A stretch of DNA of 64,000 nt from Mobula birostris (Eukaryota). Below are positions 1 to 64,000 of this stretch, one piece after another. Both the position numbers and the translations under genes were made by a program. The notes below the pieces were generated by a model, which saw only the letters and a program-made list of their open reading frames with translations, was not told the DNA's origin and made no database searches. The stretch lies in the NCBI RefSeq assembly GCF_030028105.1, contig NC_092371.1:15149884-15213883 (forward strand), given 5' to 3'. The stretch's first letter is position 1. Each line of letters begins with the position of its first letter.

Positions 1-420
1 ACGGTTCCACTGTGTTTTGATGGTCAAAAGCGAGCATAGAAGGCATTAAACTCATCTGGAAGCGAAGCCCTTTTGTCACCTATGTCGTTTGACAGCATTT
101 TGTAAGAAGTAATCGCATTCAAGCCCTGCTACAGCTTCAGAATGTCCTTCAATAATTGAAGTTTGGTTTGGAATTGCCATTTTGTCCGTCCAGGCAATCT
201 TGTATCATGGTCACTACAAATCTACCCCTTAGCGGACTGCAGATCTCATGGTTCATCCAGGTCTTCTGATTGGCGCAGTTTCTGAATAATTTTGTGGGGC
301 CATTATCGTCTACGATTAATTAATTAATGATTACTTAATAAATCCAGTAGTTTCTGGTCAATGGTCATCACTGAATGTTGATCGGGGAGAATTCAGCAGT
401 TCTGCGGAAGCAGAGGTACG
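1..420 (-). mobile_element. Rex1/Babar LINE fragment (EN-RT linker)
   Basis: The reverse strand resembles the Rex1 copy at 32150-33045 (gagtttaatgccttctatgctcgctttt ~ gctcaatgacttttatgctggctttg). Confidence 0.5.
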
Positions 421-547
421 GTGGAGTGGGGAGATTATTTAATTTCACAGGATAGTGGCCAGATCTTTGCCGTTGAAAGAGGCCATTCGGTGTCCTCTGA
501 ATGGCGTGAATGACATTTACTTCTAATAGCCTTCCATGGGTATCACA

Positions 548-630
548 ACATGGAACATAGTAGAGCGATTAACATAGTACAGCATACAACATAGAACACA
601 GATCATAACATACAACATAGAACTCTACAA
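548..630. repeat. Degenerate (AACATAG)n short tandem repeat, probably a CR1 3' tail on the minus strand
   Basis: Repeated aacatag/acaacatagaac units. Confidence 0.45.
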
Positions 631-819
631 CGTTGTCCTATGGGTCATTGCCTTGCAGATGGGAAATATTTTGAACACTGTGCAGTATCTTGACTTGATA
701 TGAGAACTGTCCATTTCGCCCCAAAAGATGCTGCCTGACTCACTGAGCTCCTCCAGCGCTAATTGAGTTCTTCCAGATAACAGTGTCTGCCGTACAATTG
801 TTAATTAACATCCGGAATT

Positions 820-3060
820 CTGATCCTGTGATGGGAACGGTGATTGGTAACGCCGGAAAATGGCTCGCCCCGTTTCGTTGTCCCCCCACCATAATTTCCT
901 CCATATACCTGTCTAGATGTCTCTTAAACTTCACTAGTGTATCTGCCTCCACCACTGACTCAGGCAGTGTATTCCACGCACCAGCCACTCTCTGAGTAAA
1001 AAACCTTCCTCTAATATCCCCCTTGAGCTTCCCACCACTTACCTTAAAGACATGTCCTCTTGTATTGAGCAGTGGTGCCCTGGGGAAGAGGCGCTGGTTA
1101 TCCACTCTATCTATTCCTCTTATTATCTTGTACACCTCTATCATGTCTCCTCTCATCCCCCTTCTCTCCAAAGAGTAAAGCCCTAGCTCTCTTAATCGCT
1201 GATCATAATGCATACTCTCTAAACTAGACAGCATCCTGGTAAATCTCTTTTGTACCCTTTCCAATGCTTCAACATTCTTCCTACAGTGAGGCGACCAGAA
1301 CTGGACACAATACTCCAAGTGTGGCCTAACCAGAGTTTTATAGAGCGGCATCATTACATCCCGACTCTTAAACTCTATCCCTGGACTTATGAAAGCTAAC
1401 ACCCCAAAAGCTTTCTTAACTAACCCATCCACCTGTGAGGCAACTTTCAGGGATCTGTGGGCATGTACCTCCAGATCCCTCTGCTCCTCCACACTACTAA
1501 GTATCCTTCCATTTACTTTGTACTCTGCCTTGGAGTTTGTCCTTCCAAAGTGTACCACCTCACACTTCTTCTGGTTGAACTCCATCTGCCACTACTCAGC
1601 GCACTTCTGCATCCTATCAATGTCTCTCTGCAATCTTTGACAATCCTCTACACTATCTACAACACCACCAACCTTTGTGTCGTCTGCAAACTTGCCAACC
1701 CACCCTTCTACCCCCACATCCAGGTCGTTAATATAAATCACGAAGAGTAGAGGAAGCAGAACAGATCCTTGTGGGACACCACTAGTCACAATCCTCAAAT
1801 CTGAATGTACTCCCTCCACCACCACCCTCTGCCTCCTGCAGACAAGCCAACTCGGGATCCACCTGGCCAAACTTCCCTGGATCCCATGTCTTCTGACTTT
1901 CTGAATAAGCCTACCTTGTGGAACCTTGTCAAATGCCTTACTAAAATCCATATAGTTTACATCCACTACCCTACCCTCATCTATATGCCTCGTCACCACC
2001 TCAAAGAACTCTATCAGGCTTGTTAGACACGATCTGCCCTTCACAAAGCCATGCTGACTGTCCCTGATCAGGCCATGATTCCCTAAATGCCTATAGATCC
2101 TATCTCTAAGAATCTTTTCCAACAGCTTTCCCACCACAGACGTAAGGCTCACTGGTCTATAATTACCCGGACTATCGCTACTACCTTTTTGAACAAGGGG
2201 ACAACATTCGCCTCCCTCCAATCTTCCGGTACCATTCCCGTGGACAACGAGGACATAATGATCCTAGCCAGAGGCTCAGCAATCGCTTCCCTCGCTTCGT
2301 GGAGCAGCCTGAGGAATATGCTGTCAGGCCCGGGGACTTACCCGTCCTAATGTATTTTAACAACTCCAACACCTCCTCTCGCTTAATAGCAACATGCTCC
2401 AAGCATCAACCTCACTCATATTGTCCTCATCATCATCAAGTTCCCTCTCATTGGTGAATACCGAAGGGAAGTATTCATTGAGGAACTCGCTCACTTCCAC
2501 AGCCTCCAGGCAAATCTTCTCACCTTTATCTCTAATCAGTCCTACCTTCACTCCTGTCATCCTTATTTTCTTCACATAATTGAAGAATGCCTTAGGGTTT
2601 TCCTTTACCTTACTCGCCAAGGCCTTCTCATGCCCCCTTCTTGCTCTTCTCAGCCCCTTCTTAAGCTCCTTTCTTGCTTCCCTATATTCCTCAATAGACC
2701 CATCTGATCCTTGCTTCCTAAACCTCATGTATGCTGCCTTCTTCCACCTGACTAGATTTTCCACCTCACTTGTCACCCATGGTTCCTTCACCCTACCATT
2801 CTTTATCTTCCTCACCGGGACAAATATATCACTAACATCCTGCAAGAGATCTCCAAACATCGACCACATGTCCATAGTACGTTTCCCTGCAAAAACATCA
2901 TCCCAATTCACACCCGCAAGTTCTAGCCTTATAGCCTCCTAATTTACCCTTCCCCAATTAAAATTTTTCCTGTCCTCTCTGATTCTATCCTTTTCCATGA
3001 TAATGCTAAAGGCCAGGGAGTGGTGGTCACTGTCCCGCAGATGCTCACCCACTGAGAGAT
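820..3060 (-). mobile_element. CR1 LINE, 5'-truncated, ORF2 (end of EN, RT, C-term) frameshifted
   Basis: ORFs 2357-2911, 1592-2221 (NYRPVSLTSVVGK, YMDFSKAFDKV, GVPQGSVL, FADDTK) and 740-1585 (RPHLEYCVQFWSP, RGRFFTQRV). Confidence 0.95.
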
Positions 3061-3083
3061 CTGTGAGATCTGAGAGATTTTAT

Positions 3084-3295
3084 TTTAAAATAACACACAG
3101 AACCGGAGTTGACCATTTAACCTTTTCCTCCCACTCCATCATCCAATATGATCAATGTGGACCTTTCCACTCAGTTCCGGTTTCCCTTACTGACCCACCG
3201 GCTCACTGAGTATCTAAACCCGTCTCAGTCATTGGAAACTCCCCGCCGGTCAGTGTGACGTTATCGCCAAAAGTCAAATTAATGTTATTGTCAAA
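3084..3295. promoter_or_regulatory. Second copy of the candidate IgL 3' enhancer, with no IgL exon next to it in the window
   Basis: Near-identical to 23702-23915; NF-kB site at 3234-3243 and IRF-Ets motif at 3175-3184 are intact. Confidence 0.5.
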
Positions 3296-5029
3296 GTACA
3301 GGTTTGTGACCATATATTACCTTGACTTTCACTTTGTTGCAGACATTTGAAGTTTAACAAAAATACTATATTCTATAGACTCAATAAAAACGCGCAAATA
3401 AATAAATACATAGGTAGTTGCATGGATAAATAGATAAATACATAGATAATACTGATGACAAGAGTTGTGGAGTTATTGAAATTGAGTCCATAGATTTTGG
3501 AATCAGTTCAGAGTTGTGGTTTTCGAAGTCATCCACACTGCTTCTGCAGTCTGATGTTTAAAGGGTAATAATTGTTCCTGAACCTGCTGATGTGGCGCTT
3601 AAGGCTTGTGTATTCATCACATGGAATAGACTTACTGACACGGGAAAGAGCATGAGATGACTAAAGAACCCGTTAGAACAAGTTAGATTCTGCCTGATTA
3701 ATAGAGTGGAGTTTTTGGGGATTGTGACTGAGAGGACGCGCTGTGGCTGACGGCTCCATGCACTCACAGAGAATTCAGACAGATTTCGCACAAGCCATTG
3801 ACTACGTGAATTCAGGGTATCTGTTATGGTTGCTTTGCAGATGGGAGCGAGAGAGGAGGAAAGATGGAACGGCAGCATGAATAAAGTAACACACAAAATG
3901 CTGGAGCAACTCAGTCAGTCAGGCAGCATCTATAGACCAAAATGCAGGAGGTAGCCTCGTGCTTCACAGGGATCTTCATAATGCCTGATGAAAACTACAT
4001 GGAAGAGGGCTGCTTCTCAGGATTCACTAAACCGTACATCTTACGATGCCCGAGAGAAGGAACAGAGGGGTAAAATTTCAAGTTTATAAAGATAAATAGT
4101 TTACGGGTTTCTTTGGAAGGAGAAGGAGTATCCAGCCAAGGTACGCAGTGATTATGAGCTGGTTGATGCTCCATAAATGCGTTTCTTTGGAGAGGGATGA
4201 GCGGTATTCCCAGTTGGATCCGGTCCCACTTCCACTGTGGCGATTATTGCACAGGTCTGACACCCGGAAAACATAGAAACCTGCAGACAAAAGAAGTTCT
4301 GCAAATACTGTAAATCCAGAATAACACACACAAAATCACAAAATACTGGAGGAACTTAGCAGGTCAGGCAGCTTCTGCGAAAGGGAATAAAGCGTTGCCT
4401 TTCCATGCCCAGTCTGCAGCGGAAACATTGTAAAAACTGTCAGTTAAATGTACCATATAATGAGAACGCACTGTACTGACCTCTTTCGTGGATGTCCAGA
4501 TATAAATTTATTTTCCACATCCGCACTGCCTCTGCATGTCAGCTGCAATTGCAATATGCAGACTAAATATTATGGTACACTGAACTAATAATGATACTGA
4601 GTATGAAAAGTTCAGATCTCGCTTTGGAAAGGTAAGCAGTATTGTGGTGTCGGTAGAATTCAACCGTTCACCAGAATACATTCATTAGGCAAGTTTCGAC
4701 AGTAAAAACAAGCGGAGTTCGCATTTCTTCAACACCTGTTACCCCTTCTTTTGATCCCCTACTGTCGGGCATTTTTAGCATTGGGCCAAGAACTGTTAGG
4801 ACGGGAATCAGCTGCCTCTCCCAAGCCGTGAGACTACTGAACTCCCTGCTACCACCCAGTGGTAATAACGTTAAACTGTTTACATTTTGATTTGTGTCCT
4901 AAATGCACCTGATACTAAATGTCACTTTTCTGGAAGCTATTTCATTATATGTTAATTTATTTGCGGTAATATTACTTCATGTGTTGTGTGTCAGCCTGTG
5001 CTCTATGTTGTGCACCGCTAGACATCCTT

Positions 5030-7110
5030 ACCTCTGCAAGCAAAGTGATATTGCCAGTAATTTTGCGCAGACTGAAACCACGGGCAGGAGAAATTATCGC
5101 TGAAGACCGGGCTCGCTTCAGAAGGGAAGACAAACTGGAGGAATGCGCAAAAACTTGGCAGATAGAATATAGTGTTGGGAAATGTATGATAATGCAATTT
5201 GGTAAAAGGAACAGTAGTCTGGACAATTATCTAAATGGAGAGACGGTTCAAACATCAGAGGTGCAAAGGGACTTACGCATCCTCGGGCAAGACTTCCAGA
5301 AATTTAATTAACAGATTGAGGCTTGGTAAAGAAGGTAAATGTAATGTTCGTATTTATTTCAAGGAGAATAGAATATAAAAGCAAGGAGATAATGCTGAAC
5401 CTTTATACGACAATAGTCACGCCGCATTTGGAGTATTGTCAACAGTTTTGGGCCCCATGTCTCTAAAAGGATGCGTTGTCATTGGAGAGAGTCCAGCGAA
5501 GGTTTACGATTATGATACCGAGAATGAAGGGGCTAACATATGAGGACTGTCTGGCAGCTTTAGGTCGATATTCACTGGAGTGTAGAAGAATGCGTGGACA
5601 TCTCATTGACACCTACCGAATGTTGAAAGGACTAGATACAGTGAATGTTTCCTATGGTGGGCGTATGCAGAACTAAAGGGCACAGCCTCTAAATTGAAGT
5701 GCGACATTTTAGAATAGAGGTAAGGAGGAATGCTTTAGCCGGAGTAGTGAATCTGTGGAATGCACTGTCACAGACTGCAGTGGAGGCCAAGTCCGTGGAT
5801 ATATTTAAGGCGTAATTCGATCGTTTCCTGATCGGTCAGGGCGAGAAGGATATGTCGAGAAAGCAGGTGCATGGGGTTGATTGGGAATTGGGATCTAGCA
5901 TGATGGAATGGCAGAGCACACTCGATGGACTGAATGGTCTAATTCTGCTCCTATACCTTATGGTCTTATGATCTAAGTACAACAGAACAGATATTCAATC
6001 TCCCAGTACTGTGCGACCATCAGGACATTTCCCATGTGTTCATACACTTCAAAAAGGCATTCGATAGGATATGGCATGTTGCACTGTGGGCTCCGATGAA
6101 GAGATACAACATGGGCCAAAAGCTGCTCCAAACCATCAAGCAGCTCCATTTCAAAGCTATCAGTACGGTACTTGTTCAAGACACAGTCGGACAGTGGTTC
6201 TAAACATCAGTTGGAGTTCAACAAGGCAGCCTCCTTTCACCCGATGTTCAACATTTCCCTGGAGCAAATAATGACAGATGCCCTGGAAGACCATATCGGC
6301 ACATTCAGCATCGGTAAACAGATTAGGCTCGCCGATAACATTCATGGGCCGATAGGAACTGAGGAGGAATTGGTCTGCCTTCTGATCGGTCTGCACGATA
6401 CGTCTAGCAGATAAGGCATGGAAATCTGGCTAAGAAAGCCAAACTGATGAGAAATAGTGAGGAGCCAAGCACGACAACAATCACAGTCAGTAGACTGTCA
6501 AACGGTTCAAGTATCTTGCTGCCATCACCAACCAAGAAGGATCAAAGTCTGAAGTCCTTGCAAGAAAAGCCCTAACAGCAGCAACGCTGGTTAAACTAAA
6601 ACCGATCTGGGAATACAATGATATCGCTCTCAGATCCAAGCTGAAACTCCTGCATGTGCTCTCCATCTTGTTCTATGCATGCGAATATGGACTTTGACAG
6701 CAGAACTGCAAAAGAAAACCCAGACAGTAGAAATGAGATGCTCCAAAAGGCTCCTCGGCATCTCCTATACAGACCATTGTCAGAAGACGAAGTATGAAGA
6801 ACCATCACTCAGCACATGAGACACTACGAATTTTGCCGTCCACGGTAAAGAAGAGGAAGCTGAGATGGCATGGTCACGGAAGAAGATCAAGAGGACTCTC
6901 AAAGACCATTCTTCAGGGAAAGGCGCGGGAGAAAAGGAAAAAGGGCAGGCAGAGGAAGAAATAGGCAGACAACATTTTAGAGTAGACAGGAACGACATTT
7001 GCTGCACCCCAGGCACTCGGCCACAACAGTGAGAGATGGAAGCAACTGGCGCAGCACTCATATGTTCTGTGCCCTTGCACCCCAAGCGGGCTGCGCGATC
7101 GGGAAACGGA
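5030..7110 (+). mobile_element. RTE-clade LINE, RT and 3' end, interrupted by a CR1
   Basis: Peptides ASKVILPVILRRLKPRAGEIIAED, HPMFNISLEQIMTDALEDH, LRSKLKLL, VKKRKLRWHGH, KTILQG; ends at gtgcccttgcaccccaagcgggctgcgcgatcggga. Confidence 0.85.
5130..5974 (+). mobile_element. CR1 3' fragment nested in the RTE
   Basis: DKLEECAKTWQIEYSVGKC, SLERVQRRFT; typical tail aattctgctcctatacc ttatggtctt. Confidence 0.9.
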
Positions 7111-8930
7111 ACAGTAACATCCGTTCATACTCTCACGGAATCCTTTCTGTTCTTCTGTAAATATGTTGTGGTTATTTAAGTGAGTGGTGATTAGTTGCGA
7201 GATGCATGATGTTACAATTTTATATAGAGATTGTAAAGAAGTAACACGACGACATTTTGATGAATCATTTGTGATTTCTCCCTTAGGTAAGAGATATGTT
7301 TTACATCCTGTCAAAAATTCAGTCACTTTTTCAGGACCTTTAAGAAAATTGCTGATATGTTTTAGTAAGTACGGATGAAGGCAAGTAAATTGTTAGAACA
7401 ATAATTATGAATATTATCACTGCCATTGCTTTTCAAGTTGTATTTTTATAATCACTTTTAGCACATCCATTGTAACTTCAGCTATTTGTATTTATTCATT
7501 TTTCCGACTGCATTCTTTTTTCTCCTCATCCAGCTTGCTTCTTGATTGTGCGTCACCATGTTTGCCCAGTTTTTAGACCAAAAGTTCATTATCTCTGTGT
7601 TTGGTGGGAATTCTGTGCTAGAGTATGTGACAAAAACCTTTTTCATTCTTTCTGAACTGGTAATTCTGTTTTCTTCATCTGGCGCATTTCATTTATCCAG
7701 CTAGTCTGTGCACCAAGTTTTTGTTTCAGTGTTCCTATGAATACTACAATGCTTTTATTTGATTGGCATTATCTTGTATGGACCTTATACCTCCTCAGTA
7801 AATGCAACTTTCTTGCTCGAGTTGAATTTGTTAATATTCCATTTGGCAGGCTAGTTCAGCTCTAAATTTTCGATTTTGTTTCTTAATCTCTATACCGTTT
7901 AGGTGTTCTCATTTCATTATTCAGTTTGTGGAGATCTATGAATGAGTGTCTCTATTTTGGAGCCATTGCACTGCACTGCTGTTACTGCTACACAGTCTGT
8001 TATTGGGTGCAGTTCTTCAAATGTTTCAAGTTAAGTATTCCTAAATATTGTTGTAATATAATATTGTTGAGAGTATAAACAACCTTTGCAAAATTTGGTG
8101 ACATATTTTGTTTCGGTATGCGGAGTCGTTTTGTTCGGTTAGTATCTATATATTCTGTTACTATGATGTTAAATATTTGGATAATTTTCTCTGTAAACAA
8201 CTTCGTCAACAGCATTCTGCGAAGGCTGTACACCTGTGTTATTGCTGTTTCTATCAGGTTCTGGAGCAAATGAAGTAATTGTATTTTCATCAACGCATCG
8301 ATGGATTGCATCTTCGTTACTTACTTGCATAATATTGCTATAGTCTTTAGATTAGTTTCTTCCTAGGTGTTGTGTAACTGCACGTTTTACTTGGTTTAAC
8401 ATATCTATAGGCATCAAGTTTATTTTTTCAACTAGGGCTCTACGCTGATCTGCTCTTCGTTGTACATTTACTTGCATGAAGGGATATTGTGCGATAAACT
8501 GCTGATGAAGTTTTTTCTTGTATGTTATCTTGCCGCCCTCAAGTTTCATTAATCGATAACCTATGCGCATTATGAATGTGTTTATGTATAATAACCATTT
8601 GCGTGTCTTTCTTCTCGTAACTGCTTGAGGGGATTCAGTTCTAGGTGGACTGTTCCATTCAGTAACACCTGCAACAGTCGCAGACTGTGGTGTTGGTGGG
8701 CTACTTTGAAAGCTGGCTGAATCTTTTTCGGTATTCCCGGTGCCTGACTGCCTATTATAAGTGCACCAGTAACGGTTTGCTTATTGCGCTTACTGTCACG
8801 CACAGCGCTAGCTTCAGGCATCCCCCAGCAATCCCCAAGAGGTGACTGCAGTATTCTATTTAGTGGACTTTTCTCCATTTCTAAAGTGAAAGGGTATTCC
8901 TTTTTATACCTACAGTCAGCAACTCCTGTA
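7110..8930 (-). mobile_element. R4/Dong-clade (RLE-type) non-LTR retrotransposon, 5' half through the start of RT, decayed
   Basis: TRRKTRKW..NTFIMRIGY..KKLHQQF..QRRADQRR (N-terminal region), RLRIPK, and TYLLPKGEITNDSSKCRRVTSLQSLYKIVTSCISQLITTHLNNHNIFTEEQKGF (RT domains 1-2). Confidence 0.8.
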
Positions 8931-9039
8931 TAGCCCTAATTGTTTAATGGTATTATGTAGTGTCTTTGGGATGACACCACCTGTACATATTACTATTGGG
9001 TCAATGTATACCCTGTTTCAATATCCTCTTTTAATTCAG

Positions 9040-9340
9040 CATATTCCTTGTGTTTTTCTCTTATTGATTTCGGTATGCTTATGTGTGTTTGGAATGGCTA
9101 TATCTATTAACTATTAGTTCTTACTGGTTGATCTTATTATTACTGTTATTTTATATTCAGTAATTTGCATAGTTTGTTGCCTTTTGCAACTTGGTTGTTT
9201 GTCCGTCCTTTTGGGTGCGGTCTTTCTTTGGTTTTCTTCTGTTTCTTGCATTGACTGACTATGCTCGCAAGAAAACTCATCTGAAGATTGTAAATGACAA
9301 CATGTCTGCCCCTTGGTAATAATTTGACTTAGAACTTCGA
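9040..9340 (+). mobile_element. Rex1/L2-type LINE 3' UTR
   Basis: ttgtttgtccgtc...gcaagaaaactcatctgaagattgta...aataatttgacttagaac, same family as 19810-20060. Confidence 0.55.
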
Positions 9341-9344
9341 AGAA

Positions 9345-9702
9345 AGTTCATGCTCGAAGAGGTCAGACACCGACAGTATATATCCTATAGTGGATGAGCC
9401 TAGGACCAGAGATCACAGCCTTAGAAGAAAGGCACATCCCATTACAACGGAGAAGAGGAGGAATTTTTTTCCTCTAGTGGGTAGTTATTCTGTGGAATAC
9501 ATTGCCATGGACGGATCTGGAGGCCGTCATTGGGTATATTTAAACCGAAGGTTGGCAGGCTCTTGATTCGTTAGAGTGTCAAAGATGATAGGGTGAATGT
9601 GGGTTAATGGGCTTGAGAGGGATATTAAATGGGCCATGATTGAATGGTAGAACCCACGATGGAGCGAATGCCTTAATTCTGCTCCTGCGCCTTGTGGTCT
9701 AG
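9345..9702 (+). mobile_element. CR1 3' end, diverged
   Basis: cctatagtggatgagcctaggaccagagatcacagcc...aattctgctcctgcgccttgtggtct. Confidence 0.75.
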
Positions 9703-10739
9703 ATTACGTAGAAATTACCTAGTAAAGATGTTTACTCCTCGTGCACATGAAGGACGTAAGCCATAAAGTCAATTCAATTCCATTAAATTATGGTGCTATA
9801 ATTTGTATAACGTAAAAAAAAGTTTTGACTTTTCCAGCATTGAATTCTTCTATCAATAAGATCCAATACTTGCAATAAACGTAATTAATTCCAGAGTACT
9901 AAGGACGTATTTCAAAATGGTAATTTGTTGCATAACTCTTTGTCAAAGTGTAGTAACATATGAGGCGGCACTGAGAACTTAGGGCTCCGGGTGCTTGAGG
10001 TTCCGCTGGTAAACCTGCGGTAGCGGTAGAGTGTCGTCTTAGACTGAAGTCGAACCCAGCTTGCCAAAGCAGTTTCTGCGACGGCACATTTTGATCAACG
10101 TTGCAGACAACCCAGTAAACACAAATCACCAGTGAACACATTGATGGAATGCGGTCATTCCTGTAATATACTCAATAGGGCATTTTTGACAGACCAGATT
10201 ATTTGCTCTACCAAAGTTTTTTTTTCAGACTTCGCTCTTATCTCTGGACACAAGGGACAATGCTACAATTTCCTTTAGAGATTGAGTGCAACTAAGTGAT
10301 CTATCAATTAAATAGTTCCACTTTACAGAAATAGATGAGTGTTACTCCTCCATGACCTTTCCTTGATATCACCATTTACTGCAACCATTCAATAACTCGC
10401 TGATTTGGTTAAATCCCTGATACGCAGGCGGAAGCAGATTCATGCCTGAACAGTTTTCCTGAACCAAGTGAAAGAGGGTATCCAGAGCATATAGAAAGAA
10501 GCCACAAAGCAATATGGGGCCAGATAGAAGCCATCCGGAAACGCATGGGCTGAAAAAAAAAACAGAAGGAAAAGTTTGGTTCGGCTTACGGAAAGAGTTG
10601 GAGCCTTTTCCATCACCAACTCATTGCTGGCGTATAGGAAGACGGAAAGTATGTTAAACCACTAGCTCGGAAAAGAATAAATGGTCACTGAAATAATGCA
10701 TCCAGGTGAGGGAGGGCGCCAGACCAGCGTACAGATTTT

Positions 10740-12710
10740 ATTGGTAACCTTGAATTGTATAGCTGATCTGTCTGTTATGTACGTGGACTGTAGCAGTGTA
10801 TTTTGCAAATTTGTGCACGCTAGGCTAGTTTGAAAGCTTGGAAAAAGGGACCAGGGTGAGTGAGGCAGTTGGTGGACAATATTAGCGATCTTGATGAGAA
10901 ATGGTGGCATGTTGCACTTGGCGAAGATACTGTAAACTGGCCAGTACGTAGCAAATGGTAGGAACCTGGGGAGTGCTGCAGAACATTGAGGCCTTAGGAC
11001 ATCATTCACACAAGAAGTGATGCTAAATCACGTCGTGACCAAAATTCTTTTCTTTTCTTTTTCAATATTTTTCAAAATTTTATCATAGCATCAAAGAGTC
11101 ACAGACAAATACAGCATTGGACAAGCCCTTTGGCTATCTTGTCCGTGCTGAACCATTTAATCTGCCTACTCCCACAGCCCTACACCAGGATCATAGTCCT
11201 CTATATCCCTATTGCCCACCTACATTATGAAACTTCTCTTACACTTTGTAATCGAGCTTGCATGCACCACTCGCGCTAGCAACTCGTTCCACACTCTCAG
11301 GACCCTCTGAGTGAGGAGATTTTTCCCTCATTTTCCCTTAACCTTTTCACCTTTACCCCTTAATCCATGACCTCTATTTATAGTCCCACCTAACTTCAGT
11401 AGAAAAAGCATGCTTGCAATTAGACTGTCTCCACACCTCATAAGTTTGTATATCTTTTCTCAATCTTCTACGTTTCAGAGAATAAAGTCCTGACATATTC
11501 GATTTTTCCTTAAATCTCAGGTCTTCCAGATAGGGAAACATTCTTAAAAATTTTCTCTGTACTCTTTCAACCTTATTTCTATCTTTCCTGTAGGTCGGTG
11601 ACGGAAACTGCACCCAATACTCCAAATTAGGCCTCATCGATCTCTTTTACAACTTTAATATAACATCCCATCTCCTGAAGTCAATACTTTGATTCATAAA
11701 AGCCAATATGCCAAAAACATCTTCACGAACCTATCTAACTGTGACGCCGTTTTCAACGAATTATGAATCTATATTCCTAGAACACATTGTTTCACCACAT
11801 TCCTCAGTGCCCTGCCGGTCACTATGTAAGAACTAACCTGGCTCGTCCTACCAAAGTGCAGCATCTCACACTGGTCTGCATTAAACTCCATATGCCATTA
11901 CTCAGCTGATTTTTCCAGCTGGTCAAGAAACCGCTGCAAGCCATGATGTCCTTCCTCGCTATCCGCTACGCCCCCAATTCTTGGTGTCATCTGTACATTT
12001 TCCGAAGTTAACCACATTATCATTCAGTTTGCTGATTGATATGACAAATAATAACGAACCCAGTACTGATCCCTGCGACACTACAATTGTCACAGGCCTC
12101 CTGTCAGAGACATAACCATCTACTAACTCACTAGGGCTTCTCCCACACAGCCAATGTCTCATCCAATTTACTATGTCCTCTTGAATATCAAGTGACTGAA
12201 CCCTCTTGATCGAACTCCCTTGCAGGACCATGTTAAAGTTCATGTAGGCAACATGCACTGCCTTGCCTTCATTAACTTTCCTGGTAATTTCCTCGAAAGG
12301 ATTTGGTGGACATGAACTACCCGCACGAAAATATGCTGACTATCTTTAATCAGTCCAGGTCTATACAAATACTTCTATTTTCATCCCTCAGAGTACCTTT
12401 CAACACCTTTCTCACATATGATGTCAGGCTCACTGTCCTATAGTTTCCTGGTTAATTTGTCAAACACCTTTTCCTATGTAATCTGTATGGGATCCATGAA
12501 TTTGATGTCGTTTTGCCTCACTTCTTCAGACTCTGTACCCGTCTCCTAAGTAAATCTCCCCCATTTCTTTTGGCTCCACAAATGAATTTCCATTCTGATC
12601 TTCCAGAATTTAGTCCCTTGCAAGCCTTTTGCTCTTAACATATTTGTAGAATCCCTTAGGATTCTCCGATACCTTGCCCAGCCTGGAATCTGTCAGTGAC
12701 TAAGGATATA
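10740..12710 (-). mobile_element. Cluster of decayed CR1 fragments, mainly minus strand
   Basis: ORFs 11374-11637 (MRPNLEYWVQF) and 11959-12258 (SQGSVLGSLLFVI..CTDDTK). Confidence 0.8.
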
Positions 12711-13399
12711 TGGGATTATGAGAGAGAAAACTTCACAAATTCACATAACCTGACTGAATTAGGTCACATCTGAATTGCTCATCATGTTCCCCAATCGTTC
12801 ATCACTCCTCCCACACTCCACCTCGCCCCTACGAACAGAGGAAGCAGGCGTTGCGTCCACGTTGTTTTCAATTCAGTATCTAGTCTTTCAAAGTTATTGC
12901 GTCTCCTTCCACTAATTCCGTAGTTAGAGAACTCCTGCGACTGTCCCTGTCTCAAAGCCAAAATCAAAATAATTGCATTATCAAAATACATATTTTCACA
13001 TTCTAAGTTGATATTTTTGCGGGCATTCACAGTAAATACAAAGACGGATAAATGCCGCACTCAACACGATGGACAAACAAGCAATAGGTAAAAGACAACA
13101 AACTTCAAGTACAACAAAGAAAAAGGAAACACTGATTAATAATAGTACTGCCTCTTTGCTTTTAACCTACCAATGTGCGACACTTTACATTACACCCCAC
13201 CTGTCATTTCTCCGTCCATATCTGCAAGTGCTCTATATCCCGCTGAATTCTTTGCCAATCTTGTGTATTCTATTTACAACAGGATCAATCTTCGTATCAT
13301 GTAGAAACATTCCGAATTACCCATGCACATTTTTATTAACATCCTTTAAAGCCATTACAAACACCAGAGGACCAAGGATAAATCTTGTTGGACGCCACT

Positions 13400-13920
13400 A
13401 ATCGCAGGCTTCCAGCCAGAATATGTCCCTCCGACTCCTACATACCACCTGTTAAAGGCAAGCTGGTTTTGAATCTGTTAAAGGCAAGCCGATTCACCAT
13501 GGATTCCTGATACTTAGTCATTCGGATGAGCCTCCCATGAGGGACCTTGTCAAACACCTTACTAAAATTCATGTACATAACATCCACAGTTCTACGTTCA
13601 TCAATCACACTCGTCGCCTCGGCAAAAAAAATGAATAAAGTTAGTGAGAAACGACCTGCCCCAAAACTCTGCTGGTTCTCCCTAATTAACCCATAATGCT
13701 CATAAATTCTACCCTAAGAAATCTCTTCAGCATCTTTCCGACCACTGACCTGAGACTCACCGGGCAAAAGTTTCCAGGATTATCCCTGGTTCTATACTTG
13801 AACAACGACAAAATATTAAATAATCGCTAGTCCTCCATACCTCTGCTGTTGCTAGAGAGGACACGAATATATTGGGCATTGCAAAAGCAATCTCTTATCA
13901 TTCATCTCTCAATCATATGG
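13400..13920 (-). mobile_element. CR1 RT fragment
   Basis: ggaccttgtcaaacaccttactaaaattcatgtacat = reverse of the YMDFSKAFDKV region. Confidence 0.65.
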
Positions 13921-13929
13921 AAGAAACCC

Positions 13930-14240
13930 AACACACAATCTCTAAATGCACCAGTTAAGTACAACTAATCTCCCTATCCTCCACGTGTTTTTTCACAAAC
14001 ATCTGACAAAGCAGGGACACTGCCGTGTCTTTTTTGTAATGTCAATTACGTGCTGGACCTTGGACAGATCCTCTGGAATGATAACGACGAGGCATTTAAA
14101 GTTGCTGACCCTATGGGCCTCTGATACCCCAATGGGGACTGGCTCATGGACTTCCGATTTCCTCCTACTGTTGTCAATAATCAGCTCCTTGCTGTTGCTG
14201 CCATTGATTGATAACATGTTGTTGTGGCACCATTCAGCCA
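13930..14240 (-). mobile_element. Rex1/Babar RT C-terminal fragment
   Basis: WCHNNMLSINGSNSKELIIDNSRR...VSNFKCLVVIIPEDL, homologous to the ORF at 30739-31842. Confidence 0.75.
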
Positions 14241-15319
14241 GATAGGGACCCTGTCCATATGTGTCAGTCCTGTCCTCCAAGGAAGCAAAGACCACACGAT
14301 CAGAAAGGGGACTAGGGTACGAGGAGCAGTGGGCGTGGCTAATGCTTAAAGAACTACCAGAAGTAGAGCTAAACGAAGGTAAAACTGCGCAGTTTCGAAG
14401 ATCTATGGACATGTGCATGGCAAATGGGTTTAGGAGCGGTGGGTGACCTGGTTGGCATTGATGAGTTGGGACAAAGTGTCCGTTTCCATTAGCTATGTAA
14501 ATCAGCCGCCTTTGGTATTAAACAGGGACAGGGTACTAGTGTGATAGCAAGTTAACAGAAGTGCAACAAGGCCCACTTAAAATATTATTTATTACAGACA
14601 CCGCAATGTAAGGGCAAAATATATTTTCAATTAAGGACAACCAATAAAATTAAGGATCAAATATCTTCTTGGTTGGTTCATGGCACAGGTAATTTAACAT
14701 CCAAATACGGCAACTGTGAGGGAGACAAATGTTGGCCTTTACCAAGGATTTTTGAGGGCGGGAGATTTTAATCCCTACATGCCGTTGGGAGACAACCTCT
14801 TCATTCAGGAAACAGGTTTGAACTTCGGATCCAATTGCGCGCGATGATCGTGTGGCCTTTGCGTTCCTGTAAGAGGGGACTGGCCCTGAGAGAGAGCAAC
14901 CATAGTGCCTAGATATAGGTAAACGAGAGGCGATGAAGCTGATGGACAATCTGCTACGATGAGGACGCAAAGGCTCGATCCTATGGATAAGCGAGGGGGA
15001 ACAGGATGAACAACTGTGAAGTGACCGAAATCAGTCAGGGGCTGTGCATCTATGGAACATTCTGCACAGAGCTCCGTAAATGTTCGGTTGCTCAGCAGGT
15101 CCCAGCCTGTTAAAAAAAGATATTTGGAACAACGTGATTCAGCGCTGCAGGCATCAAGCAAGATGGAGATGCGGCGTTGATCAGCCATGAGCTTTGGTAA
15201 CATAGGAATAGGTACACGAGGCCCAATAAATGATCGTATTTATTCCCTTGTGTGTCCAGTATTGAAAACATTTTTACGCATTTATCGGACACGGAGCTGA
15301 CTAAGTCGGCAACACCTTA

Positions 15320-15363
15320 CACCTCTCTCTCTCTCTCACCTCCCCCCTCTCTGTCACACACAC

Positions 15364-15400
<37 letters not shown>

Positions 15401-15665
15401 TCCTCTCTCCTCTCTTTACCCACTCTCTTTCTCTGGCTCTTTCTCTCTCCCGTCCCCCTCTTTCACATCCTTCTCCTTTCTCCTCTCTCCCTTGCTATCT
15501 CTCTCTATCTCTATATCTCTCACACAAAAGCCCTCTCCCCCAACGTCTCATCCTCAGCTCACTCATTCTGATTTTCTTCCTCCTTCACACTTCATCTTTC
15601 ACCCTCCCCCATCGACTTCTCATCCTCTGTCTCCCCTCTCCCCTAACTCATTCTTCTTCTCTTTC
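15320..15665. repeat. CT-rich polypyrimidine low-complexity tract including (CT)n
   Basis: About 340 bp that is almost all C/T on the + strand. Confidence 0.9.
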
Positions 15666-16589
15666 CAATGTATCACTCTCTTGGTTTCCTTTAAGAATTG
15701 TAATTTTACAGTCATTTCATCATTTTCCTCGCTTGTAACAATAAATGTCAATTTTTGCAAACGAGTTTTTTCGAGGATTTAGTTTCAAAATTCGTATCTT
15801 CCAGTTAATACAGTTTCTCAGATTTAGAGTGTTTTTTTAAATGTTTATAATATCTCTGCCACGCCACCACCTTTCACCCGCACCCCACCCCCACCCCCGG
15901 GGTCAGTAACCGCGACACCTGCACAGGATCGCAAACAAGGCAAACTTGACTAAATGTCTCTAAATAAAGGTTGTGCCAACACCGCCCCGGTCCCCGTGGG
16001 GACATGGCGAGGTTCACAGCTGCATCAGTGTTATTCACAGATACATACTCTTCGACCCTGTGAATCACTGTGAGCGAGGGGTTAACTGGACTTACCAGTG
16101 TCTGACGGTCAGGATGGGATTGAATGGAAAGGACCATGTCCCAGGTCATTAATGACACATTTTCGAGATCCCACTCCCGTCTCCCATAACCCACTGAGAG
16201 CTGATCTTTAGAAAAAAAGCCTTACTCAGCACAAAACTGCAGAATATTAGGAGATAACATTTCAGAAATAAAAATAAGCCAAGATGCTAGTGACGTCGTT
16301 AGACAAACGTTGATACAGACTCACACAAGCCGAACATTTATTTGGAAGAAATTTCTCATCATTCATTGCACAATATGCAACAGTCTGTGGACAGGTCGTG
16401 TCGGAATGCAGGGTGGGTGGTGATGAACTAAACCATGGACAAGGGAATCGAGAGGGGTGATGTCCTACACAGGGCCCACTCTCGGTGACATCAATCATCA
16501 GAGTGAGGATAAGAATCAGAATCAGGCTTAATATCAGTGTTTTATGTCGTAGAATTCGACGTTTTGCTGCAGCAGTTCAGTACAATGAA

Positions 16590-16850
16590 GGGCGATACAG
16601 AAACAATTATAAATATTTAATACATACAATTCGAAATATATTAAAATTACAATAAAATACAAATGTGTCATGTAGTTCATTATATAATAATAAAAATAAT
16701 ATTTTGCATATATTAGATATATTGAATAATTTGAAATAAATTGATAAAACGTAATTTATCTACAAACGTATATATACTGTATGTATAGTATATACATATA
16801 TATTATATATATAAATATATATGAAATTATATTTATAATTATATTAAATA
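16590..16850. repeat. AT-rich low-complexity tract
   Basis: Runs of tata/ataaat with very few G or C. Confidence 0.85.
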
Positions 16851-17439
16851 AGCCGTACAAAAGGCAGCGATTTTAAAGAATGAGATAGTGTTCATGGTTT
16901 CGTTCAGTGTCCGTTTGGAAATCCAATGGAAAGGTGGGGAACGCTGTTCGTTAAATGCTAACTGTTTATCTTCAGGCTCCTGAACGTTCTCTCCGATGGT
17001 AGTAATGAGAAGAGATCATGTCTTGGGTGATGGGGGTCCTTTATGATTGATGCCACCTTTTTGAAACAGCTTACACATACTGCCTCGCCAGCCGTTTATA
17101 GCAGAGGGCCGGGGAGAGAGTGTAAGAGAAGTGGTTCATCTCTGTTTCTGCTGCGATGCTGCAGAACAGCGGATAATGCAGGCTCCGTGGACTGCTCAGT
17201 ACCACTCTGAATCCACACAGCGAGCTGGTCTGACCCAGCAGAAGGCAGGAGAATGAATATGGAGAAAACTGGTCCATTAGCGACAAATGATGGGAACACA
17301 AGGATTACTGAACGCCACTCTGAAACCAAGCAGTGCAACACTGGTCTTAGTATCATCAAGAGCAACTACGTCCCAGTGATTCCAAGTTCAACTCTATGAA
17401 TGGTGTTTCTCACGGATAAGACAACTGTATCTCACAACA

Positions 17440-17700
17440 ACATTTTTAAGATGCTGGAGGAAATCGGCAGGTCAGGCATCATCTTTTGAAAGGAATAATG
17501 AGACGACTTTTCAGGCTGAGACTCTTCTTCAGAACTCCTGATGGAAGATCTCTGCCAGAAATGTCAATATTTTATTCACTTGACCTGAAAAGTCGATTGT
17601 TTATTCACTTCCATGAATGTTGCCTGACTTACTGAAAACCACCAACATTTTTCGTGTGTTACTCTCGATTTCTAGCATCTGCAGCATCCCTTCCGTGTAC
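17440..17700. mobile_element. Head-to-head pair of Penelope-like element 3' tails with decayed hammerhead cores
   Basis: Minus arm CTGAAGAagagtctcagcctGAAAaGTC (17500-17533) abuts plus arm CTGATGGaagatctctgccaGAAAtGTC (17537-17568); both continue into the gatgctgcctgacc..ctccagca tail seen at 62035-62140. Confidence 0.6.
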
Positions 17701-18959
17701 TTCACAGTGTTGGTTCCTGGATTCATGGTCATCGGACACTTTACATGATGTAAACTGGCACAAACACGTGTGCAATCACATAAAATTGGTCTATATGGTT
17801 TGCACTGTTCACGGCGTCAATAGCTTCCAAATTAAAAGAGTTTGCAGCAGGAAATACTGCGATATGTACGTTCAACAGAGCCAAATGCGACTTCAGACCT
17901 GAAGTGCAAAAAAAAAGGTATCTTCAATATTAACCCATTCTTGGTGTGCAGGACTGCCAGTGTGGAGGGGATGCAGGCTCGATTCCGGAATTTTATTTGC
18001 TGTCCAAGAATTCATTTAAGAAGAGCAGGTTTGGTGTTGATTGGATCTTTGTCGGATCTGGAGGGGTGCCTCAATAAATTTGCAGGTTACTTAATATAAT
18101 TGACGTCTCTATTTGAAGGTACAGAAACACAATGATGCAAATGCCAAGTCGGGTGTGAGAAGATAAAGAAAGGATTACCAAGATGCTTAAAGTATGAAGT
18201 ATCTGATTGAACCAAAAACAATGTGTCACAGAGTCACATTGTCACAGTCACAGAAACAGCCCCTTAATCCCATCTAGTCCATGCTGAAATATTTACCTGA
18301 TTAGTCCCATCGACCTAACACCCGCATCATAGCCCTCCGTATCATTCTCATCTAATTACCTCTATAAACTTATCTTAACTTTTGAAATCGAATCTATCGC
18401 CAAATCTTCTACTGGCAGCTACTTTTACTCTCTCGCCATCCTCTGAGTGAAGACGTTACCCTGCATGTTCCCCTGAAACATTTCAATTTTCATACTTAAA
18501 CCATGACCTCTATTTCCAGTCTCTCCCTACCTCTGGAAAGATGTCTATTTGCATTTAACTCTATCTCTACCCCGACGGAGATACGTGGCCTGAGACATCA
18601 GGAGAGACTTGGAAAGCTAATTGTAAGTAAGATTTTTTTTAACCACAAAAGTAGACATGGATCGCTTTCAGACTGAGAATAGATACATTAGAAAGTAAAA
18701 AATAAAAACAGCCATGAAATTATCCAAATGTACAAGGAATTAAAATAAAACCTCACGGAAATATAGTTGAAGGAAAGCTTAATGTGATGCTCAATGCTGA
18801 CAGCATTTGTAAGAAGTTGGCTTTGAAGAAGCAAGTAGCACTCAATGCCAGTACTCCTTAAGCTTTTGATCGAGGCTGATATTGCTCACATGTTCCAGAG
18901 TTCAACATATTGTAGAATTCGTAGACTGAATAATACTAAATTCAAATGCACCTCTTAAG

Positions 18960-19500
18960 TGAGAAAAGAGAGTGATACAGAAACAGGTGAGAATAAAGAA
19001 CAGAAAGGGACAGACAGAAAGATAGATAGCGAGAAGAGAGGTGGGGAGTCTTCCGACAGGCAGCAATTTGCACAGCTAGGCGGTCAAATTGAAAGATAAT
19101 AATTGTAAGTACAGCAACTGCAGCGTGTAAAAGAAGAGAGGGGAATAGAGAAAGAAAGAGATAGAGGAGGAGAGGGGATTGCGAAAGATAGTTGTGTGTC
19201 ACAGTGGCGTGGATATTACTTGCTTTCCTCTGGATATGCCTGGAGAAAAGGCCAATTTCGCTCAACCTGTTCTCATAAGGGCATGCTCCACAATCCAGGC
19301 AACATCCTTGTGAATCTCATCTGCACCCTTTCAACAGATTCCCCATCCTTCCTGTAGTGAGGTGACCAGAACAGAGCACAGTGGGGTCTGACCATGGTCC
19401 TATGTAACTGTAACTTTATAAACATGTAAGTCGAGAGGGAAAGGAAGGTGAGTGCGAGAGACAGACAGACAGACAGACAGAGAGGGAAAGAGAGAGAGGA
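18960..19500. repeat. GA-rich polypurine tracts and (GACA)n upstream of IgL
   Basis: 18960-19190 is AG-rich; (gaca)n at ~19457-19480. Confidence 0.8.
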
Positions 19501-19809
19501 GCCAGGGCTACAAAACTTTGATAAGGGAGAGTGCGTGAGAGGTCAATATCCGAAAAGCGTAAGCATACCCTTGCCTTCTTTTTCAATGACCCACATGGCA
19601 TGCCCGTTAACCCTGTGGAAAAGGGAGAGCATCTTAGGGTAGTAGTGCGGGACAAGTCCATTTGGTTGGGATATTCCTGTTTTGCCAATGCATCGGGAGT
19701 TAGGCCCAGCGAACTGGAGCATTTTTCTTGAAAAAGAACTTCGACCTGCCTTTTGTATCGTCAGATACGTTCCCAGGCTACTGAGCCGGGGTGAACACAC
19801 TCAAAGACT

Positions 19810-20060
19810 CCACAACTAATGTTGTTTATTTATTTATCCATCCATCTATGAATTTACTTATGTATTTATTGTTTCTGCATCGTTTGTCTTCTTCCGCACA
19901 TCGGTTGTTTGTCCGTCTTCGTTTTGCGTATTTTAATATATTCCATGGTGTTTCTAAGTATCTACTGAGAATGCCCGCAGGAAATTGAATCTTAGGGTTG
20001 TATACGGTGACATACACATATTTTACAATTAACTTACTTTCAATTTTCCAATTTAAGATC
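19810..20060 (+). mobile_element. Rex1/L2-type LINE 3' UTR
   Basis: gaatgcccgcaggaaattgaatcttagggttgtatacggtgacatac...aattaacttactttcaatttt tail. Confidence 0.6.
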
Positions 20061-20350
20061 CCTAACTTTGGGTCGCGTTCTAATTCATAATGTATTGTAA
20101 TCAATCCAGTGGTTACTGTTTAATGGTCACCACTGCATGTTGATGGCGAAGGTATCGTCAAGATAAAGGAATGTTAGGTATTGTGGGGATTTAATAATTG
20201 TGGCTTTCAACGGTTTAGATCCTAATAACTATTGGGACAGAATCAATGGGGCCGACTGTTTTCTGTCGTTCCAGACAGCAGCTGCTGATATCGAAGTCTA
20301 AAATCAGTTTTAACTGAGTCTTTACAAACTTATACAGGATTGGATATGTG

Positions 20351-20358
20351 ATACAAAT
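20351..20358 (+). promoter_or_regulatory. Variant octamer ATACAAAT ~250 bp upstream of the IgL ATG
   Basis: One mismatch to ATGCAAAT; I saw no perfect octamer in the proximal promoter. Confidence 0.25.
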
Positions 20359-20599
20359 TAAGCTGAAACATTTTAGGAGTGAAAAGTTAAGGTTTTAAAG
20401 ATAAGTGATTTCGCCATTCCCGGAGTCCAACTGTCGGGCGTTCTGCTCCTCCCCATCCTTTTCCTGCCGCCTCCCACTCATTAATATCCCCGTTAATAAA
20501 CAGACCTGGAGCCATCGGTTTGCAGAAGCTGCAGCCGGAGCCTCCCTGTGTTTGTATAACAGTGAGCGATTCGGTCGAAACTTCGCTTCGTCCGGAGAA

Positions 20600-20648
20600 A
20601 TGTCCCGAGTGCTGCCTCTCCTGTGGGCTTTACTGGTCCATTTATCAG
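20600..20648 (+). CDS. IgL: IgL leader exon (L-part1)
   Basis: ATG at 20600, hydrophobic MSRVLPLLWALLVHLS, strong donor G|GTGAGT at 20649; 120-nt intron ends at cacag 20768. Confidence 0.92.
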
Positions 20649-22738
20649 GTGAGTGTCTCATTGCTCAAAAATTGCGATTGCCGCTGATTTTCTAGCGCGT
20701 ATTAAACAATTGGTGGGACTTCCGTTGGCGCCAAGACACCCAAGTAGTTTTATTGTGTTTCATCACAGGTATCCTAGCGGTCCCAGTCCTCAATCAGACA
20801 CCAATGTCCGGTCCTGTCTCTGCGGGGTACACCGCCCGCTTAGAGTATCAGATGCGGAACGGAAATATTGCAAGTTACTACATGCTCTGGTATCGACAGC
20901 GTCCCGGGGAGAGACCGGAGTCGGTGATTCTGCACGATCCAGAGGATGATGATCCTACAAACCGAGGGCCTGGGATCACAAGCCGTTTCCAGCCGTCCGG
21001 AGACCTGTCCAACAACATTCACATCCTGACCATCGGCAACTTGGATCCCCGGGGCTCCGCTGTCTATTACTGTGCAGTGTGGGATGATGAATATATCTTC
21101 GGTCCAGGCATTATCCTGGATGTAAAGAGTAAGTGACTCGCTCATTCCTTTACAAGCAATTCCCATCATAGTCCCTCCTATTTTCCACATCTGTGGAAAT
21201 ATCCATGCAGGAAATAATCGTACCATCTCTATGCCGCGGCAGAGCTTTACCTGTCTCGAATAGGGATAGGAGACCATTCGGTCCCTCAATTTCATGACCC
21301 TTTTACACGAGGTACATACCGACATTCGGAAACTCCTGTTAAGGTGGTGGATGCCCAGATCGATCAAGCATTTTCTCTCCTTTAACACTGAACCCAGGTC
21401 CAGTATTGTCGGAATCGGAACTAGTCTTACCCAATCCCCAAGATTTGGTTACAAAACTTTCCCCAATATTCAGAACTGCTATAAATGGCAGCCAACGCGT
21501 TCAGAGTTGTCCGCCTCAGGTTCAAACTGTTAACCAGGGCACGAACAAGCAAGGAACACTGCAGATATTTTAAGGTACATTGCAGAAAAATGCTGGGCAG
21601 CTAGCGGACTGGACAGAGAATAGAGCGGGAACGGATGGGTTTGCACGTGTCCAGGAGGTAATCCCGGTCTGACCTGGACTCTTCTTGCTTCCTCGCCTCT
21701 CTTCTGCTCACGGGACCGATCTTCTTTTTCGCCATTTCCTCTGCTATCATTTGGCAAGAAGGTTTGGACATCCTGAAGTACTCAATATCCGGGTGGAGGG
21801 GGAGTCATCGATATCTGGGGAGTCACCGGAATTCAATCGCTCGGCTTAGGAGCCAGTGACAAGGTAGCACCGGATTTGTTGATAATAGTTTGGTCCGGAT
21901 TTAGGGTAATTGTTTTTCAGAATCGGGAAAGGAATTGGAATCTGGAGATGACAGTAGGTTAGAAATTTAGAGTTTGTGGCGCTCCTTCACAGAGCTGAAA
22001 GAGTAATATCCATCAATTCACAGCCCTGTTATAGATCTTAAGAACTATTGGGGTCAGGCTAAAACACGAATCCACAGTGATACCAATAACCGGGCAGAGC
22101 CATGTGCAGGAATTGGAGGATGGAATAAATGAGGCTCCTTACTCATCTCTGGTGGGCGCCAGATTCCCCGCCCGGGAAGACAATGGAAGTTAAAGTCCAT
22201 TTAGGATTTGTGATTAATCTGGAAAAATCCGCACTGCCGCTTCATTCCCCGAAAGAAGAACCGCAAACTCCGCCACCTATTTCATTGTTTGTCTCCATAC
22301 TTGGTAGCTTCTAATTATTTTCTGGCGAGTTTTTTTTTTTTTGCCCGAGCTCTGGGAGTCCACAAATTAATATTGTCTCTATTTCGTCCATCTCGTTTCT
22401 CACACACAGGTAGCGAGTCCCGGAGGCCCTTGGTTCTCCTGCTCCCTCCCTCCGCAGTAGAGACCGGCTCCGGTTCTGCTACTCTGTCCTGCATGGTGAG
22501 CGGCTTTAAACCGGGCTTGGTAGAGCTTCGCTGGAGTGTGGATAACGTCGAGACGGAGAACGGGGTGACCACAGGCACCGTGTCACCGGATACCGACCAG
22601 ACCTACAGGCTGAGCAGCTACCTGCGGGTACCCGCCGCTGCCTGGAAAAAAGGTTCCAGTTATTCGTGCACCGTGAGCCACAGCCCGCTGAGCTCGCCTC
22701 TGCGCAACACCATCTCTTCGTCGTCCTGCTCGCGGTGA
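20600..22738 (+). CDS. IgL: Immunoglobulin light chain gene, germline-joined L-VJ-C cluster, sigma-cart/type I (NS5)-like; join(20600..20648,20769..21128,22410..22738), 245 aa
   Basis: Three exons with canonical GT-AG phase-1 introns splice into a stop-free 738-nt ORF: leader MSRVLPLLWALLVHLSGILA, V domain VPVLNQTP...WYRQRPG...YYC, J motif FGPG, C1 domain ending SSCSR*. The class is inferred from the FR1 start, long CDR2 and C-region start resembling shark NS5/skate type I (recalled, not searched). Confidence 0.93.
20769..21128 (+). CDS. IgL: IgL fused V-J exon
   Basis: GILAVPVLNQTPMSGPVSAGYTARLEYQMRNGNIASYYMLWYRQRPGERPESVILHDPEDDDPTNRGPGITSRFQPSGDLSNNIHILTIGNLDPRGSAVYYCAVWDDEYIFGPGIILDVK; donor A|GTAAGT at 21129; no RSS or spacer between V and J. 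Confidence 0.95.
22410..22738 (+). CDS. IgL: IgL constant exon (C1-set)
   Basis: Acceptor tttctcacacacag|GT. Translation SESRRPLVLLLPPS...TLSCMVSGF...LRWSVD...YRLSSYL...W...YSCTVSH...SSCSR*. Both intradomain Cys, the core Trp and the C-terminal interchain Cys are present. Confidence 0.96.
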
Positions 22739-23700
22739 GGCCGCGCCGGATGACAGCACACGTGAATTGTTTGCCCTCATTGGGTCTGTGTAGCCGCGTT
22801 GTGCAGGTTAATTGTGCCTTAATATCCGCTTCTGGGAACAAACAGATGTTCAGTTATTTCAGAAATGAGCGCGATGATTGTCCGATTTTTGTGACGCGTA
22901 ATTCTCAGTAGAATTGTATCCACTGTGCTGAGTCTGATTTCCGTTGTGTGTAGAATGGAGAGAGCTCCCTTTGACTATGTTATAATTAGATCTTGTTCAT
23001 CACAACTCTTAGTAAAGATGCAACTACTGGTTGGTTTCACATGGTCTGTCTTTACTCGCAGTACGTTGGGAGTTTGTTGGCGAATAACGTGCCATCTGCC
23101 TGCCGAGTCACACAGAATTACACTCAAATCCACCAAAATATGGTATTCTGCCATTCCTGACCGAAGCCGATTTCTGTGTCCTACCGTAGCCTCTTCCGTC
23201 TTTGTTAACTTCCCACAATCACTGGGAACTTATTTTCTTCGTCGCCCTGCACCTCTGCTCTTCATTTCTTCCTATCCCTGTGGGAGGGAGCTCGATATTC
23301 TCACTATATTTTGTCCAAATTCTGGCCACGGGTGTTAAGCTGTTGATAGACACGCTGCAAGGTTGTTTACTCATGATGTAGTCATTCTCTACACTTGAAG
23401 TTATCTATTCTCTTAGTTCCACCACAAAGACCAAACGATCTTCTTGTACGCCCCGAGACCAAGCCAAACGCCTCCCGCCCCTCCCATGCCGCCGGCACAC
23501 ACACGCCCACACAGACATATAACCTCCCAGGAAACTCAGCAAATTACCTTCTGTAACTTCTGAGTATCTAAATGTCGAGCTGTTCCAATCCTGGAGAAAT
23601 TATCTGCTCCATTTCCTATCTGTCACCCCTTGGACACGTTATCCGAGCCCGTACACAAATCCACCGCACGGGAGTGTTTTAAAGGACCGGGCAACCGAAC

Positions 23701-25640
23701 ATTTTAAAATAACACACAGAACCGGAGTTGACCATTCAACCTTTTCCTCCCACTCCATCATCCAATATGATCAATGTGGACCTTTCCACTCAGTTCCGGT
23801 TTCCCTTACTGACCCACCGGCTCACTGAGTATCTAAATCCGTCTCAGTCATTGGAAACTCCCCGCCGGTCAGTGTGACGTTATCGCCAAAAGTCAAATTA
23901 ATGTTATTATCAAAGTACAGATATGTGACCATATATTACCTTGACATTCACTTTGTTGCGGACAATTGGAGATTAACAAAAATACTATATACTATAGAAT
24001 CAATGAAAACCCGCAAATAAATAAATACATAGGTAGCTGCATGGATAAACAGATAGATAGATAGATAATACGGATGACAAGATTTGTAGAGTTATTGAAA
24101 TTGAGTCCTTAGGTTTTGCAATCAGTTCAGATTTGTGGTTTTCGAAGTCATCCACACTGCTTCTGCAGTCTGATGTTTAAAGGGTAATAACTGTTCCTGA
24201 ACCTGCTGCGGTGGAGTTTAAGGCTCGTGTATTTATCAGACTGGAGAGAATTACTGAACCGGGAAAGAGCATGAGATGACTAAAGAACCCGTGTGCATAT
24301 ATTCAAGTTAGATTCTGCCTGAATAATAGAGTGAAGTTAATGGGAAATGTGACTGAGAAGACGCGCTGTTAGTGACGGCTCCATGCACTCACTGGGAATT
24401 CAGACAGATTTAGCTCAAACTATGAATTGAGGGAATCTGTTAGGGCTGCTTTGAAGATGGGATCGATAGAGCGGGAAAGATGGAACGGCACCACGAATAA
24501 AGTAACACAAAAAATGCTGGAGGAACTCAATAACTCAGGCAGCATCTATAGAACAAACTGCAGGAGGTAGCGTGGTGCTTCACGGGGATCTTCATAATGC
24601 CTCACGAAAACTACATAGAAGAGGGCTGCTCCCCAGGGTTCCGTACGCCGTACAACTTACGATGTCCAAGGGAAGGAACAGAGGGGTAAAATTCCAAGTT
24701 TATAAACAGATAAATAGTTTACGGGTTTCTTTGGAAGGAGAAGGAGGCGCCAACCAAGGTACGCAGTGATTGTGAGCTAGCTGATGCTCCATAAATGTGT
24801 TTCACTGGAGAGAGCTGAGCGCTATTCCCAGTTGGATCCGGTCCCGCTTCCACTGTGGCGATTATTGCACAAGTCTGACACCCGGACAACGTAGAAACCG
24901 CAGACAAAAGAAATTCTGCAAATACTGGAAATCCAGATAACAGGCACAAAATCACAAAATGCCTGAGGAACTTAGCAGGTCAGGCAGCTTCTGCGAAAAG
25001 GAATAAAGAGTTGACTTTCCATGCCCAATCTGCAGTAGAAACAGTGTAAAACAGTCAGTTAAATGCACCATATAATGAGAACGCACCATATAGACCACTT
25101 CCGTGGATGTCCAGATATAAATTTATTTTCCATATCCGCACTGCCTTTGCATGTCACCTGCAATGGCAATTTGCAAACTAAATACTATGGTACACTGAAC
25201 TAATATTGATACTGAGTATAAAAAGTTCAGATCTCACATTGGAAAGGTAAGCAGTATTGTGGTGGTGATAGAATTCAGCCATTCAACCAGAATACAGACA
25301 GTAGGCAAGGTCCGACCGTGAAAACAAGCGGAGTTCGCATTTCTTCGACGCCCGTTTCCCCTTCTTTTGATCCCCTACCTTCGGGCAGTTTTAGCATTGG
25401 GACAATCACTTTCAGGACGGGAAGCAGCTTCCTCCCTAATCTGTGAGACTACTGAATTCCCTGCCACAATCCAGATTTCATCACTTATGAAGTGCTAATA
25501 ACGTTAAACTGTTTGCTTTTTGACTTGTGCCGTAAATGCAGCTGTTACTAAATGTCAGTCTTCTGGAAAATATTTCATTATTTGTTAATTTATTTGTGGT
25601 AATAGTATTTCATATGCTGTGTGTCTCTTCTATGCTCTAT
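23701..25640 (+). repeat. Segmental duplication copy 2, part a
   Basis: Aligns by eye to 3082-~5008 (e.g. aaaataacacacagaaccggagttgaccatt; gctggaggaactc; cagttggatccggtccc). Confidence 0.9.
23702..23915. promoter_or_regulatory. Candidate IgL 3' enhancer (conserved non-coding block)
   Basis: About 1 kb after the C stop. About 3 differences in ~210 bp from its paralog at 3084-3295. Contains GGGAGTTTCC (NF-kB consensus, minus strand, 23853-23862), GAAACCGGAA (IRF-Ets composite, minus strand, 23794-23803) and TGACGT (23875-23880). Confidence 0.55.
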
Positions 25641-25840
25641 GACAGAAATATCTGTCCGTCAAGCCTGCTCCGCCATTTCATCCTGTCAGATCCATTTCCG
25701 TTTCAGCCCCAGAATCCTGCCTTCGCCTCGTATCCCTTTAAGAGCCTAGCAACCTCGGTATTAAATAAACTAAATGACAGCCTCCAAAGCCGCCTGCTGC
25801 AACGAAATCCACAGATTCATCACTCTCTTCTTAAAGAAAT

Positions 25841-27082
25841 TGTTATAAGGGGGGCGTTTGTGGCGGATCCAAATGCAAGATACAGACACTGAAGTACTAG
25901 GAACAGGACTGGGTGTGTCAAGAAAGCAAGGGAAGTGAGGAGGAAACGACGCTGGACAAGACACAGGCCCTGGACGAGACTAAGATACAGGACCTGTGCT
26001 AGGAATAGACTAGGAAAGCGGGACCTGGACGAAGAACTAGGAAGTTGGAACCTGGACAAGGACTCCGAGCCAGAGACTAGACAGGGACCTAGAACCTGGA
26101 TCTTGACTCGGGCTCGGATTCCGGATCTAGGCGAGGACAAGACATGGAGAGGCAACAGTCCTGGTCGTGGCGGCAGGACGCAGGACTCCTGGGCAGGAGG
26201 CGGGACCAGAACTGGATGACGACACGAAGCTCAGACTTGGTCTTGGGAGACAGGAACGCAGAACACAGAGCCTTGGTCTTGGGAGACAAGAACGCAGAAC
26301 ACGGAGCATTGGTCTTGGGAGACAAGAACGCAGAACACGGAGCATTGGTCTTGGGAGACAGAAACTCAGAACGCAGAGCCTTGGCCTTGGGAGACAGGAA
26401 CGCAGAACACGGCGCGTTGGTCCTGGGAGACAGGAACGTAGAACACAGAGCCTTGGTCTCGGGAGACAGGAACGCAGAACACAGAGCCGGGACCCCTCCT
26501 TGGGAACAGGTCGTAGGGCCGGGACACATACACACGACGAGACGGTTCCCAACACAAGGTAGGGGCAAACAGCCGGAAGTACCTAACGAAGACGTGGACA
26601 CAGAGACGGTTCCCAACACAAGGTAGCGGCAAACGGCCGGACCTATCTAGCGAAGACATGGACACAGAGACGGTTCCCAACACAAGGTAGCGGCAAACGG
26701 CCGGACCTACCTAGCGAAGGCGAAGACACAAAGAGACAGTTCCAAACAGTTCCTTATCTAGACACAGTAAGGCTCCGGTCTTGCTCCGGCGGTAGAACTT
26801 GACGGCGAGAATAGGCGAGGCTTCAGGCTAAAGATAGCAGGCGAGGCTTCAGGCTGAAGGTAGCAGGCGAGGTTTCAGGTAAGGGCTACAAAAGGAAGGG
26901 GAAGGGAACAGTCCAGCAACTGAAGCTGAACCCAGGAGTTGTTTATGTAGCCAGCCCAAAATGAGAATCATGTGCCTCAATTAAGGCACCAACTGAACAA
27001 GGAAAAACCGGAAAACCTGGAATAAGGATCGATGGACTGGTCCGTGAACCGGAATGCGGACTTCACGGACTGGACCCTGACA
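25841..27082 (-). mobile_element. Solo LTR (1242 bp) with internal 36-bp and ~64-bp tandem arrays
   Basis: TGTTA...TGACA termini; 5-bp TSD gaaat/gtaat (1 mismatch); 7 x 36-bp units (26230-26490) and ~4 x 64-66-bp units (26540-26760). Orientation inferred from the TATA-like ctacataaac on the minus strand. Confidence 0.8.
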
Positions 27083-28643
27083 GTAATATCTCCTATCTGC
27101 CCCTCCACCGATCTTCCTCTTCTCCGCAAACCTGACCACAATCCCATCAATTCCGTCATCCAAATTGTTGATACATAACTAACAAAGAAGCGGTCCCAAT
27201 GCAGCTCCCTGCCTAATACACTCGTCACTGGAAGCCAGCTAGAAAAGGCTCACTTTATTACCACTCTTAGACTCCCATCAATCAGCCAATGATCTCTCCA
27301 TGCTGGTACTTTTCCTGTAATGCCATGAGCTCTTAATTTGTTAAGCAACCTCATGCGTGGCACGTTCTCGAAGGCCTTCTGAAAATCCAAGTGCACAAAA
27401 TCCTCCGATTCTCTGTTGTCTATCTTGTTTGGTTATTTCTTCAAAGAATTACAACAGATTTGACAGGCAAGAATTTCCCTGAAGGAAACTATGCTGATGT
27501 CGGCCTATTTCATCATGTGACTCCAAGTGCCCGAAACCACATCCTTAGCAATCGATTCCAACACCTTCCGAACCACTGAGGTCAAACTAACTGGCCTATA
27601 ATTTTCTTTCTCTTGTCTCTCTCCCTTCTTGAAAAGTGGAGTGACATTTGCAATTTTCCCGTTCTCTGGCCTCTTTTACAGTGGATATATCTCGAGAAAC
27701 AATTCGTATACTCTTGAATATTACCAGCTAGCCTACTTCCGTTTTCCATCTTTTGCTTCTTTATGACTTTTAATTGTCTTCTATTGGTTTTTAAAAGCTT
27801 CCCAATACTCTAACTTCCCATAATATTTGCTCTACTATTTTCCCCTTTTTGACTTTTATTGTCAGCCAGGTTGTGTCATGCTGCATTTCGAATACTTCTT
27901 CTTTGGGAAGTATTACAAATACTTCTTCTTTATCTACTCTGTGCCTTCAAATTCCTTCCACAAATTCCAGCCATTGCTGTTCTACCGTCACCTCTGCAAA
28001 TGTCAACTTCCAATCAACAATCACCATCTCCTCTCACATACCTCAGTCGTTTATTTGACTTCAGTCTAATACTAATTCATCTGAGTTTAGCTTCTCATTC
28101 TCAATTTGTAGGATGAATTCTATCATATTATGATCACTATCCCCTCAGGTTTCCTTTGATTTAAGCTCTCTAATTAATTCTGTTTCATTGCACAACACCC
28201 ATTGTAGAACCGCTAATCCTCTCGTTGGCTCAATAACGAACCATTTCGTAGGCATTCTTGGGATCCAGCACCAACCTAATTTTCCAACTCTTCCTTCATA
28301 ATGAAATTCCCCCATGACTATTATAACATTGCCACTTCGATATACATTTTCTATCTCGCTTTGTAAATTGTAGACCACATCGTAGAAACAGTTGGTAGGT
28401 CTGTATATTACATGCATCACGGATTTGTACATTTGCAGTTTCTTAGCTCTATCAACAAGGATTATAAACCTCCCGATACTATGTCACGTTTTTCTAAGGA
28501 TTTGATTTCATTTTTTACTTCAGCAACAGAGCCACCCATCTGCAGACCTGTCTGTCCTTTCGATAGAAGGTGTATCCTTGGACGTTACGCTCCAAATTAT
28601 AACCCTCTCTCAGCCACGACTCAGTGATGCTCAAAACGTCATA

Positions 28644-28697
<54 letters not shown>

Positions 28698-29260
28698 CCC
28701 CCCCCCCACCCTCCCTCTCGCTTGTACTGCGTGCATTCAAAAACAACACCTTCAGCTCTGTATTCAACACTTTTTCCGATTCTGTCCTCCGTGAACATTT
28801 CAACTCATCCCGGTAATTGCAATTTTACGCTAGCATCAGTCTCTCCTTGCTTGCAGTCTCACCATACACTGCCTCTGTTCATAAACCAACGACTCCGTTG
28901 CTTAGCACTATCATCTCGGTTCCCACCCCACTGCCAAATCAATTTATATCCTCCCGAGCACCTCTAACCAACCTGCCTACGAGGATATTGGGCCCCCTCC
29001 AGTTCAGGTGTAACCCGTCCGTTTTATACAGACTGTACCTTCCCCAGAAAAAAATCCTAATGAACCATTCCCCGTGCAACAGATCATCGGCCAGGCATTC
29101 ATTTGCCAAATCATTCCAGTCTTATCATTATTGGCGCGCGGCAGAAGCAGTTGTCCATAGATTACTACACTGGATGGCCTGATTTTCATCTTTCTACCTA
29201 GCTCTCTAAAATCTCTGTTCAGGTCCTTCTCCTCTTTTCCGCACGTCTTTGGAGCCAATA
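27083..29260 (-). mobile_element. Decayed, internally deleted CR1 (ORF1 esterase remnant, EN and RT pieces)
   Basis: DLNRDFRELGRKMKIRPSSVVIYG (ORF1), YDVLSITESWLREG (EN), and the reverse of VDFQKAFE and FAEKRKIGGGA (RT). Confidence 0.75.
28647..28708. repeat. (CT)n microsatellite followed by poly-C
   Basis: About 23 CT units then a C run. Confidence 0.95.
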
Positions 29261-29299
29261 TGTACTAAGACTCCTGGCTACTCAGCTAACCCAGTTAGA

Positions 29300-29570
29300 A
29301 TGTGGTGGACCCGATCAGAGACAATCCTCATCCTGGTTCATGGTAGGCAACATACCATTAAGCTGACGCTATTGCGTCCACAGAATGTCGTCCCTATTCC
29401 TGTAAATATGGAATATCCTGTCACAGCTATAGTCCTCTTCGCCTCTTCTCTAAGCCAAGAGTCAGACTCAGTGTCTGAGACCTGGTCTCTGCTCCTCCCC
29501 ACCACACCCCACTGTAGGACGTCCCGCAGAACATCATCCAAAGTAGTATACTTACTTTTCAGGGGAGTCC
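29300..29570 (-). mobile_element. SINE-like short element
   Basis: The reverse strand gives tcctacagtggggtgtgg...gagcagagaccaggtctcagacactgag...gactatagctgtgacagga; no coding potential; family not resolved. Confidence 0.35.
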
Positions 29571-29859
29571 AGCACAAAGGTAATATACACTGGCCCCACC
29601 AACCCCCACCCCCATTCATGGCTCCCGCCATTCAGGCCATGATCTACTCTTGCTGCTGCAATCAGGAATCAGATACAGGAGCCTCAGGACCCACACAATG
29701 AACCTCAGGAACATTAATAATCCCTCAACCATCAGGATCTTGAAACAGAACGAATATCTTCACTTAAATTCATTTGGTCCATCATTGAAATATTCCCACA
29801 ATCTATGGACTCACTTGGAAGGGTTCTTCATCTCATACCGTCAGGATGTATTAGAAATT

Positions 29860-30145
29860 TATTTATTGATTACTACAATTACATTTTTTCATCTCAAGCT
29901 GGTAAAACCAGAGGTCCGGGTGTAGCCAATTGCATTCATTACTTAATTGCTGGGAAGATTGGGACTATTCCAGTGGTATTTAGTATTGTGGCTGTGCAGG
30001 CTTAATTGTGTAATGCTAATGTGTAGTGACCTTGGGATGATATCGGTTGTGGGTATTGTTGTTGGAATAATGTATACCCTGTTTATGTTCCATAGTCTTT
30101 CACGTTCATCTTTTAATTCGCATATTTCTGGTGTCATTCGCTGAT
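29860..30145 (-). mobile_element. R4/Dong-clade element 3' end (RLE C-terminus and 3' UTR)
   Basis: EICELKDERERLWNINRVYIIPTTIPTTDIIPRSLH resembles the K..KY.EL..EI.RLW....V.I.P....TG.IP tail of RLE domains; followed by ggttttaccagcttgagatgaaaaaa and a TAA-rich tail. Confidence 0.7.
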
Positions 30146-32063
30146 TCTCAGCTGAACTTAAGGTTCGTTTAAGAAATTGCTGCTTTTGACTCCCAATACC
30201 GACCATTTTACTGCCAAACGTACAGTCTTTGGTGAACAAAATTGAATATCTTGGAGCTCGGGTGCTGTATCAGAGGTACATTAGGACCGCTTGCGTCTTT
30301 TGGTTCAGGGAATCTTGGTTAAGCACATCCGTGTCCGGACGCAGCAATTCAGATTGCTGGGTTCACAATACACAGCCAAGACAGGTCGGCTGAGTCTTTC
30401 AAAAACAGAGGTGGAGGAGTCTGCTTTCCGATCAACTCCTCGTGGTGTACAACTGTGGCGGAGAGGCCCTAGTTCGGTTCACCAGACCTGGAACACCTCG
30501 CGATCAACTGCCTTCCTTTTTAATGTGCCGCAGAGCATTATTTTGTTCTCGTACATCCCACCAGGGGCCAAATTCAAGCAATATCTGAATAAACTGACTG
30601 ATGTGACCAACAGCCACGGAACAGCACATGCTGATGCCTTCCCCGTCAAACCCGGTGCCGAAGAAGAGCAAGGTGGCATGCCTGAATGACTATCGACCTG
30701 TGGCTCTGACATCAATTGCTATGAAGTGATTCGAGCGATTGGTTATGGCAGACATCAACCACAGCCTACCGGTCAACCTCGACGCTTTGCAATTCGCCTG
30801 TCGGAGCAACAGGTCAACTGGTCAACAGGTCTCTCTGGCCCTACATTCCTCCTTAGAACACCTGGAGAATAAAGACGCATACGTAAGGCTCCTTTTCATT
30901 GACTACAGCTCTGCCTTTAATACCATCATTCCAAATAAACTGATTCCTAATCTCCAGAACCTGGGCCTTAGCACTCAGATCTGCAGCTGGATCTTCAACT
31001 TCCTCACAGACAGGACCAAGGCTGTAAAAATAGGGGACAAGTTCTCCTCTACAATCACTCTGAGCACCGGTGCCCCACAAGGCTGTGTACTCAGCCCCCT
31101 GCTGTACTCACTGTACACCCATGATTGTGTAGCCAAGTTTCCATCGAATTCAATATATAAGTTTGCTGATGACACCACAGTTGTAGGCCGTATCTCGGGT
31201 AATGATGAGTTTGAGTACAGAGAGGAAATTAAGAACCTGGTGGCATGGTGCAAAGACAATAACCTATCCCTCAATGTCAGCAAGATGAAGGAATTGGTTG
31301 TTGACTTCAGAAGGAGCAGCGGACCGCACGACCTCATTTACATCGGTGGTGCGCAGGTGGAACAGGTCAAAAGCTTTAAGTTCCTCGGGGTCAATGTCAC
31401 AAATGACCTGACTTGGTCCAACCAAGCAGAATCCACTGTCAAGAAGGCCCACCAGCGTCTTTACTTCTTGAGGAAGCTAAGGAAATTTGGCCTGTCCCAT
31501 AAAACCCCCACTAATTTTTATAGATGCACCGTAGAAAGCATTCTTCTAGGGTGCATCACAACCTGGTATGGAGGTTGTCCTGTTCAAGACAGGAAGAAGC
31601 TGCAGAAGATCGTGATCACAGCGCAGCACATCAAACAAACCGCTCTTTCATCCCTGGACCCACTTTACACCGCATGCTGTCGGAGCAGTGCTGTCAGGAT
31701 AATCAAGGACACGACCCACCCAGCTAACACACTTTTAATCCCTCTTCCCTCCGGGAGAAGGCTCTGGAGCTCGAAGACCCGTGCGGCCAGATTTGGGAAC
31801 AGCTTCTTTCCAACTGTGATAAGACTGCTGAACGAATCCTGACCTGGATCTGGGCCATACCCTCCAAATATCCGGACCTACCTCTCGATTTTTTTGCACT
31901 ACCTTACTTTCCCTTTTCTATTTATGATTTATAACTTAAATTTTTAATATTTACTATCTATTTGTACTCCAGGGAGCACGAACAGCAGAATCAAATATCG
32001 CTGTGATGATTGGAGGCTCGAGCATCAATCGTTTGGTGACAATAAAGTGTAAAGTATGAAGTA
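30145..32063 (+). mobile_element. Rex1/Babar LINE: EN remnant, internal deletion, open 367-aa RT ORF (30739-31842) and 3' tail
   Basis: [56 protein letters not shown]; tail aataaagtgtaaagtatgaagt. Confidence 0.92.
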
Positions 32064-32149
32064 TTTGGGAGGATTTTAACCAGGCTAGCTTTAAAAAATA
32101 ACTCAAAATAATTTTTATTAACAAATGACTTGTAGTAACAGCGCCAACA

Positions 32150-33045
32150 CAACACTGCTACTCACCATCAAAAGCGCCTACCATGATATCCCACGACAAC
32201 ATTTGGAAAGTCTTATCACCTGGCTGTACTTGCACTCCATGAGTAGAGGCAGAGACTGAAGACCGCAGCACCAGTAGTGAGGACCAATAATGTATCGACA
32301 AGGGTGGCACAGGAACGCTTACAGGAATACTTTGAACCGGTAGACTGGACTGTGTTGAGGGATTCATCTTCCAGTCTGAATGAATTCTGCCGCAGCTGTC
32401 AGTAACTTCATTACAACCTTTGTGGATGAGTGTGTGCCTACGAAAACTTACTGTACATACCGAAATCAACCAGGAAGATCGTAGTCTGCTGAGGAGTAGA
32501 GCTGCGACATTCAAGTCTGGAGAACAAGGTCTGTACGAGAAAATCGGATATGACTTGCAGAGGGCCTTCTCCAGAGCTAAGGAACAATTCTGAGCGAAGT
32601 TGCAGGCCACATCGGATGCACGTCAACTCTGGCAGAGCTTGCCATTACTTCCTACAAGGTGAAACCGAATATCATGACTGGCAGTGCTGTTTCAAGCCCA
32701 CGACTCCCAAAGCTCAATGACTTTTATGCTGGCTTTGAAATGGAGAATAAGACTACAGCTATGAAGATCTCTGCAGCATACGTGATTCCGTGATCTGTCT
32801 GGCAGGTCAACGTCAGGCTGTTTTTCAAGATGGTGAACCCTCGAAAGGCAACAGGACCAGGTAGAGCACCAGGTAAGGCTCTGAAAACCTGTGACAACCA
32901 ACTGCTAGGGTGGTTCAAAGACATTTTTAGTCTTTCATTGCTACAGTCGGAATTTCCCACATGCTTCTAAATTCCATAATTGTACCAGTGCCCAGGAAGA
33001 GCATGGTGAGTTGCCTCAACGACTATCGTCCACTAGCATCACAAA
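32150..33045 (+). mobile_element. Older Rex1/Babar fragment (end of EN to start of RT)
   Basis: ggaaagtcttatcacctggctgtac (SDH motif region) ... gttgcctcaacgactatcgtcca (CLNDYRP). Confidence 0.75.
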
Positions 33046-33069
33046 AGCGAGAAAATCTGCAGATGCTGG

Positions 33070-34278
33070 TGTCATAAGGGAGCGCTGAAGGGCGGACCCA
33101 AATGCAAGACACAGACACTGAAGTTCTAAGAATACGACCAGGTGTATCGAGATAGCAAGGTGAGTGGGGAAGCAACGACGCTGGACATTGACACAGACTA
33201 GAATTCAGGGTCTGGGCTAGGACTTGGGCTAGAAAAGCGGGACAAGGACAAGGAACTTCGAACTAGGAGCCTGGGCTTGGACTTCGAGCCAGAAACTGGA
33301 CAGGGACCCGGTACCTGGGTCTTGACTCGGGATCGGACCCCGGATCTAGACGAAGACGAGACGTGGCTACAGGGCTGGACGTGGCTAGGCTACAAAACAG
33401 GACGTGAGACTCCTCGACAGGGCAAGGGAACTCCAGCACCAGACGGGGGAACTCCAGGACTGGGCAAGGTAACTCCTGGGCTGGGCGAGGCACATGGACA
33501 GGACGAGAACACGAAGCCTTGACTTGGTCTTGGGAGACAGGAACCTCGGAGCCTTGGACTTGGAACTCAGGAACCTCGGAGCTTTGGACTTGGAACTCAG
33601 GAACCTCGGAGCCTTGGACTTGGAACTCAGGAACCTCGGAGCCTTGGACTTGGAACTCAGGAACCTCGGACCCTTGGTCCCGAGCACGGGAAACACGGAG
33701 CCTTGGACTTGAACACAGGAACATGGAACACAGAGCTGGGACCCCTCCTTCGGACCGGAACTCTTTCTATACAGAGAACACTGAACACGAAGAAACAGTT
33801 CTCCACTCAGAGTAGCGGCAAACGGCCGGACCTACCCAGCGGAGGCGAGGACACAAAAGACGGTTCCTAACACAAGGTAGCAGCAAACGGCCGAACCTAC
33901 CTAGCGAAGCCGAGGACACAAAGAGACAATTCCAAACAATGGTAGTCCGTTCCTTATCTTGACACAGCATGGCCCGGTCTTGCTCTGGTGGTTGAACCTG
34001 ACGGCGTTGCAGGCGAGGACGCAGGCAAAGGTTGCAGGCGAGGCTTCAGGCGAAGGCTGCAGGCAAGGCTTCAGGCAAGGCGTCAGAAGGAATTGGAAGG
34101 GAACAGTCCAGCAAGTGAAGCTGAACCCAGGAGTTATTTATGTAGCCAGTCCAAAACGGGAATCAGGTGCCGCAATTGAGGCACCCCAACAGAGCAAGGG
34201 AAAACCGGAAAACCTGGAATAAGGATCGATGGACCGGATAGTGAACCGGAATTCGGACTTCAAGACCGGACCATGACA
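33070..34278 (-). mobile_element. Solo LTR (1209 bp), same family as 25841-27082, with a 30-bp tandem array
   Basis: TGTCA...TGACA termini; TSD gctgg/tctgg (1 mismatch); splits a Penelope tail (aaaatctgcagatgctgg|ggatccaaatcaac); 4-5 x ttggacttggaactcaggaacctcggagcc (33520-33680). Confidence 0.82.
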
Positions 34279-34925
34279 TCTGGGGATCCAAATCAACGCA
34301 CACAAAATGCTGGAGGAACTCAGCAGACCAGGCTGTTCTATGGAAAAGAGATTCAGCCCGAGACCCTTCTTCAAGAATGGAAAGTAAGGAGAGAAGTCAG
34401 AGTATGAAGGTGTGAGTAGGGGAGGAAGAAGTGCAAGTTGGCAAGTGATAGCTGAAACCGGGAAGGGTAGAGGAGCAAATGAAGAGCTGGGAATTTGATT
34501 GCTGAAAGAGATAAAGGGTTGGAGGAAGGTGATTCTGATAAGAGACGTAAGAAGACCATAAAGAAAGGGAAGCAGAGGAATACCAGGGGGAGGTAGGTGA
34601 TCGGCAGGTAACGAGATGAGGTGAAAGGGGGTGGAGATGATCGAAAATCCCATGTTCATGTCTTCAAGTTGTAGGCTTCCCAGACGGAATATAAGGTATT
34701 GTTCCTCCAACTTGTGTGGACTAACATGTTGAAATGGAAAAGGGAAGAAGAATTGAAATGAGTGCCGACAGGGAAATCCCCCTTTTTTTCTGGTGGACTG
34801 AGCGTAGGTGCTTGTCGAAGCGGTCTTATATCCACAAACAAAATGCTTAGGAACTTAGCAGACCAGGTAGCATCTATGGAAAAGAGTACAGTCGACGTTT
34901 CGGGCTGAGGCGCTTCAGCAGGACC
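34279..34925 (-). mobile_element. Penelope-like 3' ends (GIY-YIG remnant, UTR, tails) with a hammerhead motif
   Basis: EEQYLIFRLGSLQLEDMNMGFS (PLE C-terminus) and the minus-strand GTC CTGCTGA agcgcctcagccc GAAAC GTC GAC at 34889-34925. Confidence 0.75.
34889..34925 (-). ncRNA. Minimal type I hammerhead ribozyme motif, probably inactive (A6 changed to C)
   Basis: Stem I GUC/GAC, core CUGCUGA in place of CUGANGA, short stem II, GAAA, palindromic ACGU stem III and GUC cleavage triplet. Confidence 0.55.
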
Positions 34926-34969
34926 TGGGTTTTTCTAGGTTCTGAGGATTATGCGTACGCCTACATGGT

Positions 34970-37703
34970 GCTTGAAAACACTCCTGCAAAGCACAAGGCA
35001 TCATGACGCAGGACCTGGCATGCACCTAATGGTATAAATCATAGACAGATCGATTACATATTGGTGCAGAACTTGTTTCGGTCTGGGATCAAGAGAGCCA
35101 CAACAAGGACGTTCCCTGGCGCTGAGATTGGAAGTGACCATGACCTGGTGATAATGAACTTTAGAATCAGGGTGAAGAAAGTAAAGAAGCCCAAGCACAT
35201 CAGAATGAAATTCGACTTGGACAGACTGAAGGACTCCTCCGTCGATGAACTCTTCAATTTGCACCACTGCTGATGCCAATGACATACTTGGAAAGCACCG
35301 CACGAAAAGCCAACCCTGGGTAACAGAAGAGATCCTGGAAATGTGTGACACTAGATGAGATCTGAAGAAAACTAAGAACGCAACAACAAAAACGTACAGA
35401 GAGATCAGCCGGAAGATCAGAAAAACATGATCAAGACCCGGAAGAATGTATTGAGAGAGAGTATACAGAGATAGAAGGTAGCCTGAACAAGAACAACAGC
35501 AGGCCAGCATTTCAATTTGTGAAGGACCTCACGAAACAGTCAGTCACAAGTCAGCACCATTCAAGGCAAAGAAGGAAAAAGTCTCACCGAAGATGAAGTC
35601 AACTGTCCACACCAGATGGACTGAGTATTGTTCAGACCTTTACCCAAGGTGACCCCAGCGTACTCGCAAGCCAGGACTCGTCAAATGACGATGACTTTCC
35701 AGTTCTACGGGAGCCAGTAAAAACAGGGATAAAATCTCTGAAGAATGGGGAAGCTGCAGAAAGGAAATCATCCAGACTGAGCTGATAAGATGTAGAGGAC
35801 AGACAGCGATAGATATCCTCACCAATATTTTCAACAATATCTAGCACCAGGGAATGGACAAAACTCTGGAAAATGTAATTCATCATCACTCTCCACAAGA
35901 AAGGCAACTTACAGCAGAGCCACAATTATAGAACAATGATTCTTATCAGCCATGCAAGCAAGGTGATATTGAAAGTCATTTTGCACAGACTGAAAGCACG
36001 AGCAGGAGATATCATCGCTGAAGAGCGGGCTGGATTCAGAGGTGGAAGACAAATTGGAAGAATGGACAAAAAAAGTGGCAGATGGAATACAGTGTTGGAA
36101 AATGTATGATAATGCATTTTGGTAAAAGTATCAATAGTGCGGACTATTATCTGAATGGGTAGAAGGTTCAAACATCAGAGGTGCAGAATGACTTGGGAAT
36201 CCTCGGGCAAGACTTCCAGAAAGTTAATTTACAGATTGAGTCTGTGGTAAAGAAGGCAAATGTAATGTTGGCATTTATTTCAAGGAGAATAGAATATAAA
36301 AGCAAGAAGATAATGCTGAACCTTTATAAGACACTAGTCAGGCCGCACATGGATTAGTATCAACAGGTTTGGTCCTCATGTCTCAGAAAGGATGTGTTGT
36401 CATTGGAGAGAGTCCAGCAGAGGTTTACGATGATAATTCTGGGAAATGAGGGACTAACATATGAGGAGTGTCTTTCAGCTTTGGCCCTGTATTCACTGGA
36501 ATTTAGGAGGAATGCTTTTATTCAGAATACTGGAATGTTCTGCCATAGACTGCAGTGGAGGCCATGTCTGTGGGTATATTTAAGGTGAAAATTGATCCTT
36601 TCCTGATCGGTCGGCACATGAAAGGATACGGCGAGAATCCAGATACATGGGGTTGAATGGGATCCCGGATCTACCATGATGGAATGCCAGAGCAGACTTG
36701 ATGGACTGAATGGCCTAATTCTGCTCCTATATCTAATGGTCTTGTGGTCTAAGTACAACGCAACAGATATTCAAACTCCCAGTACTGTGCGACCAACATC
36801 AAGAGGATATTTCCCACGTGTTCATAGACTTTAAGAAGGCATTCAATAGAGTATGGCATGTTGCACTCTGGGCCTTGATGAAGAGATAAAACATGGGCCA
36901 AAAACTGATCCAAACCATCAGGCAGCTCTACATCAAAGCTGGCAGTACGGTACATGTTCAAGACACAGTCGGAGAATGGTTCTAAACATCAGTTGAAATT
37001 CGACAAGGCAGCCTCCTTTCACCCGCTGTTCAACATTTTCCTGGAGCAAATAATGACAGATGCCCTGGAAGACCATATCAGCACAGTCAGCATCAGAGAA
37101 CAGATTAGGTTCGCCAATAACAGTCATGCTCCGGTAGGAAAGGAGGATGAATTGGTCTGCCTTCTGATCGGTCTGCACGATACATCTAGCAGATATGGCA
37201 TGGAGATCAGACTGACAAACTGATGAGAAATAGTGAGAAGCCAATCACGACAACAATCACAGTCAGTGGTCAAGAGTTAGACACTGTCAAATGGTTCAAG
37301 TATATTGGTGCCTACGCCAACCAAGAAAGATCAAAGCCTGAAGTCCTTGCAAGGACAGCCCGAATAGCAGCAACGCTGGCTAAACTAAAACCAATCTGCG
37401 AAGACAATGGCATCGCTCTCAGATCCAAGTTGAAACTTGGGCATGACTTAAGGACTGAAGGGCGCCCATTCAGAACAGAAATGCGAAGAAATTTTTTTAG
37501 TAGAAGGTGGTGAATCTATGGAATTTGTTGCCAATGGAGGCCAAGTCATTCGGTGTATTTAAGGCAGAGATTGATAGGTATCTGAGTAGCCAGGGCATCA
37601 AAGGTTATGGTGAGAAGGCGGGGCAGTGGGGCTAAATCGGAGAATGGATCAGCTCATGATGGAATGGCGGAGCGGATTCAGAAGGCTCTTCGGCATCTCC
37701 TAT
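34970..37703 (+). mobile_element. RTE-clade LINE (end of APE, RT), interrupted by two CR1 fragments (36049-36750, ~37437-37680)
   Basis: RTFPGAEIGSDHDLVIMNF (APE), NYRTMILISHASKVILKVILHRLK, HVFIDFKKAFNRVWHVALW, HPLFNIFLEQIMTDALEDH. Confidence 0.88.
35950..37703 (+). repeat. Segmental duplication copy 2, part b
   Basis: Aligns to ~5036-6768 (gcaagcaaggtgatattg ... ggcatctcctat); homology stops at the hAT TIR at 37705. Confidence 0.85.
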
Positions 37704-37704
37704 C

Positions 37705-38920
37705 TAGCGGTCCCCAACCACCGGGCCGCGGACCGATACCAGGCAGCAAAGCATGCGCTACTGGGCCGCGAGGAAACGATATGATTTGGCGATAGGAGTC
37801 AGCTGCACCTTTCCTCATTCCTTGTCATGCCCACTGTTTAGCCATTACGGATGCGAGGTCATTACCCGCACGTCATCTATGTCAGCGCGGGAAGAAGATC
37901 AACCCCTCGAGCTTGCAAATGACGACGGGCTGAAAAGTATGTTTGACATAACATCTTTGCCGGCATTCTGAGTCAAAGTCAAGGCTAAATATCCTGAGAT
38001 AGCCACGAAAGCACTGAAAAAGCTGCTTCCATTTCCAACGTGTCGCTGCAAAGAATGCAACGAAAACCAAATTGCGGAATAGACTGGACATAAGGAACCC
38101 CCTTCGACATAAGGAACCCCCTTCGCTGACTCCCGTCACCCTTCGATGGGACCGTCTTGTTGCAGGGAAACAAGCCCAGGGCTCCCACTAATTCAGCGAA
38201 ATTGGTGTGTTGCAATGATTTTATATGTTCATACAGGGAAAATATGTGCTGTGTGTTTAATATCCAGATGTTACTTAAAATGTTATGATGCTATTGACTT
38301 ACTTATATAACCATATAACAATTACAGCACGGAAACAGGCGATCTCTGCCCTTCTAGTCCGTGACGAACGCTGCTCTCAACTAGTCCCACCGAGCTGCAC
38401 CCAGCCCATAACCCTCCATTCCTTTCCTGTCCATATACCTATCCAATTTTTCTTTAAATGATAATATCGAACCTGCCTCTACCACTTCTACTGGAAGTTC
38501 TTTCAACACTTACTTCAAGCTCTCCTGTCGTCCCCTGCTAATTGACTTATCACTATATTCATGCGAGGAAAATATACGCTGTGTGTTTAATATTAAATTC
38601 GTCAGATAAACCCTTTTATAAACGAAATTGAATGTATTAGCCACTTATCACCTATATTCCGGTCGTGATTAACACCCCCCGCCCCCAAACAGAATCGTCA
38701 GAAATGATTTGTAGAGAAAATCCGCACGTACATGCATGCGCACTGGTACCCGCGCAAGGCTTCATGATCATTGTGGTCTCTCGTGGTAAACAATGTATTT
38801 GACTGCGACTCTTGTCCGTTGGCAACCCTACACGCCCCCCCACCCCCACCGGTGGCCGGTCCGCAAGAATATTGTCAATATGAAACCGGTCCGCAGTGCA
38901 AAAAAGGTTGGGGTCCCCTG
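37705..38920 (+). mobile_element. Non-autonomous hAT (Charlie-like) element carrying a CR1 tail; no TSD
   Basis: TIRs (t)agcggtccccaacc / ggttggggtcccctg; transposase C-terminal remnant KSMFDITSLPAF*VKVKAKYPEIATKALKKLLPFPT; flanks ctcctatc/cattacat do not match. Confidence 0.88.
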
Positions 38921-38924
38921 CATT

Positions 38925-40460
38925 ACATCTACTACCCTACCTTTATCAATGCGTTTAGTCGCATCCTCAAAAAATTTAATCAGGCTCTTAAGGCACGACC
39001 TGCCTTTGGGATTCTGACTATTCCTAATCATATTATGCCTCTCCAAATGTTCATAAATCCTACCTCTCAGGATATTTTCCATCAACTTACCAACCACTGA
39101 AGTTAGACTCACTGGTCTATAATTTCCTGGGCTATCTCTACTCCCTTTCCTGAATAAGGGAACAACGTCTGCAAACTCCCAATCCTCTGGAACCTCTCCC
39201 GTCCCCATTGATGATGCAAAGGTCATTGCCAGAGGCTCAGCAATCTCCTCTCTCAGCTCCCACAGTAGCCTGGGGTACATCTCATCCGGTCCGGGAGATT
39301 TATTCAACTTGATGCTTTCCAAAAGCTCCACCACATCCTCTTTCTTAATGTCTGTATGCTCAAATCATCCTTACAATCGCCAAGATCATTTTCCATAGTG
39401 AATATTGAAGCAAAGTACAGTATTGATTAAGTATCTTTGTTATCTCTTCCGACTCCATACACACTTCTCCACTGTCACACTTGATTGGTCCTATTCTCTC
39501 ACGTATTATCCTCTTCTTCACATACTTGTAGAATGCCTTGGAGTCTTCGTTAATCCTGCTCGCCAAGACATTCTCATGGCCCCTTCTAGGGAAACTAAAA
39601 TCTCCCACCATGACAACCCTGCTATTATTACACCTTTCCAGAACCTGTCTCCCTACCTGCTCCTCTACGTCCCTGTTACTATTGGGTGGTCTAGAAACGA
39701 CACCCAGTAGAGTTATTGATTCCTTCCAGTTTCTAACTTCCGCCCACACTCTGTAGACAATCCCTCCATGACTTCCTCCTTTTCTGCAGCCGTGACAATA
39801 TCTCTGTTCAGCAGTGCCACGCCCCCACCTCTTTTTCCTCCCTCCCTGTCCTTCCTGAAACGTCTATAGCACGGCATTCTAAGTAACCATTCCTGCCCCT
39901 GAACCATCCAAGTCTCTGTAATGGCCACAACATCATAGCTCCAAGTACTGATCCACGCTCTAAGCTCATCCGTCTTGTTCATGATGCTTCTTGCATTAAA
40001 ATAAACACATCTCAAACCATCGGTCTGAACGCATCCCTTCTCAATCACCTGCCTATCCTCCCTCTCACACTGTCTCCAAGCTTCCTCTATTTGTATACCA
40101 ACAGCTCCTTCCTCCGTCTCTTCAGTTCGGTTCCCAATCGCCAGCGATTCTAGTTTAAACTCTCCGCAATAGCCTTAACAAACCTCTCTGCCAGGATATT
40201 GGTCCCTCTTAGATTCAAGTGCAACCCGTCCTTTTTGTACAGGTCAGGCCTGCCCCAAAAGAGGTCCCAATGATCCCAAAATCTGAATCCCTGCCCCCTG
40301 CTCCAAGGCCTCAGCCACGCACTTATCCTCCATCTCACTCTATTCCTATACTCACTGTTGCGTGGCACAGGCAGTAATCCCGAGATTATTACCTCCGAGG
40401 TCCTGCTTCTCAGCTTCCTTCCTATCTCCCTGTAGCCTGTTTTTAGGACCTTGCCCCTTT
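38925..40460 (-). mobile_element. CR1 with ORF1 SGNH-esterase C-terminus, EN and start of RT, internally deleted
   Basis: SEVIISGLLPVPR..KDGLHLNLRGTNILAERF (ORF1), CVYFNARSIMNKTDELRAW (EN), GNYRPVSLTSVVGKLME (RT). Confidence 0.92.
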
Positions 40461-40469
40461 TCCTATTAC

Positions 40470-41740
40470 TATAGAAACCACTCAAGCGGTTCAGAATTTT
40501 TATCAAAATGTTTAAACGAAGGAACAGGGTGAAACATCTCCGGAACTGCTGGTGATAGTCTAGTGTGTCAGAACGATGTACAGACTGTGGTGATGTTGCC
40601 AGGTTAGGTAAACAGTAGAAAGGATGGAATAAAATTTGGAAGACACGTGAGGTCATTTACTTATGTAGAAAAATTGAAAGTTGGAGTTCGAATTAATGAC
40701 AATATATTCAAACGTTTAGAAGTTAAAATGATCGCCAGGCAGTCACATTTTGTTGCGCTTTGAGTTTTGATAGGCTCCTTCTCAAAGTTACAGTCGCTTG
40801 GCGAGCAACTGTGATGTTGTGTTGCTGAGCAGTCTTGCTGTCATGTCCGAGACGTTCTTTACATACCGCAATACAATTCGCTTATTCGTCCTACGTGCAG
40901 TTTGTATATTCGGGTTTCTGACCTTAAGGCGCCTTCGGATGAAGCTTCTCGGATGACTGTCCCGTTGAAAGGTCTTGAAAAGACGGGTTTCTTCCAGTTT
41001 TGCGTCTGTGGTATTGCAATAGGACTCAATCCTCTTGAATGCAACTTTGAGAAAACCATCAAAACTCGACGTGCACCAGAATGCGACCGATAGAATAAAT
41101 GTTGTCTGCAAAAACCAGTATAGTGCCTGCAACAAGCACTACGTTAGTCAACCAGGAAGAAAACTATCGACCAGGCTACACGAGCATCAGCTAGCGATCA
41201 GAAGACACGACACACTGTCGCTCGTATCAGCTCATTCAGACAAAGAGGGACACCGTTCCAACTGGATGACAGAGTCTTGACGCAAGCAAGAACAAGAAAA
41301 GGACGAGAATTTCTCGAAGCGTGATTCTCTACAGAAGGATCCATCAACAAACACATCGACATAGATCCGGTATCTGAACCCTTGGAGAAAAATGAAACGA
41401 CGTCGTGAACAATCAAAGAATCGCCAGTATCTCGGCATCTAGACGGAGAAGCAAACACTTCCAACGGACCTCCCTTGAAGGTAGCCAACCAGAATCTTCT
41501 ACTGCTAAACTGTTCGCAGTGTGTTGAACCAGCCAAACAGGTCACGAGGTCTGATCAAGATCCATTCAGACCCCGGCGGAGTATATAAGCCGGCATTCTG
41601 AGGAGACAACACTCTCAAGTGCGCGCTTATGTTGGCTTCTCGATTGGAGCCGAAAAGTCTGTAAACATTTTTGCGAAGCTCAGCGATCAACCACACTCCC
41701 AAATAACCAACCCGAGCTACCAATATTCCGAAAGATTCAA
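40470..41740 (+). mobile_element. Penelope-like element with GIY-YIG domain, an inverted RT-thumb segment and a pLTR remnant
   Basis: Plus strand DRINVV..SACNKHYVSQPGRKLSTRLHEHQLAIRRHD...GREFLEA; minus strand ~40790-41040 KRIVLRYVKNVSDMTARLL; decayed hammerhead cttatgt-t-ggcttc-tcgatt-ggagcc-gaaa-agtc at 41626-41659. Confidence 0.8.
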
Positions 41741-41749
41741 TCGTGTTCT

Positions 41750-43480
41750 CTTATCACAGAATGTTCACAAGTGTGACAAACCGCAAATAACGCGAGAGGT
41801 TTTCTTGGCCTTTGTTTCAAGACTCTCTTGGCCTTTATTCCAAATAAGAAGAAATCTTCAAAAGGAAGAGGGACACTACTGTGGCTAACAAGTGAAGTCA
41901 GAGCCAAAGTAAAAGCAAAACAGAGGGCATACAAGGAAAAGGGAATACAAGGAAGCCAGAGCTACTGGGAAGATGGAGGATTGGGAAGGTCATCGGAAGA
42001 AAAAGATGAATTATGAGAGAAAGCTGGCGACTAATAGCAAAGTAGATCCTAAAAGCTTTTTTTAAAGTATCTTAAGGGTAAAAGAGAGTCGAGGGTAGAT
42101 ATAGGGCCAATACAAAATGACGGTGGAGATATTGTAAGGAGAGATGCAGAGATGGTAGAGGAACTGAATGCGTATTTTGCATCAGTCTTCACTATGAAAT
42201 ACATCTGCAGTACACCGGACATTCAACAGCGTCAGGGAAGTGAAGTTTTTGCAATGAAATTACGACAGAGAAGGTGCTCAGGAGGCTTAATGGTCTGTGG
42301 GTGGATAAATCTCCTGGACCTGATGGAATGCACCCTCGAGTTCTGAAGGAAGTAGCTGGAGAGATTGTGGAGGCATGAACGATGATCTTTCAAGAATATG
42401 GTATTGTACTGGATGACTAAAAAATTGCAAATCTTACTTGGCTATTTAAAAAGAGTGGGAGGCAGCAGAAAGGAAACTATAGACCTGTTAGCCTGACACC
42501 AGTGGTTGGGAAGTTGTTGGAACCAATTGTTAGAGATGAGATTACGGAGTATCTGGAGGTACATGACAAGATAGGCCAAAGCCAGCATAGCTTCTTGAAA
42601 GGAAACTCCTGCCTGACAAACCTACTGTAATTCTTTGAGGAAATTAAAGGAAATTAAATTAAATTACAAGCAGGATAGACAAAGGAGATGCAGTAGACGT
42701 GGTGTACTTGGATTTTCAGAAGGCCTTTGACAAGGTGCCGCACTTGAGGTGGCTTAGCAAGATAAGAGCCCATGGAATTACAGGGAAGTTACTAGCATGG
42801 GTGGAGCATTGGCTGGTCCGCAGAAAACAGAGAGTGCGAATAAAGGGATCCTATTCTGGCTGGCTGTCTGTTACCAGTGGAGTTCCAAAGGGGTCTGTGT
42901 TGGGACCACTGCTTTTTATGATCTATGTCAATGATTTGGACTACGGTAATTAATGGATTTGTGGCTAAATTTGCCAATGATACAAAGATAGGTGGAGGAG
43001 CAGGTACTGTTGAAGAAACAGAGAGCCTGTAGAGTGACCTAGATAGTTTAGGGGAATGAACAAAAAAACGGCAAATGAAAGGGTTACCGTATGAGGAACG
43101 TCTGGCAGCTCTTGGGCTGTATTCCCTGGAGTTCAGGAAAATGAGGGGGATCTCATAGAAACATTCCAAATGTTAAAAGGCCTGAACAGATTAGATATGG
43201 TAATTTCCCATGGTAGGGAATTCAAGGACAAGAGGGCACGACGTCAGGATTGAAGGACATCCTTTTAGAACTGAGATGCAAAGAAATTTCTTCAGTCAGA
43301 GTAAGTAAATCTGTGGAACTTGTTGCCACGAGCAGCTGTGGAGGGCAAGTCATTGGTGTATTTAAGGCAGAGATAGGCATGCTCTTGATTAGCCAAAGCA
43401 TCAAAGGGTGTGGGGTGAAAGCAGGGGAGTGGGGAACTGGAAGAATTAGATCAGCCCATTCTCCCTATCTGTCTAAGTTC
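41750..43480 (+). mobile_element. CR1 ORF2, decayed and deleted
   Basis: MVEELNAYFASVF, VYLDFQKAFDKVPH, GVPKGSVLGPLLFMIYVNDL, plus the 3' end. Confidence 0.9.
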
Positions 43481-44219
43481 TTGTCCCTGCTTCAACACTG
43501 CCTGCCGTGCCAATTATTTTCGTATTGTTCACAAACTTGGCTATAAAGCATCAATTGCATCTTCAAATCATTGATGAATAACATTAAAAGATACGGTCCC
43601 AATACCGAACCCTGCAAGTCACCAGCAGCCAACCAAACACTGCCCCCTTCATGTCCACTTTTTGCCTCCTACCAGTCACCCTGTCCCCCACATCTCCACC
43701 CCTCTCTTCGCCTAAATTCTTCACTGCAGAAGCTAGATCCACATTCTCACTGCTCTTTGGGCAAACCCCAACTTCCCCATTGGTATTGTTACACTGTGAG
43801 GGTGTTATCCCCGTAACTTGACCTTTTGCTTGATCTGCAGTTTCTTAGTCCATCCACACACTATGTTGCAAAGAACAAACAGTCTCCATCCACCACTCAC
43901 CCATGACCATTTCATCTTCCAGGAAAGACGACATTCACTTCTGTAACTTCTGCTGCTTATCTGAAGCAGGTCCCATCCAGATTGAAGTGGCGTTTATACA
44001 TTATGTCACAGATTACAAACTCTGCAAGATGTAGCTCAATGCACTCAAGTAATTCAATAGGTTTCCACTCAAAAATATTATTGGCCAATATTGTTTATTG
44101 AACAGTGATGATGTACAGAGGTATTTTGGGTTCCAAGTCCATCGCTCCCTGAAAGTGGCTGCAAAGATGGAAAATGGCCGTAAAGAAGGCATATATGATG
44201 CTTGCCTTATTAGTTAGAG

Positions 44220-45426
44220 CAGCGGTCCCCAACCACCGGGCCGCAGAGCATGCGCTACCGCGCTGCGAGGAAGCGATATGATTTGGCGACATGAGTCAGT
44301 TGCACCTTTCCTCATTCCCTGTCACAGCCACTGATCAGCCATTACGCATGCGAGGTCATGACCCGCGCGTCATCCGTGTCAGGGCGGGAAGGCGATCAAC
44401 TCCACGAGCTCGCAAGTGACGATGGGCTGAAAAGTTTGTTTGACATAACATCTCTGTTGGCACTTTAGATCAAAGTCAAGGCTAAATATCCTGAGATAGC
44501 CATGAAAGCACTGAAAACGTTGCTTCCATTTCCAACATTATTCTGTGAAGCGGAGTTTTCTGCAATGAATGCAACGAAAACTAAACTGCAGAATAGGCTG
44601 GACATCAGGAACCCCCTTCCAGTATCGCTGTCTCCCAACACCCCTCGATAGGACGGTGTTGTTGCAGGGAAATAACCCCAGGGCTCCCACTGATTCAGCG
44701 ATATTGGTGTGTTGCAATGATTTTATATATTCATACGGGGAAAATATGTGCTGTGTGTTTAATATCCAAATGTTACTTAAAATGTTATGATGCTATTGAC
44801 TTATAAGTGACCTATATAACCGTATAACAATTACAGCACGGAAACAGGCCATCTCGGCCCTTCTAGTCCGTGCCGAACGCTACTCTCACCTAGTCCCGCC
44901 GACCTGCACTGAGCCCATAACCTTCCATTCCTTTCCTGTCCATGTACCTATCCAATTTTTCTTTAACTGATCATATCGAACCTGCTTCTGCCACTTTTAC
45001 TGAAAGTTCGTTCAACACTTACTTCAAGCTCCCCTGATAATTGACTTATCATTATATTCATGCGAGGAAAATATGCGCTGTGTTTAATATTAAATTCGTT
45101 AGATAAACCCTTTTAGAAACAAAATTATAAACCCACTTATCACCTATATTCCAGTAGTGATTAACACCCACCCCCACGAACACAATCGCCAAAACGGATT
45201 TGCTGGGGTGGGGGGGGGGGGACGGGAAATCGGCAGGTCACGACGCACATGCGCATTGGTGCCCGCGCAAGACTTCATGCTCACTGTAGTCTTTTGGGTA
45301 AACAACGCATTTGACTGCTATTATTGTTCGTTGGCAACTCTACCCCCCTCCCCCAGTCGGCCGGTCCGCAAGAATATTGTCAACATTAAACCGGTCCGCA
45401 GTGCAAAAGAAGGTTGGGGACCCCTG
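44220..45426 (+). mobile_element. Non-autonomous hAT (Charlie-like) element, same family as 37705-38920, with a perfect 8-bp TSD
   Basis: TIRs cagcggtccccaacc / ggttggggacccctg; TSD agttagag at 44212-44219 and 45427-45434; inserted in a CR1. Confidence 0.93.
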
Positions 45427-45959
45427 AGTTAGAGCACTGAAGTCAAAAGTTATGTTGCAGCTTTATAAACTCTGCAATATTGTATTCAATTCTGGTTGCT
45501 CATTATAGGAAAGATACGGAGGCTTTGGAGAAGGTGCAGAAAAGGCTCACCAAGATTCTGCCTGGATTAAAGGCCTTGTGCTACAAGGTTACAGTTAGGA
45601 AAAAAAAAATAGGTGTTTTCTCTGTAGCAGAGTATGAGAGACAGAGAGAGATAACTGATAGCTATATGCTATAATTATGTGGTTCTGTCAGTGTTAGTCT
45701 TTAGTTTGTCCTATTTTCTATATCACTCCAGAGAAACATTGTATCATTTCTTAATGCATGTATGCATTTCTAAATGACAATAGAAGAGGACTGTGTGTTC
45801 TCATGATCTAATATCCTGCTAGAGACAAAGAACTCGGCATCAGTAATTTTCCTTACCATCAAAAGGGAGCAACTAATACTGAAGGGCAAAGTGGCTCCCG
45901 CAGCCTGTTTGTAGTAACAAGCTCAAGAGCTTTGGTGCCTTCCTTACACATCCCTTAGG

Positions 45960-46230
45960 AGTGAGATGACCCACAGTATCCCTTATTTCTTTTGTAACCA
46001 ATGAAGATTACAGTAGAGTAGTGGTAAGCATGATGCTATTATGGCTTGGTGTTCCGGTGTCATTTCAGGTTGTGTACATTCTCTGATATTAAATGAACCT
46101 TTGATCTGTGAGGAGTCTGTAAATCCATCCGGTAGAATGTGTGTATTTTCTCCAGCTGCTCCAGTTTCCTTCCCCAATCCAAAGATGTGCTGGTTAGCAG
46201 GTTATTGTAAATTGTCCCAATAAATAATAT
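45960..46230 (+). mobile_element. tRNA-derived V-SINE-like element
   Basis: ctccagtttccttccccaatccaaagatgtgctggttagcaggttattgtaaattgtccc matches the central domain of the copies at 52335 and 52770. Confidence 0.55.
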
Positions 46231-46869
46231 AAATAAACAACTTACACTTTTCTCTAACAATCTGGCAGGTTAAATCACAGTGCATGATGTGACTACTATG
46301 CTGAGTGTGCAGAGATTTACAAGTTTGTCTGGTCTAGAACATTTTAACTTAGGCCTGGTTTACATTGAACAGAGGGAGTCAAGGGTGATTTTATTAGAAA
46401 GATATAAAACGATAAAAGATCTCGAATAAATGAGACAGGTCTATTTCCCTTTGTAGAGGAGTGAAAAGCTGCATACTACAACTCTCAGTTGGAGACATGC
46501 CATGACCTGCTTCAGCCTATGCTGGGATTACATTGTGGAGCTTCTGTTATTCACACCAACTTAATGGGGTGCTGTGTACATACATCTACTCATGCTTCTG
46601 GACACATCTGCAGTGATGTTCCTGGAATCATCGGGTGTTTGGGGTCTTTCAACATCATACAACCTCCTCCAGGTGACCCAGCCAGGGCTGATCAGACCCC
46701 AGCTTGTGTAGATGGCTAGCTACTTATGACTAAATGGGTAAAATGGGTAAATGGTCTCCACATCTGATTCCATGAGCACACCCAAAAAAAAAAGTGATCA
46801 GGTCCAAGGTGGTCACAACATTCAAAAAAACATCTGGAAAGGTACATAGATCAGAAAGATTTAGCAACA

Positions 46870-47140
46870 TACAAGTCCATAAGACATAGGAGCAGAATTG
46901 GACCATTCAGCCCATTGATACTGCTCCACCATTCCATCATGACTGAATTATTTTCCCTCTCAACCCCACTCTCCTGTCTTCTCCTCATAACCTTTGATGC
47001 TCTGACTAATCAAGAACCTATCAACCTTGACTTTAGATATACCCAATGACTTGGTTTCCACAGCTGTCTGTGGCAATGAATTCCACAGGCTCCCCATTCT
47101 CTGGCTAAAACAATTCCTGCTCATCTTTGCTCTAATGGAC
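46870..47140 (-). mobile_element. CR1 3' end
   Basis: cataagacataggagcagaattggaccattcagcccat...gaattccacagg. Confidence 0.8.
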
Positions 47141-47299
47141 CAAACAAAGTTGAACAGGTAGAATTTTGGTCAGTGTGGACATTGGGCTTGGAAACTATTT
47201 GCTGTAGGGTAGGAAGAGACTGTGGAGAATTATGCCCTAAGAGTACAAAGCAGAAACTACACCCAGAACTTAAACCCAGTTAGAAGTACAGGGTGTTCT

Positions 47300-48610
47300 C
47301 AATGGTAAGGAAGGCTAATATAATGTCAGCATTCATTTCAAGAGGACTAGAATATAAAAGCAAGGCTGTAATGTTGAGGCATGGGTCAGGTCACAGCGCT
47401 AAGCAGTATTGCACCCATAATGTACTGTCGCAGTACTTTTATATTTGTGTGCTGTAGCACTTACTTTTTATTCACAGTTATTTTGTAAATAACACTATTC
47501 TTTGCATTTCTGGTTAGATGCTAACTGCATTTCATTGGCTTTGTATCTGTACTCGGCACAATGACAATAAAGTTGAATCTAATCTAATCATACTTGCAAG
47601 TACTGTGAGTAGTTATCTAAGAAAGGACGTGCTCGTATTGGAGAGGGTCCAATATATTCATTAGAGTTTAGAAAAAGGATCTCATTGAAACCTATCAAAC
47701 ATTGAAAGGCCTAAAGTAGACAATGACAGCAGATATCCTATAGTTGGGGAGCTTGGATCAGAGGGCACAGCCTCAGAGGAGAGGGGCATCCCTTTAAAAC
47801 AGCGAGGAGGAGGAGGAATTTGTTCAGCTAGTGGGTAGTTATTCTGTAGAATTCATTGCCATTGTTCCTTACACAAGGAGTGACTTCTGGTTTGGTCACC
47901 GGCTGCTTGACCATGGTTTTCGGTTGGGCGCCGGACACTCCGGAGAGATTTAGCGGGGGGCGGGCACCCGGCGCTCAGCCAGGGGCCGTGGTCGAATGGT
48001 CAGCGACTTCGCCCGGCTCCCTCACCGGACTTAGTCTGGTGAGGAGGGTGTGAGGACACCCAGCAGGACTAAAAAAAAGACCTGACAAACGGCAGATGAG
48101 CTCATGAGCCAACAGCCATCTTCCGTGGAAGAGATTAAAGCCTCACCACATATCTAAGAATCATATGCTATGCACCTAGTTAGAAGAGACATGATGAACT
48201 TGGGCTCTGCACCTTCTGCCTGGACCTGCCCAAGGAAGGGCCGAGCTTGATGAAGCGGCCGTGGCTGGAGGCTGACATGGCCTTGGGCTCGAGTTCGGCA
48301 GGGGTGGCAGTGGGCGGTGCCAAGGCAGCCAGCAAGAACAAACTGGAGGAGAGGCTGTACTCGGTGCTGTCGCAAGATCGAAGAAGATGGAGGTGCATAG
48401 CCGCCAACCCTGGATTCGGGATGGCACCCACTGACCATCAGATCTGGAGGCCAAGTCATTGGGTATACTTAAAGTGAAGGTTGGTAGGCTCTTGATGAGT
48501 TTGGGTGTCAAGGATGATGAGGTGAATATGGGTTAATGGGGTTGAGAGGGATATTAAGTGGGCCATGATTGAATAGCAGAGGCAAATGGCTTAATTTTGC
48601 TATGTCTTAT
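47300..48610 (+). mobile_element. Diverged CR1 3' region interrupted by a Rex1-type tail (47390-47590) and an unclassified insert (47862-48438)
   Basis: gcattcatttcaagaggactagaatataaaagcaagg ... attcattgcc|insert|agatctggaggccaagtcattgg. Confidence 0.7.
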
Positions 48611-49039
48611 CAATGTAAATCACAAACCTCAAGTATAAGTGATTGAGCAACTCAGGACAGGGGTTCAGGAATTCCAACAAAGATTTTATTACTGTCCATC
48701 TCTCTTTTGTAGTCAGCAATTTCAGAAAACGAAACCATGAAGGAAATAAAATCAACAGTTCAACAGGGTTCTAATCCATAAGCAGTCCTCAGAAATTACA
48801 GGAGACAGCTTGCAGTATTTTTTTCTCTTCAACAGTTGCTAGGTCCTGTGAGCTCCAGGAGGTACTGACTCCCTCCCTGGTATCACACCCAATGTTAACA
48901 GACCATGAAGGAATTGGCTCTTTCCACAGCAGTTACTAACCTAGGTGCACAACCCCTGTAGGGATTACAGAATAGCACAGGGAGAGCAAGGGCAGGAGGT
49001 GGATTGACAAAAGAGAATTGCAAAAGACAAGGAGGCTAT

Positions 49040-49445
49040 GAGGAGACAGAAACAGGGAATCTCCAGAGAATGCAGATGCTGAAATTTGGAGGAACAATCT
49101 GCAGGAGGTACCAAGGTGTTCAAACAGCATCTGTGGTGTAGGAATGGACCAGTCAACATTTCAGATTGAGACCTTTCGTCTGGATGGACAGAAAGGAGGT
49201 GGTCAGAGGTAAGGGGAAGTGGAAGGACAAGAACCAGCAGGTGATAGGTGGATCCAGGAAGTGGGAAGTGAGAAGCATTTGGAGGGGAGTGGAAAAGTCA
49301 ACAGAAGCCAGGAGGTGGGAGGAAGATGCAACAAAGGGCTGCAGGAGATGGAATCTGGTGGGAAGAGAAGGTAGAGCACGGAATCGAATGAAGAAAGTGG
49401 GAAGGGTAGTTGGGAACAGTCAGGGGAGGAGGGACTGGTTAATCT
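49040..49445 (-). mobile_element. Penelope-like 3' UTR and tail
   Basis: Purine-rich UTR plus gaatgcagatgctgaaatttgg and a decayed hammerhead (gtcaacatttcagattgagacctttcgtctgg). Confidence 0.6.
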
Positions 49446-51599
49446 CTTCCACCAGACAGGGGCACTGATAACCATCACACATGAATTCTGCAAGGATCTG
49501 GGGCACCTAGAGATGGTTTCCAGTAGAAAAACTGAACCCAAGCATGTCTGACAGAAGTTTCAATTTCTAAATGTGAATTAGCTTTGAAGGCAAAACATTC
49601 CCAGTGGATTTTACAACAAAGAAACCCATGGAAGACAAACCAGAGTGGAGGGTGTTGGAAGAAAATTGTTGTGGTGTGTACGGCTGACACCCACCCCTTC
49701 TCTCCTCTCCCATGGGTGCACCAACTTGCAGGGAACATCCACGAGTCCCTCCAACCTCATGAAGGCCAGGTGAGTTTAAGGCTTTTTAAACCGAACAATG
49801 CAAAGAAAGGAACTGTCAGTTCTACTCCACCCTGAACCGTACATTCAAGTATTGTCCTGGCGGCGTGAGGTCTAGCTCTCCAGCTCTGGAACGCTCCTGT
49901 GAGGAAAAACACAGAAGTCAGACAGCACACTGTCCACCATCTAGAGAGACTGGTCTGACTGCTCTGGTCATGGACCCCAGCTGTTATCCCCGGACCTCAC
50001 TTTGTAAACTGAAAACTGCGTTCATACCCCTCCCAGTCCTCATTCATCTCCCTCTTCGCCTTCAGCCCTTCCAGCCTTTCACCTAGTCCACCCACTCCCC
50101 CCCCCACCCCACAATCGCCATGCAACACCCTCCAGGTCATCCTACAAACACTGTACCTTGTCTCTAAATTACTGTCCATCCTCTCCACACACCCTCCAGG
50201 CCGGTACATGCGTCTGGATGCATCCGTGCACCAACAGCGTACATGACTAAAGCTATGGCAATTACTGACACTATGCCATTGACAGGAGCAATTTCAGCCA
50301 AGCTGCAAGTGAGGGACTGAGGAGCAGCCCCCACTAAGGCAGGATTGCTAGCCGATCAGTCAACCTGTCATGTGTCTGGAGGCGATAACATTGGAGGGAG
50401 ATCCAAACAATCTAAAACATTCCTCACAGGAGGACAGGCTAACTAGACACTAATAAAGTGAGATACACAAAGGGTGGTGTGAGAAAGAGCTCAAATGTGT
50501 GGGGAGAATAAATGAAATTGAGGGACTAAGAGCAGACCCGAGTTTGAGAGATACCTTGGAGAAATGGGAATTAATGGTCCAAGAGAAACGTATCCTTGAC
50601 AGCGACAGCTCCTGAGCTGGTGATGACGGAGGGCTCTGGAACAGATCACAGACATAGGCCATGAGGAAGTTCTGCAGCAGGTTTGTCCAGAAACTGTGAC
50701 AAAGGTATGGAGGTGGGGACCTTCTCAACAATAGAGCCCTCTTGTCGCACATGAGGCTGCCCAGCCAACAGTAACATGCCCTATGACCATCCACCTATTT
50801 CCTGCCCTCCAGTACTTACACCCTTTGTATATTCTGCCTTCATTTAATTCATTGTATCTCAGCACCAAGGTGGGGCTTTGGACTCCTGTCTTCCCATTAC
50901 AAGAGCAGGCCTGTGGGTTGTTCCTCAGCCCTCTTCCATACTCAATGTACACAGGGGGCTGTTAACATGTTTAAAGTTCTCAAATTCCGAGCCGCAGGAG
51001 TCTAGCACAAACTTGGATTTATCACTCTTGAACTGCAGCCACTCCCCAGCGCAATATTGCCCACTATGGGTGGGTAGGCTTCCTCATCCCTGTCACTTTG
51101 ATTTCCATAAGCCCTTCAGATATAGGAGCAGAAATAGGCCATTATTCCTCTCAAACCCATTCTCTGTAAGAATTTCCCTACACTGTGAGTGGGAAACAGC
51201 ACCAAAATAAGGGGTTACAGTGTTAACACGAGGGGAAAGATGTAAAAAAAAAAAAAAAGGACCCAATTTTTCTCACATAGATGTTGGTGTATGTATGGAA
51301 GAAACTGCCAGAGGAAGTGGTTGAGGGGGGTACAATGAAAGACACTTGGACAGCTACATTGATAGGAATGCACTAAAAAATGGCATGGACAGACATGGGC
51401 AAATGGGACAAGCTTAAGCGGGCACTATGTTCAGCACTGACGAGATGGACTGAAGGGCTAATCTGTGCTGTACTGCTCTATGACTATGTACCGGTTATGA
51501 TTCAATGGGACTTCTTGTCATTCTTGAGTTTCGAGAGATACGCGAGTTCATATCATCCTGCAATATCCTCCTCTAACCCTTGTCCCACATAGGAAGCTG

Positions 51600-51830
51600 C
51601 AAGGAGAAGTGGACATAGCCTAATCCATCATGGTCACAGCCCTCCCAACATTGATTGTATGCACAGGGGACCCTGCCTCAAGAAGCCAGCATCATTAAGG
51701 ATTGCAACCATTTGGCTCACCCCTACCATCTGGCAGGAGGTACAGAAGCCTGAAGTCTCACACCACAAGGTTCAGGAACAGTGACTTCCCTTCAACCATT
51801 TGGTTCTTGAAACAACCTGTACAACCCTAA
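51600..51830 (+). mobile_element. Rex1/Babar 3' fragment
   Basis: ctgcctcaagaagccagcatcattaagga...ggcaggaggtacagaagcctgaagtctcacaccacaaggttcaggaacagtgacttccc. Confidence 0.7.
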
Positions 51831-52334
51831 CCCTATCAGCAACTGAACACCACAAACCACCTCTTACAGTGTGCAATTTGTACGAATACCTTGTTCGCAT
51901 GATAGTATAGGATTTATATAACTACAAGAAAATTTGCAGATGCTGGAAATCCAAAGCAACACACACAAAGTAATGGAGGAACTCAGGTCAGGCAGCACCC
52001 ATGGAAATGAACAAACTGTTGACATTTCAGGCCAAGACTCCTCCTTCAGGATGTTACAAGGAAGGACACGATTCCACAGAAGGTGGTAGGATGTTGCCTG
52101 GGACGGAATGTTTCAGTTATAAGGAGACTGAATATGCTGGGTTTGTTTTCAATGGAGTAGAGAAGATGGAAGGGCAAACTGTTCGAGGTATGGAATGCAA
52201 GGGCACTCCTCAGTCTCCTACTCTCCAAGGAAAAAAGTCCTAGCCGACCCAACCTCTCCCTCAGGCCCTCAATTCTTGGCAACATTTTGTAAACCTTCTT
52301 TGTACTCTTTCCAGCTTAAACATATTTCCTCTTA

Positions 52335-52600
52335 GGGGTTAGCACAACGCTTTACAGTACAGGGCACTTGGGTTCAATTCCCACTGCTGCCTGTAAGGAG
52401 TTCGTACTTTCCCCCCGTGACCAAGTAGATTTCATCTGTATGCTCTAGTTTCCTCCCACAGTCCAAAGACATACCAGTTCATCGGAAATTGGTCAAAGTA
52501 AATTGTCCCATGATCAGGCTCAGATTAAAATTGGGAGATTGCTTGGTGGTGTGGCTCAAAGGGCGAATTCCATGCTGTATTTTAATAAATAAAACACCCC
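52335..52600 (+). mobile_element. tRNA-derived V-SINE-like element
   Basis: B-box-like gggttcaattcc; central gtttcctcccacagtccaaagac; A-rich tail aataaataaaa. Confidence 0.7.
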
Positions 52601-52769
52601 AGGTACGACCTCACCAATATTGTGTACAACTCCACATTTAACTCATATTCCGGCTGGCCTGACTGATGAAGGCCGGCGTGCCAAACACCTTCTCCATCAC
52701 CCCGTCGACCCGTGACACCATATTCAACGAACTATATATTTCTACTCCCAGGTCCCTCTGTAATACACA

Positions 52770-53090
52770 CAGCATGGTAGCATAGCAGTCAACATTACAC
52801 TTTACAGTGCAGCAGTCACTAATTGGGGTTCAATTCTCGCTGCTATCCGTAAGCACATTCTCCCTGTGACCACATGGAATTCCTCCGAATGTTCCCGTTT
52901 CCTCCCACATTCTAAAGATGTACAGGTTGGCATTAAGTTGTGGGCATGCTATGTTGGCACTGGAAGCATGGTGGCACTTGCAGGCAGCACCAAGCATATT
53001 CTTGGACTGTGTTGAAAGTTGGTGCAAATAACGCAGTTTAACGCATATTTCAATGTGTATATGGCAACCAAAGCTAATGTTTATCTTTTA
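52770..53090 (+). mobile_element. tRNA-derived V-SINE-like element
   Basis: gcatggtagcatagcag...ggggttcaattctc...gtttcctcccacattctaaagatgtac; L2-like tail. Confidence 0.7.
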
Positions 53091-53369
53091 TTTTTAAGGA
53101 TAAGGAGGCTGTTAACTTTTCACTGGATAGGCCAGGAAACACCTTTTCAGAGACAAAGTTAGCCAGACTTTTTCACTCAGAGGGTTGAAGGTCTCTGAAC
53201 TTGCCTCCCCAAAGTATTGTGGGCGCTCAGTCAACAGGTCCACTTTAGGAGACACAAAGTGATACAGAAGGTAATGGGTGACTGGGTGAGAAAGGGAGGA
53301 GTCTTAAAAGTTAAAATGATTCTAAATACTGCAATAAATTTCATTTTATTTAGAGACTCAACACTTTAA

Positions 53370-54650
53370 CAGGGTGAGGAGACATAAGAGCAGAATTAGG
53401 CTATTTGGGCCCATTGAATTTGCTCCACCATTCCATCATGCTAATTTATTATCCCCCTCAACCCCATGCTCCTGCCTTCTCCCCTAACCTTTGATGCCGT
53501 TACTAGAACCTCTGCTTTACATATACCCAATGACTTGGCCTCCAGAGCCTTCTGTGACAATGAATTCACAGATTCACAACCCTCTGGCTAAAGAAATTCC
53601 TTCTCTTCTCTGTTCTGCTATCATTGTGCCTTCTGATCTGCAGCTCACTCACTATAGGAAACATTCTCTCCATGTCCACTCTAACCAGAACTTTCAATAT
53701 TCAGTAGGTTTCAATGAGATCCCCCCCCCACCTTGTTTTACTAAGCTCTCACAAAATGCAATATTTAATGAGCACCACCCAATTACACTCAATAGACAAT
53801 AGGTGCAGGAGTAGGCCATTCGGCCCTTTGAGCCAGCACCGCCATTCACTGTGATCATGGCTGATCATCCACAATCAGTATCCTGTTCCTGCCTTCCTCC
53901 CATATCCCTTGACTCTGCTATCTTTAAGAGCTCTATCTAACTGTTTCTTGAAAGAATCTAGAGAACTGGCTTCCACTGCCTTCTGAGGCAGAGCATTCCA
54001 CAGATCCACAACCCTCTGTGTGAAAAAGGTTTTCCTCAACTCCATTCTAAATGGTCTACCCTTTATTCTTAAACTGTGGCCGCTGGTTCTGAACTCCCCC
54101 AACATTGGGAACAGGTTTCCTGCTTCTAGCGTGTCCAATCCCTTAATAATCTTATATGTTTCAATCAGATCCCTTCTCATCCTTCTAAATTCCAGTGTAT
54201 ACAAGCCCAGTCGCTCCAATCTTTCAACATATGACATTCCCGCCATCCCAGTGAACTTATGCTGCACTCCCTCCGTAGCAAGAATATCCTTCCTCAAATT
54301 TGGAGACCAAAACTGCACACAATACTCCAGGTGGGGTCTCAGCAGGGCCTTGTACAACTGCAGAAGGACCTCTTTGCTCCTATACTCAATTCCCCTTGTT
54401 ATGAAGGCCAACATGCCATTAGCTTTCTTCACTGCCTGCTGTACCTGTATGCTCACTTTCAGTGATTGATGAACAAGGACACCCAGATCTCGTTGTACTT
54501 CCCCTGTTTCCTAACTTGACACCATTCAGGTAGTAATCTGCCTTCCTGGTCTTGCCACTAAAGTGGATGACCTCACATTTATCCACATTAAACTGCATCT
54601 GCCCACTCACCCAACCTGTCCAAGTCACCCTGCATTCTCATAACATCCTC
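53370..54650 (-). mobile_element. Two CR1 3' portions; ORF 53875-54456 is the ORF2 C-terminus
   Basis: ANGMLAFITRGIEYRSKEVLLQLYKALLRPHLEYCVQFWSP...FFTQRVVDLWNALP. Confidence 0.92.
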
Positions 54651-54659
54651 CTCACGTCA

Positions 54660-54850
54660 AGTTACCGATTACCCATTAACTCAGTCTTTGGAATGCTGGA
54701 GGAAACCAGAGCACCCGGAGGAAACCCACGCGGTCATGGGGAGAGCATACATATTCCTTACAGTGAAGGAGTAGGTACACTAGCATGAATTGAACCCAGG
54801 TCACTGCACTGTAATAGCATTACACTAATCACAATGCTACCGTACTACTC
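54660..54850 (-). mobile_element. V-SINE-like element
   Basis: The reverse strand gives gtagcattgtgattagtgtaatgctattacagtgcagtgacctgggttcaattc...gtttcctccgggtgctctggtttcctccagcattccaaagac. Confidence 0.7.
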
Positions 54851-55205
54851 CAATGTTCAACACAGAAAGAGCAGTAGAGTAAAATGTCAGGCAGAGGATC
54901 AGCCATGGTCCCATTGAACTGTGGCAAGAATTTGAAAGATTGATTGATGTTTACAATACCTGAGTGACTCTGCTGAGGAACTGATGGCTGTGGCTGTACA
55001 CTCCCTGCAGGCACTTCAGAGACTGAGCCTCCATCCACGCCACCAGTGACATCATTCTAAACCAGACAAAGCAGGTCAGTAGATAGCAGACTGCTCAACA
55101 CAAAAAACAGTTTGCATAGAGTTCTCACATCACTACCCCCAAAATAGCTGCAGATATCTCACTTATTGCTCAGGATTCATTCCCAGGACCAAGATTGCTA
55201 GTCCA

Positions 55206-55717
55206 CACTCAGTAGCCCCTTTATTCTGTACACCTGCTCATTAATCCAAATATTAATCAGCCAATCATATGGCAGCGACTCAAAGCATAAAAGCATGTAG
55301 GCATGGTCAAGAGATTCAGTTGTTGCTCAGACCAAAGATGAGAATGGGGAAGAAATGTGATCAAAGGGACTTTAATCATGGAATAATTGTTGGTGACAGA
55401 GAAGGTGGTTTGAGTATCTCAGAAGCTGCTGACCTCCTGGGATTTTCAGGCACAACAGTTTACAGGGAATGGTAAACTGTGAGGGATAGTTGCATGGACA
55501 AAAATGCCTTGTTAATGAGAGAGGTCAGAGCAGGATGGTCAGACTGGTTCAAGCCGACAGGAAGATGGCAGCCACTCAAATAACCATACATTACAACAGT
55601 CACGTGCAGAAGAGCAGCTCTGAATACAAAAATGTCAAACCTTGAAGTAGATGAGTTATAGCAGCAAACGACCACACTGGGTTCCACTCCTATACCTAAT
55701 AAAGTGGGCACTGAGTG
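55206..55717 (+). mobile_element. Tc1-family deletion derivative (N-terminal HTH region only)
   Basis: TIRs cactcagtagcccctttatt / aataaagtgggcactgagtg followed by TA; MGKKCDQRDFNHGIIVGDREGGLSISEAADLLGFS..TVYREW and SKRPHWVPLL. Confidence 0.88.
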
Positions 55718-57109
55718 TACATCAGCTATGGATGTGGAAAAGCTCCACAGGAAGTCAAGGTCAGAGGGTCGTGAAAATACAGCATTTGGCTCAAGGTGCT
55801 AATTCACTGACTGGTGAAGGCTCTCAACCCAACATGTTGGCTGTCTTCTCCACCCGCCCCCACTGCTCCCAATAGGTACTTCTTGACCCGCTGAGTTCCT
55901 CCAGCAGCTCGTTTATTGCTGCAGATTCTAGCATCCATAACCTCACGTCTTAACTCCTGACACGTTAACCTATCCAATTACTGGCCGAATCTGTGAGACA
56001 ATATAGATCACTTCACAAAACTACAGGTACTGCAGCACTGGTAAACACAATCCTTTACTGAACTGTCACTGATCCAGTACCTATTCCACACTCACTACAG
56101 GCTGGAGAATTTAAGTAATTTCTTTTCTCTTTCTGTTATCTCTTTCCACTAAGAGAAATACATGTCCCCTGGGCCAAAAGCTTTGTTAAGGATAACCATT
56201 CTGCTGTGTTCACGTGTACTGAGGCAACGGAGGTGGCAAGATTTACAGGGAGTACATCAGACAGGAGAGGGACCAGTAAAAGTCAGGCACATTGAGTTCC
56301 TTAACTTCACTGGAAAGATGTGTCGAAAATTTTCAAGATTTGAGTAGAGTGCATTGAACATCAACAGCACACTAGTAAGCACCTCTAACCCCCTCCCATT
56401 GGTCTGTCCTCTAGCACCCCCACCCCATCTGTTGATGCTGGCTCCACCTCCCCAGATGCCCTGCCTGCTTGTCACTTCCCCGCCTCACTGCCCGTCGCCA
56501 CCAGTCTCCCCCTGCCCACCCCCGGACATTCTCACTGATTGCTTCGAGGGTAATACAGCTCCTTACTCTCTCTGCTGCCTACCCTTCACTGGATGCTGTC
56601 CCCTCATTGCAGAGAGCAAGTTCATGCCCACCCCGCATGAAGATGTTATGATGCTGGAGGTGGGTACCCAAGGGAAACGTAACTGGGAGTAGGTGTTAAT
56701 GTACATTACCAGCAGCATTTGAAGGGATGTTGCCACAGTCTGGCCACTCGTGTCCAGTCCGTCTCCCACTGCAGCACCGTCATGATGAGTGCACTGCACT
56801 GCGTGTCCCAGCCGAACCAGTTCATCCCCAATGTTCAAGTTCTGCACACACCAAACGGAAGAGCCTTTCAATAGTAACCCTAGAGTCACAAAGCACACAC
56901 ACAGGCCGTTCTCACCCACCAAGTCTGAACGGACCATCAACCTGTTTACCTACCTCCTCTCGCTCTCTCCACATTCCCATCAACATCCTCCAGATTCTAC
57001 TCCTTGTCCACGCTAGAGGCACCACCACAGACATTCTCTCTTCTCCCCTCATTCATTAGGTGGACGACACAAAAGTCTTAAAGCATGTAATACTCCCAGG
57101 CTCAAGGAC

Positions 57110-57375
57110 AGGGGTGGTATGATAGTTCAGCAATTAGCTTAATGCTGTTACAGCACTACTGGTCACTGATCAGGGTTTGACTCCTACCACTGTAGAGAGT
57201 CTGTATGTTCTACCCGTGACCGCATGGGTTTCCTCCCACATTCCAAAGACGTATGGGTTAAGTTAGTGAGTTGTGAGCATACTACATTGGCAGTGACACC
57301 TGTGGGCAGCCCAGATGCAAACACAACTCACTGTATGTTTCCAAGTACATGTAACAAATAAGATTAATCTTATCC
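57110..57375 (+). mobile_element. V-SINE-like element
   Basis: cagggtttgactcc...gtgaccgcatgggtttcctcccacattccaaagacgta...aataagattaatctt. Confidence 0.65.
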
Positions 57376-58169
57376 TAGTGTTATACTACTACTAAGTATG
57401 AAAAATTTTTAAGAATAAGTTGGGGTCTTGACCTCATAACCTCGAGATGATCTTGTACCATACTATCTACCTGCTATCTATCTATCACTTTCTCATTACT
57501 TGTTACATTTTATTCTGCATGTTTATTGTTTAACCTCGTTCTCCCTCAATGCACTGTGTAATGATTTGACCTGCAAGGCAAGCTTTTCACTGTATCTTGG
57601 TTATATCTAACAGTAAGTCGCTAATCAGAGATCAGTAGTGAGAGAAGGTGTGACTCACCTATCAGTGAGTGTGCATTAAAAAGAAACACTTTGCGAGAGT
57701 TTCAGCATTTGAATAGCAGCTACAGATCGGGATTCATTTGCAAGTACAAATTAAAATAAGGCATGGGCAAGAGGAGTGGCCTTTATTGGAGCAGACAGTA
57801 TTAAGAGTGGGGATTTTTAGGCCATCAAGGCTTCAGCAAGATGAGGCTTGAGTGAGAGAATGCAAAGAGGTGGGTAAATTTTCTCAGTTTCTTTATTGTT
57901 TCCTTCTTTATAATAGTTACTGCAGTAGGGTTGCCAGGCAGGATAATGGAATGCTCATCTTAAAAGATGTGGGAAGGCAGGGCGACCTCCAGCTACAGCT
58001 TCTAACACTCCATGTTGAGGAGTTGAAGCTAGAACTCCTTAATACGGAGTTATTCTGATTCATTTGGGAGGGTGAGGGGATGATAAACAGGACATATAGA
58101 GAGGTGGTTACATCCAAGATTCAGGATGCAGGAAACTGGGTGACAGTCAGGAGATGAAAGGGTTTAAAC

Positions 58170-60899
58170 CAGGGGTTGGCAAGCTTTTTGCTTCTGTGGG
58201 CCAGATCACGTATTAATGAGCGGACAGTGGGCCAGATAAATGCCATAAAAAACTTGAAATATGGAAATTATCTATTTAAATACATCTAGTTATGTTTTGC
58301 TTCAAATTAATGAATAACACATGCTAGAAAATCACTTGTGCTTAAGGATGGCAATTAGTAATCAAAGAACTCAGTTTAGTTTTTCTGTCCCACCACTGCT
58401 AGTGCTCCATCAGTTGTGATGCCAATTAGCTTCGACACATTACGTTTCATTTCTGACATTATTTTCAGCAAAGCTTCAAAAATGTCTGCTCCAGTAACCG
58501 TGTCCTTCATAGGAATTAATTGAATAAACTTTTAAAAATTTGAAAAGTTGAGGTCACTCCTCGCACAAACACTGCAAGTTGAGCAGTGTCTCTCAAGTCT
58601 GTACTCTCATCAAGCACAATTGAAAAAAAATGCAATTCATTGCAGGCATCCCTTAAACAACTTTTAACATCTGCTGACATTCTTTCAACTCGCCGTGTGA
58701 TCATTCCTGCTGACAGGCTGATAGAAGCAAATAAAGATTTCTTTTCAGGACAAACAATATCCACCACTGCCAGTAAACATTCTTTGACAAACTCTCCATT
58801 TATAAAAGGTTTCATCTTTCTGCTATCCATTTTGAGACTTCGTAGCTGGCACGGGTACTTTCTTCATTTTCACTGCTTTTTCGGCACTCAGCGTCTACCT
58901 TCCTGCGTTTTGCATTCATTGCCAATGGAATTTTTTTCTTTGATTTTATTTCGAAACGCGAGTTATTCAACAAGTATCGTAGCACATGGACATACAGGTT
59001 TCCCCGGCCATCCAAAGGTACAGCGTTCCTATGAAATGGTTCGTAAGCCGAAATGTCGTAAAGCGAAGAAGCAATTACCATTAATATGGGAAAATTTTGT
59101 GAGCGTTCGCAGACGCAAAAATAACCTACCAAATCATGCCAAATAACACATAAAACCTAAAATAACAGTAAGATATAGTAAAAGCAGGAATGATATGATA
59201 AATACACAACCTATATAAAGTAGAAATACTTCTCCACAATCATTACTGAACTGTTCTCTGGAGCGAAAATCTCACGCAAGCGCTGTTGGCAAAAACACGC
59301 GCAAGCGCTCTCCAGTAACCTTTAAGCTATGAAGCTGCCAGATCATACCAAATAACACGTAAAAATACACAGCCGATCTAAAGTAGAAATAATGTATGTA
59401 CAGTGTAGTATCATGTACGGGAATCGGGACAGCGCCGAGCACACTGATGATGGTGTGTTAGACTGAGTCGGAGTTTGGGTGGTGCAGTGGACCCCCACCC
59501 TCCAGGCCGCTGAGCGATACATTGCCGTGAAGAACGCAGGGGTCCAGCGGTAGCCAGGAGGTACACAGCACATCTTTCAGGAAAAAGCCGAAACAAACAT
59601 GCTAATTAATTAGGTGCCGCCCGTAATTGTCGGCCCAGATCAGTGCCGATTTCCGATTGCATCATCTCTAATCTGGGCCGACAATTACGTGTGGGCAGCA
59701 CCTAATTAATTAGCATGTTTACTTCGGTTTTTTTCTTAAAGATGTGCTGTGTGCCTCCCGGCTACCTTTGCATACTGCGCAAATCGGTATTGGTCCATGG
59801 CCTGGGGGTTGGGGTGGTGGGACACAGGGGTGTCATCTCGTCACCTGTTTCCATTAGAGCAGTGAGCTCATCTTCTCCTATGACTGCCCACCTCGATGTC
59901 GAAGGTCGAAGTTCATCGTCTGCTGTGGCTGATGTGGAAGGCTTGCTTGACTACTGAGCCTCGCGTATTTTTCTATCACACAGTTCTTTAATAAGAACTC
60001 AAACCATCCTGCAAATATCCCCTAAACCAACGTACCCTTTCAAAATTAAAGTCATACTTTATCATTACTCATTCGGTTTCGATTGTTATCCTTTTTTCTT
60101 CCAAATGCATCAGCTCTTCATCTGTCAGTTCTTGGTCATGGGATGCCAAAACCTCTTCAACATCATCTTCGTCAACTTCCACAAGCCAAACTCACGTTGT
60201 CCTTACTTCGTTCACCATGATCAAAATGCTTAATTATGTCCAGTTTTACCGTAAGCGTAACACCCTTACGAGCTCTTTCAGGCTTTTCCGATACCATAGA
60301 ACTCATCTTGCAAATGGCTGCTTGCAGGCTCGTGTTTAAGCAATGCCGGCGAGAATCCGGAGGAGAGCGGCTGCTCGAAGCGTGCTCCTTTTATCGCACG
60401 CTGAATTTTTTTTTCGTAACAGTGAAAACACCTTCTGAAAGTGAAAATAGGGTACTAATGTAGGTCTTTCTTAACAGTGAGGTTTCATAAAGCGAACGTG
60501 CGAAAAGCGGGGGACACCTGTATCTGGATATCTAGCATGGATTTCTTGTTAAAACAGTGACGCTGTTTCTGTTTACAAATTTGAACAATCCCATCTGAAA
60601 ACCTGTGTGTGCACGGAGAGTATCTAATACATATTAATAGGGTAGTCTGCCTTCCCGTCATTCGTATATACCGGTGTTTGGTTTGGAATAAAACGGAACC
60701 TGGAGCCAGTGTAACAAGACGCCATCCATCCATGTCCATCAGTGTGGTCGCATGTAAAACTCAGAATGGGGGGGGGGGGGGGGGGCAGGGGAAAAAAAAA
60801 AAAAAAAAAATTGCTCACGGGGACCGGATAAGCATATTGCTCGTGGGCCAGTCAAAATACCTTCGCGGGCCAGATCTGGCCGTAGATTGCCTACCCCTG
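58170..60899 (-). mobile_element. hAT (SPIN/Buster, GTF2IRD2-like) element, internally deleted
   Basis: TIRs caggggttggcaa / ttgcctacccctg; perfect TSD gtttaaac (58162-58169, 60900-60907); KPFINGEFVKECLLAVVDIVCPEK...FSIVLDESTDLRDTAQLAVFVRGV; MNAKRRKVDAECR is fused directly to STRASYEVS. Confidence 0.93.
58995..60520 (-). mobile_element. Tigger/pogo non-autonomous element inside the hAT
   Basis: TA|caggtttcccc ... gggggacacctg|TA; minus-strand remnant VEVDEDDVEEVLASHDQELTDEEL. Confidence 0.85.
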
Positions 60900-62034
60900 G
60901 TTTAAACAGAGTACCCCTGTGACATTCCCCTCAACAATAGGTATACAACTTTGGATACTTTTAGGGGGTGGTGGGAAAGACCTAGCAGAGGAAAGTCACA
61001 GCAGGCAGGTTTCTGGCACTGAGTCTGAGTCTGGCATTGTGGCTTATAAGGGAAAAGGGAAGGAGAGGCAGCTGTCGTGATAAGGGATTTGTTAATTAGG
61101 GGAAGAGAAAGGATGTTCTATGGATGAGAACAAGATTGCCAGATGGTAAGTTGCTTCCCAAGTGCCAGGGTCCAGGACATCTCAGATTGAATCCTTAGCA
61201 TTCTGAAGTGGGAGGGCGAGAAGCCAAAGTTTGTGGTCCATATAGTTATCAATGACATAGGTAGGAAGAGGTATGGACAAGGTTCTTTAATGCGAGTTCA
61301 GGGAATGAGGTGCTAAGCTAAAAGACAGAGCTTCCAGGGTCATGATCTCAGTATTGCTGACATGCATAGAAACATGCATAGACCTCATAGAAACATTCCG
61401 AATGGACAGAGTGGATGTGGCAAAGTGGTTTCCCATGATGGGGGAGTCTAGTACAAGAGGGCATGACTTAAGGATTTGAAGGGCGCCCATTTAGAACAGA
61501 AATGCAAAGAAATTTATTTAGTCAGAGGGTGGTGAATCTATGGAATTTGTTGCCACGGGCAGCAGTGGAGGCCAAGTCATTGGGTGTATTTAAGGCAGAG
61601 ACTGATAGGTATCTGAGTAGCCAGGACTTCAAAGGTTATGGTGAGAACGCGGGGGAGTGGGACTAAATGGGAGAATGGATCAGCTCATGATAAAATGGCG
61701 GAGCAGACTCGCTGGGCCGAATGGTCGACTTCTGCTCCTTTGTCTTATGGTCTTATGGCTAGTGAGGACAAAAATAGGAAGATCACACAGTTTAACACAT
61801 GGCTAAGGAGTTGGTGTAGCAGGAAGAGCTTTAGATTTTCAGTTCATTGGGGTCTAAACTGGAGGGAGAGCAAAACCCCAGCAGAAAGGTTTGCTAGTAC
61901 TGTCGGGGGGTGGGGGGGGGGTGGGAGTTAAATTAGAGTTGCAGGGGGATGAGAAGCAGAGTGGTGAACAGATAGTAGAGTAGTTGTTGAGACAGATGTA
62001 GTTAAGACCTCAAAGTCAGGAATCAAAAGGTTAA

Positions 62035-63089
62035 ATCACAAACAAGAGAAAATCTGCAGATGCTGGAAATCCAAGCAACACACACAAAATGCTGGAAGAA
62101 CTCCATGGACCAGGCAGCATCTATGGAAAAAAAAAGTCGACAGGACTGGAGGAAAAAAGCTGAGGAGTAATTTTGAAAGGTCAGGGGGAGGGGAGAGAGA
62201 AACACCAGGTGATAGCTGAAACTTGGAGGGGGAGGGATGAAACAAAGAGCTAGGAAGTTGATTGGTGAAAGAGACAGAAGGCCAAGGAAAAAAGAAAAAC
62301 AACTGGGGGGGGGGGGAATCCAGAGGAAGGCGATGGGTGGGCAAGGCGATAACATGAGAGTGGGAAAGGGATGGGAAGTGGTGAAGAGGCAGAGGACGCA
62401 TTACTGGAAGTTTGAGAAATCGATGCTCATGCAATCAGGTTGGAGGCTACCCAAACGAATATAAAGTGATGTTCTTCCAATCTAAGTGTTGCCTTCTCCC
62501 AACAATGGAGGAGGCCATGGATGGACATATCAAAAAGGGAATGGGAAATAGAATTAAAATAGGTCACCACCGGGAGATCCCGCTTGTTCTGGCGGACAGA
62601 GCGTAGATGCTCAGCAAAGCGATCTCCCAATCTATGTTGGGTCTCACCGATGTACAAGAGGCCTCACCAGGAGCACAAATCACATTACATGACCCCAACA
62701 GACTCACAGGTGAAGTGTCGCCTCACCTGGAAGGACGGTTTGGGGCTCTGAATGGTAGTGAGGGAGGAGGTGTAGCAGCAGGTGTAGCACTTGTTCCGCT
62801 TGCAAGGATAAGTGTTAGGAGGGAGATCAGTGGGAGGAACTAATGGACAAGGAAGTCGCATAGGGAGCGATCCCTGCAGAAAGTGGAGCGGGAGGGAAAA
62901 ACGTGTTTGGTGGTGGGATCCAGTTGGAGGAGGTGGAAGTTTCGGAGAATTATGTGCTGGATGCGGAAGCTGGTGGGGTGGTAGGTAATGACAAGAGGAA
63001 CCCTAGCCCTGGTAGCCTGGCGGAAGGATGAGGTACGAGCAGACATGCATGAAATGGAAGAGATGTGGTTGAGGGCAGCATTGCCCTCA
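62035..63089 (-). mobile_element. Penelope-like element, 5'-truncated (GIY-YIG, 3' UTR, tail), with a 14-bp TSD
   Basis: RVPLVITYHP, YIGETQHRLGDRFAEHLRSV, LRLEEHHFIF; TSD aatcaaaaggttaa at 62021-62034 and 63090-63103. Confidence 0.92.
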
Positions 63090-63233
63090 AATCAAAAGGT
63101 TAAGCATGGTGCAACTAGTGTCCTGAGCTGCGTATATTTCAATGCAATGAGTACTATAGGAAAGGCAGTTGAGCTCAGGGCATGGATCAACACATGGAGT
63201 TATAATATTATAGCTATTAGTGTTTGTCAAATA

Positions 63234-63961
63234 CATAGATTACCATTCTCTGAGCTTCTACAGGACCAATTTTATCCCTTGCAATCCTTTTTGCTCTTCA
63301 CCTTGTCTGCTACAGCAACAGTAACCCCATGCCTTCTGTTTGTCAAGTTTGTCAAATGTGCTCAGAAAAGTTTCCTTAATCAGTACATGATTAAGTCCCA
63401 ATGAGAGTGTGCAATACTTGATCCTATTAGGGAATGAGATAAGGCAGGTGACATAAGTTTGCGTGAAGGAACACTTTGCATCCGTGATCATAATACCATT
63501 ATTTTCTGGGTAACAAAAAAGAATAGGTTGGCCTTCAGGTTGAGATTCTAAATTGGAGTTAGGCCAGTTTTGATGGTATTAGAAAGGATCCAGCAAGTGT
63601 GGATTGGGACAGGCTGTTTTCTGGCAAAGGTGTACCTGCTAAGTGGGAGACCTTCAAAAGTGAAATTTTGAGAGTACAAAGCTTCTATGTGCCTGTCAGA
63701 ATAAAAGGCAAGGATAGGGAACCTTGGTTTGGGCGATATTGAGGCCCTGGTTAAGAAAAAAAAAGGAAGTGCAAAGCAGATATTGGCAAATAGGCACAAA
63801 TGAGGTACTTGACTATAAGAAATGCAAGAGAACACTTAAGAGATCAGGAGAGCTAAAAGAAGGCATGGGGTTACTGTTGCTGTAGCAGACAGGGTGAAGA
63901 GCAAAAAGGATTGCAAGGGATAAAATTGGTCCTGTAGAAGATTAGAGAATGGTAATCCATG
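63234..63961. repeat. 104-bp inverted repeat (63234-63337 / 63858-63961), 4 mismatches
   Basis: Direct base-by-base comparison of the two arms. Confidence 0.92.
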
Positions 63962-64000
63962 CATGGAGCCAAAACAGATGGGGGACATCTTAAATGGATT

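What the first reader, a model, noticed from the sequence alone, without database searches (positions are those of the whole stretch)
20769..21128. Intact IgL ORF whose V domain lacks the canonical Cys23 and the tyrosine-corner Asp
Seen: the codon at 20846-20848 is TAT (Tyr) at mature position 23, where V domains have the first Cys of the intradomain disulfide. The second Cys (YYC) is retained, so it is unpaired. The motif normally read as D-x-A-x-Y-Y-C is G-S-A-V-Y-Y-C (GGC, one base from GAC), and the J reads FGPGI rather than FGxGT. Yet the leader, all splice sites, the frame and the whole C domain (including the H-L Cys) are intact. Known: the B-F strand disulfide is almost invariant in Ig V domains. 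Inference: this is either a young in-frame pseudogene or an expressed, non-canonical invariant light chain (surrogate-like or with a free thiol).
Basis: partly seen in the sequence, partly recalled or inferred. Interest (0 to 1): 0.75.

Follow-up and report, generated by a model that had tools for sequence, protein, structure and literature searches.

The report
Manta antibody light-chain gene, recently crippled
This giant manta ray antibody light-chain gene still reads through, but it recently lost two residues that every known relative keeps for folding, and I found no transcript of it, so it is most likely a young, still-open dead gene rather than a new kind of antibody chain.

Summary
The window holds one germline-joined type I (sigma-2, sigma-cart) light-chain cluster of Mobula birostris. 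It is identical to NCBI model XP_072132533.1.

- **The changes:** mature position 23 is Tyr (TAT, 20846-20848). The Asp before YYC is Gly (GGC, 21053-21055). The J reads FGPGI.
- **Not an assembly error:** independent contigs of the same animal match with no differences.
- **Recent changes:** two related species read TGT (Cys) and GAC (Asp) at these sites.
- **Conservation:** Cys23, Asp82 and the Arg of the PSRD motif are invariant in 48 of 48 other family members. This gene has lost all three.
- **Faster change:** its V domain carries 17-20 lineage-specific changes, against 2-3 in the M. hypostoma relative.
- **Expression:** three RNA-like runs of the species hold none of its V words. One of them holds spliced transcripts of paralogs.
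- **Open frame:** this is expected for a loss this recent.

Best reading: a young, missense-disabled gene, IMGT class "ORF" (confidence 0.6). An expressed disulfide-less invariant chain is not excluded (about 0.12), because the RNA evidence is thin.

Earlier notes of this scan report decaying germline-joined sigma light-chain genes elsewhere in this genome. I did not check those notes.

The parts
20440..20599 (+). Promoter and 5' UTR. Sequence blocks are shared with a skate type I cluster: a TATA-like CTCATTAATATCCCCGTTAATAAA at 20477-20500, GGTTTGCAGAAG at 20517-20528, and CCGGAGAA just before the ATG.
   Evidence: Alignment with Amblyraja radiata locus L001. Neither the manta nor the skate has a canonical ATTTGCAT octamer.
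20600..20648 (+). Leader exon (MSRVLPLLWALLVHLS + first base of Gly), with a GT donor at 20649.
   Evidence: The CDS equals P0001.
20769..21128 (+). Germline-joined VJ exon. V and J are continuous, with no recombination signal sequences. AG acceptor at 20767-20768, GT donor at 21129.
   Evidence: Pfam V-set 41.1 bits.
20846..20848 (+). TAT = Tyr in place of the first V-domain Cys (mature position 23, precursor residue 43).
   Evidence: The same-animal contig agrees. Organisms B and D read G at 20847, which gives TGT (Cys). Cys is 48/48 in the other family members.
20999..21001 (+). GGA = Gly94 in place of the family-invariant Arg of the P-S-R-D motif.
   Evidence: Arg 48/48 in the others.
21053..21055 (+). 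GGC = Gly112 in place of the invariant Asp (Kabat 82) before A-V-Y-Y-C.
   Evidence: Organisms B and D, and paralog contigs of the same animal, read A at 21054, which gives GAC. Asp is 48/48.
21110..21112 (+). ATT = Ile131 in place of the J-region Thr (F-G-P-G-T).
   Evidence: Thr 46/48.
22410..22738 (+). C exon: a C1-set domain with Cys164/Cys223, the C-terminal Cys243 for the H-L bond, and the stop codon.
   Evidence: AG acceptor, CDS equals P0001. (C1-set 77.9 bits, the same as its relative P0002). (family score within the normal range).
23011..23016 (+). AGTAAA at the place where two skate clusters have the AATAAA polyadenylation signal. It may be a weakened signal.
   Evidence: 3' UTR alignment. 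There is no AATAAA or ATTAAA within 1277 nt of the stop. I could not test whether Mobula paralogs share this.

Best explanation
This is one cluster of the multi-copy, germline-joined type I (sigma-2, formerly sigma-cart or NS5) immunoglobulin light-chain family of the giant manta ray. It worked until recently and is now drifting out of use. In the manta lineage it took missense changes at residues that hold the V fold together: Cys23 to Tyr (which removes the intradomain disulfide), Asp82 to Gly, the Arg of P-S-R-D to Gly, and the J Thr to Ile. The frame, splice sites, promoter blocks and C domain have not yet been hit. In IMGT terms it is an 'ORF' gene: open, but with changed conserved residues expected to spoil folding. 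Shown: the changes are real, derived and unique in the family; the lineage is accelerated; no transcript was found. Inferred: the protein folds poorly or is not made, and the loss is tolerated because many paralogous clusters cover the function.
For: - **Identity.** The CDS equals XP_072132533.1 of M. birostris. Its nearest named relatives are type I light chains of skate and horn shark. Type I genes are all germline-joined in skates.
- **The changes are real.** Contigs from a run of the same animal match with 0 differences over 19987-20926 and 20897-23900.
- **The changes are recent.** Organism B (about 3.5% diverged in introns and flanks) and organism D (about 7.5%) both read G at 20847 (Cys) and A at 21054 (Asp).
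- **Invariant residues are lost.** Cys23, Arg94 and Asp112 are 48/48 in the other members. This gene has lost 3 of the 13 V positions that are invariant in the others. That rate is about the same as its overall framework divergence (0.17-0.22), as expected without constraint.
- **The lineage is accelerated.** In the V domain, 17-20 changes are unique to this gene against 2-3 in the M. hypostoma relative (p = 0.003 and 0.0001). In the C domain the counts are 6-9 against 2. The end branch is 0.29 against 0.065.
- **Family scores drop in V only.** Pfam V-set is 41.1 bits against 57.6 for P0002, while C1-set is 77.9 against 77.8. A leave-one-out family HMM gives V 172.9 against a mean of 201 with sd 15, and a normal C score.
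- **No transcript was found.** None of 32 sampled words of the VJ exon occurs in three RNA-like runs of the species. In run X21 no contig is 99% or more alike. The same run holds a spliced J-to-C contig of a paralog that joins exactly at the 22410 acceptor (depth 43.6), and paralog FR2/CDR2 contigs at depth 58-156. Only the genome carries the exact protein.
- **An open frame is no argument for function.** It is expected with probability about 0.23-0.43 after 1-1.75% neutral divergence.
- **The poly(A) signal position reads AGTAAA**, where the skate has AATAAA.
Against: - **Much of the gene is intact.** The frame, all four splice sites, the promoter blocks and the 3' UTR are still alignable with a skate cluster. 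The H-L Cys is kept.
- **CDRs changed more than frameworks** (0.44 against 0.17 versus P0002), as in working genes. So part of the long branch was probably travelled under selection.
- **The V change may be too large for drift.** If P0002 is the true ortholog, the V divergence is larger than neutral drift since that split would give. Neither relative's reads match P0002, so orthology is unsettled.
- **The coding changes I could place on the manta branch are few:** 4 replacement and 2-3 silent. That is too few to measure selection.
- **The RNA evidence is thin.** There are three small runs of unknown tissue and stage, held as contigs that drop rare variants. A germline-joined sigma-2 chain of the nurse shark is expressed mainly in neonates.
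- **A natural, working antibody that lacks a conserved V cysteine exists** (ABPC48).
- **Only one animal was seen.**
Confidence: 0.6

Rival explanations
1. The gene is expressed and used. It would be an invariant, germline-encoded light chain whose V domain folds without the B-F disulfide and carries a buried free Cys. It might be restricted to a stage or tissue, for instance embryos or neonates, and might pair with a particular heavy chain.
For: The frame, splice sites, promoter blocks, 3' UTR and C domain with the H-L Cys are intact. CDRs changed more than frameworks. In the nurse shark a germline-joined sigma-2 chain is the preferred partner of the neonatal IgM1gj heavy chain. The antibody ABPC48 works without a conserved V cysteine. 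AlphaFold still draws an Ig fold.
Against: Cys23 and Asp82 were lost only after the split from the closest relative sampled, so there is no long-standing conserved variant. Three 48/48-invariant fold residues and the J Thr are all hit, and the C domain also carries 5 departures at conserved sites. No transcript was found where paralogs are transcribed. The V-set score is 16 bits lower than for the relative.
Confidence: 0.12
2. Tyr23 and Gly82 are a segregating null or weak allele carried by this animal. They would not be fixed in the species, and the locus would still work in other mantas.
For: Only one animal's DNA was available. Runs X1-X4 are one sample, and the only other DNA run of the species is tiny. 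The changes are young.
Against: A single 940-nt contig runs through 20847 with no alternative letter (0 of depth 8.1). This argues for a homozygous state. Several separate changes have accumulated on the same branch, not one.
Confidence: 0.2
3. The Tyr codon is an assembly or sequencing error in an ordinary working gene.
For: None found.
Against: Contigs built from a separate run of the same sample agree over the whole gene with 0 differences. The oddities are several, not one base.
Confidence: 0.02

Closest known systems
Germline-joined type I (sigma-2 / sigma-cart / NS5) light-chain clusters of skates (Raja/Leucoraja erinacea; Anderson et al. 1995, PMC2192082)
   Same: Same isotype by nearest named relatives and by tree. 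Same leader, fused VJ and C cluster layout with no recombination signals. Promoter and 3' UTR are alignable with a skate cluster.
   Different: The skate genes are described as expressed. Every family member I aligned keeps the canonical V residues. This copy lacks Cys23, Asp82, the P-S-R-D Arg and the J Thr, and was not seen in RNA.
IMGT functionality class 'ORF' (open frame, but conserved amino acids changed so that folding is doubted; PMC2880031)
   Same: There is no stop or frameshift and the splice sites are intact, but the first conserved Cys is replaced.
   Different: The class was written for unrearranged V, D and J genes of translocon loci. Here it is applied to a germline-joined cluster gene. 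It is a label, not a demonstrated loss of function.
Nurse shark germline-joined sigma-2 (NS5) light chain that pairs with neonatal IgM1gj (review PMC5192425)
   Same: Same isotype, germline-joined, and therefore an invariant V region.
   Different: I found no report that the nurse shark chain lacks canonical fold residues. Its use is shown by expression, and no expression was found here.
Mouse antibody ABPC48, whose VH naturally lacks a conserved cysteine (cited in PMC5734687)
   Same: A V domain without the intradomain disulfide that occurs in nature. From my own recollection, the replacement there is also Cys to Tyr.
   Different: That is a heavy-chain V of one myeloma antibody, with the second Cys lost. 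Here a germline light-chain gene has lost the first Cys and further fold residues as well.

Membership tests
Type I / sigma-2 (sigma-cart) immunoglobulin light chain | Leader + V-set domain + C1-set domain, about 240-250 aa | tested here: met
   Pfam V-set 41.1 bits and C1-set 77.9 bits, both above their cut-offs. The protein is 245 aa.
Type I / sigma-2 (sigma-cart) immunoglobulin light chain | Closest relatives are type I chains; it groups inside the family | tested here: met
   The C domain is 77% identical to 'type I immunoglobulin light chain' of Leucoraja erinacea and 68-69% to Heterodontus chains. It sits in a 100/99-supported clade with Mobula hypostoma and Hemitrygon akajei chains.
Type I / sigma-2 (sigma-cart) immunoglobulin light chain | In batoids: V and J fused in the germline | tested here: met
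   One continuous exon 20769-21128 runs from FR1 to the J splice donor. The rule for skates is given.
Type I / sigma-2 (sigma-cart) immunoglobulin light chain | C-terminal Cys for the bond to the heavy chain | tested here: met
   Cys243 is present. This column is conserved in 90% or more of the family.
Functional Ig V domain (canonical) | Cys23-Cys88 disulfide, Trp35, Asp82, and J motif F-G-x-G-T | tested here: not met
   Tyr replaces Cys23, Gly replaces Asp82, and Ile replaces the J Thr. Trp35 and Cys88 are kept.
IMGT 'ORF' class | Open frame with intact splice sites, but changed conserved residues expected to disturb folding | tested here: met
.
IMGT 'pseudogene' class | Stop codon or frameshift in the coding region | tested here: not met
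   The 245-codon frame is open through all three exons.
Surrogate light chain (VpreB / lambda5-like) | V-like and C-like parts on separate proteins with unique non-Ig tails | tested here: not met
   This is one ordinary VJ-C chain with no extra tail. The review states that no VpreB or lambda5 is known in fish.
Surrogate light chain (VpreB / lambda5-like) | Expression in B-cell precursors, paired with nascent heavy chain | not testable with these tools
   No transcript was found in three RNA-like runs. Their tissue and stage are unknown.

The most novel reading that the evidence does not exclude
The manta ray uses this gene as an invariant, germline-encoded light chain whose V domain folds without the canonical disulfide and keeps a free buried thiol. 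It would be expressed only at a stage or site not sampled here, such as embryo or neonate, by analogy with the nurse shark germline-joined sigma-2 chain that partners IgM1gj.
Probability: 0.1. Interest if true: 0.6.

Novelty: new member of a known kind. Interest (0 to 1): 0.2.

Why it matters
It matters little beyond annotation. It is a dated example of how a member of a large antibody gene family dies by missense hits at fold residues before any stop codon appears. NCBI lists it as an ordinary protein-coding "lambda-1 light chain-like" gene, when it is a type I (sigma-2) gene that probably no longer works. Counts of functional light-chain genes in rays should flag such copies. It would become interesting for antibody folding and for early-life immunity in cartilaginous fish only if the gene turned out to be expressed.

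Tried and rejected
- **Codon-level dN/dS was not possible.** The look-up of encoding contigs returned no DNA for the M. hypostoma relative, an M. birostris paralog or a Hemitrygon relative, because the files were too large. The single read-laying run lists only 40 of 294 differences.
- **A protein search with the V-exon ORF alone found nothing**. By the tool's length rule, this blank says nothing.
- **Counting departures from family-conserved columns does not single the gene out.** It has 6 in V, against up to 7 in others. What is unusual is which residues are hit.
- **The framework-versus-CDR comparison with a control pair was not significant** (p = 0.25 and 0.12).
- **The octamer search was uninformative.** No canonical ATTTGCAT occurs in the manta gene or in the skate cluster.
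- **AlphaFold2 gave weak evidence only.** With the same 49-row family alignment it gave mean pLDDT 77.6 for this chain and 85.7 for the M. hypostoma relative, lower in both domains. The method is not a stability test.
- **P0002 as the strict ortholog is doubtful.** Reads of organisms B and D match the window's V exon better than P0002 does. One example is position 20960.
- **The duplicated 3' flank starts at 23701,** beyond the 3' UTR, so it could not serve as a paralog control for the AGTAAA site.

Full report
**What is there.** The window holds a single immunoglobulin light-chain cluster. A tblastn search with its own V and C domains finds no second copy in the 64 kb.
- The leader is 20600-20648, the VJ exon is 20769-21128 and the C exon is 22410-22738.
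- Joined at GT/AG sites, they translate exactly to a 245-residue protein.
- NCBI lists that protein as XP_072132533.1, "immunoglobulin lambda-1 light chain-like", of Mobula birostris, the giant manta ray.
- V and J are one continuous exon, so the gene is germline-joined.
- The automatic name is loose. The nearest named relatives are type I light chains of the little skate and the horn shark.
- Type I is the same isotype as sigma-2, formerly sigma-cart or NS5. It is reported to be joined in all skate genes.

**The observation.**
- The codon at 20846-20848 is TAT, giving Tyr at mature position 23.
- The codon at 21053-21055 is GGC, giving Gly in G-S-A-V-Y-Y-C.
- The J reads F-G-P-G-I.
- Trp35, the second Cys, the C1-set domain and the C-terminal Cys are intact.
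- In an alignment with 48 other family members from rays, skates and sharks, Cys23, that Arg and Asp82 are each 48/48. The J Thr is 46/48.

**Is it an error?** No. Contigs from a separate run of the same animal cover 19987-20926 and 20897-23900 with no differences. No alternative letter is seen at 20847. The unbroken contig through the site argues for a homozygous state. Only this one animal could be examined.

**When did it happen?** Two other organisms hold the orthologous stretch.
- Organism B differs by about 3.5% in introns and flanks, and organism D by about 7.5%. These figures come from the listed contig pieces.
- Both read G at 20847 (TGT, Cys) and A at 21054 (GAC, Asp).
- Organism B shares the window's Asn at 20960, while D keeps the ancestral Tyr. 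So the branching order is D, then B, then the manta.
- The loss of Cys23 and Asp82 is therefore younger than the split from the closest relative sampled.
- The coding changes I could place on that last branch are C43Y, S107N, D112G and S229P, plus two or three silent changes. That is too few to estimate selection.
- The read laying tables show only 40 of 294 differences.

**Rate and pattern.** The gene belongs to a 100/99-supported clade with one M. hypostoma chain and two Hemitrygon akajei chains. All share a CDR2 that is two residues longer.

| Measure | This gene (P0001) | Comparison |
|---|---|---|
| End branch length | 0.29 | 0.065 (M. hypostoma chain) |
| Changes unique to the lineage, V domain | 17-20 | 2-3 (p = 0.003 and 0.0001) |
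| Changes unique to the lineage, C domain | 6-9 | 2 (not significant) |
| Pfam V-set score (bits) | 41.1 | 57.6 |
| Pfam C1-set score (bits) | 77.9 | 77.8 |
| Leave-one-out family HMM, V | 172.9 | mean 201, sd 15 |
| Leave-one-out family HMM, C | 201.0 | mean 205.6, sd 8.6 |

- The relative-rate tests used the Hemitrygon chains as outgroup.
- Three of the 13 V positions that are invariant in all other members are changed here. That share is about the same as the gene's overall framework divergence (0.17-0.22). This is what absence of constraint predicts.
- CDRs still changed more than frameworks (0.44 against 0.17). So part of the long branch was probably travelled while the gene was in use.
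- Neither B nor D matches the M. hypostoma protein in the V exon. That protein may be a paralog, and the length of time covered by the long branch is uncertain.

**Expression.**
- None of 32 sampled words of the VJ exon occurs in three RNA-like runs labelled with the species.
- In run X21, from the same sample as the genome, no contig is 99% or more alike.
- Yet X21 holds a contig that joins a paralog's J to the C exon exactly at the 22410 acceptor (depth 43.6). It also holds paralog FR2/CDR2 contigs at depth 58-156.
- So the run does contain spliced type I light-chain messages, but not from this gene.
- The exact protein is recorded only from the genome.
- This evidence is thin. The runs are small, their tissue and stage are unknown, and contigs drop rare variants.

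**What is still intact.** Promoter blocks and the whole 3' UTR align with a cluster of the thorny skate. The skate's AATAAA, 285 nt after the stop, aligns to AGTAAA at 23011-23016. There is no canonical signal for 1277 nt. This may be a further weakening, but I could not compare Mobula paralogs. An open frame is no argument for function here. After 1-1.75% neutral divergence, a 735-nt frame stays free of stops and frameshifts with probability about 0.23-0.43. That estimate assumes an indel rate.

**Mechanism.** From established knowledge of Ig V domains, the B-F disulfide and the Arg61-Asp82 salt bridge are major contributors to stability. A bulky Tyr in the core, combined with loss of Asp82 and of the J Thr, should weaken folding strongly. 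Disulfide-free V domains can fold if they are otherwise very stable, and a natural antibody lacking a conserved V cysteine exists. So loss of function is inferred, not shown. AlphaFold draws an Ig fold for both this chain and its relative. Confidence is lower for this one (77.6 against 85.7). That is weak evidence.

**Verdict.** The most likely reading (0.6) is a recently disabled member of a multi-copy family undergoing birth-and-death turnover. In IMGT terms it is an "ORF".
- It may be a segregating allele (about 0.2).
- An expressed disulfide-less invariant chain remains possible (about 0.1). The nurse shark's neonatal germline-joined sigma-2 chain is the precedent that keeps this reading alive.
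- An assembly error is excluded for practical purposes.
- Earlier notes of this scan describe dead or decaying germline-joined sigma light-chain genes elsewhere in this genome. I did not test them and they are context only.

Noticed in passing
window 23701-25641 and 3082-5007: The 3' flank of the cluster is duplicated about 20.6 kb upstream at 87.8% identity over 1954 nt. No V or C exon lies beside the upstream copy. This is a trace of an older cluster duplication or a partial deletion.
   Followed up: partly
window 23011-23016: AGTAAA stands where two skate type I clusters have AATAAA. The whole 3' UTR is otherwise alignable between manta and skate, which is striking conservation for a UTR.
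   Followed up: partly
window 26236-26748: Two adjoining tandem arrays: 36-nt units x 7 and 64-nt units x 3.2, at 88-89% matches. They lie about 3.5 kb downstream of the C exon, and related copies lie near 33091-34278.
   Followed up: no
window 1592-2221 (-) and 30739-31842 (+): Reverse-transcriptase ORF fragments (Pfam RVT_1, E 5e-24 and 1e-24). These are retroelement remains flanking the cluster.
   Followed up: partly
window 19900-20033: A very high-copy repeat. Summed contig depth is 6000-9000 in the DNA runs of three species, against about 8 for the neighbouring single-copy DNA.
   Followed up: no
protein P0029 (another M. birostris type I light chain, not in this window): It also shows high framework divergence from its closest M. 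hypostoma relative (17/82) and carries extra Cys residues in FR1 and CDR1. It may be another copy drifting out of use.
   Followed up: no
run X21 laid on window 21117 / 22410: The tool labels this run 'RNA? (probably DNA)'. It nevertheless holds a contig spliced exactly at the C-exon acceptor, so it contains cDNA-derived sequence.
   Followed up: partly
protein P0002 (M. hypostoma) versus reads of organisms B and D: The best annotated M. hypostoma relative is only 75% identical in V. The reads of two related species are much closer to the window. Either the true M. hypostoma ortholog is unannotated or lost, or neither organism is M. hypostoma.
   Followed up: partly
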